Part shown: piece after piece, positions 1 to 38,485 of the stretch
How positions within the stretch are numbered: the first letter of the stretch is position 1
How the letters are laid out: every line of letters begins with the position of its first letter
Origin: a phage
Assembly (NCBI GenBank): GCA_016969615.1
Contig: GCA_016969615.1_4548.1
Strand: one strand, 5' to 3'
Length of the DNA: 38,485 bases
Made by a program: the position numbers and the translations under genes
The notes under the pieces: model-generated
What the model was told of the DNA's origin: nothing
What the model saw: the letters and a program-made list of their open reading frames with translations, nothing else
The model's database searches: none

Positions 1-648
1 GCTTCGCAAGGCCGCATCACCGACACTAACCCACGCTCCTAGCCCAATGCCACCAGACGTTTCAGGAGTGGAACCAGCAGGAACGTTCTTTGGAAGCGTA
101 CCATCCCAGCGGTAATAATCACCATCCTCTTCCCATAGCAGGGCCTCGTTCCATGTTGTAACGTTGAAGCCTTTCTCGAAGGAGCGACGGGTAATATAGC
201 CAACTAGACCAGCTGCCTTGATTCTCTCAGCGATTCGTCGTGCTTCGTCCTCGCTATCCTTAGCGTTGCCAGCAGAGCTACCAGCAGCATCGGCATATTC
301 CTTCGCTAAGTCAACAGTTTGGTCTCGACCTTCTTCTGCAATATGGATAGCCTGAAGCTCTGCATTGGTCAGGTCACTAGCTGTCAACACTGAGCCATTC
401 CTGAAGTCTACCACTAAGTCAGTTCCAGTCTGACGGTGAATACGAACGATGTCGAAACCTGATTGGTCAACCAACATCTCAATCATCGTTGGATTAAGGA
501 ATCGGTAATCTCGACCAACTTCCAGTACACGGTTCAGGGTGGGGTTAGAGCTATTCACCAGCGTAACAACAACAAACGTTCTGGCTAGGTATTCGAACTC
601 AATCCTGTACTGAGTGTTTCCTGAAGGGAATTGTGTAATCGTGGACAT
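1..648 (-). CDS. gp17: Tail fibre/tailspike protein, N-terminal adaptor domain (5' part only; ORF runs off the window start)
   Basis: ATG at 648..646 after AAAGGAGG; 216 codons open to position 1; translation [32 protein letters not shown]...[12 protein letters not shown]...[10 protein letters not shown] matches the conserved T7-family gp17 N-terminal domain. Confidence 0.85.
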
Positions 649-698
649 TATGCCTCCTTTGTGATTTAAATGGAGACCTATGGTAGCGCCTCCAGTTT

Positions 699-716
699 CC
701 TATAGTGATAGTTTAG
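699..716 (-). promoter_or_regulatory. Phage RNA polymerase promoter core upstream of gene 17
   Basis: plus-strand cctatagtgatagtttag = minus CTAAACTATCACTATAGG; 11 copies of this core in the window; overlaps gp16 stop. Confidence 0.8.
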
Positions 717-3700
717 TCCTTGATGTGGATACCTTGCTCCTCAAACGTTCCAAGCAACAGCTTCTGGGTAATTGGGTCGTTCGGAACCAGTTCACGGAAC
801 GTATTATACATCCCGGTCATGTAGTCACGCTCGTTGACACGAGTATCGGCCTTGAGGTAGCCAGCCAAGTTGTAAGCCGAAGCGCCAACGTTAGCAGCAT
901 ATCCGAAAGCTGGAACCTGCTCCAAGAAGTTACCAACAATATTCATCACAGGGTCACTTGTAGCTGCACCATACGCGATGGCACGTTCAGTCTTCTCTGT
1001 AGACGAACGAGGTAGGATAGACGAACGGAGCATCTTAGTGTCCTCGTACCCAGCGATACCACCAAGAATGTTAGCTACCCCAAGTGGTCCACCGAGATGT
1101 GAACTACGGGACAGAGCCGCATAACCAATCATCGTCGGGTCCAGAGCTTGCTTGAGGTAGTCACGGTCACGACCATCCTGCATAGCGTAAGCCTTGATGT
1201 GTGCCTGAGCCATGTAGTAGATACCAGCAAGACCCATAGACATCACAGTGGACAGTGCAGCGTCAATCGCTCTGTTGTTCTTCGTGGCGTTATAGAAGGT
1301 TCGCATGGTTCTCCCATTGATGGACTTGATGACGAAGTTCTTAAACTGAAGGACAGTCTTAGCCAGAGGGCCATAAGCCTTGGCGTCCATGTTACTCAGC
1401 TTGTGTGGACGAAGCAATGTCTCGTCAGCGATGGTGTCGCCCATACGCCACAGGTCCATAGCCCTTGGGTCCTGACTAAACGCCTTCTTATCCTTGATCG
1501 TGTACTTCCCGTCTGGACCACGCGTCACTGACTCACGGATGAGGGACTTAATGCCCTTCCACTGCTCGTCAGAGATACCAGCGGTCTTCAGCCATCGGTC
1601 ATCGAACTTACGCTTACTACCAGTCAGGCTATGCTCCACGATGTCAGATAGGAAGCCTTGACGTCCAGCATCTAACAGGTAGTTGGTCGTACCGTTTAGG
1701 ACTTTAGTGAACGGAGAGCGTACGGCAAGTTCACCAGTGTAATACTTGGCAGTCCCCAGAGCTGTAGCTGCACCACGACCGAGGTCACTGTAAGACCGCA
1801 GACGGTCGATGACATCCTGTTTAGACGGACGGATTGAGTCATCCAATTCTTTACCGAAGAGAACACTATGCAGGTCCTTAATCTCTGAGGCCCCTACCTT
1901 CTTGTTACGGAAGGCTAGGTCACGGAACATCGGGACTCCATGCAGCAGCGCACGAACGTTGCCACGAGCCAGCATGCCTCCAATCTCCGTTAAGTTCTGA
2001 ACACCCATGTAGGCATTCTTAGCGAAGAACGATAGGTCTGTCATTGTGCGCATCACGGTAGCGAAGGCTGCATCATCAGCACCATCACGTCGAGCACGAC
2101 CAGTTAGAATCTTCAAGGTGTCACGTAAGGTAGATACCTCACCTTTCAATTTACCGTCATCCCCAGCCTTGTTCATCATGGTCTCAACCAAGTCCTTCAT
2201 GTCCTTCGTGGTTTTGCCTGTACCAGCCATGATAGCAATATCGCCATTAACTCGACGGTTGTAGGCCGGGACAATCTTGTCCATGTCCCACTCACGCAGG
2301 TTGTTGACACTGAAGGTCTGACCGTTAGGAAGGACGATTGACATATCGCTATCGAACAGGTTACGAGCCTCAAGGAAGCTGTTGTTCTCCAGACCAACCA
2401 GACCGTTGATGTTCTCTTCCATTACGGATGAACGTTCGAACTGCTCGGTGTGAGAGATACCGTAAGCCTTATCGTTGGCGTACTTATCGACCGCAGCAGA
2501 AAGTCCCTCTGGAGTCAACGTAGGGTCAGCCTCTAAGAGTGCCTCGTCCACGCGTTTCTTGACTTCAGGTCGAGACGCATAGCTGGTCAACCATGACTTC
2601 TTGATGGCCTCCTGCAACGCCTCTGGACTCCCAAGCTCCTTGATGTACAGCTCCTTCATCTGTTTGCTATACACATGAGGGACGTAGGTCCCCTTGAATC
2701 GGCTACCCGGAAAGATAGACTGAGCGTCTGGACGACCAAACATAGCTGGGTTCTCCATCATCTCACGCTTGGCGTCAAACTGGTTCTTCAGTAGGTCATA
2801 GACTTTCAGCTCTCCCGGAGTCAGTTCAGCCTTCAGGTTCCCACTACCATCTTCGATAGCCATGGACACACGCTGGTAGATGTCCTGACGGAATGCACCA
2901 GAGTCTCGCCAGAATGCTGTCTGGAAGTACGGGTCCTTTAGTGCCTCAGTAACCGCATCGTCGATGTCGTTGTAGAACCGATGGTCCACAGCACGAAGTC
3001 TCTCGAACACGTCTGACGCAGTTGTCCCGATTTTACCTGAGGCCCCAGACTGCATACCAGTTGGTGAACGCACTAAGTCAGCAGCTACTCCACGAATCTC
3101 AGGGTTCTCAGACCGAAGCAGCTTCAGACCAATCTCGGTAAGTCCGCCAAGGTTCACGCCAGCAGCTGCACGTTCCGGCTCAATCACTTCGTCAAAGACT
3201 TGACGTGTCTTAGGGTTCAGAGGGTTCTCACCAATCAGGATTGAACCATCTTCCAGTCGTACACTACCCGGCTCGTTCGGAACGTCAGCGAACTTAACAC
3301 CTTGATGACTAAAGGTCTGCTCACCTTCCTGAATAGGTAGACGAGACAGGTCCTGACCGTCAACATTACGTGCAGTCTCACGGGCTTCCAGACGTGTGGC
3401 TGGACCAGCAAACTCATTAGTGTTGCGGCCCAAGGCTCTTCCTAGTCCATCAGCGATAGCAGTCATACCACCACCGAATAGAGCGCCACCAAGGATAGCT
3501 TCAGCCACATGAGCATCACCACCAGCCACTGAGGTACGGGCCATCTCAGACACACCAGCCAGTGCTCCGGATTGAGCCGCCACGGTGAACATCTTGTTTA
3601 CCAGTTTACCTCCTTTACCCACCTGTCCAGCAATCGGAACGTATGTCAGAGGGTCAACGCCAGCGCCAATAACACCAGCAGCCAACTGAGCACCAGTCCC

Positions 3701-4600
3701 AGCCTTGGCCTTCTCTTGGTCCAACTTCTGGTTCTCAAGCGCCAAGTTAATAAGCTCGGTCAGGTTCTGAGGAGAGCCACCAGTAATGACTCCGTAATAC
3801 TGAGGCAGAACCCCAGCGTTACGAATCTGGTCCAGCTCCTCACGCGACCACTTATGGTTGTTCCATCTGGTCGGGTTGAACACATCACCAATGACATCCA
3901 GTGAATCCTCAGTCTGGCCAGCTCGGATAGCCACGCCGACCATAGAGTTCTTCACTTCAGCTTCTGCAGCAGCACCGAAACCGAACCACGTAGAGCGATC
4001 CTCTCGCTCCTGCATGGTCTCTCCAGTAGCCTTATAGAACATCTCACCGAACGATTCGTTGGGAGCTTCAGGTGCTTGACCCTCAATGTTCAGACCAGCA
4101 GCGGTCGGAAGGTTCTCACCCAGAGCTACTTTAGGTTTAGCCTTGAGTCCTTCCGTGAGTGCGTCAAATACGTTAGCGCTTACTGGTGGAGTCTTTGGGC
4201 TGATACCGTTGAGTGCTCTTGCTACTCCCTGTTGGTAGACTTCAGGGTCGTACCGGGAGCCTGTCTCATGGAAGCTGATAGCTTGCGCCAGAGAAGACAA
4301 GGTGTCCGGGTTCGAGAGGTCGAGACTCTGGGTAGCTGGGATACCAGTCGCAGCCACCACTGAGTCTATATAAGCCTGAGTGTCGTTCTCATTAGGAGGT
4401 GCCCATCGGTTGATAATCTTCTCGATGGAGTCATAACCTTGGCGACCGTAGGACAGCAGGTTTTTACCTAAAGCTCGGACGCCAGACTCTGGACTATCGA
4501 AGGTGACGAATGCGCCATCATCTCCAGTCATTCCTTCCCATTGGTCCTTACTTACCCGGATGTTACCCGGATTGTTATTGCGAATACCACGAGTCGCCAT
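713..4600 (-). CDS. gp16: Internal virion (core) protein D
   Basis: 1295 aa; long blocks align with T7 gp16 (RSTWFGFGAAAEAE..., TRWNNHKW..., AGVIGAGVDPLTYVP); follows gp15 as in T7. Confidence 0.93.
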   Translation of the reverse strand: MATRGIRNNNPGNIRVSKDQWEGMTGDDGAFVTFDSPESGVRALGKNLLSYGRQGYDSIEKIINRWAPPNENDTQAYIDSVVAATGIPATQSLDLSNPDTLSSLAQAISFHETGSRYDPEVYQQGVARALNGISPKTPPVSANVFDALTEGLKAKPKVALGENLPTAAGLNIEGQAPEAPNESFGEMFYKATGETMQEREDRSTWFGFGAAAEAEVKNSMVGVAIRAGQTEDSLDVIGDVFNPTRWNNHKWSREELDQIRNAGVLPQYYGVITGGSPQNLTELINLALENQKLDQEKAKAGTGAQLAAGVIGAGVDPLTYVPIAGQVGKGGKLVNKMFTVAAQSGALAGVSEMARTSVAGGDAHVAEAILGGALFGGGMTAIADGLGRALGRNTNEFAGPATRLEARETARNVDGQDLSRLPIQEGEQTFSHQGVKFADVPNEPGSVRLEDGSILIGENPLNPKTRQVFDEVIEPERAAAGVNLGGLTEIGLKLLRSENPEIRGVAADLVRSPTGMQSGASGKIGTTASDVFERLRAVDHRFYNDIDDAVTEALKDPYFQTAFWRDSGAFRQDIYQRVSMAIEDGSGNLKAELTPGELKVYDLLKNQFDAKREMMENPAMFGRPDAQSIFPGSRFKGTYVPHVYSKQMKELYIKELGSPEALQEAIKKSWLTSYASRPEVKKRVDEALLEADPTLTPEGLSAAVDKYANDKAYGISHTEQFERSSVMEENINGLVGLENNSFLEARNLFDSDMSIVLPNGQTFSVNNLREWDMDKIVPAYNRRVNGDIAIMAGTGKTTKDMKDLVETMMNKAGDDGKLKGEVSTLRDTLKILTGRARRDGADDAAFATVMRTMTDLSFFAKNAYMGVQNLTEIGGMLARGNVRALLHGVPMFRDLAFRNKKVGASEIKDLHSVLFGKELDDSIRPSKQDVIDRLRSYSDLGRGAATALGTAKYYTGELAVRSPFTKVLNGTTNYLLDAGRQGFLSDIVEHSLTGSKRKFDDRWLKTAGISDEQWKGIKSLIRESVTRGPDGKYTIKDKKAFSQDPRAMDLWRMGDTIADETLLRPHKLSNMDAKAYGPLAKTVLQFKNFVIKSINGRTMRTFYNATKNNRAIDAALSTVMSMGLAGIYYMAQAHIKAYAMQDGRDRDYLKQALDPTMIGYAALSRSSHLGGPLGVANILGGIAGYEDTKMLRSSILPRSSTEKTERAIAYGAATSDPVMNIVGNFLEQVPAFGYAANVGASAYNLAGYLKADTRVNERDYMTGMYNTFRELVPNDPITQKLLLGTFEEQGIHIKD

Positions 4601-4604
4601 TATG

Positions 4605-6887
4605 TTACTCCTTACCGATTAGTACGTTTGCGATACCCTCCAATGAGACGTCATTGTACATCCCTCCGCGCTTCTCGATGTTGGACTCTCGGTCAGCTCG
4701 ACGTTTGTCACCAGCAGCTTTAGTCCCGACGATACGCGCTCGCTTGTTAGCGTCACGTTCTGCCTGAGCGTATGCGGCATCTTGTGCCTTCTGCTGTTGT
4801 TCGCGGTAGAGTTTACCTACAAGTTCTTTATCGTAGCGAATACGAATAGTCCCTGTAGCGTCTTGGAGGAAGATAGAGCCGTTCTGTTCAACAACGGACA
4901 ACTGAGAGTTCACTACCCAAGGGTTGGCCTTAATGAGCTGCTTACGAGCGGTGTCGATAATGTCTCGACCAACCTGCCACGACTCTGGGCTATCCCCGAC
5001 CATAAGCTGGTGTTTGGAAACCATGCCGATGGACTTACCGTCCGAACCTTCAGACTGGAACGTTACTGTATTCTCATTAAGCCAGCGTTGAGTCTGCTGA
5101 GTTGCGGCGTCAGCGTTACCTGTACGATAGTACCATGAGTCCCAGACCTTACGAGCACTTGAGTCCAGAGACGTTGGGAGGCGAGACAACTGGGTGTTCT
5201 TGGAGTCGTTCTTCAACTCCTGCCACGCCTTGTCTGACTCCATGCGCATCTCACGGCTTTGACTTGCAGCTTGCTTATCAGCTTCAATCATCGTCTGAGG
5301 GTCCAGACCCATCTTGTCCATCTGGTCGAACGTAGAGAACAACTGAGCTTGGTCAGGATACAGAGCAGCAAAACTTGAAGGGTCCTGAGTGTAGGCACGA
5401 CGAAGAGACTCGAAGCGTTGCATCTTGTCTGGGTCGTACTGTCCACGGATGACAGCAGCTTGCCACTCGCCAGCAGCGTCCTGAGTTAGAGTCTGGAAGG
5501 CATTACGGAACGGACCGTTGTTAGTGTCGGCTCTTAACAATGCCACCTTCTGAGCGTCTTTAGCAGCCTCAGGAATGTCCATCTGGTCAATCTGCTGTAG
5601 CTTGGCAGACGCATAGTTGTTCATGTCAGAACGCTTGAACTCGCCTGTAGCATCTGAGACCGGAAGGTCCTCATAGTTGGTGGACACGTTGTCACCAGCC
5701 AGACGTCGCTGATACACTTGGTCAATGACCAGTTGCTTGTTCTGAGTCTGGATTAACTTAGTGTTCTCCTTCGCCTGTTCAGCAGACTTACGCTTTACCG
5801 CTTCCAGTAAGCTGGCTTCGGCATTAATAAGCATCTGGCGCTGAGGCGTTAGTTCTTCACCCGGCTGAAGCAGGTTGTTCTGCTCCTTGAGTTTCTGAAT
5901 CTTGGCAAGACCGATGGTTGGGTCGTCCTGAAGAATCGCAGACTGAACGCCTAACGCTAAGTCCTCCTGATACTTAGCCACCAGCTTGTACTCAGTTCCT
6001 TGTGCCTCAACAATAGCAGCGTTGAAGACATCAGGTCCCACAATCTCCTCGACTGTAGCGTCCACACCGTTAAGGGTGATTCGCTCTCCTCGAACTTGCT
6101 GTAGGAAGTTTGAGCCGCCAGACTTCTGGATTGCGTCACGGACCGTCTGGGTGATGACCTCTCGTGCTCGCTGGTCCGAAGGGATCGCAGCAGTAGTTAG
6201 TCCATCCCGAAGGTAGGCCATGAAGGTCTTTCCAGACTCAGGCGAACGCATCAGGTCCCCATCGTTAAGGAACGAGTTCATCTCAATACGAGTGTTCAAC
6301 ATTGCTGTCTCTTCAGACTGCTTGCTGAAATACTTATTGAAAGACCCATAGATAGCGATGTTGCGGTCTGTGATGTTATCGTTGAACCCGCGCTGGAAGA
6401 ACTCGTCGGTAGGGTTAATACCCGCCTCTTCAGCATAGGACTTAGCGGCGTCCTGCAGTCGCTGGTGGCGATACTCTTCCATCTCCTGACGTGTACGGAA
6501 CTCACCGTTCTGAATCTTAACGTTAATCTCGTCATCCACCGCAAAGGCAGCGTTACGGCCCGTCTTGACTCGAAGTGCTTCCATAGCGTAAGGGTCGTCC
6601 TGATATAGCAGCGTGCCGTTCTGGATAGCCTCACGTCTTTGCTGAGGTGTCAGCTTACGGATAATCTCGTTAGACCTCTCGTCGGCACGGGTCTTCTCCT
6701 CGTCTTTGAACTGCTTGTATAATCCAGTCCCAGACTCAACGAAGTTGGTTAACGCACGAGCCAGACCGGAGTCACCAGTTGGAGCCTGAACGCTGGCTGC
6801 TTGATAGTTGACGGCGATAGTTTTACCCGGCGCTCTGCCACGACCTATAGTCCGATTAGCCAGTGCTGATTCAATATTACTAGCCAT
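4605..6887 (-). CDS. gp15: Internal virion (core) protein C
   Basis: 760 aa; motifs shared with T7 gp15 (ADERSNEIIRKLTPQQRREA, GTLLYQDDPYAMEALRVKTGRNAA); RBS AAGAGGAGG. Confidence 0.9.
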   Translation of the reverse strand: MASNIESALANRTIGRGRAPGKTIAVNYQAASVQAPTGDSGLARALTNFVESGTGLYKQFKDEEKTRADERSNEIIRKLTPQQRREAIQNGTLLYQDDPYAMEALRVKTGRNAAFAVDDEINVKIQNGEFRTRQEMEEYRHQRLQDAAKSYAEEAGINPTDEFFQRGFNDNITDRNIAIYGSFNKYFSKQSEETAMLNTRIEMNSFLNDGDLMRSPESGKTFMAYLRDGLTTAAIPSDQRAREVITQTVRDAIQKSGGSNFLQQVRGERITLNGVDATVEEIVGPDVFNAAIVEAQGTEYKLVAKYQEDLALGVQSAILQDDPTIGLAKIQKLKEQNNLLQPGEELTPQRQMLINAEASLLEAVKRKSAEQAKENTKLIQTQNKQLVIDQVYQRRLAGDNVSTNYEDLPVSDATGEFKRSDMNNYASAKLQQIDQMDIPEAAKDAQKVALLRADTNNGPFRNAFQTLTQDAAGEWQAAVIRGQYDPDKMQRFESLRRAYTQDPSSFAALYPDQAQLFSTFDQMDKMGLDPQTMIEADKQAASQSREMRMESDKAWQELKNDSKNTQLSRLPTSLDSSARKVWDSWYYRTGNADAATQQTQRWLNENTVTFQSEGSDGKSIGMVSKHQLMVGDSPESWQVGRDIIDTARKQLIKANPWVVNSQLSVVEQNGSIFLQDATGTIRIRYDKELVGKLYREQQQKAQDAAYAQAERDANKRARIVGTKAAGDKRRADRESNIEKRGGMYNDVSLEGIANVLIGKE

Positions 6888-6898
6888 TAGTCCTCCTC

Positions 6899-7492
6899 TT
6901 ATCTATGACCTGTAGGTGTGCCTTTAGCAGCACTAATCGGTGCAGCACCACCATCACCAGAGCTTGAATTTCCGGCGATAGATTTACCAGCAACATACCC
7001 TTGCATCCCGGCGTTAGCAACATTAAGTGCATGAGCTAGTGGGCTGGTCTTGATGATTTTACCTTGACCACGGATAGCAGACTTGGTGTTCTCAATGTTG
7101 GCGATACGGTTCCCGAATATAGCCGCATAGTCACGGTTGTAGCTTTCGGTAATCCCTGCTCGCCCCTTGACTGTATCTCCTTTGACCTGACGTTCAATCC
7201 TGTCCATAGAGTTACCTTCCAAACCGGACTCAGCTACCGCAGCTCGGACCATACCCTGATTGCGGATACCGTTTAACGTGGTCTCTGTCAGTTCAGCCAT
7301 CTGCTGCTCCTTCAGGTCTCGCTCCTGCATCCTCAGGTTGGCGTCAGAGTAGTTCATCTGCTTAACCATCTCCTGAGCCTGACGGTTCTGAGCGTCGATA
7401 GCAGCACCCTCAGCTTTGGCCTGACTAGAAGCGGACATAGCGGCACCAGCTACAGCCATAATACCCATGCCGATACTTACTGGCTCGCACAT
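6899..7492 (-). CDS. gp14: Internal virion protein B
   Basis: 197 aa (T7 gp14 196 aa); starts MC..., hydrophobic N-terminus; position between gp13 and gp15. Confidence 0.8.
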   Translation of the reverse strand: MCEPVSIGMGIMAVAGAAMSASSQAKAEGAAIDAQNRQAQEMVKQMNYSDANLRMQERDLKEQQMAELTETTLNGIRNQGMVRAAVAESGLEGNSMDRIERQVKGDTVKGRAGITESYNRDYAAIFGNRIANIENTKSAIRGQGKIIKTSPLAHALNVANAGMQGYVAGKSIAGNSSSGDGGAAPISAAKGTPTGHR

Positions 7493-7947
7493 ACGTCCTC
7501 CTTAGAGATAGTGAATAGTTGAAAACGCTCACCAGTTACTGGGCTTACAGTCCAATCATCATGGAATTTAGCGCCAAGCAACTTCAAGAATTTAATGTGA
7601 GACTTATTGCCTGACCACACGTAGTTCCAGATGGTCCCGTATTGGTCTAACATTAAGTCCCTGTACTCAGAGATACGCTTTATGAACTCTCGCTTCTCTT
7701 TAGGTCTCAGCTTATAGACCAGACCCGAAGTCAAGAACCATACGTTATCCCCTTGGTTTCCACCATAGGCAAACACTTCACCTACACCGTTCGTTAAAAC
7801 CACAGATGATGGAGATAGGTGCTTAAGCAGTCTCTCAGAGAGACCCACGGTTGACCCGTAGTTTGCTTTGCATTCATTAACATCATCTGCTGAAAGATGC
7901 CACAGAAAGTAGTGGACATCTGGTTCCGTAGCCTTGCGAATATACAT
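7477..7947 (-). CDS. gp13: Internal virion protein A (assigned by position)
   Basis: 156 aa ORF after a phage promoter, RBS AAGGAG; position equals T7 gene 13; sequence similarity not verified. Confidence 0.6.
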   Translation of the reverse strand: MYIRKATEPDVHYFLWHLSADDVNECKANYGSTVGLSERLLKHLSPSSVVLTNGVGEVFAYGGNQGDNVWFLTSGLVYKLRPKEKREFIKRISEYRDLMLDQYGTIWNYVWSGNKSHIKFLKLLGAKFHDDWTVSPVTGERFQLFTISKEDVCASQ

Positions 7948-7980
7948 AAAGTCTCCTTATAACCTTAAGGGCCTATAGTC

Positions 7981-7998
7981 CCTATAGTGATAGTTAAG
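7981..7998 (-). promoter_or_regulatory. Phage RNA polymerase promoter core upstream of gene 13
   Basis: minus CTTAACTATCACTATAGGG; sits inside a 12-bp perfect inverted repeat (7967..7978 / 8005..8016). Confidence 0.8.
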
Positions 7999-8023
7999 GT
8001 AAATCTATAGGCCCTTCAATAAG

Positions 8024-10381
8024 TTAGACGGAACTAGCTTTCTTAGCGTATGACGCCTCCCAGCCACAGCCAACGATGGACACTGGGGTAGGATAATCTG
8101 ACTCTAAGGTTAGACTCGTGGTTAATGCGTTACCATTCATAGCGAAGCGATACTGACCGTCCCCAATGTTGGTAGTACCGATGGTTTGCTGGCCAAGGGT
8201 GTACCCGTTGAAGGTGTTCACGAACTCCCTCTCACCGTTTCTGACAATGAGTCTAAGAGCGCCAGTGTCCTTGTAGTTTACCCAAGCACGACGAAGCTGT
8301 AGACGACCAGTGTCTTCAGACTGAGTTCCACTATCATCTTCAATCTTAATAAGGAACCGTGAGAACTTGTATGACATCAGGTAAGCCCTTCCAATGAACA
8401 CTGTACGTCCTGACCAATCGCCATTAACGGTAACCACAGTGGAGGTGCCAGTAAGGTCACCAAGGTCTACATAAGCACCCTGACTGTCAATCAGATAGTA
8501 CCGACCGGGAGACGGAGCGTTGCCATCATAAGCAGTGCCAATATCCACCGTAGTCTTATATGTGTCAGCGTTATATGAGCCAATTGGGATAACCATAGAC
8601 ACTTTGGAGTCAACGTGGAGTCTATATGGCTCTAACGGAAAGTCAGTTGCCTCCTTGATGAACTTAAGGTGCTCAAGGTCCACGCCGCCTTGGTGCTGAC
8701 GAACAATGAACATGGTAGAGCCAATCGACGCAGACGCCAGAATCTTATCAGCTTTAGGGAACTCCCAGTGCGACCAAGAGGCTTGAAGCTGTACGCCGTC
8801 CTTAAACAAGAACTTGTAGATGTAGATTCGGTTGTATGCACCTGTAGAGTTGACGCAGATGTAGTTCTCAGTCCCTGTACCTTGAATGTCAAACACCCCG
8901 TTAGGGATATAGGACAGTACGTGGCCAGTGGTATCATCGGCATCCTTCACGTCAGACACATCTGCTACAGCGAAGTATCGCTTAATGCTGGTGAATGACC
9001 CACGAGGTGCTGAGAAGAAGACTGAGCGTCCTACAGCGAACGGTCGGGCATTATCTCCTAAGGCAAACTCTGAGCCTACATCAAGCTGGATAGACTTCGA
9101 GGTAAGGACCCCTGAGCTTGTCATCACGAACTGCACCTCATCTGACCAAAGTAGTAGCTGCTCACTAAACGGAACGGCATACTTAAGGATTGAGATTCTA
9201 GGGTGACTTACAGCTACGTCAATAGGATCATCATCACTCAGTGTCGCCACACTCTTAGGGAAGAACGCAAAGTAGCTTGCTGAACGGCTCATGATTACGT
9301 TCTCGCCTGACAAGAACCCCAGCCTATTCCTGTAGAAGAACACATCGTTAATCGTGGCATCCACGAAGCTAGGCATAGGGTTTGTGTCATCATTACCAGA
9401 GCCACGCTTAGACCAGTCCAGAGTCTTGAACTCAAAGGAGCCGTCAGATTGTCTAACCAGAGCATGTGGCATTGTGGTGTTATCGAACCCAGTGACCACT
9501 CCCGGCTCTACTGTCTCCTTCCATGTCTTAGTGTTGGAGTCATACATCACGTAATATTCATCGGCGCTACTGTTGGTCTCACCTTGAATCTTAATGATGT
9601 AACCATTTGGAGCTGCAAGAGGTAACTTAGAGATTGTTTGCACCGTGTCGAGTACTGGGCTGATTAGCTGGTTAGCGTAGCCATCCTCCGTCTCCACTGA
9701 GTTAATGTCAGTCCCTGAAGGGGCAGTGATTAGCAGGAAGCCAGACCCAAGGTCGAACGTGAAGGTAGGGTAAGCAGCAACAAGAAGGTCTCTCAGAGCT
9801 GCACCGATGGCCTGAGCATCCACCTTAGGTGGGTCATTCTCGGCATCATTACCTGCTGGCAACTTATGCTCTACCTTAACGCCTCCATTGATTCCTACCT
9901 TAAGGGTGCGACCATACTGTCCACCACGCAGGTTGATTAAAGCACGAGCTTTACTATTATAACCAGAGTGTGACTGCTCGCTTCCACCTTTAACGATAAC
10001 CTTACGGTTCACGATGAACGTATAGTCTGCAACGGTAACGACACGGATGTCATCTCGCGGGTTGGACGACTCAACGTAATCTACCGCACCGGAAACTGAG
10101 TACTGATTACCACTCAAGTCAACTACCTGAATGTTGGACCCGTTGAACACGATGAAATACTGCTCCTGCTCATCACGGTTAATCAGGTGGAACTTAGGGT
10201 TGCTCCCAACGTCGATGTTAAGACGTCTCTTGAAGACTGTAGGTGGACGCTTCTGGAGGCCATCACTCTCTGATGACCAGCAGTTTACCTGTTCCTCGCC
10301 TTGGTCCGAGAACCTCAGGATGTCGGGCTGTTGGCTAATACCACCTTTAAGGTTCTTGATTGATTGAGTAATTAGTGGCAT
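8024..10381 (-). CDS. gp12: Tail tubular protein B
   Basis: 785 aa; N-terminus MPLITQSIKNLKGGISQQPDILR and C-terminal LQLRRAWVNYKDTG match T7 gp12. Confidence 0.93.
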   Translation of the reverse strand: MPLITQSIKNLKGGISQQPDILRFSDQGEEQVNCWSSESDGLQKRPPTVFKRRLNIDVGSNPKFHLINRDEQEQYFIVFNGSNIQVVDLSGNQYSVSGAVDYVESSNPRDDIRVVTVADYTFIVNRKVIVKGGSEQSHSGYNSKARALINLRGGQYGRTLKVGINGGVKVEHKLPAGNDAENDPPKVDAQAIGAALRDLLVAAYPTFTFDLGSGFLLITAPSGTDINSVETEDGYANQLISPVLDTVQTISKLPLAAPNGYIIKIQGETNSSADEYYVMYDSNTKTWKETVEPGVVTGFDNTTMPHALVRQSDGSFEFKTLDWSKRGSGNDDTNPMPSFVDATINDVFFYRNRLGFLSGENVIMSRSASYFAFFPKSVATLSDDDPIDVAVSHPRISILKYAVPFSEQLLLWSDEVQFVMTSSGVLTSKSIQLDVGSEFALGDNARPFAVGRSVFFSAPRGSFTSIKRYFAVADVSDVKDADDTTGHVLSYIPNGVFDIQGTGTENYICVNSTGAYNRIYIYKFLFKDGVQLQASWSHWEFPKADKILASASIGSTMFIVRQHQGGVDLEHLKFIKEATDFPLEPYRLHVDSKVSMVIPIGSYNADTYKTTVDIGTAYDGNAPSPGRYYLIDSQGAYVDLGDLTGTSTVVTVNGDWSGRTVFIGRAYLMSYKFSRFLIKIEDDSGTQSEDTGRLQLRRAWVNYKDTGALRLIVRNGEREFVNTFNGYTLGQQTIGTTNIGDGQYRFAMNGNALTTSLTLESDYPTPVSIVGCGWEASYAKKASSV

Positions 10382-10390
10382 AGGCCCTCC

Positions 10391-10618
10391 TTAAATCATA
10401 CTCATTAGGACGTATCCCTCAGCGATGTCGCCAACGTCAGCAATGTGGACAACCTTACGTGCTACCTGTTGTCCAGTATATCCGTTGTCCCACTCGTTCA
10501 GGATAAGCCAGTCGCCAACCTTAAAGTCCCGGTCGTTAAGTCTCAGCTCTGCTGTCTTTAGACCTAGTTGTACTGGACCAAAGTGCTGGCGGTGAATCTT
10601 CAGGTTGTGACTAGCCAT
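10391..10618 (-). CDS. Small ASCH/PUA-like (DUF3850-like) protein
   Basis: 75 aa; pattern HNLKIH..HF..V..GLKTAELRLNDRDFKVGDWLIL.EWD...YTG recalled as the DUF3850/ASCH signature; ATG overlaps gp11 stop (TAATG); no counterpart between genes 11 and 12 in T7. Confidence 0.6.
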   Translation of the reverse strand: MASHNLKIHRQHFGPVQLGLKTAELRLNDRDFKVGDWLILNEWDNGYTGQQVARKVVHIADVGDIAEGYVLMSMI

Positions 10619-11184
10619 TAGTCCCTCCCGATGTCTGACATCATGTTGTATCGACCAGTGTCCATCTCGTACTCCATCACCTGCTGGTAGAGTTCTGCTT
10701 CCTGCTCACGAAGATACAGTTCAGACTCTTGGCTACCGAAGAACTTAGCATTGAACTCACGGCTGGCCTTGGTAACGATGTAGTCCCTGAATACCACAGG
10801 CATCTCAGAGAACGGTTTCATCTCGACAAGCTCTACCGTTATAGGGTCGGTGAAAGTGGTTGACTGAGTGGACAGGTCGTACAGGTATCCACCCATGTTG
10901 CTGTAGTAGCTGGTGGCCCCGGCAGTCATTACACGAAGGTATGACGGCAGGAATCGAATCCTGTTGTCTTGGACGTCAGGTGTCAGGACAGCAGCTTCAT
11001 TAATGTTAAAGTTCCATCCTTTAGCTTGGACCTGACGATTGACACGATGCAGGATACGTTGAGCGTTCGAGACGTCAGCGTTACCTTCGTCAAGCTGTAG
11101 GACTGCTGGTTCACCGATAGCAGCTAACATATCGTTGATGGCATCTAAGTCATCGTTAGCATTCAGTGGAATGTATTGAGCCAT
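10618..11184 (-). CDS. gp11: Tail tubular protein A
   Basis: 188 aa; motifs shared with T7 gp11 (AIGEPAV, RQVQAKGWNFNI, FRDYIVTKASREFNAKFFG, MEYEMD); RBS TAAGGAG. Confidence 0.9.
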   Translation of the reverse strand: MAQYIPLNANDDLDAINDMLAAIGEPAVLQLDEGNADVSNAQRILHRVNRQVQAKGWNFNINEAAVLTPDVQDNRIRFLPSYLRVMTAGATSYYSNMGGYLYDLSTQSTTFTDPITVELVEMKPFSEMPVVFRDYIVTKASREFNAKFFGSQESELYLREQEAELYQQVMEYEMDTGRYNMMSDIGRD

Positions 11185-11196
11185 AGGTTTTACTCC

Positions 11197-11286
11197 TTAA
11201 CGGTCATAGGCACTAGACGGTGAGCTGGACAGCAGGTACGCCCAGAATAAGACGAATAGTGCTAACCCTGTGTAAATAAGGACCAT
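11197..11286 (-). CDS. Candidate 29-aa hydrophobic micro-protein between T-phi and gene 11
   Basis: AGGAGG then 4 nt then ATG; MVLIYTGLALFVLFWAYLLSSSPSSAYDR; stop TAA lies inside the gene 11 RBS; below the ORF-track length cutoff. Confidence 0.35.
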   Translation of the reverse strand: MVLIYTGLALFVLFWAYLLSSSPSSAYDR

Positions 11287-11300
11287 AGTCCCTCCTTAAG

Positions 11301-11340
11301 CAAAAAACCCCTCAAGCACCCGAAGGCACCCAAGGGGTTT
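11301..11340 (-). terminator. T-phi-like intrinsic terminator after the capsid gene
   Basis: minus RNA AACCCCUUGGGUGCC-UUCG-GGUGCUUGAGGGGUU followed by UUUUUUG; same place and style as T7 T-phi. Confidence 0.8.
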
Positions 11341-11343
11341 CAA

Positions 11344-11502
11344 TTAGTTTGTGGATTCAGCCAGTTTAGCGGCCCTGTTCGCAGCACGAGTCCGCGCAGC
11401 TTTCTGTTGCGGAGTTAGGGTCTCCACTTCAGGTGCAGCCGCCAGTGTAGCGACGATAGGTTGGCTAAAAGCTGTTACGCTCCCGCCGCTGCGCTGAAAA
11501 CC
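11344..11502 (-). CDS. gp10B: Putative -1 frameshift extension giving minor capsid protein 10B
   Basis: GGTTTTC at 11496..11502 in 0-frame as CTG GTT TTC, 7 codons before the 10A stop; -1 frame is open 49 codons to TAA at 11344..11346, just before the terminator; mirrors T7 10A/10B. Confidence 0.55.
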   Translation of the reverse strand, partial: GFQRSGGSVTAFSQPIVATLAAAPEVETLTPQQKAARTRAANRAAKLAESTN

Positions 11503-12524
11503 AGAGCACCAGCAGCTTCTGGACGCAGACCACCGTGACCCATTGCGTACTTACCAACAATCAGGTCGCCCTGAGCATCGACGTCACGGTCACGTTCCAG
11601 CGCCAAGTCACGCAGCTTAACAGTACCCACAGCAGAACGGTGAGAGAACAGACCCACAACGTTGTCCAGAGCAACCTTAACGGTAGAGCTGGAAGTAGCT
11701 GGGAATGCGTGTTTCTGACCAGAAGCAATGGTAATACCATCGTCACCACGAGTCTCACCAGCGCCGCCCTGAGTCAGGTGTGGAACCTCAACCACAACGA
11801 AGCCCATTACGTTACGGATGTTGCCCGTCTCAGGGTCAATCAGCGCAGCGTAGTTGGCAGCGTTAGGCATCAGAGCAGCCAGAATCGCAGAGTAGTTATC
11901 TGGGGTGGTGTAGAAGTAGCGGTCGCCAGCAGGCACGTAGTTGGAGGTCAGCTTCGCACGAGCGATGGTCAGTTGACCGATGATCGCTTCACCCAGTTTA
12001 GCCGGGGTGTTCAGGTCAGCTTTCGTACCAACTTCCAGTACGGAGGCGGTTCCTAGACCAGCAATGTTCTCGTTGGATGCAGCCGGAAGGTTACACAGGA
12101 TAGCCATTTCAGCTAAAACCGCACCATCGGCAGCGATAGCCAGAGCTTCACCTAGCTGGTTGGAATACTCACCAGCCACGTCATAGTGGTTCATCGCGTC
12201 TTCAATATCGAAAATCATCACATCGGCAGTCAGCAGACCATCAATGGTAATCACTTTCTCGGTATGTTTGATACCTTTACGCTTATCGGACAGTCGCTCA
12301 CCGGGAGCCAGATACACACCAGAGGTGCGACCCATGACCGGGAACTGAGCAGACTTACCGTTCTGAATGGTACGGACAATATGCTTGTCAGCCGTTACAG
12401 AGCGGCGAGTGAATGCGGTCAGGACTTCACCAGCAAAGACCTTCAGGAACAACGCCAGAGCGTCGGAATTAGACTTGCCTTTACCTTGGTCTGTACCAAT
12501 TTTCTGACCCGGAACGTTTGCCAT
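11475..12524 (-). CDS. gp10: Major capsid protein (10A)
   Basis: 349 aa; extensive identity to T7 gp10A (ALFLKVF.GEVLTAF, ITIDGLLTADV, MPNAANYAALIDPE, KYAMGHGGLRPEAAGA); preceded by promoter with GGGAGACC leader. Confidence 0.95.
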   Translation of the reverse strand: MANVPGQKIGTDQGKGKSNSDALALFLKVFAGEVLTAFTRRSVTADKHIVRTIQNGKSAQFPVMGRTSGVYLAPGERLSDKRKGIKHTEKVITIDGLLTADVMIFDIEDAMNHYDVAGEYSNQLGEALAIAADGAVLAEMAILCNLPAASNENIAGLGTASVLEVGTKADLNTPAKLGEAIIGQLTIARAKLTSNYVPAGDRYFYTTPDNYSAILAALMPNAANYAALIDPETGNIRNVMGFVVVEVPHLTQGGAGETRGDDGITIASGQKHAFPATSSSTVKVALDNVVGLFSHRSAVGTVKLRDLALERDRDVDAQGDLIVGKYAMGHGGLRPEAAGALVFSAAAGA

Positions 12525-12630
12525 ATGATAATTCTCCTATTCAATTGAAATATAAAGTTTATTACTTACTGTACGCCCAATCCGTATGGACTGAAGTAAT
12601 AGGGAAACCTTGAGTCTGTATCTTGGTCTC

Positions 12631-12648
12631 CCTATAGTGATAGTTTAG
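12631..12648 (-). promoter_or_regulatory. Phage RNA polymerase promoter core upstream of gene 10
   Basis: minus CTAAACTATCACTATAGGGAGACC; transcript start can fold GGGAGACC...GGUUUCCC like the T7 phi10 leader. Confidence 0.85.
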
Positions 12649-12650
12649 TC

Positions 12651-13535
12651 CTACAGGCTCGATGCAGCTACCTTAGCGCGAACTTCCATCGTGTACTTAG
12701 CGTCACGCAGGTATCGCGGGTCACTCATAGCCTTAATCATGTCAGCCTTAGAGCTGAATGCTTCGGTCTTAGGAGCCTTAGGTGCTACCACAGGTTTAGC
12801 CTGAGTGGTGATGGTACGCTGAGGTTTAACTCCTACAGCTTTACCAAGTGTCTTTCCAGCAAGATTCAGCAGAGCTTTGGTAGTCGCAATGTCCTTACGA
12901 ACGATAGCAGCTTCCAGTGCTTCACGAGTTGACGGGTCGGTTGACTCAAGGTGGGACAGGATTCGATTAAACTGTTCAGCTCCACCAGCGTAGCGAACCA
13001 CGCCAGCAGCATATTGTTCAGCCAGAGCTTCCTGACCACGGACAAACGAATCTACGAAACGCTTGGTGTAACCTGCTTCCTGCAACTTAGCGTAGGATGC
13101 GTCAGACAGCTTACCGTCCTTGGCGTATTCAGCCTTGATAGCGGTAATTTCATCAGCAGTGACCTTGCCAGCTTCCACAGCAGAAGACACCATGTCGTCG
13201 AATGCAGCTTCGTTTTCATCCAGCGCGGTGACACTTTCAGTCAGCTCTTTCGGTGCATCACCCAGTTCGATGAACTCAGGCTGCTCACCATCGGTCTCAG
13301 ACTCTTCGTCATCGGACTCGTGGTCTTCTTCACCTTCAGTCTCTTCGACGTTCTCGTCTTCTTCGGTAGCCTCTTCGTTTTCGGCTTCCAGTTGCTTGAA
13401 GGTAATAGCGTCGTCGCCATCACGAACAGCTACGTCCTGTTCAAGCATAGACTTTTGGTGTTCGTTCAGGTCCTCAACGGAACCAGTGATTGCATTAGAG
13501 CTAACGCCGAACTCGGCATAAACTGATTGAGACAT
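12651..13535 (-). CDS. gp9: Capsid assembly (scaffolding) protein
   Basis: acidic protein; C-terminal KAMSDPRYLRDAKY and SYAKLQEAGYTKRFVDSFVRGQEALAEQY match T7 gp9; likely start ATG 13535 after AAAGGAGAA (track ORF begins at upstream GTG 13574). Confidence 0.88.
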   Translation of the reverse strand: MSQSVYAEFGVSSNAITGSVEDLNEHQKSMLEQDVAVRDGDDAITFKQLEAENEEATEEDENVEETEGEEDHESDDEESETDGEQPEFIELGDAPKELTESVTALDENEAAFDDMVSSAVEAGKVTADEITAIKAEYAKDGKLSDASYAKLQEAGYTKRFVDSFVRGQEALAEQYAAGVVRYAGGAEQFNRILSHLESTDPSTREALEAAIVRKDIATTKALLNLAGKTLGKAVGVKPQRTITTQAKPVVAPKAPKTEAFSSKADMIKAMSDPRYLRDAKYTMEVRAKVAASSL

Positions 13536-13565
13536 TGAGTCGTTCTCCTTTAAGTCGTTAATAGG

Positions 13566-13659
13566 TAGAGCCACTCAAAGTGGGACCTGTAGGATGACTG
13601 AGGCTCAATACCCACGGTCATTGTTTGCGCTACAGTAAGTCCCACTTTGAGTGGCTCTA
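13566..13659 (-). repeat. Long near-perfect inverted repeat in the gene 9 leader
   Basis: tagagccactcaaagtgggac (13566..13586) is the exact reverse complement of gtcccactttgagtggctcta (13639..13659); a 6-bp extension follows a 3-nt bulge. Confidence 0.7.
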
Positions 13660-13665
13660 ATTGTT

Positions 13666-13683
13666 CCTATAGTGATAGTTTAG
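13666..13683 (-). promoter_or_regulatory. Phage RNA polymerase promoter core upstream of gene 9
   Basis: minus CTAAACTATCACTATAGGAACAA; overlaps gp8 stop. Confidence 0.85.
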
Positions 13684-15248
13684 GCTTGAGCCATGTCCTC
13701 ACCAGCTACTTGTCCAACAGTAGCGCCCATGTTAGCACCAGCAGCAGACGCACCGTTGACCACAGCTCCTTGAGCGGATTGTTCAGCCATACGTTGCAAC
13801 TTCTCGTCCTGAGTCAGCAGCAAACCAGCAGTGTCAATACCTAAGGCATTCAGCAGCCGCAGCTTCAGGGTCGGCAAGTTAATGTCTGGGTCCTGTTGCA
13901 GAGACTGTAGCCCGGTCATCATGTCTACTGCCTGAGTTAGCTTCTCTAAGTCCTGACCACGGCCCAGAGCTTCAAGACCAGTGGAGACAGTAGGCTCTAC
14001 CGCTTCTTTCGGAAGGTCAGGAATCATGCCAGCAGACTGAAGCTGGTTCATCAGCACACGGACGATAGGTAACTGAAGCTCTTGTGATTGTACTGAGTAC
14101 ACGCCACCTAAGGTCGCCTCCAGTTCGCCAGCAACATAACGAATCTCTTCAGCAGTGACCCGCTCGGCATTACGCTGAACAGCACTATTAAGAAGGAAGG
14201 CCCAGCCTAAACGTTGCTCGATAGCGTCAGCCACAGACTTAGCAATCGTAAAGTCCTGACCTTTCGTCAGTTGCAGGAAGTTGATGTCCTCAACGCGACC
14301 AGCCACGAACTCACCTGTAGCCGCCTTGTTCAGACGTCGAGGTTGCGTGATACCGTTCGGGTTAACGAGGCCAACCACCTTGGAGGCTACCTTAGCCATT
14401 TTGGTGATAGCTTCTGTAATCGTCTCCAGCGAGTTCAGGTCTCCCAGATACTCCTCGCAGTAAGAACGACCGTAGTCTTCACCATCCAGTCGAACCATTC
14501 GTACCGGGATGTATGGACATGCAGTCAGCGGGTAGGAACCATCGGTCCCTGTCACCTCAATGCCTTCCACTTCCTCGTAGCGCAGATACTCGTCGTCCTG
14601 ACGGTAGATGTGCGTATACACTTCAAGCTCGGTGTCAGGCTCATAGTCGTCTGCATTGAGTTGAGACTTCACGTCCTCCGGTAGAGCACTAAACGCTACC
14701 TTGTCGAGAGTCACAATCTGCAAGATGTTACCGAACGCATCACGTTGAACAACGTAAGACACTAAGCGGTACATGCGCATCGGACTGTAGGTTCCTTGTT
14801 CTGGTGGAGGGATGTAGAGCAGGCAGTTACCTGAGACGATAAGCTGCTTCAGCGCCTCGAACAATGGGACACGGAAACTGTTAGTCTCCATGTAGGCCAT
14901 CAACACACGCTCGACCATAGCCAGCCCTTCGTCAACACGAGCAGCCGCCTCTGAGTCCTGACTCAAGGTCTTTGCCTCATATTCGGAGACTGTCAGTCGC
15001 ATCCACGGTGACTGAGGGAATAACGCCAACATCAGCTTTGCAGCCAAGTTGTTCAAGCAGCGAGCACCTACAGCTTGCCACGGCGTCACGTATTCCGTAG
15101 AGGAGTTATCTGACTCCTTAGGAAATAGAGAGGGGATGGTCACGGCAGCACAGTTCTGAGCGCGTGTCTCATATGGCTGTCGTCCGTTCTTTAGTCTATC
15201 ATAAACTGCCTTCGCGCCTTCGGCAGCAAAGCCTTCACGTTCAGCCAT
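13680..15248 (-). CDS. gp8: Head-to-tail connector (portal) protein
   Basis: 522 aa; long identity to T7 gp8 (YETRAQNCA, IPSLFPK, YRLVSYVVQRDAFGN, GLVNPNGITQPRRL, ERVTAEEIRYVAGELE). Confidence 0.95.
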   Translation of the reverse strand: MAEREGFAAEGAKAVYDRLKNGRQPYETRAQNCAAVTIPSLFPKESDNSSTEYVTPWQAVGARCLNNLAAKLMLALFPQSPWMRLTVSEYEAKTLSQDSEAAARVDEGLAMVERVLMAYMETNSFRVPLFEALKQLIVSGNCLLYIPPPEQGTYSPMRMYRLVSYVVQRDAFGNILQIVTLDKVAFSALPEDVKSQLNADDYEPDTELEVYTHIYRQDDEYLRYEEVEGIEVTGTDGSYPLTACPYIPVRMVRLDGEDYGRSYCEEYLGDLNSLETITEAITKMAKVASKVVGLVNPNGITQPRRLNKAATGEFVAGRVEDINFLQLTKGQDFTIAKSVADAIEQRLGWAFLLNSAVQRNAERVTAEEIRYVAGELEATLGGVYSVQSQELQLPIVRVLMNQLQSAGMIPDLPKEAVEPTVSTGLEALGRGQDLEKLTQAVDMMTGLQSLQQDPDINLPTLKLRLLNALGIDTAGLLLTQDEKLQRMAEQSAQGAVVNGASAAGANMGATVGQVAGEDMAQA

Positions 15249-15259
15249 TCGTCACCTCC

Positions 15260-15508
15260 TTAAATAGAAATACCGCCACCAGAGGTGCGAGAGACCTGAA
15301 GGCTACGCTTACCAGAACGCTTCACTTTCTTCTCATCAGATGCGGTTGTTTCAGTATCCACATCCTCCACTTTGTCGTTAGGTACTTCCACTGGTGCTGC
15401 TGGGGTCTGAGCCTCAACAACCTTAGGCGCGTCATCAGAGCCAAGACCAACGGTCCCTAGCGTACTTTTCACCACTTTCTTGAAGGCCTTACTGATTGAT
15501 TTACCCAC
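15260..15508 (-). CDS. gp7.3: Small virion/tail assembly protein
   Basis: 82 aa; C-terminal SGKRSLQVSRTSGGGISI resembles T7 gp7.3 C-terminus; GTG start after TAAGGAG. Confidence 0.75.
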   Translation of the reverse strand: MGKSISKAFKKVVKSTLGTVGLGSDDAPKVVEAQTPAAPVEVPNDKVEDVDTETTASDEKKVKRSGKRSLQVSRTSGGGISI

Positions 15509-15905
15509 GATTAATCTCCTTAGTTGTTACGATGTCTACCGACCCGGAAACATGCTTGACACGAGAATACCAGCCAAGACCCCAACGCTTGCACTCTTCG
15601 TCTATGATGTGTCTGACAGTCTCAAGAACCTTGCGGGAGGACTGCGAGTCACGACGAATAGCGACGATTGAAAGGTCAAGACCTGGAGTCGGTCGATGCC
15701 AAGATGCGGTAGCCAGCATGTAGAGATACGCTACTGGCTGACCTGAGACATCGTAGATTGTGTACTCTTCACCGTCGAACTCGTCAGCCATACGGTAAGT
15801 ATGAGCCTTGAAGTCCTCGAATGACTTGAAGTTAGACTGCCCGTCTTCCCAGAGGCGACAAGCGCACATGTGGCGACCTTCGCGTGAGTTGAGATATGGG
15901 AGCAT
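15501..15905 (-). CDS. gp7: gp7-position protein (host-range/virion protein; positional call)
   Basis: 134 aa ORF between gp6.7 and gp7.3; size matches T7 gp7 (133 aa); sequence similarity not verified. Confidence 0.5.
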   Translation of the reverse strand: MLPYLNSREGRHMCACRLWEDGQSNFKSFEDFKAHTYRMADEFDGEEYTIYDVSGQPVAYLYMLATASWHRPTPGLDLSIVAIRRDSQSSRKVLETVRHIIDEECKRWGLGWYSRVKHVSGSVDIVTTKEINRG

Positions 15906-15909
15906 TGTC

Positions 15910-16134
15910 TTACCCCATGTTTACGCCAGAGGCCCGCATAGCGCGACTCACTGACGATTTATCTTTAGGTGCAGACTCCTTCTTAACCTTAAGGTCTTTG
16001 ATACCTTTGGTCTCATTGGTGTCCACATCCGATTCAGCCCCGATGTCAACTGACGCAACTTCCTCACTCAGAGGTGCTGGTTCAGGTGCTTGGACCGAAG
16101 GCTTCGGAGTGCTAATCTTTGGACTGAAACACAT
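15910..16134 (-). CDS. gp6.7: Small ejected virion protein
   Basis: 74 aa; MCFSPKISTPK...PEPAPL resembles T7 gp6.7 N-terminus; RBS GGAGGG. Confidence 0.75.
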   Translation of the reverse strand: MCFSPKISTPKPSVQAPEPAPLSEEVASVDIGAESDVDTNETKGIKDLKVKKESAPKDKSSVSRAMRASGVNMG

Positions 16135-16148
16135 AGTCCCTCCTACAG

Positions 16149-16421
16149 TTAATCGAACTGAACGGTATCTTTCAGCTCACGACGCATAGCAATCGCAGAG
16201 TCGAGAGTGTCAGAACAATACTGGAGACCCTTGATGAACCCGGCAATGAACGCATCGCTGTAGCCTTGCTGCTTGAGGAGACTGATAGCTCCCGTCTTCT
16301 CAGCGTAGCTTGCGTTGAACAATACGTGCAGGAACTGGATGGCAGACTGGGAGATGTTCGGGACATCAAGTCTTTCTTCCTGTAATTGCTTAACAACGTT
16401 TTCAATAGCATTAAGCGCCAT
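16149..16421 (-). CDS. gp6.5-position hypothetical protein
   Basis: 90 aa; first ORF after a phage promoter; RBS AAAGAGGAGA; positional assignment only. Confidence 0.5.
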   Translation of the reverse strand: MALNAIENVVKQLQEERLDVPNISQSAIQFLHVLFNASYAEKTGAISLLKQQGYSDAFIAGFIKGLQYCSDTLDSAIAMRRELKDTVQFD

Positions 16422-16486
16422 CTTGAATCTCCTCTTTAAGTTAAGACTAAAGTCTATCTTATAGTCATATCTTAGGTCCTAAAGTC

Positions 16487-16504
16487 CCTATAGTGATAGT
16501 TTAG
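16487..16504 (-). promoter_or_regulatory. Phage RNA polymerase promoter core upstream of gene 6.5
   Basis: minus CTAAACTATCACTATAGGGAC. Confidence 0.85.
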
Positions 16505-16557
16505 TGTTTCACCTATGGATGACTGTTGGGTTGATAGGATATGACTATCGGTTAGAC

Positions 16558-16650
16558 TCAGTGTTTAGGACGGTTGTTCGACCCGAACCACTTATACATG
16601 CAGTAAAGGGCCAGAAGTCCGGCCCAGTAAATCACATGGATGGTGTCCAT
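16558..16650 (-). CDS. Candidate 30-aa membrane micro-protein (gene 6.3 position)
   Basis: AAGGAGG then 7 nt then ATG; MDTIHVIYWAGLLALYCMYKWFGSNNRPKH; overlaps the last codons of gp6. Confidence 0.35.
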   Translation of the reverse strand: MDTIHVIYWAGLLALYCMYKWFGSNNRPKH

Positions 16651-17501
16651 AGGATGACCTCCTTGGACTTAGGGTCGTAGTCGGAGGCTCTGCAAATACG
16701 AGCGACCTGAGCTTGGACCAGAAGTTCCTCCTCGGTCATCCCAGCTTTAGCAGCCAGAGTCACCATGCAGTCCCACAGCGTCATATCGTCACGCTTTGGA
16801 TACTTCTTCCACTCAGTCTTAATCTGGCCTTTGTTCTTACCAGTCTTAAGCTCACGGCTCTCCTGCACGAAGTAGTACGGCTCGTCAAGGAACGCACGAG
16901 TGGTATCCTCACCCATCCCCGGAATGCCACCGTAGCCATCTGTAGTGTCACCCTTGATGGTTTGCTCCATGTGCCAGTAGTCCGCCTCAGCAGTCGTATG
17001 ACTCAGGATTTCACCAGTGGTTAACCAGAAGAACTCACAGTTCGGGATGGTCTTGAAGTCCTTATCACATGACACCAGCACAGCATGGTCACAACCAACA
17101 ATCTGAGGTCGGGTCCCGATGATACCCATACAGTCATCACCCTCAAGCGTAGGACGGAGGAAGCTGTTGAACCGTGGGTCAGCCATCACTTCGGCTACGA
17201 ACTTCTTGTAACCTACAGGCTTGCGAGAACCTTTACGGTTAGCCTTATAGGTAGGCAGAACGTCCTTACGCCAGTTGTAATCGTCGGTGAAACACATCAC
17301 AATCTTAGCGTCTTTCCACGCCTTGCGCTTCTTAACGATTTCAGAGATGGTGTTCTCAAGTATACGATGAGCCTTCTCGTGGTCGCAGATAAGGGTCCAG
17401 ATGTCATCACCCCAGTCTGTCTCATCCTCGGCAGCAGCCATAGAAGAATAGACCAGATAGTCGCCATCCAGCACCAGAGCAATCTTCTTATTCGAAGTCA
17501 T
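16632..17501 (-). CDS. gp6: 5'-3' exonuclease
   Basis: motifs shared with T7 gp6 (CDHEKA..ILE, KANRK, KPVGY, LEGDD.MG, SCDKDFKTIPNC, TIKGD.TDGY.GI.G, WDC...AKAGMTEE); likely start ATG 17501 after AAGGAGG (track ORF begins at GTG 17582). Confidence 0.9.
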   Translation of the reverse strand: MTSNKKIALVLDGDYLVYSSMAAAEDETDWGDDIWTLICDHEKAHRILENTISEIVKKRKAWKDAKIVMCFTDDYNWRKDVLPTYKANRKGSRKPVGYKKFVAEVMADPRFNSFLRPTLEGDDCMGIIGTRPQIVGCDHAVLVSCDKDFKTIPNCEFFWLTTGEILSHTTAEADYWHMEQTIKGDTTDGYGGIPGMGEDTTRAFLDEPYYFVQESRELKTGKNKGQIKTEWKKYPKRDDMTLWDCMVTLAAKAGMTEEELLVQAQVARICRASDYDPKSKEVILWTPSM

Positions 17502-17626
17502 TCTTTCACCTCCTTGTTGCATTTGAGACACCACCAGTATGAGCTGCCAGCATATCCCTCCAACATAGGATGTTGTCCACACTTTTTACACTTTAACCTA
17601 GATGCAAATAAACCTTTCAGGCTCAT
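17498..17626 (-). CDS. Small zinc-ribbon protein (gene 5.9 position)
   Basis: 42 aa MSLKGLFASRLKCKKCGQHPMLEGYAGSSYWWCLKCNKEVKE with CxxC...CxxC; ATGA overlaps with gp5.7 stop and gp6 start; does not resemble T7 gp5.9 as I recall it. Confidence 0.5.
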   Translation of the reverse strand: MSLKGLFASRLKCKKCGQHPMLEGYAGSSYWWCLKCNKEVKE

Positions 17627-17832
17627 AGACAGCCTCCGTGTTGGTTCAGGAACTTGGTGCCAGCAGCGGTAATCTCCCACGCACCGTTGTTACGCCCATC
17701 CATAGACAGGCAGCTTAGATGTCCACGACTCGCAGCCTCAGCCACAAGTGCAGCGTTGTTGCGCACATAGTTGGACTGGAAGGTCTTCGGGCAGGACTTA
17801 AGTGCCGCTAGGACCCGTAAGTATTCACTCAT
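17623..17832 (-). CDS. gp5.7: gp5.7-like small protein
   Basis: 69 aa; MSEYLRVLAALKSCPKTFQSNYVRNNAALVAEAASRGHLSCL...GRNNGAWEITAAGTKFL matches my recollection of T7 gp5.7; ATGA overlap with gp5.5 stop. Confidence 0.75.
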   Translation of the reverse strand: MSEYLRVLAALKSCPKTFQSNYVRNNAALVAEAASRGHLSCLSMDGRNNGAWEITAAGTKFLNQHGGCL

Positions 17833-18101
17833 TGCTTGAACCTCGCGCTGATATTGTAGACCCCTTGCAACTCGTCTTTCAGTTGGGACGCCAGAATAGA
17901 CTTCAGGTGCAGCTCAATGGCAGCTTCGACCCCATGCTCTACAGCAGTCTCTACCAGCTTCCGTGCCATACCATCCAGCTTCTCACCGGAGACATAACAC
18001 TTGGTCAGCTTCACCAGCTCAATAGCGTATGACTCTACGTCCTCAGACGTAAAGACGATCTTCATGTCAAACTTACAGGTAAGGCGTTTAGTAATAGCCA
18101 T
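17829..18101 (-). CDS. gp5.5: gp5.5-like protein
   Basis: ATG at 18101 overlaps gp5 stop (TAATG) after GGAAGGAG; MAITKRLTCKFDMKIVF resembles T7 gp5.5 N-terminus; track ORF begins at upstream alternative start. Confidence 0.6.
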   Translation of the reverse strand: MAITKRLTCKFDMKIVFTSEDVESYAIELVKLTKCYVSGEKLDGMARKLVETAVEHGVEAAIELHLKSILASQLKDELQGVYNISARFKQ

Positions 18102-20272
18102 TAGTGACACTCCTTCCACGTTGGTCCAATCTTACCTTCGGTATCAAGGACACATTTAAAGTTATAGAACTCACCCACCTTACGCATAGCAAGTTGAGCA
18201 ATCTTGACGACTTCTTCGGCAATCTCCTGAGTACGACACGCAATCTGTAGCTCATCGTGAACCCAAGCCATGTACGCGAAGTCTCCTTCCCAGCCGTGGA
18301 CATACCCGGCCTCTTCGAGCATACGCTCGGTCTCGACAATCCAGTGCTTACATACTACAGCACCATCACCCTGAAGTAGTGCGTTAAGTGCTGAGTGTGG
18401 CGACCGGATGTGAATGCGGCGACCATCCAGACCTTTAAGCCAGCGACGTTTCCACTTCACGATGTTCTCACCATCTACCCACTTCGACTCTGAGATGAGC
18501 GTGTTCTGCACAGCCTCTCGCAGGTCCTTGATAGCTGGTGTACCCTCAATGAATTTCTTCATCAGGGCCGCACCTTCCTTCTTACCACCGCCAACTATCA
18601 GTCCAATCTTAGCGGCCCCCGCACCATACAGGAACGCATAGATGAACGTCTTGGCGTTATTACGGAAAGCATCGTGGTCATGGCTCGACTTGTCGCGTGG
18701 GACGTTAGGTGCTAACCCAGCGTTGACTGCGTTGGCCCAGTGGATGTCACCTTCGACCACAGTCTTCGCATAGTCGCCACCATCAAACGGAGCAGCTCGG
18801 TTTCCCAGACAACGAAGCTCAAGACCAGAAGCATCCACGCCCACTTGAATCCAAGGGTCTGGCTTACCGTCCTTCTTGTTCCACGCTGCACCGAAAGCAC
18901 CACGGCAAGTCTCACCATACGGAGCACCGTTAGCCGGGACCTGAGCCATGTTTGGAGAACTATGTGTCGCACGTCCGGTTACTGCTCCACAAGGGTTGAT
19001 TGAACCGTGCATACGTCCGTCTGGACCTACAAGTTTCAACCATGCGTTCTTACCTTCAGCCGCCTGACCGATGCGCTTCTGGACCACCAGATACTCACGG
19101 ACCAGCTCTACGCAAGCCTGAGCCTCTGCGTCTGGTAACTTAACGTGTTCTAACGTCTCGTCATCGACTACAGGTTTCCCGGTGTCAGTGAAGTCCACAG
19201 GCTCCCAGCCACGCTCCATCAGGACTTTCGCTAAGTGGTCTCCGCTTCCCGGATTAAACTCAACGTAAGTGATTGGCGTGAATGGTGCTCCTTCCATCGT
19301 GTCACGCGTATCGCGTTCACAAGGTTCAAGACCTAAGCGTTGAGCTTTGTTCTTCGGCTTCTTAAAGATGCCACCGACCTTAGGATACACGACTCTAGGA
19401 TACTTCGGAAGGTCCTTACCTGTCCGTGGATGTCTGAAGAACTCCTTGCCTCCCTTCGGTGCATACCAGCTACCGAAAGTCGAGCGCAGCTTGTCCAGCA
19501 ACTCCGCACGCTTGACGGTGAGTTCACGATATAAGCCTTCGACCATCTCGGTGTTCATCGGATAGCCGTTACGTTCCATCTTCGCACAGGTCCACGCAGC
19601 ATCATGTTCCAGACGCAACGCATAAATCTGGTCGAAAGCAAACTGTTCAGACTGGAAGTAATACTTGTCAGTCAGGAACTTCTTGAACAACGCCAGTGTT
19701 ACCACAACGTCCTGAACGTTATAGTCCAGCATCTCCTGAGATGGGAACAACCATTCGTCCCCAGACTTATATTCGATACCTTCGTCCTTGCACTTGGCAA
19801 CGTAATCGTGTTTGTACTCACCCTTCATTTCACCGAGACGATAGCCCCAAGCCTCAAGAGACTGACGGCCCATCATATTAGGTGGCAGGCGTCCAGCTTT
19901 CACAGCACCCATGTCTGAGAACTTAATGTTGGGATACATCAAGCGACCCAACACCAAGGTATCAATCATCTTGTGTTTCGGGAAGTTAAAGCGTTTCCCG
20001 AAGTACAAACGCTTCAGCTTGTCGATAGCTGGGATGTCATAGTTGATACCGTTATGGAAGACCAGCATACCCGTAGGCGTTGCAGCAATTTCTTCCACCT
20101 TCTGTACATACTCTTTGAAGCCACCGACGATACCGACCATCGGCGCTGCCCCATACTTAAGGGTCTCATTCGACTCGGCATTAATCAGGACCCCACAATG
20201 GAACTGGGACACGGTGTCAAGGAGACCGTTTGTCTCGATGTCCGAACCCCAAATATCCTTAAGGTCAAACAT
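18101..20272 (-). CDS. gp5: DNA polymerase
   Basis: 723 aa; N-terminus MFDLKDIWGSDIETNGLLD and many blocks align with T7 gp5; no sign of an intron or intein. Confidence 0.95.
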   Translation of the reverse strand: MFDLKDIWGSDIETNGLLDTVSQFHCGVLINAESNETLKYGAAPMVGIVGGFKEYVQKVEEIAATPTGMLVFHNGINYDIPAIDKLKRLYFGKRFNFPKHKMIDTLVLGRLMYPNIKFSDMGAVKAGRLPPNMMGRQSLEAWGYRLGEMKGEYKHDYVAKCKDEGIEYKSGDEWLFPSQEMLDYNVQDVVVTLALFKKFLTDKYYFQSEQFAFDQIYALRLEHDAAWTCAKMERNGYPMNTEMVEGLYRELTVKRAELLDKLRSTFGSWYAPKGGKEFFRHPRTGKDLPKYPRVVYPKVGGIFKKPKNKAQRLGLEPCERDTRDTMEGAPFTPITYVEFNPGSGDHLAKVLMERGWEPVDFTDTGKPVVDDETLEHVKLPDAEAQACVELVREYLVVQKRIGQAAEGKNAWLKLVGPDGRMHGSINPCGAVTGRATHSSPNMAQVPANGAPYGETCRGAFGAAWNKKDGKPDPWIQVGVDASGLELRCLGNRAAPFDGGDYAKTVVEGDIHWANAVNAGLAPNVPRDKSSHDHDAFRNNAKTFIYAFLYGAGAAKIGLIVGGGKKEGAALMKKFIEGTPAIKDLREAVQNTLISESKWVDGENIVKWKRRWLKGLDGRRIHIRSPHSALNALLQGDGAVVCKHWIVETERMLEEAGYVHGWEGDFAYMAWVHDELQIACRTQEIAEEVVKIAQLAMRKVGEFYNFKCVLDTEGKIGPTWKECH

Positions 20273-20298
20273 GGTTAATCCTCCGCTTTAGTCTAATC

Positions 20299-20335
20299 GT
20301 AAAGGCCACTCGCTGTGAATGACCTTGAGTCTAGA
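20299..20335 (-). promoter_or_regulatory. Conserved leader element, probable RNase III-type processing hairpin upstream of gene 5
   Basis: minus TAGACTCAAGGTCATT-loop-AGTGGCCTTTA; stem AAGGUCA/UGGCCUU with one G-U; near-identical element at 36981..37020. Confidence 0.5.
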
Positions 20336-20336
20336 C

Positions 20337-20501
20337 CTAGAAGTCTGTACGCAAGAAGTGATACATAAACTTCCGGTTAGCTCTCTTCCACGCCGCAGAG
20401 TTGAACCGCTGGTCTCCCAGAATGTTCGACAGGCAGGTTGCTTCATCGCTCCACCATTTATACATGAACCGATGGTATCGAGCTTTAAGTTTTCTTAGCA
20501 A
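20337..20501 (-). CDS. Small basic hypothetical protein (gene 4.x position)
   Basis: GGAGGAG immediately after gp4 stop, TTG at 20501 (ATG alternative 20465); R/K/W/Y-rich; start uncertain. Confidence 0.45.
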   Translation of the reverse strand: MLRKLKARYHRFMYKWWSDEATCLSNILGDQRFNSAAWKRANRKFMYHFLRTDF

Positions 20502-20512
20502 TGTACTCCTCC

Positions 20513-22216
<1,704 letters not shown>

Positions 22217-22267
22217 TCACTCCTTAATCACAAATGCGAACAAAGGGACAGGACTCACGGTCCCATC

Positions 22268-22285
22268 CCTAAGGTGATAGTTTAG
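22268..22285 (-). promoter_or_regulatory. Variant phage promoter upstream of gene 4
   Basis: minus CTAAACTATCACCTTAGG, two mismatches to the core (CACTATAGG to CACCTTAGG); contains the stop of the upstream small gene. Confidence 0.55.
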
Positions 22286-22497
22286 GCTTTGAAGAACTGA
22301 GACAACTGGTCAGCTTTGGTGTCAGCCTGACACGCCTTCATGCCAGCTTCCAGTGACGCGATTCTCAGCTTGTCAGCCAGAGCAGCAGCATCAGCCGCAC
22401 CGTCAGCAGTCTTCTCTGCTACCTTTCGTTCCATAACCGCAGCACGACGATAACCACGCACCACCAGACGGCCAAGAAATTCGATAAGTTTAATCAT
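22282..22497 (-). CDS. Hypothetical 71-aa helical protein (gene 3.8 position)
   Basis: ATG 22497 after AAAGGAGAA (6 nt); MIKLIEFLGRLVVRGYRRAAV...; track ORF extends upstream from GTG into gp3.5. Confidence 0.55.
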   Translation of the reverse strand: MIKLIEFLGRLVVRGYRRAAVMERKVAEKTADGAADAAALADKLRIASLEAGMKACQADTKADQLSQFFKA

Positions 22498-22520
22498 TGA
22501 GTGTTCTCCTTTAGAGTTTA

Positions 22521-22982
22521 TTAACCGTGGTCGGAAGTGACCAGTTCGTCGGTGGACAGCCAGCGTTGCAAGTCGAAACTTGGACACGCCTTTGGTGCTA
22601 CGTCATGGTGTGCTTTGATTTCTGCCTGAGGATACAGGGCCTTCAGGTCAGCCAGCTTGTTGCGCAGGGAGTTCATCTGGGCCGGAGTGAAGTTAGCTTC
22701 AAACTTGCCCTTAGCGTCAATTCCACCTACAAGGCAGACGCCTACAGACCGTGAGTTCCAGTCCTTAACATGTGACCCTACGACATTGACCGGGCGACCC
22801 TCTTCCACAGTACCATCGCGCTTGATGATAAAGTGGTAGCCTACGTCCAGCCAGCCTTGCTGCTTATGCCACATACGGATGGTCTCCACCCCGATGTCCA
22901 TCTCTGGCTTGGTAGCCGAACAGTGAACGAATATAGCGTCAGTCCGGGACCGTGGGTTGAATTGCACCTTACTCACCATCAT
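22521..22982 (-). CDS. gp3.5: Lysozyme (N-acetylmuramoyl-L-alanine amidase), RNA polymerase inhibitor
   Basis: DAIFVHCSATKP, WHK.QGWLDVGYHFIIKRDGTVE, VGVCLVGGID.KGKF.ANFTPAQM, HH.VAPKACPSFDL match T7 lysozyme. Confidence 0.93.
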   Translation of the reverse strand: MMVSKVQFNPRSRTDAIFVHCSATKPEMDIGVETIRMWHKQQGWLDVGYHFIIKRDGTVEEGRPVNVVGSHVKDWNSRSVGVCLVGGIDAKGKFEANFTPAQMNSLRNKLADLKALYPQAEIKAHHDVAPKACPSFDLQRWLSTDELVTSDHG

Positions 22983-23193
22983 ACACCACCAGCTCTACAG
23001 CTACGAGGTTCAGATGACGTTGGAAGCGGTTAGCATCCGTGGTGTGCATCTGGAGTAACTTATGGTTGAAGACGTGGGAGTTACTAATCTTCACGTACAC
23101 TTCACCCGGCTTACCGTGGACGATAAACGCATAGCCTACCGGGATTTTATCAATGGTCAGACGCTTACGAACGACCTTAACTTCCTGAGTCAT
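22969..23193 (-). CDS. Hypothetical 74-aa protein between genes 3 and 3.5
   Basis: ATG 23193 after AAAGGAG (7 nt), overlaps gp3 stop; no counterpart at this position in T7. Confidence 0.5.
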   Translation of the reverse strand: MTQEVKVVRKRLTIDKIPVGYAFIVHGKPGEVYVKISNSHVFNHKLLQMHTTDANRFQRHLNLVAVELVVYDGE

Positions 23194-23645
23194 CACTTAA
23201 CTCCTTTCTTCTTCGGGATGAGTATACCGGAAGGCAGACGTACAGTCGCCTCTCGCAGCCACTCGACCGGGATGAACTTATCGGCATACTTATAGCCGTT
23301 CTTTTCGCACCATGCGCCATACGTGGTTGGAGACCCTTTGTATAGCTTGGAGCGGGAACTTGAGAACACGAACCGGATGTCTAACTCTGGGTGCTGTTCT
23401 CGTATCAGAAGGTGCTTCTTACGGTCATCACTGTCGAAGATACCTTTGGTCTCCACGATGATACCGTTGGGAAGGATAAAGTCTGGTGTATACTTGTGGT
23501 CGGAAGCCGGAATCACATAGTTGATATAATGGCTTTCGTACTCCGCTTTGACGCCGTTGTGTTCCAGCCACTGCTGGTTCTTGGCTTCAAGTCCAGAGCG
23601 GTAGGCACCCACAGAGTGCCCCCGTTTTGCAGACCATTGGGCCAC
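23193..23645 (-). CDS. gp3: Endonuclease I (Holliday junction resolvase)
   Basis: YVIPAS.H.YTPDF.LPNGI.VETKG, DDRKKHLLIREQHPELDIR.VFSSSR.KLYKGSPT.YG match T7 gp3; GTG start overlapping gp2.5 stop. Confidence 0.93.
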   Translation of the reverse strand: MAQWSAKRGHSVGAYRSGLEAKNQQWLEHNGVKAEYESHYINYVIPASDHKYTPDFILPNGIIVETKGIFDSDDRKKHLLIREQHPELDIRFVFSSSRSKLYKGSPTTYGAWCEKNGYKYADKFIPVEWLREATVRLPSGILIPKKKGVK

Positions 23646-24343
23646 TAGAAGTCGTAATCGCCACCAGAGCTGGAGTCGTCACCACCTTCGGAACCATCGT
23701 CACCGAAGTCATCATCACCGAAGTCACCATCAGTTGACGCTTTGTAGCCAGTACCGAGGTCTTCATCATCACCCCAGCCACCATCGCCACCAGCACCATC
23801 ACCTTTCCACTCCTTCAGTTCTACCAGAAGGCAGGACTCAAGCTGAAGCTTAACGCTTGCACCAGTCGCAGCGTTCCACTTAAACGGCAGGACTTTAAAC
23901 TTGACCTTCAGCTTAGACCCAGCGCCAATATTCGGGACGTCACGGATGAGTTTAGCATCGGTGTCGTAGAACCGCAATACGATAGGCTCGGACTTGCCGT
24001 CTTTCAGGTAAGACGCAAAGCATTTAAACTTCAGGGTAACAGTACCGTCACCATTCTCAATCCACGGCATGTCGCCTTCACGCGGCTCGATAGGCTTCTT
24101 GCCACGCTGAACCTGAGGTGGGTTCTTCTCGTGGTCTGCGAGTGCTTTCGCATACGCATCGTCGTGAATCTTCTGTAAGACATCAATCATCTTACGGACC
24201 TTCGGGTTGCCAAGGTCGAATGTAAGGTTAACCTTATGCTCACCACGCTCATTAAACTTGGTGTCTGCTTTGTTCAGCCATGCGTAAGGCTCAACGATAC
24301 CAGCTACCGGAGTGGTGAAAGTCTTCAGTTGCTCTTTAGCCAT
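23645..24343 (-). CDS. gp2.5: Single-stranded DNA-binding protein
   Basis: 232 aa (same as T7 gp2.5); acidic C-terminal tail ending DYDF. Confidence 0.93.
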   Translation of the reverse strand: MAKEQLKTFTTPVAGIVEPYAWLNKADTKFNERGEHKVNLTFDLGNPKVRKMIDVLQKIHDDAYAKALADHEKNPPQVQRGKKPIEPREGDMPWIENGDGTVTLKFKCFASYLKDGKSEPIVLRFYDTDAKLIRDVPNIGAGSKLKVKFKVLPFKWNAATGASVKLQLESCLLVELKEWKGDGAGGDGGWGDDEDLGTGYKASTDGDFGDDDFGDDGSEGGDDSSSGGDYDF

Positions 24344-24386
24344 CGGTGTAAATCTCCTAATTTAAAGTTACGAACTGGACGTCTGT

Positions 24387-24404
24387 CCTACAGTGATAGT
24401 TTAG
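24387..24404 (-). promoter_or_regulatory. Phage RNA polymerase promoter core upstream of gene 2.5
   Basis: minus CTAAACTATCACTGTAGG (one mismatch). Confidence 0.75.
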
Positions 24405-24559
24405 GTCTCAGGACGAATCCGTCCGACCACAAACCCTGCATCCTCATACTCTTGGGACTTCAGGGTAGCCTCTTCAAGAGACTTTGCGTACACCGGAACC
24501 TCGAAGGACTGAACGCGACCCTCAAGCTCCACGATGTATTTCTTCTCAACCTCAGTCAT
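24401..24559 (-). CDS. gp2: Host RNA polymerase inhibitor Gp2
   Basis: 52 aa [52 protein letters not shown]; the SFEVP.YA..L.EA......Y..AGF.V.R.RP block matches T7 Gp2; RBS GGAAGGAG; below ORF-track cutoff. Confidence 0.75.
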
Positions 24560-24637
24560 AAACCGCGCTCCTTCCAATGGTTATATAACGTAATGTAGTC
24601 CGGGTTGAGAGTCTTCTCATACATCTCCCGGCACCAC

Positions 24638-24973
24638 TCACTCGGCAGCATAGCACTTACCTTTATGCAGGTCGAACAGCTCCTGATAGAAGGCTGCTTT
24701 GTTCAGGTCCTTCTCCATAGTAGCCAGCTCTGACTTCTTGCCAGCCCGGAGTCGATACTTCAGGACGTTACCCATGCAGAACCCACGGAACTCACTCACA
24801 GTCATTGACCGTGCGATAATCTCAATGGATTCCACGCCGTCAAAGACCTGATAGTGGGACGGCTTGCGTACCCCGTCATCTTTACTACACTCGGCGCTGA
24901 CTCTAAGAACAGCACCGCAGTCGCACGGACCGGAGCTAAGGACTGAGCGGCACAACCCATGGTGCTTAGTCAT
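24638..24973 (-). CDS. Cys-rich small protein with DUF3310-like C-terminal motif (gene 1.7 position, much shorter than T7 gp1.7)
   Basis: 111 aa; RBS GAAGGAGG; N-terminal C..C.C...C cluster; HYQ...GVESIEII...GNVLKYRLRAGKK resembles the DUF3310 signature as I recall it. Confidence 0.55.
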   Translation of the reverse strand: MTKHHGLCRSVLSSGPCDCGAVLRVSAECSKDDGVRKPSHYQVFDGVESIEIIARSMTVSEFRGFCMGNVLKYRLRAGKKSELATMEKDLNKAAFYQELFDLHKGKCYAAE

Positions 24974-25226
24974 TGATCACCTCCTTCATGAACTCAACGA
25001 ACAGACGAACTCGGGGCCACTTGGTGTAGACCACGGGTACATTGGTCTCACACTTCTGGCGAGCCTCTTCAGCTTTGCCCGGAGTAATCAGAGCGTAGAC
25101 TGTAGGTGACAGCTTAACGGCCTTCCCGAAGTATCCGAGCTTCTCGTTACGATTAATGCAAGCGAACGGGTTGTTGGACAGGTGGAAGGTATTGGAATAA
25201 CGGTTGAACATTAAGTTCTTAGACAT
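24966..25226 (-). CDS. Hypothetical 86-aa protein (gene 1.5/1.6 position)
   Basis: first ORF after a phage promoter; RBS TAAGGAGA; no domain recognised. Confidence 0.55.
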   Translation of the reverse strand: MSKNLMFNRYSNTFHLSNNPFACINRNEKLGYFGKAVKLSPTVYALITPGKAEEARQKCETNVPVVYTKWPRVRLFVEFMKEVIND

Positions 25227-25254
25227 AGAGTCTCCTTAGGTTGTTGATGGTTGT

Positions 25255-25272
25255 CCTATAGTGATAGCTTAG
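25255..25272 (-). promoter_or_regulatory. Phage RNA polymerase promoter core after the ligase gene
   Basis: minus CTAAGCTATCACTATAGG (one mismatch). Confidence 0.75.
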
Positions 25273-25291
25273 GTCCAGCTGGTGGCCCAGA

Positions 25292-25325
25292 CGCAAAGAA
25301 ACCCAGCAGTCCTAAGACCACTGGG
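25292..25325 (-). terminator. TE-like intrinsic terminator after the ligase gene
   Basis: minus RNA CCCAGUGGUC-UUAG-GGACUGCUGGG (10-bp stem, two G-U) followed by UUUCUUUGCG; 12 nt after the ligase stop, as T7 TE follows gene 1.3. Confidence 0.65.
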
Positions 25326-25336
25326 TTGACATTTAG

Positions 25337-26458
25337 TTAGCTCTTAATGGTCGGGTTATCTTCCGTCCCGCGCCAGCACTTGAAGCTAGGGTGACGTAAG
25401 GAACCATCTGGTGTCATCTCCATGTAGGAGACTTCGCATTGATGTCCTTTGTAGGGGTTCACATCCTCAAGACATTCCTCACCACATTCTTCCCGCTCAA
25501 TATCAGTCATGCAGTCATTCCAAATATAGGCACGTTCAGCTTCAACCGCTTCGGTGAACTCATCCATCAGAGCCTGAGAGATATTGTTAGCAGCAACTAC
25601 CATACCGTTCTCAAGCAGTACGTCGAACCCAATCACCTTACCTTCGTTGGCGAGACCTTTCGTCCCCCAATTCAGTCCTACCACGGTACCATCAATGGTG
25701 TTCTCCGGCTTCATCTTCCACATACCAGACTTCTTGCCACGCTTATATTTACCCAGCGGGTCCTTGACTACCAGACCCTCGTGTCCTTCCAGACGCTTCT
25801 CTTCATATAGGGAGTTGAGCGACTCAAGGTCATAGACCGTGTGTGACTCAGACAGAACCCAGTCGATTTCCGGGAGGTATTTCTGGAGGAGAGGGACGAT
25901 AGCTTCGGCCTTCAGGCGGGTTACGCTATGGATAGGACCTTCGGCTTTCTGGTCGAGGATGACGTTAAGGTCGATGATACCATAGACGACCACGCGGATG
26001 TGGTCTGTTGCCAGATGGAAAGGGACCTTATGCTTCTTCTTGGTGTCGATGTCAGCATCTGGGTTGCCATTCCAAGCGTAGTTCTTAGTGTCTGACCACA
26101 TGGTACGGACTAGACCTGAGGAAGTGTTGAAGTCGGTTGCAGGAACCATGACCTCACCGTCAATCATCAGGCCCGTACCTTCGTAGCCAGCCTGTTTAAG
26201 GAACCATCGCCAGTATCCACAGTTTGTTAATTCGGTAGGACTCCCACGTTCTGACTTCAGATGCTGAAGCGCTGGAAGCTCTTTGGACTCACGGCTTAAC
26301 CATTGAGTCTCACCAGTAGGGAAGACCGGAAGGTTCAACCGGACACCGTCATACTTCACTTCAGCTTCCAGAGACCCGGCTGCTTCCAGTGCCTTCTTAA
26401 TGCCAGACTCAGAGTAATCTACAGCGCGGTGCGGGTGGGTCTTGATGGTAGTAGTCAT
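25337..26458 (-). CDS. gp1.3: ATP-dependent DNA ligase
   Basis: 373 aa; KYDGVR adenylation motif, EGHEGLVVKDP, KRGKKSGMWKMKPE, ETPDGSLRHPSF; aligns with T7 ligase. Confidence 0.95.
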   Translation of the reverse strand: MTTTIKTHPHRAVDYSESGIKKALEAAGSLEAEVKYDGVRLNLPVFPTGETQWLSRESKELPALQHLKSERGSPTELTNCGYWRWFLKQAGYEGTGLMIDGEVMVPATDFNTSSGLVRTMWSDTKNYAWNGNPDADIDTKKKHKVPFHLATDHIRVVVYGIIDLNVILDQKAEGPIHSVTRLKAEAIVPLLQKYLPEIDWVLSESHTVYDLESLNSLYEEKRLEGHEGLVVKDPLGKYKRGKKSGMWKMKPENTIDGTVVGLNWGTKGLANEGKVIGFDVLLENGMVVAANNISQALMDEFTEAVEAERAYIWNDCMTDIEREECGEECLEDVNPYKGHQCEVSYMEMTPDGSLRHPSFKCWRGTEDNPTIKS

Positions 26459-26475
26459 TGATAATATCTCCAGAA

Positions 26476-26763
26476 TTAAAGGAAGCGACCAGTATAGTCG
26501 TTGAACTGTTTGTTAAACCAAGTGGCGACCGCTACGGTCTGCATATCTTCGTCGCGGATACTCGGGTACTCAGTGAAGTCCTTCTCAATGAGGACCTCCC
26601 GTGTGTGGACGTGGATTATAACCGCTCGTACGCAGTATCTGTTCGCCGCCTGGTCGAACCAAGTTCTTACCACTGCGTTGTAATCGGTCTCGGACTGCCA
26701 GTTGTTGATGGACTGACGCAGAGTGTTCAGGTTGCCACTATGTGCTCTTGAGAACATGCCCAT
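26476..26763 (-). CDS. gp1.2: gp1.2-like protein (host dGTPase inhibitor family)
   Basis: 95 aa; MG...SGNL N-terminus and W.D/CVR/DED blocks resemble T7 gp1.2; position after gene 1.1. Confidence 0.65.
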   Translation of the reverse strand: MGMFSRAHSGNLNTLRQSINNWQSETDYNAVVRTWFDQAANRYCVRAVIIHVHTREVLIEKDFTEYPSIRDEDMQTVAVATWFNKQFNDYTGRFL

Positions 26764-26766
26764 ACT

Positions 26767-26946
26767 TTACGCTCCTACGAAATACTTCTCTTGGTTAACC
26801 ATAGATTCTTTACCTTCAGCGTTACGGAAAGCGCCCTTGATACCACCGCCACGCTTGGTCTTGTTCAGCTTGCGGCCCTTCGGGATGTAGCCTTCAGTCT
26901 GCCGACGTTCACGGATGCGCTCGAAGTTGATAGTATTCTGATACAT
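26767..26946 (-). CDS. gp1.1: gp1.1-like small basic protein
   Basis: 59 aa; contains KGRKLNKTKR, as in T7 gp1.1; first ORF after a phage promoter; below ORF-track cutoff. Confidence 0.6.
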   Translation of the reverse strand: MYQNTINFERIRERRQTEGYIPKGRKLNKTKRGGGIKGAFRNAEGKESMVNQEKYFVGA

Positions 26947-27023
26947 ACGGTTAAATCTCCAGTAGTGTTTATTTAGGGTTAATCATGAAGGCAACGACTT
27001 TAAGTCATTACCTTGAGTCTAAT

Positions 27024-27041
27024 CCTATAGTGATAGTTTAG
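27024..27041 (-). promoter_or_regulatory. Phage RNA polymerase promoter core upstream of gene 1.1
   Basis: minus CTAAACTATCACTATAGGATTAGACTCAAGG; followed by the recurring TAGACTCAAGG motif. Confidence 0.85.
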
Positions 27042-27058
27042 GGTATGAATCGTGGTCT

Positions 27059-27505
27059 TTAAGGGAAGACTTGTACCATGCGTTCTTGCTTGGCCTCCTC
27101 ACCATAGACCCGCACCAGCTCGTAGTCGTACTGTATGAGTCCAACAATGTCGCTAAGTCGATACTCAAAGTCTTTCTGAGACCCGTCTACGTGGTGCTGG
27201 TGGATGGTAATGGTGCGCTCAGTCTTCGATACGGTGAAGTTCTTAACGTTCTTACCACAGTTACCCGGTCCAGTCTTGAACTCAGTCGGTTGATACGTGC
27301 CATTGAACAGCGCCATGAACTTGATGCCGACCATACGCTTGACAGTTACAGACGATAGTTGCGTTAGGCGCTTACGCTCTGATTTAGCAAGTTTAACCTT
27401 CAGTCTCTCGTTGTCCTTATCCCGGACCGTTACGGCTCGCTCCAAGTATGCCACCTTCATGCTCAACTCTTTGATTTGTGCTTTAAGTTTTGACTTACCG
27501 AACAT
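27059..27505 (-). CDS. Hypothetical 148-aa protein with basic coiled-coil-like N-terminus
   Basis: RBS AGAGGT (7 nt) then ATG; lies between gene 1 and the gene 1.1 promoter where T7 has no gene. Confidence 0.7.
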   Translation of the reverse strand: MFGKSKLKAQIKELSMKVAYLERAVTVRDKDNERLKVKLAKSERKRLTQLSSVTVKRMVGIKFMALFNGTYQPTEFKTGPGNCGKNVKNFTVSKTERTITIHQHHVDGSQKDFEYRLSDIVGLIQYDYELVRVYGEEAKQERMVQVFP

Positions 27506-27583
27506 AGGGTTAACCTCTTCTGTGTTGGATTAAAGTGAATACTGCGAGTGCTCCCATCCACAGGGACAGCAACTGTAGGTCTG

Positions 27584-27784
27584 TCATTTGGTAGCCTCCT
27601 CTTTAAGAGCTTGCTCGTGTGTCTGCTTAACCAGCTTAACCAGCCACTTGAATGTTACGTTAAGCCGCTTTGACAGCTCTGTAGGGATGATCGTGGTCTT
27701 CACCAGACCCTTACCATTGTGCTCTGTTACGGTCACTATTTGAGTCCCACCATTAACGCCTGTCTGCTTGTGTGCAAATTTCAT
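27584..27784 (-). CDS. Hypothetical 66-aa protein just after the RNA polymerase gene
   Basis: RBS CAGGAGAGAG 12 nt after gene 1 stop; stop overlaps (ATGA) a further 25-codon hydrophobic ORF (27510..27587). Confidence 0.55.
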   Translation of the reverse strand: MKFAHKQTGVNGGTQIVTVTEHNGKGLVKTTIIPTELSKRLNVTFKWLVKLVKQTHEQALKEEATK

Positions 27785-27796
27785 AACTCTCTCCTG

Positions 27797-30478
27797 TTAA
27801 GCGAATGCAAAGTCTGAAGACAAGATGTCTTCGATATTCAGTTTACCTTTCTTCGGAAGCTCTGGCAGCTTGTCGCGCTGGCTCTCATGAAGCTGGTATT
27901 CAAACTGCTCATAGAAGTCAAGCAGCACATCGTTGTCGCGGTAGGTCTCGACCATCGTCTCACGGACACCACGGAACAGATACTCAGCGTCAGCCGGGAT
28001 GGTCCCGAAGCTATCGTGAATCACTGCGAATGACATCACGCCATACTTGCGGTGAGTGTGGACTACAGTCTTGCGGAGGTGGCAGCCATCTTGTGAGTGG
28101 ACGAAGTTCGGGCTAATTCCTGACTCCTGCTTGTGCTTGTCCAGATCTTTCTTCATGCCTTTGTTGACGGTAGGCTGAAGGTTAAATGATCCTAAGAACA
28201 TCAGGTTCAGACGCGTGGTATCCTTCTTGCGGTATTCCTGCCAGACCGGGAACCCATCAGGTGTGACCCAGTGTACCGGAAGGCAAGGCTTCAGGATTTC
28301 ACCAGTCTTCTTGTCTTTCACTTCAGCAGCAAGCAGCTTGGCAGCACCTTGAAGCCACTTCATCGCGTCAACCGCAGCGACTACAGTCACAGACACAGCT
28401 TCCCAAATCATCTTAGCCATGAAGCGGGACGCTTGGCTTGGTTCGGTGAACATAGCGCCAGACCCTGAGTCAATTGCTGGCATCACGATGTCCTCGTAAA
28501 CTTGGTCTGCAAAGCCGTACTCTTTCGACCCGTAGGCCAGAGTCATGACTGAGCGCTTAGTAACCTTGCGTGACATACCGTAAGTCAGCCACTGCCGGGC
28601 CAGCTCTCGTGTCCCCAGCTTGAGACGTTCGGTAATCTCACCAGTCTTCTTATCCTCATGAGTGACCATCTCGTTGTCCGTACCATTAACCAGCAGGACT
28701 TTAAGCTCTTCCTCAATGCGGTCAGATACGATGCGGTAGATGTCTTGGACCTTACCGGAAGGCGTCAGGTTTACTGCATGTCCACCGATGTGATCACGAA
28801 GCATCGCGCTAAAGTGCTGAATCCCAGAGCAGGACCCATCGAATGCTATCGGCAGCGAGCAGGAGTAAGACAATCCGTGATGCATTACGCCAGCATACTC
28901 GAAGCAGAACGCTAGGAAGCAGAACGGAGAGTCTAACTTTCCCCACCACTCAATGCTGTCCATCGGTGCCTTAGCGGCAGCCATGATGTTGTCGTGGTTG
29001 TCTTCCACCCACTTGATGCGCTCCTCGAAGGTTACTTTATCGACACCCGCGCAGTTTGCCCCGTGGACCTTCAGCCATTTGAAACCGTCGGCCCCAATAG
29101 GCTTACCGACCGCCAGAGTCAGAAGACCCTTTTGCATGTCGTTACCTTGAGGGTTGAACATCGGAACAGCGTATACACGACCTCGCCAGTCCATATTGTA
29201 CGGAAACCATATGGCCTTGAACTGAGAGAATTTGTTCGCTTGGTTGACTATAAAGCTCAGTGACAATCTTCGCGACCGCCGGGCCTTCTCTCGGCGGTAG
29301 ATGCCAGCAGCAGCCTTCTTCCATGCCTTGAGTTCCTCTTCAGTATCCCCCGCATAGTCTTCAGGCTTCAGCGGCTCCATCTGAGGGATGTCGTCAATAG
29401 GCGTGTTATTCAGCTTCTCGACCTTGTTCACCACGTCCAGCACCTTCTTGTTCACTTTCCAAGGCGTATTCTGGATGATATTCACAGCGTCATAGACTTC
29501 AGGCATGTACACATCTTCGTAGCGTGCCACCGCAGACTTAGACCCTAAGCGAATCAGTGGTAGTGGTCTGCGACCTTTGGCCCAGTACCCACCGCCTACG
29601 ACACCAGTCCACGGCTTAGGTGGAACGACGCAAGGCTGGTAGACTGGAGCGATACCCGCAAGGCTGAATCCTCGTTGTGCCATCTTCTTGACCCAGAAGT
29701 CTGACAGGTGGACCATCTCAACGTCAGCCGCTACATTACCAGCACCGTAACGCTTAAGCTCAACCAGTTGTGTAGACTGGATGACAATCTCAAGCATCTT
29801 GATGCCAACGTGTACCGCTTCGGTCGGACTCCAAGTACCCCACGCATCTTCCAGCTGACCCTGCTCCAGCATGGAGGTCTCAACCGCTTGCATGTAGGCT
29901 TTCTTATAGGATGCCCCGGCTCGCTTGTTCAGGTTCTCAGCTATCGCCTTCTTGAAGTGCGCCTGCTCCTTGTCTCGGATTCGACCGAAGCGGATTTCAT
30001 CTTCAAGTGTGCGACCTATCGCGGAGGCCATCGGTGTAATCGGTATACCTTCAGGCTTGACCAGCTTGGAGAGGATGACCTTCAGTATGATAACCGCAGC
30101 AGACTCACAGGAGATGTGCAAAGAGCGGTCCTTGACGGCCTTCTCTTCAGTGCTCAACATGGTGAACGCTACGCTCGGACGTGAGGTTGACAGCTTCCCG
30201 TCTTGACCTTCATGCCACTCCCTGACGGCTTGCGCAATCTTAGGAACCAGAGTCTGCATCAAAGGCTTGGCTACCTGATTGTCTGCCAGTTCCCCGCGCT
30301 CAGTCTGTCGCTCAAGGTTCTTGATGAAACGTCGCTCGCCTTCAGTGTATGCCTCATGCTCAAGCTGAAGCTGTTTGACTGCAAGGTCTTGCCCGTAGTG
30401 GTCAGCCAGCAGGTTAAACGGCTCAATGGCGTTCGACACATCGGAGAAGTCGTGTTTGTCAATAGGGATGACTCTCAT
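27797..30478 (-). CDS. gp1: DNA-directed RNA polymerase (single-subunit, T7 type)
   Basis: 893 aa; near-continuous alignment with T7 RNAP (PFCFLAFCFEYAGV.HHGLSY.CSLP.AFDGSCSGIQHFSAMLRD, HDSFGT, FAFA C-terminus); specificity-loop region differs from T7. Confidence 0.97.
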   Translation of the reverse strand: MRVIPIDKHDFSDVSNAIEPFNLLADHYGQDLAVKQLQLEHEAYTEGERRFIKNLERQTERGELADNQVAKPLMQTLVPKIAQAVREWHEGQDGKLSTSRPSVAFTMLSTEEKAVKDRSLHISCESAAVIILKVILSKLVKPEGIPITPMASAIGRTLEDEIRFGRIRDKEQAHFKKAIAENLNKRAGASYKKAYMQAVETSMLEQGQLEDAWGTWSPTEAVHVGIKMLEIVIQSTQLVELKRYGAGNVAADVEMVHLSDFWVKKMAQRGFSLAGIAPVYQPCVVPPKPWTGVVGGGYWAKGRRPLPLIRLGSKSAVARYEDVYMPEVYDAVNIIQNTPWKVNKKVLDVVNKVEKLNNTPIDDIPQMEPLKPEDYAGDTEEELKAWKKAAAGIYRREKARRSRRLSLSFIVNQANKFSQFKAIWFPYNMDWRGRVYAVPMFNPQGNDMQKGLLTLAVGKPIGADGFKWLKVHGANCAGVDKVTFEERIKWVEDNHDNIMAAAKAPMDSIEWWGKLDSPFCFLAFCFEYAGVMHHGLSYSCSLPIAFDGSCSGIQHFSAMLRDHIGGHAVNLTPSGKVQDIYRIVSDRIEEELKVLLVNGTDNEMVTHEDKKTGEITERLKLGTRELARQWLTYGMSRKVTKRSVMTLAYGSKEYGFADQVYEDIVMPAIDSGSGAMFTEPSQASRFMAKMIWEAVSVTVVAAVDAMKWLQGAAKLLAAEVKDKKTGEILKPCLPVHWVTPDGFPVWQEYRKKDTTRLNLMFLGSFNLQPTVNKGMKKDLDKHKQESGISPNFVHSQDGCHLRKTVVHTHRKYGVMSFAVIHDSFGTIPADAEYLFRGVRETMVETYRDNDVLLDFYEQFEYQLHESQRDKLPELPKKGKLNIEDILSSDFAFA

Positions 30479-30497
30479 ACTTAAAGTCCTTGTTATT

Positions 30498-30538
30498 AGT
30501 CTTTCACTTAAAGTCTCTTTGGTCTTTCACTTGGAGTC
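30498..30538 (-). repeat. Two 18-bp direct repeats in the gene 1 leader
   Basis: plus agtctttcacttaaagtc (30498..30515) and ggtctttcacttggagtc (30521..30538), 15/18 identical, between promoter and gene 1 RBS. Confidence 0.6.
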
Positions 30539-30551
30539 TTAGACCTTGAGT

Positions 30552-30569
30552 CCTATAGTGATAGTTAAG
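30552..30569 (-). promoter_or_regulatory. Phage RNA polymerase promoter core immediately upstream of gene 1
   Basis: minus CTTAACTATCACTATAGGACTCAAGG; about 70 nt upstream of the RNAP start codon. Confidence 0.8.
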
Positions 30570-30575
30570 TCAGAA

Positions 30576-30836
30576 TCACTTGCATATCAGTGGGTTAGCG
30601 TGAAGATGACTGAAGTCACCATGAGTCGTATGCTTGATGGTTGACCGTTGGTCTATCGCCTTCCAGCCTGAGACCAGAAGTTTACCATCGTCAGTGATTG
30701 GTCGTCCACCATACGCCAGACACATCAGTTCGGACTTATAGCCCTCAGCCCGGAGTCTTGCTTGCAGTACACGGTCGCGCTCCTGCTGTTGACGTGCGGA
30801 GTGTGAAGAGTGGCGGTGAGTGTATGTAGATTTCAT
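30576..30836 (-). CDS. Hypothetical 86-aa early protein
   Basis: ATG overlaps (ATGA) the stop of the restored HNH reading frame; no domain recognised. Confidence 0.55.
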   Translation of the reverse strand: MKSTYTHRHSSHSARQQQERDRVLQARLRAEGYKSELMCLAYGGRPITDDGKLLVSGWKAIDQRSTIKHTTHGDFSHLHANPLICK

Positions 30837-31248
30837 TGTTGGTGCTCCTGTAAGTATTTGATTGCTCTCGCCAGCAGTTCCTGCGAGTCGTTAAATTTTC
30901 CCAGAGTGGTGTTACATGAAAAGCAGAGAAGACCTCGCACCTTCCCCCCGTGGAGTGGCAGTGGTCTACTGCGAGTCGTTGCCCTCTAGTCTCTTCCCCT
31001 GCACATATCGCACACACTCCACCCTGCCTCTCAAGCATCGCATCGTATTCTTCCACAGTAATCCCGTACAGTCTTTTAAGGAAGGATTTGCGCTGCACAT
31101 TCTTGAAGCTCTCTTCATTGCTGCGCTTTTTTCGTGCCAAATACTTGCAGGCTTTGCATTGATTTTCGTAACCATCCTTATGCCCCAGATGTTTATAAAA
31201 ATCAGTCAACGGCTTTAATGTGTGACACTTCTTGCATATCTTTTCCAT
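30833..31248 (-). pseudogene. Endonuclease VII-type HNH endonuclease, reading frame broken at a C6/G6 homopolymer
   Basis: 0-frame gives ...GGVCAICAGEETRGQRLAVDHCHSTGG then off-motif residues; the -1 frame after the six-C run at 30944..30949 reads KVRGLLCFSCNTTLGKF... (canonical Endo VII motif) and ends TGA overlapping the next ATG. Confidence 0.75.
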
Positions 31249-31445
31249 CACAGCTTACTTCCCAAAGTTGCTATATCCCAGACGTTCGCGAGGTTGCGCA
31301 TGAATCGTCCGTTAGGTTGACGTACAGTCCAGCGGCCCGGACGTACATAGTTGAATTTGTAGACTTTACGCGCCTTGTTAATGTCTCTCATCAGCACGTA
31401 GGCGATAAGTCCATAGCCTATGACTATCAATAGTGTTATACTCAT
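31248..31445 (-). CDS. Small membrane protein (65 aa)
   Basis: N-terminal hydrophobic helix MSITLLIVIGYGLIAYVLM; stop overlaps the HNH start; ATG overlaps the stop of an upstream 29-aa ORF. Confidence 0.5.
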   Translation of the reverse strand: MSITLLIVIGYGLIAYVLMRDINKARKVYKFNYVRPGRWTVRQPNGRFMRNLANVWDIATLGSKL

Positions 31446-31531
31446 AGTGATTTCCGTTTAATGCAATCGTATATCCCATAGCCTATCAGCCAGATAACTG
31501 GCGCTAGGCATACCCAGTATCCCACACTCAT
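31442..31531 (-). CDS. Candidate 29-aa membrane micro-protein
   Basis: AGGAG then 6 nt then ATG; MSVGYWVCLAPVIWLIGYGIYDCIKRKSL; below ORF-track cutoff. Confidence 0.35.
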   Translation of the reverse strand: MSVGYWVCLAPVIWLIGYGIYDCIKRKSL

Positions 31532-31768
31532 AGTTAACTCCTATTAATGCAAGTGGTAATCTTTGAGGCCACCTATCAGTCGATGACCTCTCGTTTATCA
31601 CTCAGTACCTGCCAGTAAGTTACACCTCAGCGTGCAAACTGTCGTGCATATGTTTTCGTACTTCATAGACCACTTTCAGGTGACGCATAGCCACATCGTG
31701 GTTTAACTGCCCGGTCTTGACCATAAGCCGGGCGTAGGTGACGTGGTGCTGGCATAGTCCATAAGTTA

Positions 31769-32107
31769 TCAGCACTCGCAGTCCTCCTCTTCAGCCTCGA
31801 ACCATACCACATCACGGCTATTGGACACATCGTTATACAGTGCCTCATAGATGCGAGCTTGTAGTATACGCGTTACGTCCTTGGTATCAGGCATCATACC
31901 AGAGTCTTCAAACTCGTGGTCAATACCATCAGCAGCCATCACCGTGAAAATCTCGTGGTAATAGTGCGGAACCATATTGTCTACGACTTCATGCAGCGCA
32001 TCGCTGTAGTCATCACCTTCAGCTATTTCGTCGTACTGAATGCGCTCGTTAAATGCTTTAACAGTTGCAGCCAGCAGGTAATAGTATGCGTTAGCGTTAC
32101 GTTCCAT
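31769..32107 (-). CDS. ocr: Ocr-like anti-restriction protein (DNA mimic)
   Basis: 112 aa, acidic; [46 protein letters not shown] is near-identical to the T7 gp0.3 core; acidic C-terminus. Confidence 0.9.
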
Positions 32108-32187
32108 AATTATATCCTCGTTTGTTTGTGTATGTTGTGACTATCATTCAGGCCGCTATGAGTCTAACGACCTGTAGTTAATCACTC

Positions 32188-32433
32188 TCAGTTAGCGAAA
32201 TAAGGAGCTGAGGCGCTCGCTGTAGGACTCACGGTTATCTGTGAGTCTATCAAGTAGGTCTCGTTGTCTATACGCACAGTATCTACGCTGTAGTTGCTGA
32301 ACGGCTTGCTTGAGACCTTGCGCACTACCACACGGTGACGCGCTCCTGTCATCTCTTTAAGCTGAATCCACGCATAACCTTTAGTGTTCACGAATACTTC
32401 ATTGTGATTAGTGATTGTGCTTAAGTGTTTCAT
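32188..32433 (-). CDS. Hypothetical early protein, first gene after the early promoters and upstream of ocr
   Basis: 81 aa from ATG 32433 (RBS AAAGGA, 8 nt); track ORF starts 3 codons earlier at 32442 with no usable spacing; no domain recognised. Confidence 0.6.
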   Translation of the reverse strand: MKHLSTITNHNEVFVNTKGYAWIQLKEMTGARHRVVVRKVSSKPFSNYSVDTVRIDNETYLIDSQITVSPTASASAPYFAN

Positions 32434-32465
32434 AGTGTCCATCCTTTAAGTTAGTGGCTATCAGT

Positions 32466-32496
32466 CAGGGCCTTCAGATGTAGACTCAAGGCCCTG
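32466..32496 (-). promoter_or_regulatory. Early-leader hairpin (R0.3-like RNase III site candidate)
   Basis: perfect 9-bp inverted repeat cagggcctt / aaggccctg with 13-nt loop; 3-7 nt downstream of it lies CTCTTTAACAATCTGG, which matches the T7 0.3 leader as I recall it. Confidence 0.5.
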
Positions 32497-32618
32497 TAGT
32501 TAGTCGCTATCGGCGCACATTAAGAGTTTATCCAGATTGTTAAAGAGCATTCGCATTGGCTGTCGTCGCCGTGCTATCCCGTTTCAGTGTTGGGACTCAC
32601 TAATCTTGCTTGCCGTAT

Positions 32619-32647
32619 AAGTTACTACAGTCAAACCAGCTTGTCAA
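32619..32647 (-). promoter_or_regulatory. Host sigma70-type early promoter candidate (A3-like)
   Basis: minus TTGACA, 17 bp, TAACTT. Confidence 0.4.
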
Positions 32648-32686
32648 TCACTTTCTTAACTCGCTTGCTGTCCTGCTTGGTGAATC

Positions 32687-32715
32687 ATACTACGTTAAGT
32701 CTTACATCTTGTCAA
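32687..32715 (-). promoter_or_regulatory. Host sigma70-type early promoter (A2-like)
   Basis: minus TTGACA, 17 bp, TAGTAT; upstream TAAGTAGACAGCCTGATAAGTC matches the T7 A2 region as I recall it. Confidence 0.6.
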
Positions 32716-32827
32716 CTACTTTCTGTCATCTGCCTGTTGTTCGTATGACTTATCAGGCTGTCTACTTAACCTGGATGACCCGGCGTCTCCACTATCCGGT
32801 TGTTGCCGTGTCGTGTTGACGGAAGCT

Positions 32828-32856
32828 ATTAAGCCACAATCTAGACCCATAGTCAA
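32828..32856 (-). promoter_or_regulatory. Host sigma70-type early promoter candidate (A1-like)
   Basis: minus TTGACT, 17 bp, CTTAAT with AT-rich upstream stretch; layout resembles T7 A1. Confidence 0.45.
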
Positions 32857-32940
32857 TAGGTAATTTGAAATAATATTGATTGAGCTATCGTCGGCCCCAT
32901 GGTGTAAGAGGATATAGTCTTTGATTAACATGTCTTAGAC

Positions 32941-33064
32941 CTTAAGTCTATAGCCATTGTGTCTATTAACTGTAGGTTTATACTGTAGGTGTTGGTGTCG
33001 TATGGTTGAGACTGTAGGTTAGTGAGACTGAAGGTTGTGACTTATGGTTGTGACCTATGGTTAT
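32941..33064 (-). repeat. Array of short degenerate repeats on the genome-left side of the junction
   Basis: at least seven copies of minus AACCTACAG-like units (plus ctgtaggtt, cttatggtt, cctatggtt); analogous to the T7 CCTAAAG arrays. Confidence 0.5.
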
Positions 33065-33239
33065 ACAGATAGAGACTCAGAGACAGACCGATAGTCCCAA
33101 CCTATCGTCCCGACCTCCAGCCATAGCCTAGACCTATCGTCTTGACCATCGGCCCAACCTTATGATATACTGGGGTAGGGCCTTTGGTCTGGACTGAAAG
33201 AGGGCCTATGGGGAGACTTGAGGTTCTTGAACTGTGAGA
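33065..33239 (-). repeat. Candidate terminal-repeat region / physical genome left end (single junction copy)
   Basis: minus strand from 33239 reads TCTCACAGT...CCCCATAGG...GTCTCTGAGTCTCTATCTGT, resembling the start and end of the T7 terminal repeat as recalled; extent is a guess. Confidence 0.3.
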
Positions 33240-33450
33240 TGTGGTCTCAAACTTTTGGTCCAAAACTCATCGTCCCTCCTTAGGAGTCCCTGCTACTGTA
33301 GGTAATACCGTAGGTCAGAGACCTTGGGATAGACCATGGACTGCTATAGTGTTACTTTAGGTCCTTGACTACAGTAGCTAAGGTCAGTAGAGTGAGTCTT
33401 TATCCACGTACTGACCTTAGGTCTTCCGCTCATGAATCATTACCATGATT
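33240..33450 (-). repeat. Short degenerate repeats on the genome-right side of the junction
   Basis: minus GACCTAAGG, GACCTTAG, GGACCTAAAG, GACCTACGG, CTCCTAAGG units; contains a degenerate promoter-like sequence at 33339..33360. Confidence 0.45.
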
Positions 33451-33453
33451 GCG

Positions 33454-33612
33454 TTAATTACACTGAGAGACCAGAGAGCATACGAGAGTCTCGACCCACC
33501 CGACCCACTGACTTCCAGCAGTAACGCCAGCAGCAAGTAGAACAGCAGCAAGAAACCTGTATGTAGCTCGATTGGTCGCCAGAGCTTTAAGTACAGCTTT
33601 GGTCTTTGCCAT
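33454..33612 (-). CDS. Candidate 52-aa hydrophobic protein (gene 19.5 position)
   Basis: AGGAGG then 10 nt then ATG; MAKTKAVLKALATNRATYRFLAAVLLAAGVTAGSQWVGWVETLVCSLVSQCN; downstream of the last phage promoter; below ORF-track cutoff. Confidence 0.35.
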   Translation of the reverse strand: MAKTKAVLKALATNRATYRFLAAVLLAAGVTAGSQWVGWVETLVCSLVSQCN

Positions 33613-33796
33613 ATGCTACATACCTCCTGTATCTATGGTCGGTGACTATCTGTATTGGAGGGATTATGATTAATATCACCCTCCTTCCATCGGTGCAAGC
33701 CTTAGGTAAGAACTCGGAGTCTGCCTCCTAAGGTCTTGCATAAAGTCTGCATATGTATATTCACTACAGTAATACTATAAGTAACCGGGGGTCTTC

Positions 33797-33814
33797 CCTA
33801 TAGTGATAGTTAAG
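33797..33814 (-). promoter_or_regulatory. Phage RNA polymerase promoter core after the terminase gene (phiOR-like)
   Basis: minus CTTAACTATCACTATAGGGAAG; reads across the genome-end junction. Confidence 0.8.
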
Positions 33815-33909
33815 TCCAAACTCCTTGTAAAACAGTAGGTTAGACTGGTAGTAACTATAGGTTACTAACTGCGTATTCACGCAGCTTTCACCTATAATTA
33901 TTCATTCAG

Positions 33910-35673
33910 CTAGTGGAACGTAACGTATGACCCTAGTCCCAGCTCGTCGTCCGTATCGTGAGTTACCCGGACCCCATTGTCCCAGAACTCAGTGTGGATG
34001 GACTCGAAGCCTTTCCGTGGGTTCTCCATCTGTTCCTCCAGCCACTCCTCAGTGACTTCACGTTCGCCCTTGTTGGCATCCTTAGCCATAGACTCAACGA
34101 AGAACTGTACACCGATAGCCAGAGCATCAAGTCGGTCATCGTGTGCCAAGGCTCCACGTTCACGAGAGATACGTGTCATCTGGTAGAAGAGAGAGTAGAT
34201 AGGGTTACGAACACCATCCTTATCAGAGGCCGACTGGTAGTCTTGGACGATAGCAGCAGCGTTAACGATAAGTCGGTGAGACCCCATGATAGGCTCCAGA
34301 ACGTCACAGATTCGGAGTTCTTTCTGCCCCTTACTCTTCACTTCAGTTACAGCAGCAGGATGGATACGACCCGCTACAGGCTTGAATAACTCAAGGTACA
34401 TACCATCACCGAAGTTACCCTCAATGACGTATTCGTTGACCTTCCACTTACGACCAATCTTAGCCAGAGCTTCCAGCGTAGAGTCTTCATAACCACCACG
34501 CATACCACCAACTTCCATAGCGAAGATGTAGCCGTTGAGCTGGTACAGTACCGCATATCCAGTTTCATCCTTACCACGACCACTAGGGTCAATGACCAGA
34601 ATCTTCTGGGTGTATGAACTGAAGGCAGAACCTACAGTCTGATACGTGTGGTATGAGTCACCCATGAGTCCAACGTTAGGAACGTCCTCACGCTTGTTCT
34701 GAGGGTTAGGCAACCATTGGTAGACCATTGGGCTGGACGATGGGTCCAAGTCAGCTACGATAAGGTCACGGAGCTTCAGAGGGTACTTCTCAGCATCACT
34801 TAGGTTCGGGTTGAGCATGAACTGTAGAGCGAAGCCAGCTTTACCGTAGGACAACTCACGTTCCTTCAGGTCAGTATCGTCAAATCGAACTTCATCGGTC
34901 GGACGCCAGTAGAAGGCCTCAGGGTCCTCTTCAAGCTCTGCCTGAAGCATAGGAGCCAGACGGTCTCCGTAAGACTGCCAGTCCTTCCTGTCGCGTGGAT
35001 AACGAGCGGGCCAGATAGTAGTGGTGTACCCACGGCCTTCCAGCTCACGATACAAGGTCATCTCGTTCTGAGGAGTACCCAGATAGATGATTGTACCTCC
35101 CGGCTTCAGGATAGCGTCGAACTCCTTCACAAGCTCTGACAGACGGTCTCGTGCGGCCTGAGTCGCTGAGTTGTTTGGAACCTCCACGTCGTCGGCAATC
35201 AGGATGTCAGCACGACTACCAGTCAACTGACCAGTGATACCAACGGACTTAACCGAAGGTGAGTGGTCTGGCTTGGCTGGTCCAACATCGAAGCTGATAA
35301 CCGCATCTCGCTGTCCCTGCTTAGGTTTGAGTTCCTGAAGCTGAGGCATGAGGTCGATGATTCGCTTGATGAAGATGGAGTTAGCATCGGCTCGTTCCTT
35401 TGAGGCCGACACAATCATGAACTTCAAGTCTGGGTTGTTCCATAGCTTCCAGACAACGAAGGCGCACGTAATGAAGGACTTCCCGATACCACGGAACGCC
35501 TGTAGGATGAAGCGCCTGTTGTCCCCAGCCGATAGTTTCTTCGCCATATCAATCTGACAGCGAGTCGGGACTGGGAGTGACAGAGCTTTCCACAGGACGA
35601 ACAGGAAGAACACGAAGTCTGACTTCATACGTGCAGTCATTAGCGCCTGACGCGCCACTAAGTCTTTACTCAA
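33910..35673 (-). CDS. gp19: Terminase large subunit (DNA maturase B)
   Basis: 587 aa (T7 gp19 586); near-continuous identity ([73 protein letters not shown]); start read as TTG at 35673, ATG alternative 33 nt downstream. Confidence 0.95.
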
Positions 35674-35684
35674 TGCTTCACCTC

Positions 35685-36476
35685 TTAAGAGTTAAAGATG
35701 CGGTCAACGCGAACAGTCAGGGAGGACAGAGTAAGGTCCTCAGACCCGGTAACTGCAATGCCAAGCGTAATGCCAGTAGTAACGAACGGGTCGTCTGTAT
35801 TAGCTATGTAGCTATGGATGGCCGCCTCACGAATGGTGAATGACTGCTGGTCATCTGTGTCCGTCACGGAAGATAGGGTAGTGTTATCTGGTCTACGAAG
35901 CTGCACTCGCCACTTATGAGCTGAGGCTGTAGGGAACTCACCAGCGAACCGAACGACGAAGTTTACACCACTGAGTCCCTCTTTAGCTGGGAACAGCATC
36001 TTTCCTTCCGAGATAGTAACGACGCCGCTATCCACTCCCTTCACTAAAGGAAGAGTCATTAGGTTAGTGAACTGTCCCGCAGCACACACTTGGGTTCCTG
36101 ACCAGCTGAAGGTATCCAGAGAATACTCAGCGTGGGATACAGGACGTGACTCCCGATAAGTATACTCTACCTTAACCAGTCCGACGCCACTGTCATTCAG
36201 CTTGGTGACTTTAAGAATCAGGAAATCGTCTTCTGTGATACCATCCACTTCCAGACGTATACTGCTTGATTGTAGAGGCCAGTCGCCACCATCGGAGAAA
36301 TTACCAGTAACAGACGTACCGTCGCTTAGTGTAATCCTTGTAGACTCGGCGTTAGCTGGGACCTTCACGTATATTGTACCAGATAACAAGTGACCGGATG
36401 CGTTCTTCAGTCCAGATGGTGTACCAGTAGCAAAATGCCAAACTACGTCAGTTTTCAAAGTAATAATATTACCCAT
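35685..36476 (-). CDS. Hypothetical 263-aa protein between the spanin genes and the terminase gene
   Basis: ATG 36476 after AAGGAG (7 nt), overlaps gp18.5 stop; Thr/Ser/Gly/Val-rich, no TM segment, no motif recognised; no gene at this position in the T7 map. Confidence 0.8.
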
Positions 36477-36921
36477 TGTCTTTCTCCTTGTCTTGTTGAA
36501 GTCTGCGAATAGTATCCTGTAGTGCTTTAATCCAAGCGTCCCCTTTCAGTCCGATGGAGATAAGACGTTTAGCATCTCGTTCGTCAAGTTCGGCGTAACC
36601 ATCAATGACGCATCGACCGTCACTTTGCGTGGTTCCACTCGTTGGTTTGACTCGGATGCGCAACCGCTTATTGTCAGACTGAAGGTCAGCAATAATCCTA
36701 TCAGTGCTACCTTCCAGCGAGGACATTTCGTCCTGAAACCGTTTGGACACTTTGTTGACTTCAGCTTGGACAGCAAGCCTTGTATCCTCCGATGCCTTAA
36801 GATTCGAGGTGTATTCTGCATTGACCTTAGCCTCCCACTTATTGTTAGCGGTGTGGTAGCCCCCAGCAAACATCACTGCTGCGAGTAACCACGGAGCCGC
36901 TCTCTTTAAAAATTCGAGCAT
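36469..36921 (-). CDS. gp18.5: i-spanin (Rz-like)
   Basis: 150 aa; N-terminal TM helix; STDRIIADLQSDNKRLRIRVK and RDAKRLI...KGDAWIKALQDTIR match T7 gp18.5. Confidence 0.85.
   Translation of the reverse strand: MLEFLKRAAPWLLAAVMFAGGYHTANNKWEAKVNAEYTSNLKASEDTRLAVQAEVNKVSKRFQDEMSSLEGSTDRIIADLQSDNKRLRIRVKPTSGTTQSDGRCVIDGYAELDERDAKRLISIGLKGDAWIKALQDTIRRLQQDKEKDNG
36546..36821 (-). CDS. gp18.7: o-spanin (Rz1-like) embedded in the gp18.5 gene in another frame
   Basis: signal peptide plus lipobox (LTISGC); RWKVALIGLLL...SGCASES...MV.PNLTNEMLNV matches T7 gp18.7; start assigned at ATG 36821. Confidence 0.7.
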   Translation of the reverse strand: MQNTPRILRHRRIQGLLSKLKSTKCPNGFRTKCPRWKVALIGLLLTFSLTISGCASESNQRVEPRKVTVDASLMVTPNLTNEMLNVLSPSD

Positions 36922-36980
36922 AGGTGTACTCCCGGTTTATCAGATTTCACGTAGAGTCTCCTCCACTAGTTAGTGTTAAC

Positions 36981-37020
36981 CATAAAGGCCACTACATACA
37001 GTAATGACCTTGAGTCTAAC
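36981..37020 (-). promoter_or_regulatory. Conserved leader element (R18.5-like RNase III hairpin candidate) between genes 18 and 18.5
   Basis: minus TAGACTCAAGGTCATT-loop-AGTGGCCTTTA; same stem as 20299..20335 with a different loop. Confidence 0.5.
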
Positions 37021-37031
37021 ACTTAAGAGAT

Positions 37032-37295
37032 TTACTGCACTCCATATCCAGTGTCATTATCTTCCGTAGCGGAGAGCACCTTATCGTACTCTGCGTTCAG
37101 GGCCTCCATATCAGCGAGCGTCTTCTCGTCAACAGACACCTTGCTTAGCACGAAGTTGTGACGAGCCAGTAGCTTCTCAATGGCGTTGTAAAGCTGAGGT
37201 GAACGCTTAGAGTCATCCCGCAGGTCTTGCAGCATGAGTCGAGCACGTTCAGTATCTAGCATTAAGAGGAACTTCTCTAAGTCCATCTGCGTCAT
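37032..37295 (-). CDS. gp18: Terminase small subunit (DNA maturase A)
   Basis: 87 aa; L.MLDT..A..ML.DL.D...RSPQLYNAI.KLL.RH.F matches T7 gp18; ATGA overlap with holin stop. Confidence 0.85.
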   Translation of the reverse strand: MTQMDLEKFLLMLDTERARLMLQDLRDDSKRSPQLYNAIEKLLARHNFVLSKVSVDEKTLADMEALNAEYDKVLSATEDNDTGYGVQ

Positions 37296-37486
37296 GTTTT
37301 ACCACCTCCTTTAATCGTTTTGTAGACTAGCACACCAATCTGGACAACGGTGTACGCGATAGCTGCAACGTAGAACCATTCGTTCAATGTAAGTCCGAAG
37401 AAGAACCGACTGGCACCATCAGCCGCAGCGGTCCCGACGATAGGAGAGGCTTTAAGGACCTCATTCTTGAAGTCTAACTCAATCAT
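37292..37486 (-). CDS. gp17.5: Holin (class II)
   Basis: 64 aa; LDF.NE..KA.PIVGT..AD.SAR.FFGL.LNEWFYVAAIAYTVVQIG matches T7 gp17.5. Confidence 0.9.
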   Translation of the reverse strand: MIELDFKNEVLKASPIVGTAAADGASRFFFGLTLNEWFYVAAIAYTVVQIGVLVYKTIKGGGKT

Positions 37487-37556
37487 AAAACCTCCAGTTT
37501 AAAGCGGGTCGTCCGTGACCCAAAGTTGTTACCATACGTTGGTCAGCGTGTAGTTA

Positions 37557-38485
37557 TCACTCAAACCAAGTTGATATTTTGTAAGTGATTGAACCGCGAA
37601 TGGTTGCTGATGATGTAAGATCTTCATTTGTCAATGGCGAGGTTGATGATCCATCTACTAGCTTGTAAAAATCTAATGTTGTTGAATTTCTTTCCATAGA
37701 TATACAAATCTGACCAACACCAGAGCTAACCCCACTTACCCTTGATATGGTCCCAGATGCCACATCGGACGATGCGTAAGGTAGATTTCTAAACCGTAAC
37801 TGTCCGGTTTGACCTCCCGCACCATTGAATGAAATATCAAATTCAAGGGTAATTAAACCACCTTCTTTTCTCAGTTTTACGTCTTTTGTGGCGCCACCTA
37901 TGTCAGATGTAATATCCCCGAAAGTTATCACCACAGAAGAGTCAAGAACCGAACTAAGGGAGAAGGGTTCAAACACGACAAGGTTAGTACTGCCTCCTTT
38001 GTAGATATAACTATTGGTAGGTGTGTTGTACCGCACTGTGTTACCCTCGCCACTACAAGCAACACGTGGGATTGTATTGCCGCCGAATGAGCCACCATTG
38101 AACACAATGTTATTCCCAGTACTATGTATCCAGAGGTCACGACTATATGAAGTGTCTTGACCGAACACTAAGAAATTATTGAAGGTGAGGTTGTTATCAC
38201 TATGCACAGATAACAGGTTACCTGTACCACCTGCCGGTAAGATATAAAAGTCTGTAAGTGTCATGTCATTACCTTGCTGAAAATGACCCAGGACTCCAAG
38301 GGCAGCATCCTGTGTAGTGGGTAACTCAGCACCACATCCTGTAAGATTAAAGCCGTTGTTATTATCAAACCAGTACGCGCCATACACTGTACCATCAGAC
38401 GCACAGCTTCTCATATTACCATACTGCTGGTTGCTAATTCTAAATGCACCAGGCGTTACTGTAGGGTCTGTAACCTTAGCAAATA
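37557..38485 (-). CDS. gp17: Tail fibre/tailspike C-terminal receptor-binding region (3' part only; ORF enters from beyond the window end)
   Basis: open frame from the window edge to TGA at 37557 (308 codons), then holin as in T7; visibly AT-richer than the rest (about 35-40% GC in sampled lines); no similarity to T7 gp17 C-terminus recognised. Confidence 0.7.
   Translation of the reverse strand, partial: FAKVTDPTVTPGAFRISNQQYGNMRSCASDGTVYGAYWFDNNNGFNLTGCGAELPTTQDAALGVLGHFQQGNDMTLTDFYILPAGGTGNLLSVHSDNNLTFNNFLVFGQDTSYSRDLWIHSTGNNIVFNGGSFGGNTIPRVACSGEGNTVRYNTPTNSYIYKGGSTNLVVFEPFSLSSVLDSSVVITFGDITSDIGGATKDVKLRKEGGLITLEFDISFNGAGGQTGQLRFRNLPYASSDVASGTISRVSGVSSGVGQICISMERNSTTLDFYKLVDGSSTSPLTNEDLTSSATIRGSITYKISTWFE

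Follow-up and report, generated by a model that had tools for sequence, protein, structure and literature searches.

Positions 32,941 to 33,814 of the window (the whole stretch of 38,485 nt of phage DNA analyzed here, contig GCA_016969615.1_4548.1) raise the question of where the genome of this phage begins and ends: whether two ends of a linear genome are joined within the window and, if so, at which bases they would be separated in the virion. The initial annotation had placed the genome-end junction inside the window, and the register of the region with the ends of K1F, EcoDS1, SH5, and SFPH2 supports this placement. We consider it very probable that the window comprises a single, circularly rotated unit genome of a phage of the K1F type (genus Kayfunavirus, subfamily Studiervirinae, T7 family) and that, in the flagged region, the genome ends appear in their concatemer-junction form. 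The feature is an ordinary, textbook T7-family genome-end junction that is already known, and its closest counterpart is the annotated junction of EcoDS1. It offers no new biology, as short direct terminal repeats, junction elements, and assembly collapse are well documented in T7-like phages.

The elements of the junction, in the order in which they are read on the minus strand, are as follows.
35673-33910, minus strand: gene 19 (terminase large subunit), in a block 96.5% identical in nucleotides to EcoDS1.
33793..33815, minus strand: phiOR-like promoter of the phage RNA polymerase, ACTTAACTATCACTATAGGGAAG, matching the annotated EcoDS1 phiOR at all 23 positions.
33454..33612, minus strand: gene 19.5, encoding a 52-amino-acid hydrophobic protein (100% identical to EcoDS1 gp19.5, 92% to its SH5 homologue, and 31% to T7 gp19.5).
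33378..33420, no strand assigned: stem-loop, located after gene 19.5 and before the repeat; perfect 12-nt arms (CTAAGGTCAGTA and TACTGACCTTAG) enclose a loop of 19 nt.
33240..33425, minus strand: right-end unique region with CCTAAAG-like heptamers, ending ...GTTTGAGACCACA directly before the cut site; counterpart of the T7 right-hand array.
33071..33239, minus strand: predicted direct terminal repeat, single copy, 169 bp; in the virion, 33239 would be the left end and 33071 (give or take ∼1 to 4 nt) the right end.
33142..33171, plus strand: sigma-70-like promoter match inside the repeat (TTGACC, 18-nt spacer, TATACT, with TG upstream of the −10 element; 10 of 12 matches in the promoter scan).
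33063..33070, minus strand: junction element ATCTGTAT, directly after the repeat; counterpart of the T7/T3 concatemer-junction element ATCTGTT.
32946..33062, minus strand: left-hand CCTAAAG-like array (ACCATAGGT, ACCATAAGT, ACCTTCAGT, ACCTACAGT, and similar; direct-repeat families D1 to D3).
32856-32820, 32715-32678, and 32647-32611, minus strand: host-type early promoters, counterparts of A1, A2, and A3, matching three annotated “host RNAP promoter” features of EcoDS1.

A sequence search with the 1.6-kb junction matched 389 phage records, the top matches being Kayfunavirus at 90 to 94% identity. The minus strand carries every recognizable gene of the window, and virion order was therefore rebuilt along it, from 33239 down to 1 and then from 38485 down to 33071, for a total of 38,654 bp. 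The rebuilt linear genome is colinear with nucleotides 1 to 39252 (its last nucleotide) of EcoDS1, at 77 to 99% identity in all blocks except the receptor-binding, C-terminal part of gene 17, which is the sole gap in homology; this colinearity places the phage in Kayfunavirus. As expected of the T7 type, the junction is preceded by gene 19, phiOR, and gene 19.5 and followed by host-type early promoters and early genes. The full order is phiOR and gene 19.5, then a conserved hairpin and CCTAAAG-like repeats, then the single terminal repeat with ATCTGTAT after it, and finally another repeat array and three host-type promoters. About 0.9 kb without a long open reading frame had been noted between the phiOR-like and host-type promoters; the distance from phiOR (33815-33793) to the first host-type promoter (32856) is indeed ∼940 nt, although this interval does hold the short gene 19.5.

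Two lines of evidence fix the left end of the repeat. First, minus-strand position 33239 of the window coincides in alignment with the first nucleotide of K1F, EcoDS1 (whose repeat is annotated as 1-178), and Citrobacter phage SH5 (1-191), so that 33239 is homologous, in exact register, to the determined left ends of these phages and to end R4615 of IME-SF2/SFPH2 (see below). Second, a 65-nt block (33274-33210) is identical or nearly so to the joint of the right and left ends of K1F, EcoDS1, and SH5. Within it, the 35 nt that lead up to 33239 match, base for base, those in front of the right repeat copy of EcoDS1 and SH5 (GACGATGAGTTTTGGACCAAAAGTTTGAGACCACA), with K1F differing at the first base, and at least the first 30 nt after the cut site are identical to those of K1F, EcoDS1, and SH5. 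From this identity on both sides of 33239, it follows that the window runs from right-end unique sequence through the repeat into left-end unique sequence. The stretch on the minus strand at 33239 that had been likened to the T7 left end begins with TCTCACAGT, which occurs once in the window (33239-33231) and is also nucleotides 1 to 9 of T7. As evidence on its own, the bare 9-mer was rejected, with 0.71 copies expected by chance and a copy present in 50 of 100 shuffles; it acquires meaning from its context, the 65-nt block shared with known joints. When the whole window was searched with the repeat, no second copy emerged, in agreement with the single putative terminal-repeat copy noted before.

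The ends of two relatives have been mapped on virion DNA or by sequencing reads. For SH5, run-off Sanger sequencing was performed on virion DNA (PMC4925675). For the T7-like Shigella phage IME-SF2 (40,387 bp), Li et al. reported that read starts pile up at F4426 and R4615, which corresponds to a repeat of 190 bp (PMC3896407). In the SFPH2 record (NC_048025, Kayfunavirus, 40,387 bp), position 4615 aligns to window position 33239, and the sequence from 4615 down to 4426 reads TCTCACAG...GAGTCGCT, followed by ATCTGTAT. The record itself is silent on the matter, but its length, host, and country are those of IME-SF2 and the coordinates fit exactly, which suggests that the two are one phage. Because SFPH2 positions 4615 and 4426 fit the IME-SF2 pile-ups, the rule that the repeat extends from TCTCACAG to the base before ATCTGTAT reproduces experimentally mapped ends. 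Like the window, SFPH2/IME-SF2 was deposited in rotated form with a single repeat copy, and its termini, 4615 and 4426, are the exact homologues of 33239 and 33071. Unlike the window, it has a 190-bp repeat, and its junction is only ∼72% identical overall.

The inner end of the repeat was located in the same way. The window reads ...CTGAGTCTCT/ATCTGTATAACC, where the slash is the boundary between 33071 and 33070, and the repeat thus stops right before the ATCTGT element (...GAGTCTCT/ATCTGTAT). The deposited genomes of K1F, EcoDS1, and SH5 each carry two identical copies of the repeat, which stop at most 1 base from ...GAGTC(T/C)CT, right before ATCTGTAT, and the SFPH2 repeat likewise stops at, or one base from, the point preceding ATCTGTAT. 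The repeats of T7 (160 bp) and T3 (231 bp) stop directly before ATCTGTTA. On homology with K1F, EcoDS1, SH5, and SFPH2/IME-SF2, the inner boundary is most likely 33071, giving a repeat of 169 bp. Of the repeat proposed in the initial annotation, 33065..33239, the outer end stands, while the inner end lies ∼6 nt too far. The junction could be correctly recognized and the boundary nevertheless differ from 33071, e.g., fall at 33065, in which case the repeat would include ATCTGT, or several bases away in either direction. The deposited ends of relatives do scatter by −1 to +4 nt about the homologue of 33071 (K1F ends one base earlier, CR44b one later, and SH3 four later), and the EcoDS1 record labels 177-184 “concatemeric junction,” which overlaps the last 2 nt of its repeat. 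However, the repeat copies of K1F (one base earlier), EcoDS1, SH5, T7, and T3 stop just before ATCTGT, and the terminus F4426 of IME-SF2, mapped by next-generation sequencing, is the base just before ATCTGTAT; a different boundary is therefore quite improbable. Among the 25 IMG/VR loci that carry a gp19.5 homologue, 6 end at the homologue of 33071 or 0 to 4 nt from it.

With the most likely boundary at 33071, virion DNA would be linear, ∼38,654 bp long, with a 169-bp repeat at each end, starting at 33239 (TCTCACAGTTCAAG...) and closing with the second repeat copy at 33071 (...GAGTCTCT). Homology to mapped ends suggests that this phage is cut at 33239 and ∼33071. Conservation within the genus points the same way. 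When 18 distinct Kayfunavirus junctions were aligned and invariant noncoding runs of ≥8 nt were listed, runs were found across and just inside the left end (33240-33233 and 33231-33207), and CTATCTGTAT (33072-33063) was invariant at the right end. The invariant runs at 33239 and 33071 therefore indicate strong constraint on both predicted cut sites. The phage might instead have no fixed ends, being packaged by the headful mechanism with circular permutation or being a truly circular replicon, in which case the T7-type ends would merely be inherited sequence. The SFPH2 record is labeled “circular,” but this is a deposit convention, whereas every close relative with examined ends has fixed ends and a short direct repeat, gene 19 lies in the block nearly identical to EcoDS1, and both cut sites are invariant across the 18 junctions. 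At the sequence level, the terminase gene and junction are those of fixed-end T7-type relatives and not of the headful or permuted class, and we regard the absence of fixed ends as exceedingly improbable.

Comparison with the closest references shows which parts of a fixed-end junction are retained. EcoDS1 (EU734172; repeat, 1-178 and 39075-39252; phiOR, 38500-38522) shares with the window the order of elements, an identical phiOR, an identical gp19.5, and three host promoters. Sequence identity is complete over the 35 nt leading up to the left end and over the first 69 nt of the repeat, and the repeat of EcoDS1 ends in the same way (...GAGTCTCT/ATCTGTATAACCATA). In contrast, its repeat is 178 rather than 169 bp, reflecting an internal deletion of ∼11 bp in the window plus substitutions (86.7% identity); the left-hand array of the window is shorter, and genes 0.3 and 17 differ. 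K1F (NC_007456, the type species of Kayfunavirus; 178/179-bp repeat) agrees with the window in nucleotide 1, in its end sequences, and in having ATCTGTAT after the repeat. The figure of 179 bp for the K1F terminal repeat comes from a secondary source, PMC4925675. Its repeat is only ∼88% identical to that of the window, its right-end unique region carries an extra 25-nt insert, and its gene 17 encodes an endosialidase, whereas gene 17 of the window has a different receptor-binding module. Overall, the repeat is 9 to 22 bp shorter than those of the reference phages, and alignment attributes this to internal deletion.

T7 and T3 share the architecture but little of the sequence. As in the window, their repeats start with TCTCAYAGT and end in ...TC(C/T)CT, with ATCTGT as the very next bases; each repeat is flanked by heptamer arrays on either side, with phiOR and gene 19.5 before it and three host promoters after it. 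Unlike the window, they show little identity to it beyond the end motifs and have ATCTGTTA in place of ATCTGTAT. T7 also possesses phiOL, along with promoters A0 to A3, and its heptamers are less degenerate than those of the window. The phage is K1F-like (Kayfunavirus) and not T7 itself.

Both edges of the window were correctly assigned to gene 17.
1..648, minus strand: N-terminal part of gene 17, 216 codons (MSTITQ...GDAALRS), running off the low window edge.
717-695, minus strand: phi17-like promoter (promoter match).
37557..38485, minus strand: C-terminal, receptor-binding part of gene 17, 308 codons (FAKVTDP...), starting at the high window edge.

The N-terminal part is ∼95% identical in nucleotides to gene 17 of the K1F group up to the edge, where the homology stops exactly, and the C-terminal part has 49% protein identity to the tail-fiber C terminus of the N4-like phages F22 and E20. 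When the edges are abutted, the two parts are out of frame by 1 base. From this offset, 3n + 1 bases must be missing, and the circle is nearly, but not exactly, closed. The view that the window is a circularized or concatemeric assembly thus holds insofar as a rotated unit genome meets itself in gene 17 but fails in that closure is not exact. Two other explanations of the break were rejected. A programmed frameshift in gene 17 would leave unexplained that the break coincides exactly with the contig ends, where there is no slippery heptamer, and a separate downstream tail-fiber open reading frame has no start codon near the edge, with homology to the F22 fiber beginning at the first residue past it. 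A break at the boundary between the conserved and variable modules of gene 17 looks like what an assembly graph would produce.

A single repeat copy can arise when an assembler merges the two virion ends or when the DNA sequenced is a real head-to-tail concatemer or other replicative DNA, e.g., from infected cells in a metagenome. The two would leave an identical sequence and are indistinguishable on that basis: under the T7 model, each junction of a concatemer has exactly one copy of the repeat, as seen here. The failure to find a matching contig in viral or metagenome collections is compatible with concatemeric DNA; neither the viral nor the metagenome contigs searched contained exact 32- to 34-mers taken from the C-terminal part of gene 17, and an exact-protein look-up of the terminase, with either an L (TTG) or an M start, returned no record. 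However, repeat collapse or deletion is routine in short-read assemblies of T7-like phages (PMC10438801). Further, at least 61 deposited relatives carry the junction internally, as do 14 of the 25 IMG/VR loci, with a single repeat, and the edges of the window break at the conserved/variable boundary in gene 17, resembling an assembly-graph break. A true concatemer is therefore unlikely, and collapse of the repeat during assembly is preferred.

The practical value of the analysis is that the true start and end of the genome can be fixed (33239 and ∼33071, minus strand), so that the contig can be reoriented and annotated correctly. Its apparent circularity should not be taken as evidence of a circular or permuted genome.

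Heptamer arrays flank the repeat on both sides, and all their members lie on one strand. A motif search placed right-end heptamers at 33421, 33361, 33314, 33302, 33284, and 33258 and left-array heptamers at 33060, 33047, 33034, 33018, 32989, and 32976 (all minus strand). With the T7 motif CCTAAAG chosen a priori, at most 1 mismatch, and 510-nt windows, positions 32941 to 33450 hold nine copies on the minus strand and none on the plus strand; the mean is 1.7 per window, and nine is the genome-wide maximum. The arrays of CCTAAAG-like repeats reported previously are therefore real features of this region, and “CCTAAAG-like” is the right wording, because the exact heptamer occurs there only once, at 33361. 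Tandem Repeats Finder detected arrays with a period of 13 to 16 nt at 33007-33062 and 33086-33116. A second motif, CCWWMRG (P of ∼1e-11), was set aside, as it had been derived after viewing the sequence and its P value was consequently inflated; the a priori CCTAAAG test replaced it.

The T7/T3 model, from which we infer each of the following steps, would account for the use of these elements. Linear genomes with direct end repeats would join head to tail during replication, with neighbors sharing one copy. Late transcription from phiOR, 550 nt upstream, would cross the junction and presumably pause on reaching ATCTGT. Terminase gp18/gp19 would then recognize the junction and cut at fixed sites, with duplication of the repeat, so that each packaged genome would have a copy at both ends. 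On infection, the left end would enter first, and the host polymerase would start at the A1- to A3-like promoters. Coupling of polymerase pausing at the T7 junction element to concatemer processing was reportedly described by Zhang and Studier in 2004. In the published scheme of packaging, the small subunit, gp18, recognizes the packaging signal in the concatemer, whereas translocation of the DNA into the prohead and cleavage at fixed sites fall to the large subunit, gp19 (PMC9860248).

In T7, ATCTGTT beyond the repeat is a class II pause or termination signal of the phage RNA polymerase (10.1101/2021.01.11.426313; 10.64898/2026.02.12.705533), and pausing at the junction element is needed for packaging (Lyakhov et al. 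1997, as cited in 10.64898/2026.02.12.705533). The T7 signal reportedly tolerates no base change (10.1101/2021.01.11.426313). Polymerase pausing at ATCTGTAT in the present phage would be an extrapolation from position and conservation, because the element is ATCTGTAT rather than ATCTGTT, with a different seventh base, and the T7 signal is reportedly intolerant of change. Matches to ATCTGTW are neither depleted nor enriched across the genome (9, against 10.5 expected), which favors neither side on a role in pausing. We can offer only the tentative and rather doubtful proposal that either K1F-type polymerases have shifted their pause specificity or ATCTGTAT serves the terminase as a determinant of the cut site, and that the hairpin at 33378-33420 may also take part in packaging or processing, a role undescribed for the genus.

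The hairpin folds, as DNA, at −11.4 kcal/mol (z = −2.8). Invariant runs at 33420-33410 and 33389-33378 in the 18 aligned junctions cover nearly all of both arms, and the loop varies. A scan of 32300-34000 against Rfam at an E value of ≤1 gave no match, and a terminator scan of the region found none.

The phiOR-like promoter is the last phage promoter and reads toward the right end of the genome, and eight more copies of the phage promoter, with 3 to 5 mismatches, occur in the window, all on the minus strand. A phiOL-type phage promoter was not found between the repeat and the first host promoter. The middle host-type promoter (32715-32678) was also picked up by a consensus scan. The putative sigma-70-like promoter at 33142..33171, a consensus match, would be directed leftward and thereby out of the genome end; in T3, a promoter of that direction, A0, is annotated within the terminal repeat.

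Sequence conservation on either side of the terminal repeat (a single copy at 33071-33239 on the minus strand, bounded by homology with relatives) was compared across 18 distinct Kayfunavirus genome-end junctions. Two features flank the repeat:

33378-33420, inverted repeat in the stretch from gene 19.5 to the terminal repeat, its 12-nt arms pairing perfectly around a loop of 19 nt
33063-33070, minus strand, invariant post-repeat element ATCTGTAT

Both arms of the inverted repeat are nearly wholly invariant across the 18 junctions; the loop differs among them in both length and sequence. Downstream of its own gene 19.5, in a comparable position, T7 carries an imperfect inverted repeat of 19 nt. 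The element at 33378-33420 might serve in processing or packaging, or it might mark a transcript end. On the other side of the repeat, ATCTGTAT follows directly in all 18 junctions, in contrast to T7 and T3, in which ATCTGTTA occupies this position. ATCTGTA occurs on the transcribed strand of the window only once, in the element at 33063-33070.

Two further symmetrical sequences lie around the predicted left-end cut site (33239, minus strand): a 13-nt palindrome, TTTTGGACCAAAA (33253-33265, minus strand), 14 nt before the site, and a 5-bp inverted repeat, TGAGA...TCTCA (33249-33235), spanning it. Both fall within a block common to the window and the relatives K1F, EcoDS1, and SH5.

Within the terminal repeat, a putative sigma-70-type promoter (33142-33171, plus strand) is directed out of the left end. 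It comprises TTGACC, an 18-nt spacer, and TATACT, with TG preceding the TATACT, and is a good match to the sigma-70 type. It resembles the annotated leftward promoter A0 of T3, which likewise lies in the repeat. The −10 sequence at the same site is weaker in K1F and EcoDS1 (TAGACT rather than TATACT).

T7 and T3 have a phage-polymerase promoter, phiOL, in the interval that separates the repeat from the first host-type promoter. The window has no counterpart of it there (32857-33062, minus strand), and none is present in the EcoDS1 annotation.

Gene 17 is divided by the window edges:

1-648 and 37557-38485, minus strand, gene 17 in two parts

The break coincides exactly with the boundary between the conserved N-terminal part (...GDAALRS) and the receptor-binding part (FAKVTDP...). 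When the edges are abutted, the halves are out of frame by one base, and therefore either 3n+1 bases are missing or an error was made in closure or trimming. A nucleotide comparison of the receptor-binding part (37557-38485, minus strand) with the phage collection gave no match; its protein shares 49% identity with the C-terminal 308 amino acids of the tail fibre found in the N4-like (Gamaleyavirus) phages F22 and E20. This part appears to be a module exchanged between families of phages.

Follow-up and report, generated by a model that had tools for sequence, protein, structure and literature searches.

The locus analyzed here raises the question of what is encoded by an additional gene that lies between the spanin genes and the large terminase gene of a T7-like phage. 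The window, that is, the whole stretch of DNA that was analyzed (38,485 nucleotides), is the circularly permuted and slightly incomplete genome of a T7-like phage of the K1F type (genus Kayfunavirus), in which every gene is on the minus strand. A 3.6-kb segment of it (33900..37500) was 97.3% identical to Escherichia phage CLB_P1 (Kayfunavirus, K1F group). The gene in question is referred to below as gene 18.8 and its product as gp18.8. Apart from this gene, the order 17.5, 18, 18.5/18.7, 18.8 and 19 is the canonical T7-type order, as the original prediction had it and in agreement with both the ORF list and the CLB_P1 annotation. The features of the locus are listed in Table 1.

Gene 18.8 is an ORF without interruption, from an ATG at 36476..36474 to a TAA at 35687..35685 on the minus strand. 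Its length of 263 codons, the AAGGAG sequence at a spacing of 7 nt and the position of the start over the stop of gene 18.5 had all been described beforehand, and were read directly from the sequence. The overlap of the gene 18.5 stop with the gene 18.8 start suggests that translation of gene 18.8 may be coupled to that of the i-spanin gene. The gap to the terminase gene was found to be 11 nt rather than 12 nt as first given, with the terminase ORF starting at TTG; a gap of 11 nt is also present in the CLB_P1 annotation. The spanins around gene 18.8 were 96-98% identical to the annotated spanins of CLB_P1, P762 and EPr2, and the product of gene 19 was 98.6-99.3% identical to annotated terminases. 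gp18.8 itself is a 28 kDa product with 11.4% Thr, 10.6% Ser, 9.5% Val and 8.7% Gly, in which no membrane-helix-like stretch (maximum Kyte-Doolittle 19-residue mean of 1.06) or signal peptide was detected. The predicted richness in Thr, Ser, Gly and Val and the lack of a transmembrane helix were thus borne out by the composition and the hydropathy scan.

The window was scanned for the core of phage RNA-polymerase promoters (TCACTATAGGR), and 11 matches were obtained versus 1.1 expected. On the circularly permuted map, the promoter closest upstream of gene 18.8 is phi17, in front of gene 17 (the N-terminus of gp17 is encoded at 1..647, minus strand), and the next core is phiOR, at 33796-33806, downstream of gene 19. 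From gene 17 through gene 19 the scan revealed no promoter core, and no terminator-like site was found within the spanin-18.8-terminase stretch. As no phage promoter or terminator separates it from genes 17-19 between phi17 and phiOR, gene 18.8 is most likely transcribed together with these genes, in keeping with the late-operon expression proposed for it.

Table 1. Positions in the window of gene 18.8, its signals, neighbors and predicted domains.
Feature	Positions	Strand	Detail and basis
Phage RNA-polymerase promoter core upstream of gene 17 (phi17)	698..708	minus	TCACTATAGGR scan
Gene 19, large terminase, right flank	33910..35673	minus	TTG start; ORF
Downstream junction GAGGTGAAGCATTGAGTAAAG, gene-19 RBS and TTG start, right-hand cassette boundary	35664..35684	minus	conserved
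Gene 18.8 CDS, accessory cassette	35685..36476	minus	263 aa + TAA; ORF list and sequence
C-terminal domain, aa 118-263, TNF/C1q-like jelly-roll knob (predicted), PHROG 17779	35688..36125	minus	AlphaFold2, Foldseek, PHROG
N-terminal domain, aa 1-117, predicted eight-stranded beta-sandwich	36126..36476	minus	AlphaFold2
Most variable stretch, aa 41-100, in the N-terminal domain	36177..36356	minus	EPr2, CLB_P1 and P762 comparisons
8-nt overlap ATGGGTAA, gene 18.8 ATG and gene 18.5 TAA (36471..36469)	36469..36476	minus	sequence and ORF coordinates
Gene 18.5, Rz-type i-spanin, left flank	36469..36921	minus	ORF
Shine-Dalgarno sequence AAGGAG of gene 18.8	36484..36489	minus	7-nt spacer AAAGACA to ATG; sequence
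Gene 18.7, o-spanin, inside gene 18.5	~36546..36821	minus	ORF

Relatives were searched for among 50,697 phage records, and then by an exhaustive HMMER profile search. The word-indexed searches returned close relatives only, and a broader query alignment gave fewer hits, scoring being confined to the 8000 candidates with the most words in common. Among the 50,697 records, a full-length gene 18.8 was present only in CLB_P1 (two records), P762, EPr2 and Rambo. gp18.8 was 95% identical to CLB_P1 gp18.8 (AGD81082), 87% to the P762 protein and 47.7% to that of Providencia phage EPr2, and the relative from Yersinia phage Rambo (Teseptimavirus) was about 20-25% identical. All four are orthologues in the corresponding slot, and those of P762, EPr2 and Rambo are labelled hypothetical protein. 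The start of the gene in EPr2 is annotated too far downstream. The HMMER search added further full-length relatives (23-27% identity), each located between a spanin gene and a T7-type terminase gene, on a 38.9-kb metagenomic T7-like genome and on three shorter contigs, one of which carries two tandem copies; the terminases of these four are only 62-74% identical. Scans of IMG/VR with gp18.8, P0052, P0084 and alignment A4 found no relatives, and gene 18.8 is not mentioned in the literature on CLB_P1, Bas105, Rambo, FBKp16 and ZPAH14. Compared with the P762 allele, dN/dS was 0.10 over the 263 codons, which points to purifying selection. Together with the homologues that diverged phages carry at this locus and the confident AlphaFold2 model described below, this value establishes gene 18.8 as a real gene, far beyond a chance ORF.

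Most Kayfunaviruses are without gene 18.8 and have, as in EcoDS1, a 53-aa ORF in the slot instead. Homology between the window and EcoDS1 stops exactly at the edges of the gene 18.8 ORF and picks up again exactly at the downstream junction (Table 1). This 21-nt junction is present twice in Bas105, on either side of an extra small ORF. Bas105 carries an in-frame deletion remnant of the gene, in which aa 1-41 run directly into about aa 164-263, together with an ORF of 56 aa; in a metagenomic relative, a one-base deletion causes a 5' frameshift that leads to a stop at codon 11. Its absence from most Kayfunaviruses and these decayed copies show that gene 18.8 is dispensable and has been lost repeatedly. 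It is an optional late cassette, horizontally exchanged, that occupies a fixed slot between genes 18.5/18.7 and 19 in a minority of T7-like phages. An accessory gene placed into the canonical late order had been proposed, and its absence from most relatives agrees with this. Close homologues at the same locus in many T7-like phages, with an assigned function, had been named as evidence to the contrary; this applies only by half, as homologues do occupy the locus in a few T7-like phages and none of them has a tested function.

The structure of gp18.8 was predicted with AlphaFold2 as a monomer, using a 59-sequence alignment (a single-sequence run gave a pLDDT of 40). The model had a mean pLDDT of 93.6 and a pTM of 0.62, the latter being consistent with two domains whose mutual orientation in the model is uncertain. 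The strands of the N-terminal domain extend from E3-14 to E100-112 (aa 1-112), with block pLDDT values of 75-96. Homologues of this half were found only in genes of the T7-like 18.5/19 slot, and no match to it was obtained in Pfam or PHROG. A YeCBM32-like assignment of the N-terminal half was considered and set aside, the profile match (E 0.48) not being significant. An internal duplication was likewise rejected, as hhalign gave a probability of 0.15% for a relationship between the N- and C-terminal domains. The two domains have diverged to the same extent, with about 25% identity in each.

In the predicted model, the C-terminal domain is a jelly roll at aa 118-261, with pLDDT values of 95-98 over aa 121-260, which has the size (about 130-150 residues) of the TNF/C1q-like fold and can be superposed on its members. 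The best solved matches to this knob in Foldseek were the Sf6/HS1 tail-needle knobs (3rwn, 4k6b; E 1e-6, TM 0.65, target-length normalized). Next came the TNF-like lectins BC2L-C-Nt and PLTL, a tail-fiber chain of cyanophage A4 and the cell-binding domain of the A-1(L) short tail fiber, followed by the central spike knob of phi812, the C1q-like exosporium proteins ExsF/BxpB and TNF-family ligands. The Foldseek probability was 1.00 for 3rwn, 4k6b, 6tid, 9ib7, 8ke9, 9k09 and TNF ligands, with TM scores of 0.5-0.68 (target-length normalized). Matches in BFVD were to the 'Sf6-type phage tail needle knob domain' (InterPro name) and to viral proteins with C1q domains and collagen repeats. A search of all PDB sequences with HMMER profiles A1 and A5 gave no sequence link of gp18.8 to solved structures (best E 0.48-1.3, unrelated proteins), and in Pfam no match to the Sf6-type tail-needle knob family was obtained, so that the likeness to that family is at the level of the fold only.

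The knobs of Sf6 and HS1 are, as is gp18.8 at aa 118-263, C-terminal TNF-like jelly rolls of about 150 residues; in the structural alignment they are 14% identical to gp18.8, with no detectable sequence relationship. The Sf6 knob tops a long coiled-coil needle that is plugged into the tail, whereas gp18.8 has a globular beta-sandwich and no coiled coil; to our knowledge, T7-like tails have no needle. The N-terminal domain of Burkholderia BC2L-C and Photorhabdus PLTL matched the knob at E ~1e-4 and TM 0.6-0.68 (target-length normalized). Both are trimeric and bind sugars at the protomer interfaces, and provide a model for possible glycan binding by the knob, although they are bacterial rather than viral, 7-10% identical to gp18.8 and without sequence similarity to it. 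The cell-binding domains of A4 gp24 and A-1(L) gp33 have the same fold as the knob and are also C-terminal and distal; in the A4 fiber, the TNF-like domain has been described as the cell-binding tip (PMC12002296). The same TNF-like fold class includes the ECOD 10.3.1 modules of Klebsiella phage receptor-binding proteins, in which TNF-like modules recur as exchangeable, C-terminal carbohydrate-binding tips (bioRxiv 10.64898/2026.05.12.724579).

The model and the family searches also bear on the name under which the gene has been deposited. Gene 18.8 had been called unassigned, which overlooked the label 'putative protease' of the 95% identical CLB_P1 protein; in substance the description stood, the label being unsupported. 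It cites similarity to a 'predicted protease' of E. coli E2348/69. That gp18.8 is a protease is barely credible: the GenBank label and a few relatives labelled likewise are all that speaks for it, no peptidase family of Pfam, NCBIfam or PHROG was matched, and no protease was present among the Foldseek matches to the beta-sandwich and knob model. In E2348/69, a gene for a relative of the knob directly precedes a real peptidase gene, and its product is now a 'hypothetical protein' in RefSeq, which suggests that the old label derives from the neighboring gene and is an annotation artefact. The propagated 'protease' annotation is hereby corrected.

Sequence homologues of the knob proved far more widespread than those of the N-terminal domain. 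The match of aa 117-262 to phrog_17779 (profile positions 56-206 of 208) had an E value of 9.7e-23, and relatives from N4-like, epsilon15-like and Aeromonas phages matched the same PHROG at E 1e-55 to 1e-98. HMMER returned 186 knob relatives; among the 150 listed, which are proteins of about 170-900 aa, the domain was C-terminal or nearly so in almost all. Collagen triple-helix repeats were the N-terminal partners in 6 of the 70 that were scanned, and other partners were the phage tail repeat, phage fiber repeats, phage tail tip domain, DUF2793, Mtd_N and an SGNH esterase; the knob was also joined to PHROG 'tail fiber' families. The phage proteins with collagen-like or fiber repeats are true sequence homologues of the knob, with E values down to 1e-40. 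Collagen Gly-X-Y repeats are obligate trimers, and the fusion of homologues to such repeats implies that the knob is probably homotrimeric. Where it stands alone, the knob is preceded by about 35 residues (epsilon15-like phages), by about 65 residues (N4-like phages), by a collagen stretch (Aeromonas Chaseviridae) or by a small repeated domain (45-kb Klebsiella phages). An N-terminus that varies with the lineage and a common knob fit the architecture of a receptor-binding protein.

Taken with the genomic position of gene 18.8, these results point to gp18.8 as a putative trimeric, virion-borne accessory adhesin, a reading to which we assign a probability of about one half. The knob fold, the homology to fiber-type proteins and the divergence of the EPr2 allele described below lend indirect support to a virion-associated host-range factor, which was one of the possibilities first put forward. 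Co-transcription with the late genes and the strong ribosome-binding site also speak for an adhesin. According to this reading, gp18.8 would be made late, along with the structural proteins; its knob would trimerize, and the T7-lineage-specific N-terminal domain would mount the trimer on a conserved component of the virion, either the tail or the capsid surface. There it would serve as an auxiliary, lectin-like adhesin for a structure of the host envelope. Fiber proteins include a shaft and a domain for attachment to the tail, whereas gp18.8 is short, stands alone and has its gene about 1 kb downstream of that for gp17. Neither a fiber shaft nor a known tail-attachment module was found in it (no PF03906, and no match to any Pfam family with an E value of 1 or below), in contrast to the gp17-type receptor-binding proteins, which have PF03906 or another known anchor at the N-terminus. 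In the literature searched, no virion proteomics was found for CLB_P1, P762, EPr2 or Rambo, nor any data on the binding of a host surface ligand.

The position of knob genes in other phages weighs against an adhesin, since in several of them these genes lie beside lysis genes or in head modules. In Aeromonas Chaseviridae, the knob gene is between the tail fibers and the endolysins; in N4-like phages it is near the lysin; in a P2-like prophage the knob is fused to an SGNH esterase and follows the lysis cassette; and in a 45-kb Klebsiella phage it adjoins an M15 endolysin. This repeated proximity to lysis genes, the presumed translational link of gene 18.8 to the spanin gene and the lack of a recognized attachment module would fit a soluble, lectin-like factor outside the virion. 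Such a factor would accumulate late, be freed at lysis and coat receptors on debris or neighboring cells, sparing the progeny or blocking competitors, or would otherwise aid the end of the lysis programme. We consider this unlikely, as gp18.8 has neither a signal peptide nor a membrane segment and those knob homologues that have identifiable partners are fiber-type or structural proteins. The boundaries of late operons are, moreover, generic insertion sites for accessory genes, so that the proximity to lysis genes may be meaningless, and the literature searched offered no precedent.

The head modules suggest another role, in which gp18.8 would be a capsid-surface decoration or head fiber, placed as a trimer on the T7-type lattice for stability, low-affinity adhesion or both; this is a sub-case of virion association. 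Knob genes lie between portal/Bbp19 and peptidase/major capsid genes in the epsilon15/BPP-1-like prophage of E2348/69 and in Salmonella phage PAT1, and between MuF and scaffold/cement/capsid genes in an E217-like Aeromonas myophage. In the Klebsiella phage the knob gene comes after that of an Ig-like protein, which would also suit a decoration, and among the fusion partners is one with a match to a 'head decoration' PHROG, although in Pfam the region concerned matches an SGNH esterase. We know of no decoration proteins on T7-like capsids, and the Foldseek comparison showed gp18.8 to be unlike known decoration folds. The cement protein of cyanopodophage A4 does have a carbohydrate-binding module (PMC12002296). 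On balance, a decoration protein appears unlikely.

The alleles of gene 18.8 were compared with their surroundings. Against P762, dS was 0.84 for gene 18.8 and 0.02-0.26 for the flanking holin, gene 18, spanin and terminase genes. Synonymous divergence several-fold above that of the flanking genes indicates that an older allele was probably brought in by recombination. Diversifying selection was rejected as the main cause of the divergence of the gene, given a dN/dS of about 0.1 and the raised dS. Variation is greatest at aa 41-100, which are 26% identical to EPr2 versus 72% for aa 1-40; half of the 12 differences from CLB_P1 gp18.8 also sit in this stretch, where the local dN/dS is 0.22-0.66.

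Between EPr2 and the window, the late (class III) genes 6.5 to 19 are 93.6-100% identical with two exceptions, which are the tail fiber past residue 216 (no match) and gene 18.8 (47.7%). Gene 18.8 therefore diverges with the host, in parallel with the tail fiber, while the neighboring structural genes stay conserved. The three alleles from E. coli phages are 87-95% identical despite unrelated tailspikes; the C-terminus of the window spike has no match in CLB_P1 or P762 and shares only 49% identity with a tail protein found in two 72-kb coliphages. With the EPr2 allele divergent and the E. coli-phage alleles close in spite of their tailspikes, the gene 18.8 allele seems to track the host genus and not the O-serotype. 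For an adhesin, the ligand would accordingly be typical of the host species or genus rather than of a particular O-serotype, and gp18.8 would promote attachment to certain hosts or under certain conditions, whereas other hosts could be infected without it.

Gene 18.8 is patchily distributed, is exchanged as a cassette and diverges with the host, traits that are also typical of anti-defence genes. gp18.8 might thus be an intracellular protein of host takeover or anti-defence, with its variability resulting from an arms race with host immunity, which was the second function first proposed. This is quite improbable. Neither gp18.8 nor two distant orthologues matched a PADLOC family with an E value of 1 or below, and no match was obtained in Pfam or NCBIfam. 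Gene 18.8 belongs to late class III and not to the early genes, and the extracellular-type binding fold of an adhesin or lectin, with homologous domains at the ends of fiber proteins, argues against such a role.

Returning to the accessory adhesin, its putative anchor raises a difficulty. Anchor domains are usually the more conserved part of such proteins, whereas the N-terminal domain of gp18.8 diverges as much as the knob, which counts against the adhesin, as do the missing anchor module and shaft, the dispensability of the gene and the lack of correlation with the type of gp17. Docking of gp18.8 on a particular type of gp17 was rejected, since the presence of the gene is uncorrelated with the gp17 N-terminus or the tailspike type; the gp17 N-terminus of the window is nearest to those of phages without gene 18.8.

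The host range of T7-like phages is normally credited to gp17 alone. Were gp18.8 an adhesin, it would represent a second determinant of adsorption and host range, genetically separable from gp17, and this would account for the 18.5/19 slot as a recombination hot spot. CLB_P1 has reportedly served against O104:H4 E. coli in experiments on the mouse gut, and an exchangeable second surface binder would offer a new handle to engineer or predict the host range of therapeutic Kayfunaviruses. A wider proposal, which we consider unlikely, is that stand-alone PHROG 17779 knobs form a widespread and previously unrecognized class of plug-in adhesins, encoded outside the canonical tail-fiber genes of podophages and some myophages. 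These would dock on the capsid or neck through lineage-specific adaptors, or act as free lectins after lysis, and would bind an envelope structure at the species level and not the O-antigen or capsule. The knob is of a known structural kind, and its two-domain, stand-alone form at the spanin/terminase slot is undescribed in the literature searched. The TNF-like knob further provides a structural assignment for the unnamed PHROG family 17779, which is found in at least six phage lineages.

The interval between the spanin gene 18.5 and the large terminase gene 19 (the 18.5/19 slot), in which gene 18.8 lies, is a cassette site. Other Kayfunaviruses carry a small ORF in the slot, with a product of 53 aa in EcoDS1 and 56 aa in Bas105, and both products end in KEVKH at the C-terminus. 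The conserved gene-19 ribosome-binding-site junction (21 nt) falls within the coding sequence of both small ORFs and is present in duplicate in Bas105; this duplication suggests that recombination takes place at the short repeat. The terminase ORF of the window starts with TTG, its first in-frame ATG being codon 12, and the annotated gene 19 of Escherichia phage CLB_P1 has the same length and is preceded by the same 11-nt gap. Coordinates are listed in the table.

Coordinates of the features described in this part
Feature	Location	Strand	Remarks
Conserved gene-19 ribosome-binding-site junction	window 35664..35684	(-)	21 nt
Large terminase ORF (gene 19)	window 33910..35673	(-)	TTG start, GAGGTG upstream
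Small slot ORF, EcoDS1	L015 1971..2132
Small slot ORF, Bas105	L003 1437..1607
Two tandem gene-18.8 family copies	L011 251..1066 and 1086..1907		metagenomic T7-like contig
Frameshift in gene 18.8	L021 4895..4935		39.8-kb contig, metagenomic Kayfunavirus
SGNH/GDSL esterase-knob fusion	L017 8001..9863		620 aa; P2-like prophage, GCA_016771835.1
Knob gene of Klebsiella-phage type	L020 7001..7717
Tail-fibre/tailspike region at window ends	window 1..647 and 37557..38485	(-)	both ends fall inside region

The spanin-terminase interval of L011 holds two strongly diverged gene-18.8 family copies in tandem. The terminase N-terminus encoded there is 71% identical to that of the window, and we take it to be nearly identical to T7 gp19. 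In L021, a one-base deletion turns codon 11 of gene 18.8 into a TAG stop, and the gene caller restarted at an internal GTG to give a 227-aa product (P0004); a short contig of a second run yields a call of the resulting 227-aa product as well. The tailspike of the L021 phage is of the SGNH-esterase type.

The knob domain (the C-terminal half of gp18.8) is also fused to a prophage esterase (L017), whose gene forms an insertion with the lysis cassette on one side and R and S, the genes for tail completion, on the other. The annotations of this protein conflict: PHROG assigns its N-terminal part to 'head decoration' and Pfam the protein to GDSL lipase. The L020 knob gene is flanked by genes for an Ig-like protein and an M15 endolysin. 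Knob proteins of the Klebsiella-phage type (P0005 and P0007) have an N-terminal domain of ~80 aa with the motif LSGKxxG...D.W, which occurs as three tandem repeats, without the knob, in P0136, likewise a protein of Klebsiella-phage type. The domain matches phrog_2725, for which the label 'acetyl-CoA acetyltransferase' is implausible.

Beyond gp17 and gp18.8, the Providencia phage EPr2 (L023) diverges most from the window in early or middle genes, with identities of 70% for DNA ligase, 64% for EPr2_0025 and, in an alignment that is only partial, 87% for ocr. No counterpart was found in the window for four EPr2 HNH endonuclease genes or for the small ORFs EPr2_0017, _0034 and _0036.

The window assembly is circularly permuted and ~1.7 kb shorter than CLB_P1. 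The N-terminus of its gp17 (216 aa) is 95-97% identical to those of K1F-type phages. The 308 C-terminal residues of the spike do not resemble their counterparts in CLB_P1, P762 (also an Escherichia phage) and EPr2; their identity to a tail protein of vB_Eco_F22 and E20, two coliphages of 72 kb, is only 49%. This implies for the window phage a receptor specificity without a representative among sequenced Kayfunaviruses.

What the first reader, a model, noticed from the sequence alone, without database searches (positions are those of the whole stretch)
37557..38485. Mosaic tail fibre: conserved adaptor, divergent AT-rich receptor-binding part
The N-terminal 216 aa (at 1..648) carry the T7-family adaptor domain, but the C-terminal 308 aa at the window end look unrelated to the T7 fibre and are visibly AT-richer than the genome. 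This is the usual signature of a horizontally exchanged host-specificity module; its receptor is unknown. The middle of the gene is outside the window.
Basis: partly seen in the sequence, partly recalled or inferred. Interest (0 to 1): 0.45.

Follow-up and report, generated by a model that had tools for sequence, protein, structure and literature searches.

The report
Swapped tailspike tip on T7-like phage
The two window ends hold the two ends of the tailspike gene of a T7-like (Kayfunavirus) phage: a genus-conserved anchor, and an AT-rich beta-helix sugar-recognising module shared with unrelated phage groups, which is the ordinary, well-documented way these phages change host.

Summary

- **Context.** The window is a permuted Kayfunavirus genome with its genes on the minus strand. 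Gene 17 is cut by the window ends.
- **Anchor.** Bases 648..1 encode 216 aa: a T7 gp17-type adaptor (PF03906) plus a Tail_spike_N domain (PF18668). This part is 91-97% identical to other Kayfunaviruses.
- **C-terminal part.** Bases 38483..37557 encode 308 aa plus a stop. It shows no similarity to T7 gp17, to any Pfam family or to any solved structure.
- **Composition.** GC is 42.6% against 50.1% for the genome, the lowest 0.1% of windows. GC3 is 35.6% against 55.6%.
- **Relatives.** The family is rare (36 hits in 1.84 billion representatives) and sits behind N4-like, P22-like, siphovirus-type and Kayfunavirus (Hafnia phage yong1) anchors. This shows cassette exchange.
- **Boundaries.** They lie at the "LRS" linker and exactly at the stop codon.
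- **Missing middle.** About 190 aa are absent from the window.
- **Function.** The receptor is unknown. An O-antigen or capsule depolymerase role is inferred.

It is a new member of a known kind.

The parts
1..648 (-). 5' part of gene 17: the N-terminal 216 aa of the tailspike (the anchor module). It runs off the window at base 1.
   Evidence: Translation. It is 96.8% identical over 216 aa to the Baskent_phicoli_1 tail protein and 90.7% to Hafnia phage yong1. PDB chain 9vvr_A matches at E 4.7e-137 over residues 1-216.
301..621 (-). T7 gp17-type N-terminal adaptor domain (residues 10-116), which docks the spike on the tail.
   Evidence: PF03906 at E 3.4e-17, 63 bits against a cut-off of 25.2. 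T7 gp17 chains 7boz, 8dsp and 8e4g match residues 6-116.
16..189 (-). Tail_spike_N domain (residues 154-211), ending in [13 protein letters not shown]. It is the last conserved element before the exchange junction.
   Evidence: PF18668 at E 2.2e-20, 72.9 bits against a cut-off of 25. CBA120 TSP1, TSP3 and TSP4 chains match residues 151-216. Megablast matches to other Kayfunaviruses stop at window bases 2-17.
695..715 (-). Phage RNA-polymerase promoter in front of gene 17.
   Evidence: TAAACTATCACTATAGGAAAC is one of 9 such sites, all on the minus strand; 0 are expected by chance.
653..660 (-). Ribosome-binding site AAAGGAGG, ending 4 nt before the ATG at 648-646.
   Evidence: Read from the sequence.
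37557..38483 (-). 3' part of gene 17: the C-terminal 308 aa plus the TGA stop (37557-37559). This is the AT-rich exchanged receptor-binding cassette, cut at the window end.
   Evidence: Translation. GC 42.6% and GC3 35.6%. 49% identical to the C-terminus of the Gamaleyavirus F22/E20 tail fibre and 68-69% to P0002. Similarity to other Kayfunaviruses resumes at 37556, directly after the stop.
37944..38483 (-). Distal rungs of a right-handed parallel beta-helix (fragment residues 1 to about 180). They carry the family's conserved acidic residues D30 (38394-38396), E53 (38325-38327) and D116 (38136-38138).
37560..37931 (-). C-terminal beta-sandwich domain (fragment residues about 185-308). It is the most variable part of the family.
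38484..38485 (-). Two left-over bases of the codon cut by the window end.
   Evidence: Only the frame starting at 38483 is open.

Best explanation
The two ends of the window are the two ends of one gene, gene 17 of a Kayfunavirus (a T7-like podovirus). The gene encodes a trimeric tailspike of about 715-725 aa built from exchangeable modules.

The N-terminal 216 aa are the genus-conserved anchor. It consists of a T7 gp17-type adaptor that docks on the tail, followed by a Tail_spike_N domain. Directly after the linker ...GDAALRS begins a receptor-binding cassette of about 500 aa, of which the window holds only the last 308 aa. That fragment comprises the distal rungs of a right-handed parallel beta-helix and a C-terminal beta-sandwich.

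The cassette was acquired by recombination from a pool shared with N4-like, P22-like, siphovirus-type and other enterobacterial phages. This explains three things: its foreign, AT-rich codon composition; the sharp homology breaks at the linker and at the stop codon; and the lack of any relationship to the T7 fibre.

By analogy with other Kayfunavirus and beta-helix tailspikes, it most likely binds and cleaves a surface polysaccharide of the host (O-antigen or capsule), with D30, E53 and D116 as candidate catalytic residues. In doing so it sets the host range.

- Shown here: the anatomy, composition, fold, modular distribution and boundaries.
- Inferred: the single-ORF continuity across the gap, trimer formation, enzymatic activity and the type of receptor.
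For: Context. Gene order and 95-98% nucleotide identity to Kayfunaviruses hold on both sides: gp16 plus the anchor, and holin through terminase. Flanking genes match holin, small terminase and Rz families.

Anchor. PF03906 and PF18668 and solved relatives.

Composition. GC 42.6% against 50.1%, the lowest 0.1% of windows. GC3 35.6% against 55.6%, with a minimum of 45.6% elsewhere.

Modular distribution. The same C-terminal family occurs at 49% identity at the end of the 1038-aa gp66-like fibre of Gamaleyavirus F22/E20. It lies behind P22 head-binding domains in P0004 and P0006 (P0004 confirmed as PF09008). It lies behind a Kagunavirus/Jersey-type anchor in P0002. It also occurs in Kayfunavirus yong1 as one 726-aa ORF with the same anchor.

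Gap size. P0002, P0007, P0009 and yong1 place 187-195 residues between the fragments.

Boundaries. Homology to relatives ends at window bases 2-17 and resumes at 37556.

Conserved acidic residues. D30 in 34 of 35 sequences, E53 in 33 of 35, D116 in 32 of 35.

Literature. [quoted passage not shown] Kayfunaviruses target K1 capsule, O104 or O16 O-antigen with enzymatic tailspikes according to PMC11990801.
Against: - The middle of the gene is not in the window, so continuity is inferred.
- CLB_P1, the closest relative of the downstream region (98% nt), splits its receptor-binding protein into an adapter (gp17, 325 aa) and a separate spike (gp17.1).
- No family member with a known substrate or solved structure was found, so activity and receptor rest on analogy.
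- The part of the beta-helix that may hold further active-site residues is missing.
- No donor is identifiable. The best nucleotide match is 72% over 164 nt.
- Low GC is common to unrelated receptor-binding parts in this genus. It therefore marks the cassette pool rather than a recent event.
Confidence: 0.85

Rival explanations
1. Split architecture as in phage CLB_P1. Under this reading the 216 aa belong to a short adapter protein (about 325 aa) that ends in the unseen stretch. The 308 aa would belong to a separate tailspike gene whose product docks on that adapter non-covalently.
For: CLB_P1 is the closest relative of the region just downstream (98.1% nt). It shares the rare 263-aa ORF, and it has gp17 (325 aa, same first 216 aa) plus gp17.1 (430 aa). 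PMC10408124 describes this split. The size of the gap is unknown.
Against: CLB_P1 gp17.1 is unrelated to this cassette; it did not appear in the tblastn search. In every homologue read in full, the cassette is fused in one ORF to an anchor, beginning right at the LRS linker where this fragment stops. Kayfunavirus yong1 has the same anchor and the same cassette family in one 726-aa ORF. A gap of about 190 aa would give a genome of about 39.1 kb, typical for the genus (record lengths).
Confidence: 0.1
2. The module is a binding-only adhesin, with a beta-helix scaffold but no enzymatic activity. It would hold on to a glycan or protein receptor without cleaving it.
For: There is no hit to any glycosidase, lyase or pectate-lyase sequence family. 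The role of gp66-type fibres of N4-like phages is not established (own knowledge; no functional paper was found). The C-terminal beta-sandwich resembles receptor-binding knobs of adenovirus, reovirus and TP901-1.
Against: Three acidic residues are kept in 32-34 of 35 sequences, down to 20-25% identity, while surrounding positions vary. D30 and E53 are 23 residues apart, about one helix rung, as is typical of tailspike active sites (inference). The best structural matches are enzymatically active tailspikes and pectin-lyase-fold enzymes. Kayfunavirus tailspikes studied so far are enzymatic (PMC11990801).
Confidence: 0.25
3. The AT-richness is not a mark of foreign origin. It would follow instead from the amino-acid make-up of a beta-helix (much N, S, T, I, F) or from weak codon selection in this gene.
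For: GC at first codon positions is also low (45% against about 58%), which reflects amino-acid content. Unrelated receptor-binding parts in Baskent_phicoli_1, CLB_P1 and yong1 are equally low in GC.
Against: The largest drop is at synonymous third positions: 35.6% against 55.6%, below every 309-codon window of the other genes. The value matches the genomes that carry relatives (F22 locus 42.1%, P0002 contig 44.7%). Independent evidence for exchange exists in the sharp homology breaks and the different anchors.
Confidence: 0.08
4. Assembly artefact. The contig end would be a chimera, or the gene is broken because several tailspike variants co-occurred in the sample, so that the two fragments come from different phage genomes.
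For: The window starts and ends inside the most variable gene of the genome, a typical place for assemblies to break. The ends neither overlap nor join in frame.
Against: The cassette is physically continuous with Kayfunavirus sequence: similarity resumes one base after its stop codon, on the same stretch. The anchor fragment ends exactly where cassettes of this family begin in homologues. The combination exists in nature, in yong1.
Confidence: 0.04

Closest known systems
Hafnia phage vB_HpaA_yong1 tail fibre protein (QBQ73026.1, 726 aa; Kayfunavirus)
   Same: It belongs to the same genus and has the same anchor (90.7% identity over 214 aa). It carries the same receptor-binding family, is the best structural match (TM 0.77) and lies in the same position before the holin gene. 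It shows the expected full architecture in one ORF.
   Different: It is only 26% identical in the C-terminal part, so it very likely has a different glycan specificity. Its host is Hafnia paralvei. No functional study was found.
gp66-type 'tail fiber' of Gamaleyavirus (N4-like) Escherichia phages vB_Eco_F22 and E20
   Same: It is the closest cultured-phage relative of the C-terminal 308 aa: 49% identity over the full length, E 1e-85. The only nucleotide match is here, 72% over 164 nt. GC is similarly low, 38.7% over the last 930 nt and 38.5% over the last 1530 nt.
   Different: The anchor is completely different and about 580 aa long, on a branched N4-like adsorption apparatus. The protein is 1038 aa (893 aa in the P0003 form). 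Substrate is unknown.
Characterised Kayfunavirus tailspikes (K1F endosialidase; CLB_P1 O104; ElsieAttenhofer O16; the 9vvr tail spike)
   Same: They share the same conserved N-terminal anchor on an exchangeable glycan-specific C-terminal module, and the same locus between gp16 and the holin.
   Different: The C-terminal modules show no detectable sequence similarity to this one. CLB_P1 splits adapter and spike.
Solved beta-helix tailspikes: CBA120 TSP2 (5w6p/6w4q) and Det7 gp208 (6f7k/6f7d)
   Different: Identity is 7-14%, TM is only 0.36-0.38 over the whole fragment, and no sequence-level match exists. Substrates cannot be transferred.
T7 gp17 tail fibre
   Same: The N-terminal adaptor domain is shared (PF03906; PDB 7boz, residues 12-122).
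   Different: There is no similarity after the adaptor. T7 has a coiled-coil shaft, pyramid and tip domain that bind rough LPS without enzymatic activity (own knowledge). Here there is a beta-helix spike.

Membership tests
T7 gp17-type tail fibre/tailspike N-terminal adaptor (PF03906) | Sequence match to the family profile above the curated threshold | tested here: met
   63 bits against a cut-off of 25.2, residues 10-116. T7 gp17 PDB chains match at E 1e-17 to 1e-19.
T7 gp17-type tail fibre/tailspike N-terminal adaptor (PF03906) | Position in a T7-like late operon, after gp16 and before holin and small terminase | tested here: met
   The gp16 homologue lies at 713..4600(-), directly upstream. 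Holin, small terminase and Rz lie downstream of 37557.
Tail_spike_N (PF18668, TSP1/gp66 N-terminal domain) | Sequence match above the curated threshold | tested here: met
   72.9 bits against a cut-off of 25, residues 154-211.
Right-handed parallel beta-helix phage tailspikes (pectin-lyase-like fold) | Beta-helix fold of the receptor-binding part | tested here: met
Right-handed parallel beta-helix phage tailspikes (pectin-lyase-like fold) | Homotrimer | not testable with these tools
   Only monomer prediction was available, and the fragment lacks the N-terminal half of the helix.
Right-handed parallel beta-helix phage tailspikes (pectin-lyase-like fold) | Polysaccharide-cleaving activity with acidic catalytic residues | tested here: inconclusive
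   D30, E53 and D116 are conserved in 32-34 of 35 family members. No coordinates were available to check their geometry, no characterised relative exists, and there is no assay.
Right-handed parallel beta-helix phage tailspikes (pectin-lyase-like fold) | Match to a curated sequence family of beta-helix enzymes (e.g. Pectate_lyase_3, Beta_helix) | tested here: not met
   No Pfam hit at E<=1 and no NCBIfam hit. Full-length homologues likewise hit only anchor domains.
F22/E20-yong1 receptor-binding family (matches phrog_21710, unknown function) | Full-length sequence similarity of the C-terminal module | tested here: met
   49% identity and 100% coverage to F22/E20. 68-69% to P0002, with 36 family members at E<=1e-3. 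phrog_21710 at E 2.7e-11.
T7 gp17 C-terminal fibre (shaft, pyramid and tip) | Sequence or fold similarity to T7 gp17 residues after the adaptor | tested here: not met
   No T7 gp17 hit at E<=10, although 7boz is in the library. T7 gp17 is absent from the listed matches of the three fold searches (top 50-60 each).
SGNH-esterase tailspikes (G7C gp63.1 type, deacetylating) | SGNH hydrolase domain | tested here: not met
   No Pfam hit. The fold is beta-helix plus beta-sandwich. The unseen 190 aa align in homologues to further beta-helix-type sequence with no Pfam domain.

The most novel reading that the evidence does not exclude
The cassette may belong to a rare, wholly uncharacterised tailspike enzyme family. 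It has 36 representatives among 1.84 billion proteins, no Pfam or NCBIfam model and no solved structure. It would have its own D/E/D active site and a specificity for an O- or K-antigen not yet assigned to any phage depolymerase. This Kayfunavirus would then carry a subtype (no more than 69% identity to anything known) that defines a new host specificity.
Probability: 0.3. Interest if true: 0.35.

Novelty: new member of a known kind. Interest (0 to 1): 0.2.

Why it matters
The practical value is modest. It adds one more receptor-binding subtype to the catalogue used to predict or engineer phage host range. It also flags a rare beta-helix family, present on at least four kinds of phage anchor, that has no structure, no profile and no known substrate. 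Whoever has the phage or synthesises the gene could assign a glycan specificity to the whole family. The clean boundaries, at the LRS linker and at the stop codon, give ready-made swap points for engineering. It does not change how tailspike modularity is understood.

Tried and rejected
- A single-sequence AlphaFold run gave an unusable model (pLDDT 49). Only the run with the 35-sequence alignment was used.
- I looked for the source contig, or for a close relative carrying the whole gene. These searches found nothing:
  - exact DNA patterns in IMG/VR and JGI metagenomes;
  - exact-protein look-up;
  - protein-pattern scans of IMG/VR, of GTDB species genomes (searches failed for lack of conserved stretches) and of JGI metagenomes.
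- I looked for prophage copies in 5,426 complete E. coli genomes to infer a serogroup. There was no nucleotide match for this cassette or for its 69% relative.
- The word-indexed search of 5.8 billion proteins gave one hit only.
- A profile search of PDB sequences with the family alignment hit only anchor domains.
- Literature searches for phages F22 and E20 gave no host-receptor data.
- I considered a terminator or a conserved hairpin just downstream of the stop codon. The fold is no better than shuffles (z -0.22) and no terminator-like site is found there.
- I considered that the window might be a closed circle with an intact gene. This is rejected because the direct join stops after 9 codons.

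Full report
**What the window is.** All long ORFs lie on the minus strand. The stretch from gp16 to the start of the tail gene is 95-96% identical at nucleotide level to many Kayfunavirus genomes of 37-40 kb, found on Escherichia, Salmonella and other hosts. The stretch downstream of the finding is 90-98% identical to the same genus. It covers the holin, small terminase, Rz, a 263-aa ORF and the large terminase. Nine T7-type phage promoters, all on the minus strand, are present. The window is therefore a reverse-complemented, permuted Kayfunavirus genome (Autographiviridae, Studiervirinae) whose two ends fall inside gene 17.

**The observation.**
- On the minus strand, 648..1 encodes 216 aa from an ATG preceded by AAAGGAGG and a phage promoter.
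- On the minus strand, 38483..37560 encodes 308 aa followed by TGA. Bases 38484-38485 are the remainder of a cut codon.
- The 929-nt stretch has 42.6% GC against 50.1% for the window. Only 0.11% of equally long windows are as low, and all of them overlap this stretch.
- At third codon positions the value is 35.6%, against a gene-weighted mean of 55.6%. No 309-codon window in any other gene goes below 45.6%.
- The composition claim is therefore correct and far beyond chance. It sits mostly at synonymous sites.

**The anchor.** The 216 aa match PF03906 (T7 tail fibre N-terminal domain, residues 10-116) and PF18668 (Tail_spike_N, residues 154-211), both well above threshold. They also match solved T7 gp17, CBA120 tailspikes and a Kayfunavirus-type spike, 9vvr, at E 4.7e-137. 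The fragment is 96.8% identical to the first 216 residues of the Baskent_phicoli_1 tail protein and 90.7% to Hafnia phage yong1. It reads essentially the same as the first 216 residues of CLB_P1 gp17. Nucleotide matches to relatives run to within 2-17 bases of the window start. The last conserved residues are thus the linker ...[13 protein letters not shown].

**The C-terminal part.**
- It has no Pfam or NCBIfam family and only an unknown-function PHROG, phrog_21710 at E 2.7e-11.
- It has no sequence relative among solved structures, T7 gp17 included.
- At nucleotide level the phage collection gives only 72% over 164 nt, to two N4-like coliphages. Complete E. coli genomes give nothing.
- At protein level it is 49% identical over its full length to the C-terminus of the gp66-like tail fibre of Gamaleyavirus F22/E20.
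- An exhaustive HMMER scan of 1.84 billion representatives finds only 36 relatives. The best is P0002, at 69% by that scan and 68% by BLASTP. The family is rare.

**Evidence for exchange.** Full-length relatives carry the same module of about 500 aa behind different anchors:
- P22 head-binding domains, by sequence in P0004 and P0006, with P0004 confirmed as PF09008;
- the long N4-like gp66 anchor in P0003 and F22;
- a Kagunavirus/Jersey-type siphovirus anchor in P0002 and P0007;
- a bare Tail_spike_N anchor in P0009;
- the very same Kayfunavirus anchor in yong1, as one 726-aa ORF.

The homology breaks are sharp. One lies at the LRS linker and the other one base after the stop codon. [quoted passage not shown]

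The composition of the cassette resembles the genomes that carry its relatives: the F22 locus is 42.1% GC and the P0002 contig 44.7%. However, unrelated receptor-binding parts of other Kayfunaviruses are just as low. Baskent is 42.6%, CLB_P1 44.2-44.4% and yong1 44.6%, on 49-50% backbones. Low GC therefore marks the shared cassette pool rather than a datable event.

**The missing middle.** Joining the ends directly yields a stop after nine codons, and the ends do not overlap. Aligning both fragments to P0002, P0007, P0009 and yong1 puts 187-195 residues between them. That gives a protein of about 715-725 aa and a genome of about 39.1 kb, both typical of the genus. The alternative is a split adapter plus spike as in CLB_P1 (PMC10408124). 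It cannot be excluded from the window alone, but every relative of this cassette argues against it.

**Mechanism.**
- Shown: anchor, linker and beta-helix cassette; foreign composition; a modular distribution across phage groups.
- Inferred from established knowledge of tailspikes: the protein trimerises, six copies sit on the tail through the gp17-type adaptor, and the beta-helix binds a host surface polysaccharide.
- Probably, at about 0.6-0.7, it also cleaves that polysaccharide so the virion can reach the outer membrane.

Within the fragment, D30, E53 and D116 are conserved in 32-34 of 35 family members, down to 20-25% identity. D30 and E53 are 23 residues apart, about one rung. This fits an active site on the helix face but is not proof. 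Kayfunaviruses studied so far use enzymatic spikes against K1 capsule, O104 or O16 O-antigen (PMC11990801). The receptor here is unknown. No relative with a known substrate or serotyped prophage host could be found.

**Verdict.** The case is a textbook mosaic tailspike: a new subtype of a rare, uncharacterised receptor-binding family on a standard Kayfunavirus anchor. It is a new member of a known kind and of low interest, except as a lead to an unstudied depolymerase family.

Noticed in passing
window 35685..36476 (-): A 263-aa ORF lies between the Rz-like gene and the large terminase. It is present in CLB_P1 (gp18.8, annotated 'putative protease') and P762. In most other listed Kayfunaviruses the match is split in two pieces covering only about 40% of the query, which suggests they lack it. 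It has no Pfam or NCBIfam hit and matches only phrog_17779, of unknown function (E 1e-22, residues 117-262).
   Followed up: partly
L001 3942-4682 (Escherichia phage vB_Eco_F22 tail fibre gene, OP870143.1): The F22 tail fibre gene has a perfect tandem duplication: at least 300 nt at 100% identity, spaced 441 nt apart, which is 147 aa in frame. It repeats the start of the receptor-binding cassette. The related protein P0003 is 893 aa, against 1038 aa for F22, and lacks the duplication. It may be real or an assembly artefact.
   Followed up: partly
window 695..715, 12627..12647, 13662..13682, 16483..16503, 24383..24403, 25251..25271, 27020..27040, 30548..30568, 33793..33813 (all -): Nine copies of a T7-type phage RNA-polymerase promoter (core CTATCACTATAGG) are present, against none expected by chance. 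One sits directly in front of gene 17.
   Followed up: partly
window about 32930..33900: This stretch of about 1 kb has no ORF of 60 aa or more on either strand and a GC of about 45-46%. It lies between the large terminase gene and the early genes. It is probably the region of the physical genome ends (terminal repeat) and early promoters, so the window looks like a permuted assembly.
   Followed up: no
L004 (Logan SRR33471246 contig, 15.7 kb): P0002, the closest relative of the cassette (68-69%), sits on a contig that combines a Kagunavirus/Jersey-type tail tip and tailspike anchor with lambdoid or P22-like early genes (Kil, NinB, NinX, NinG, SSB, YqaJ). The contig has 44.7% GC and its host is unknown.
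   Followed up: partly
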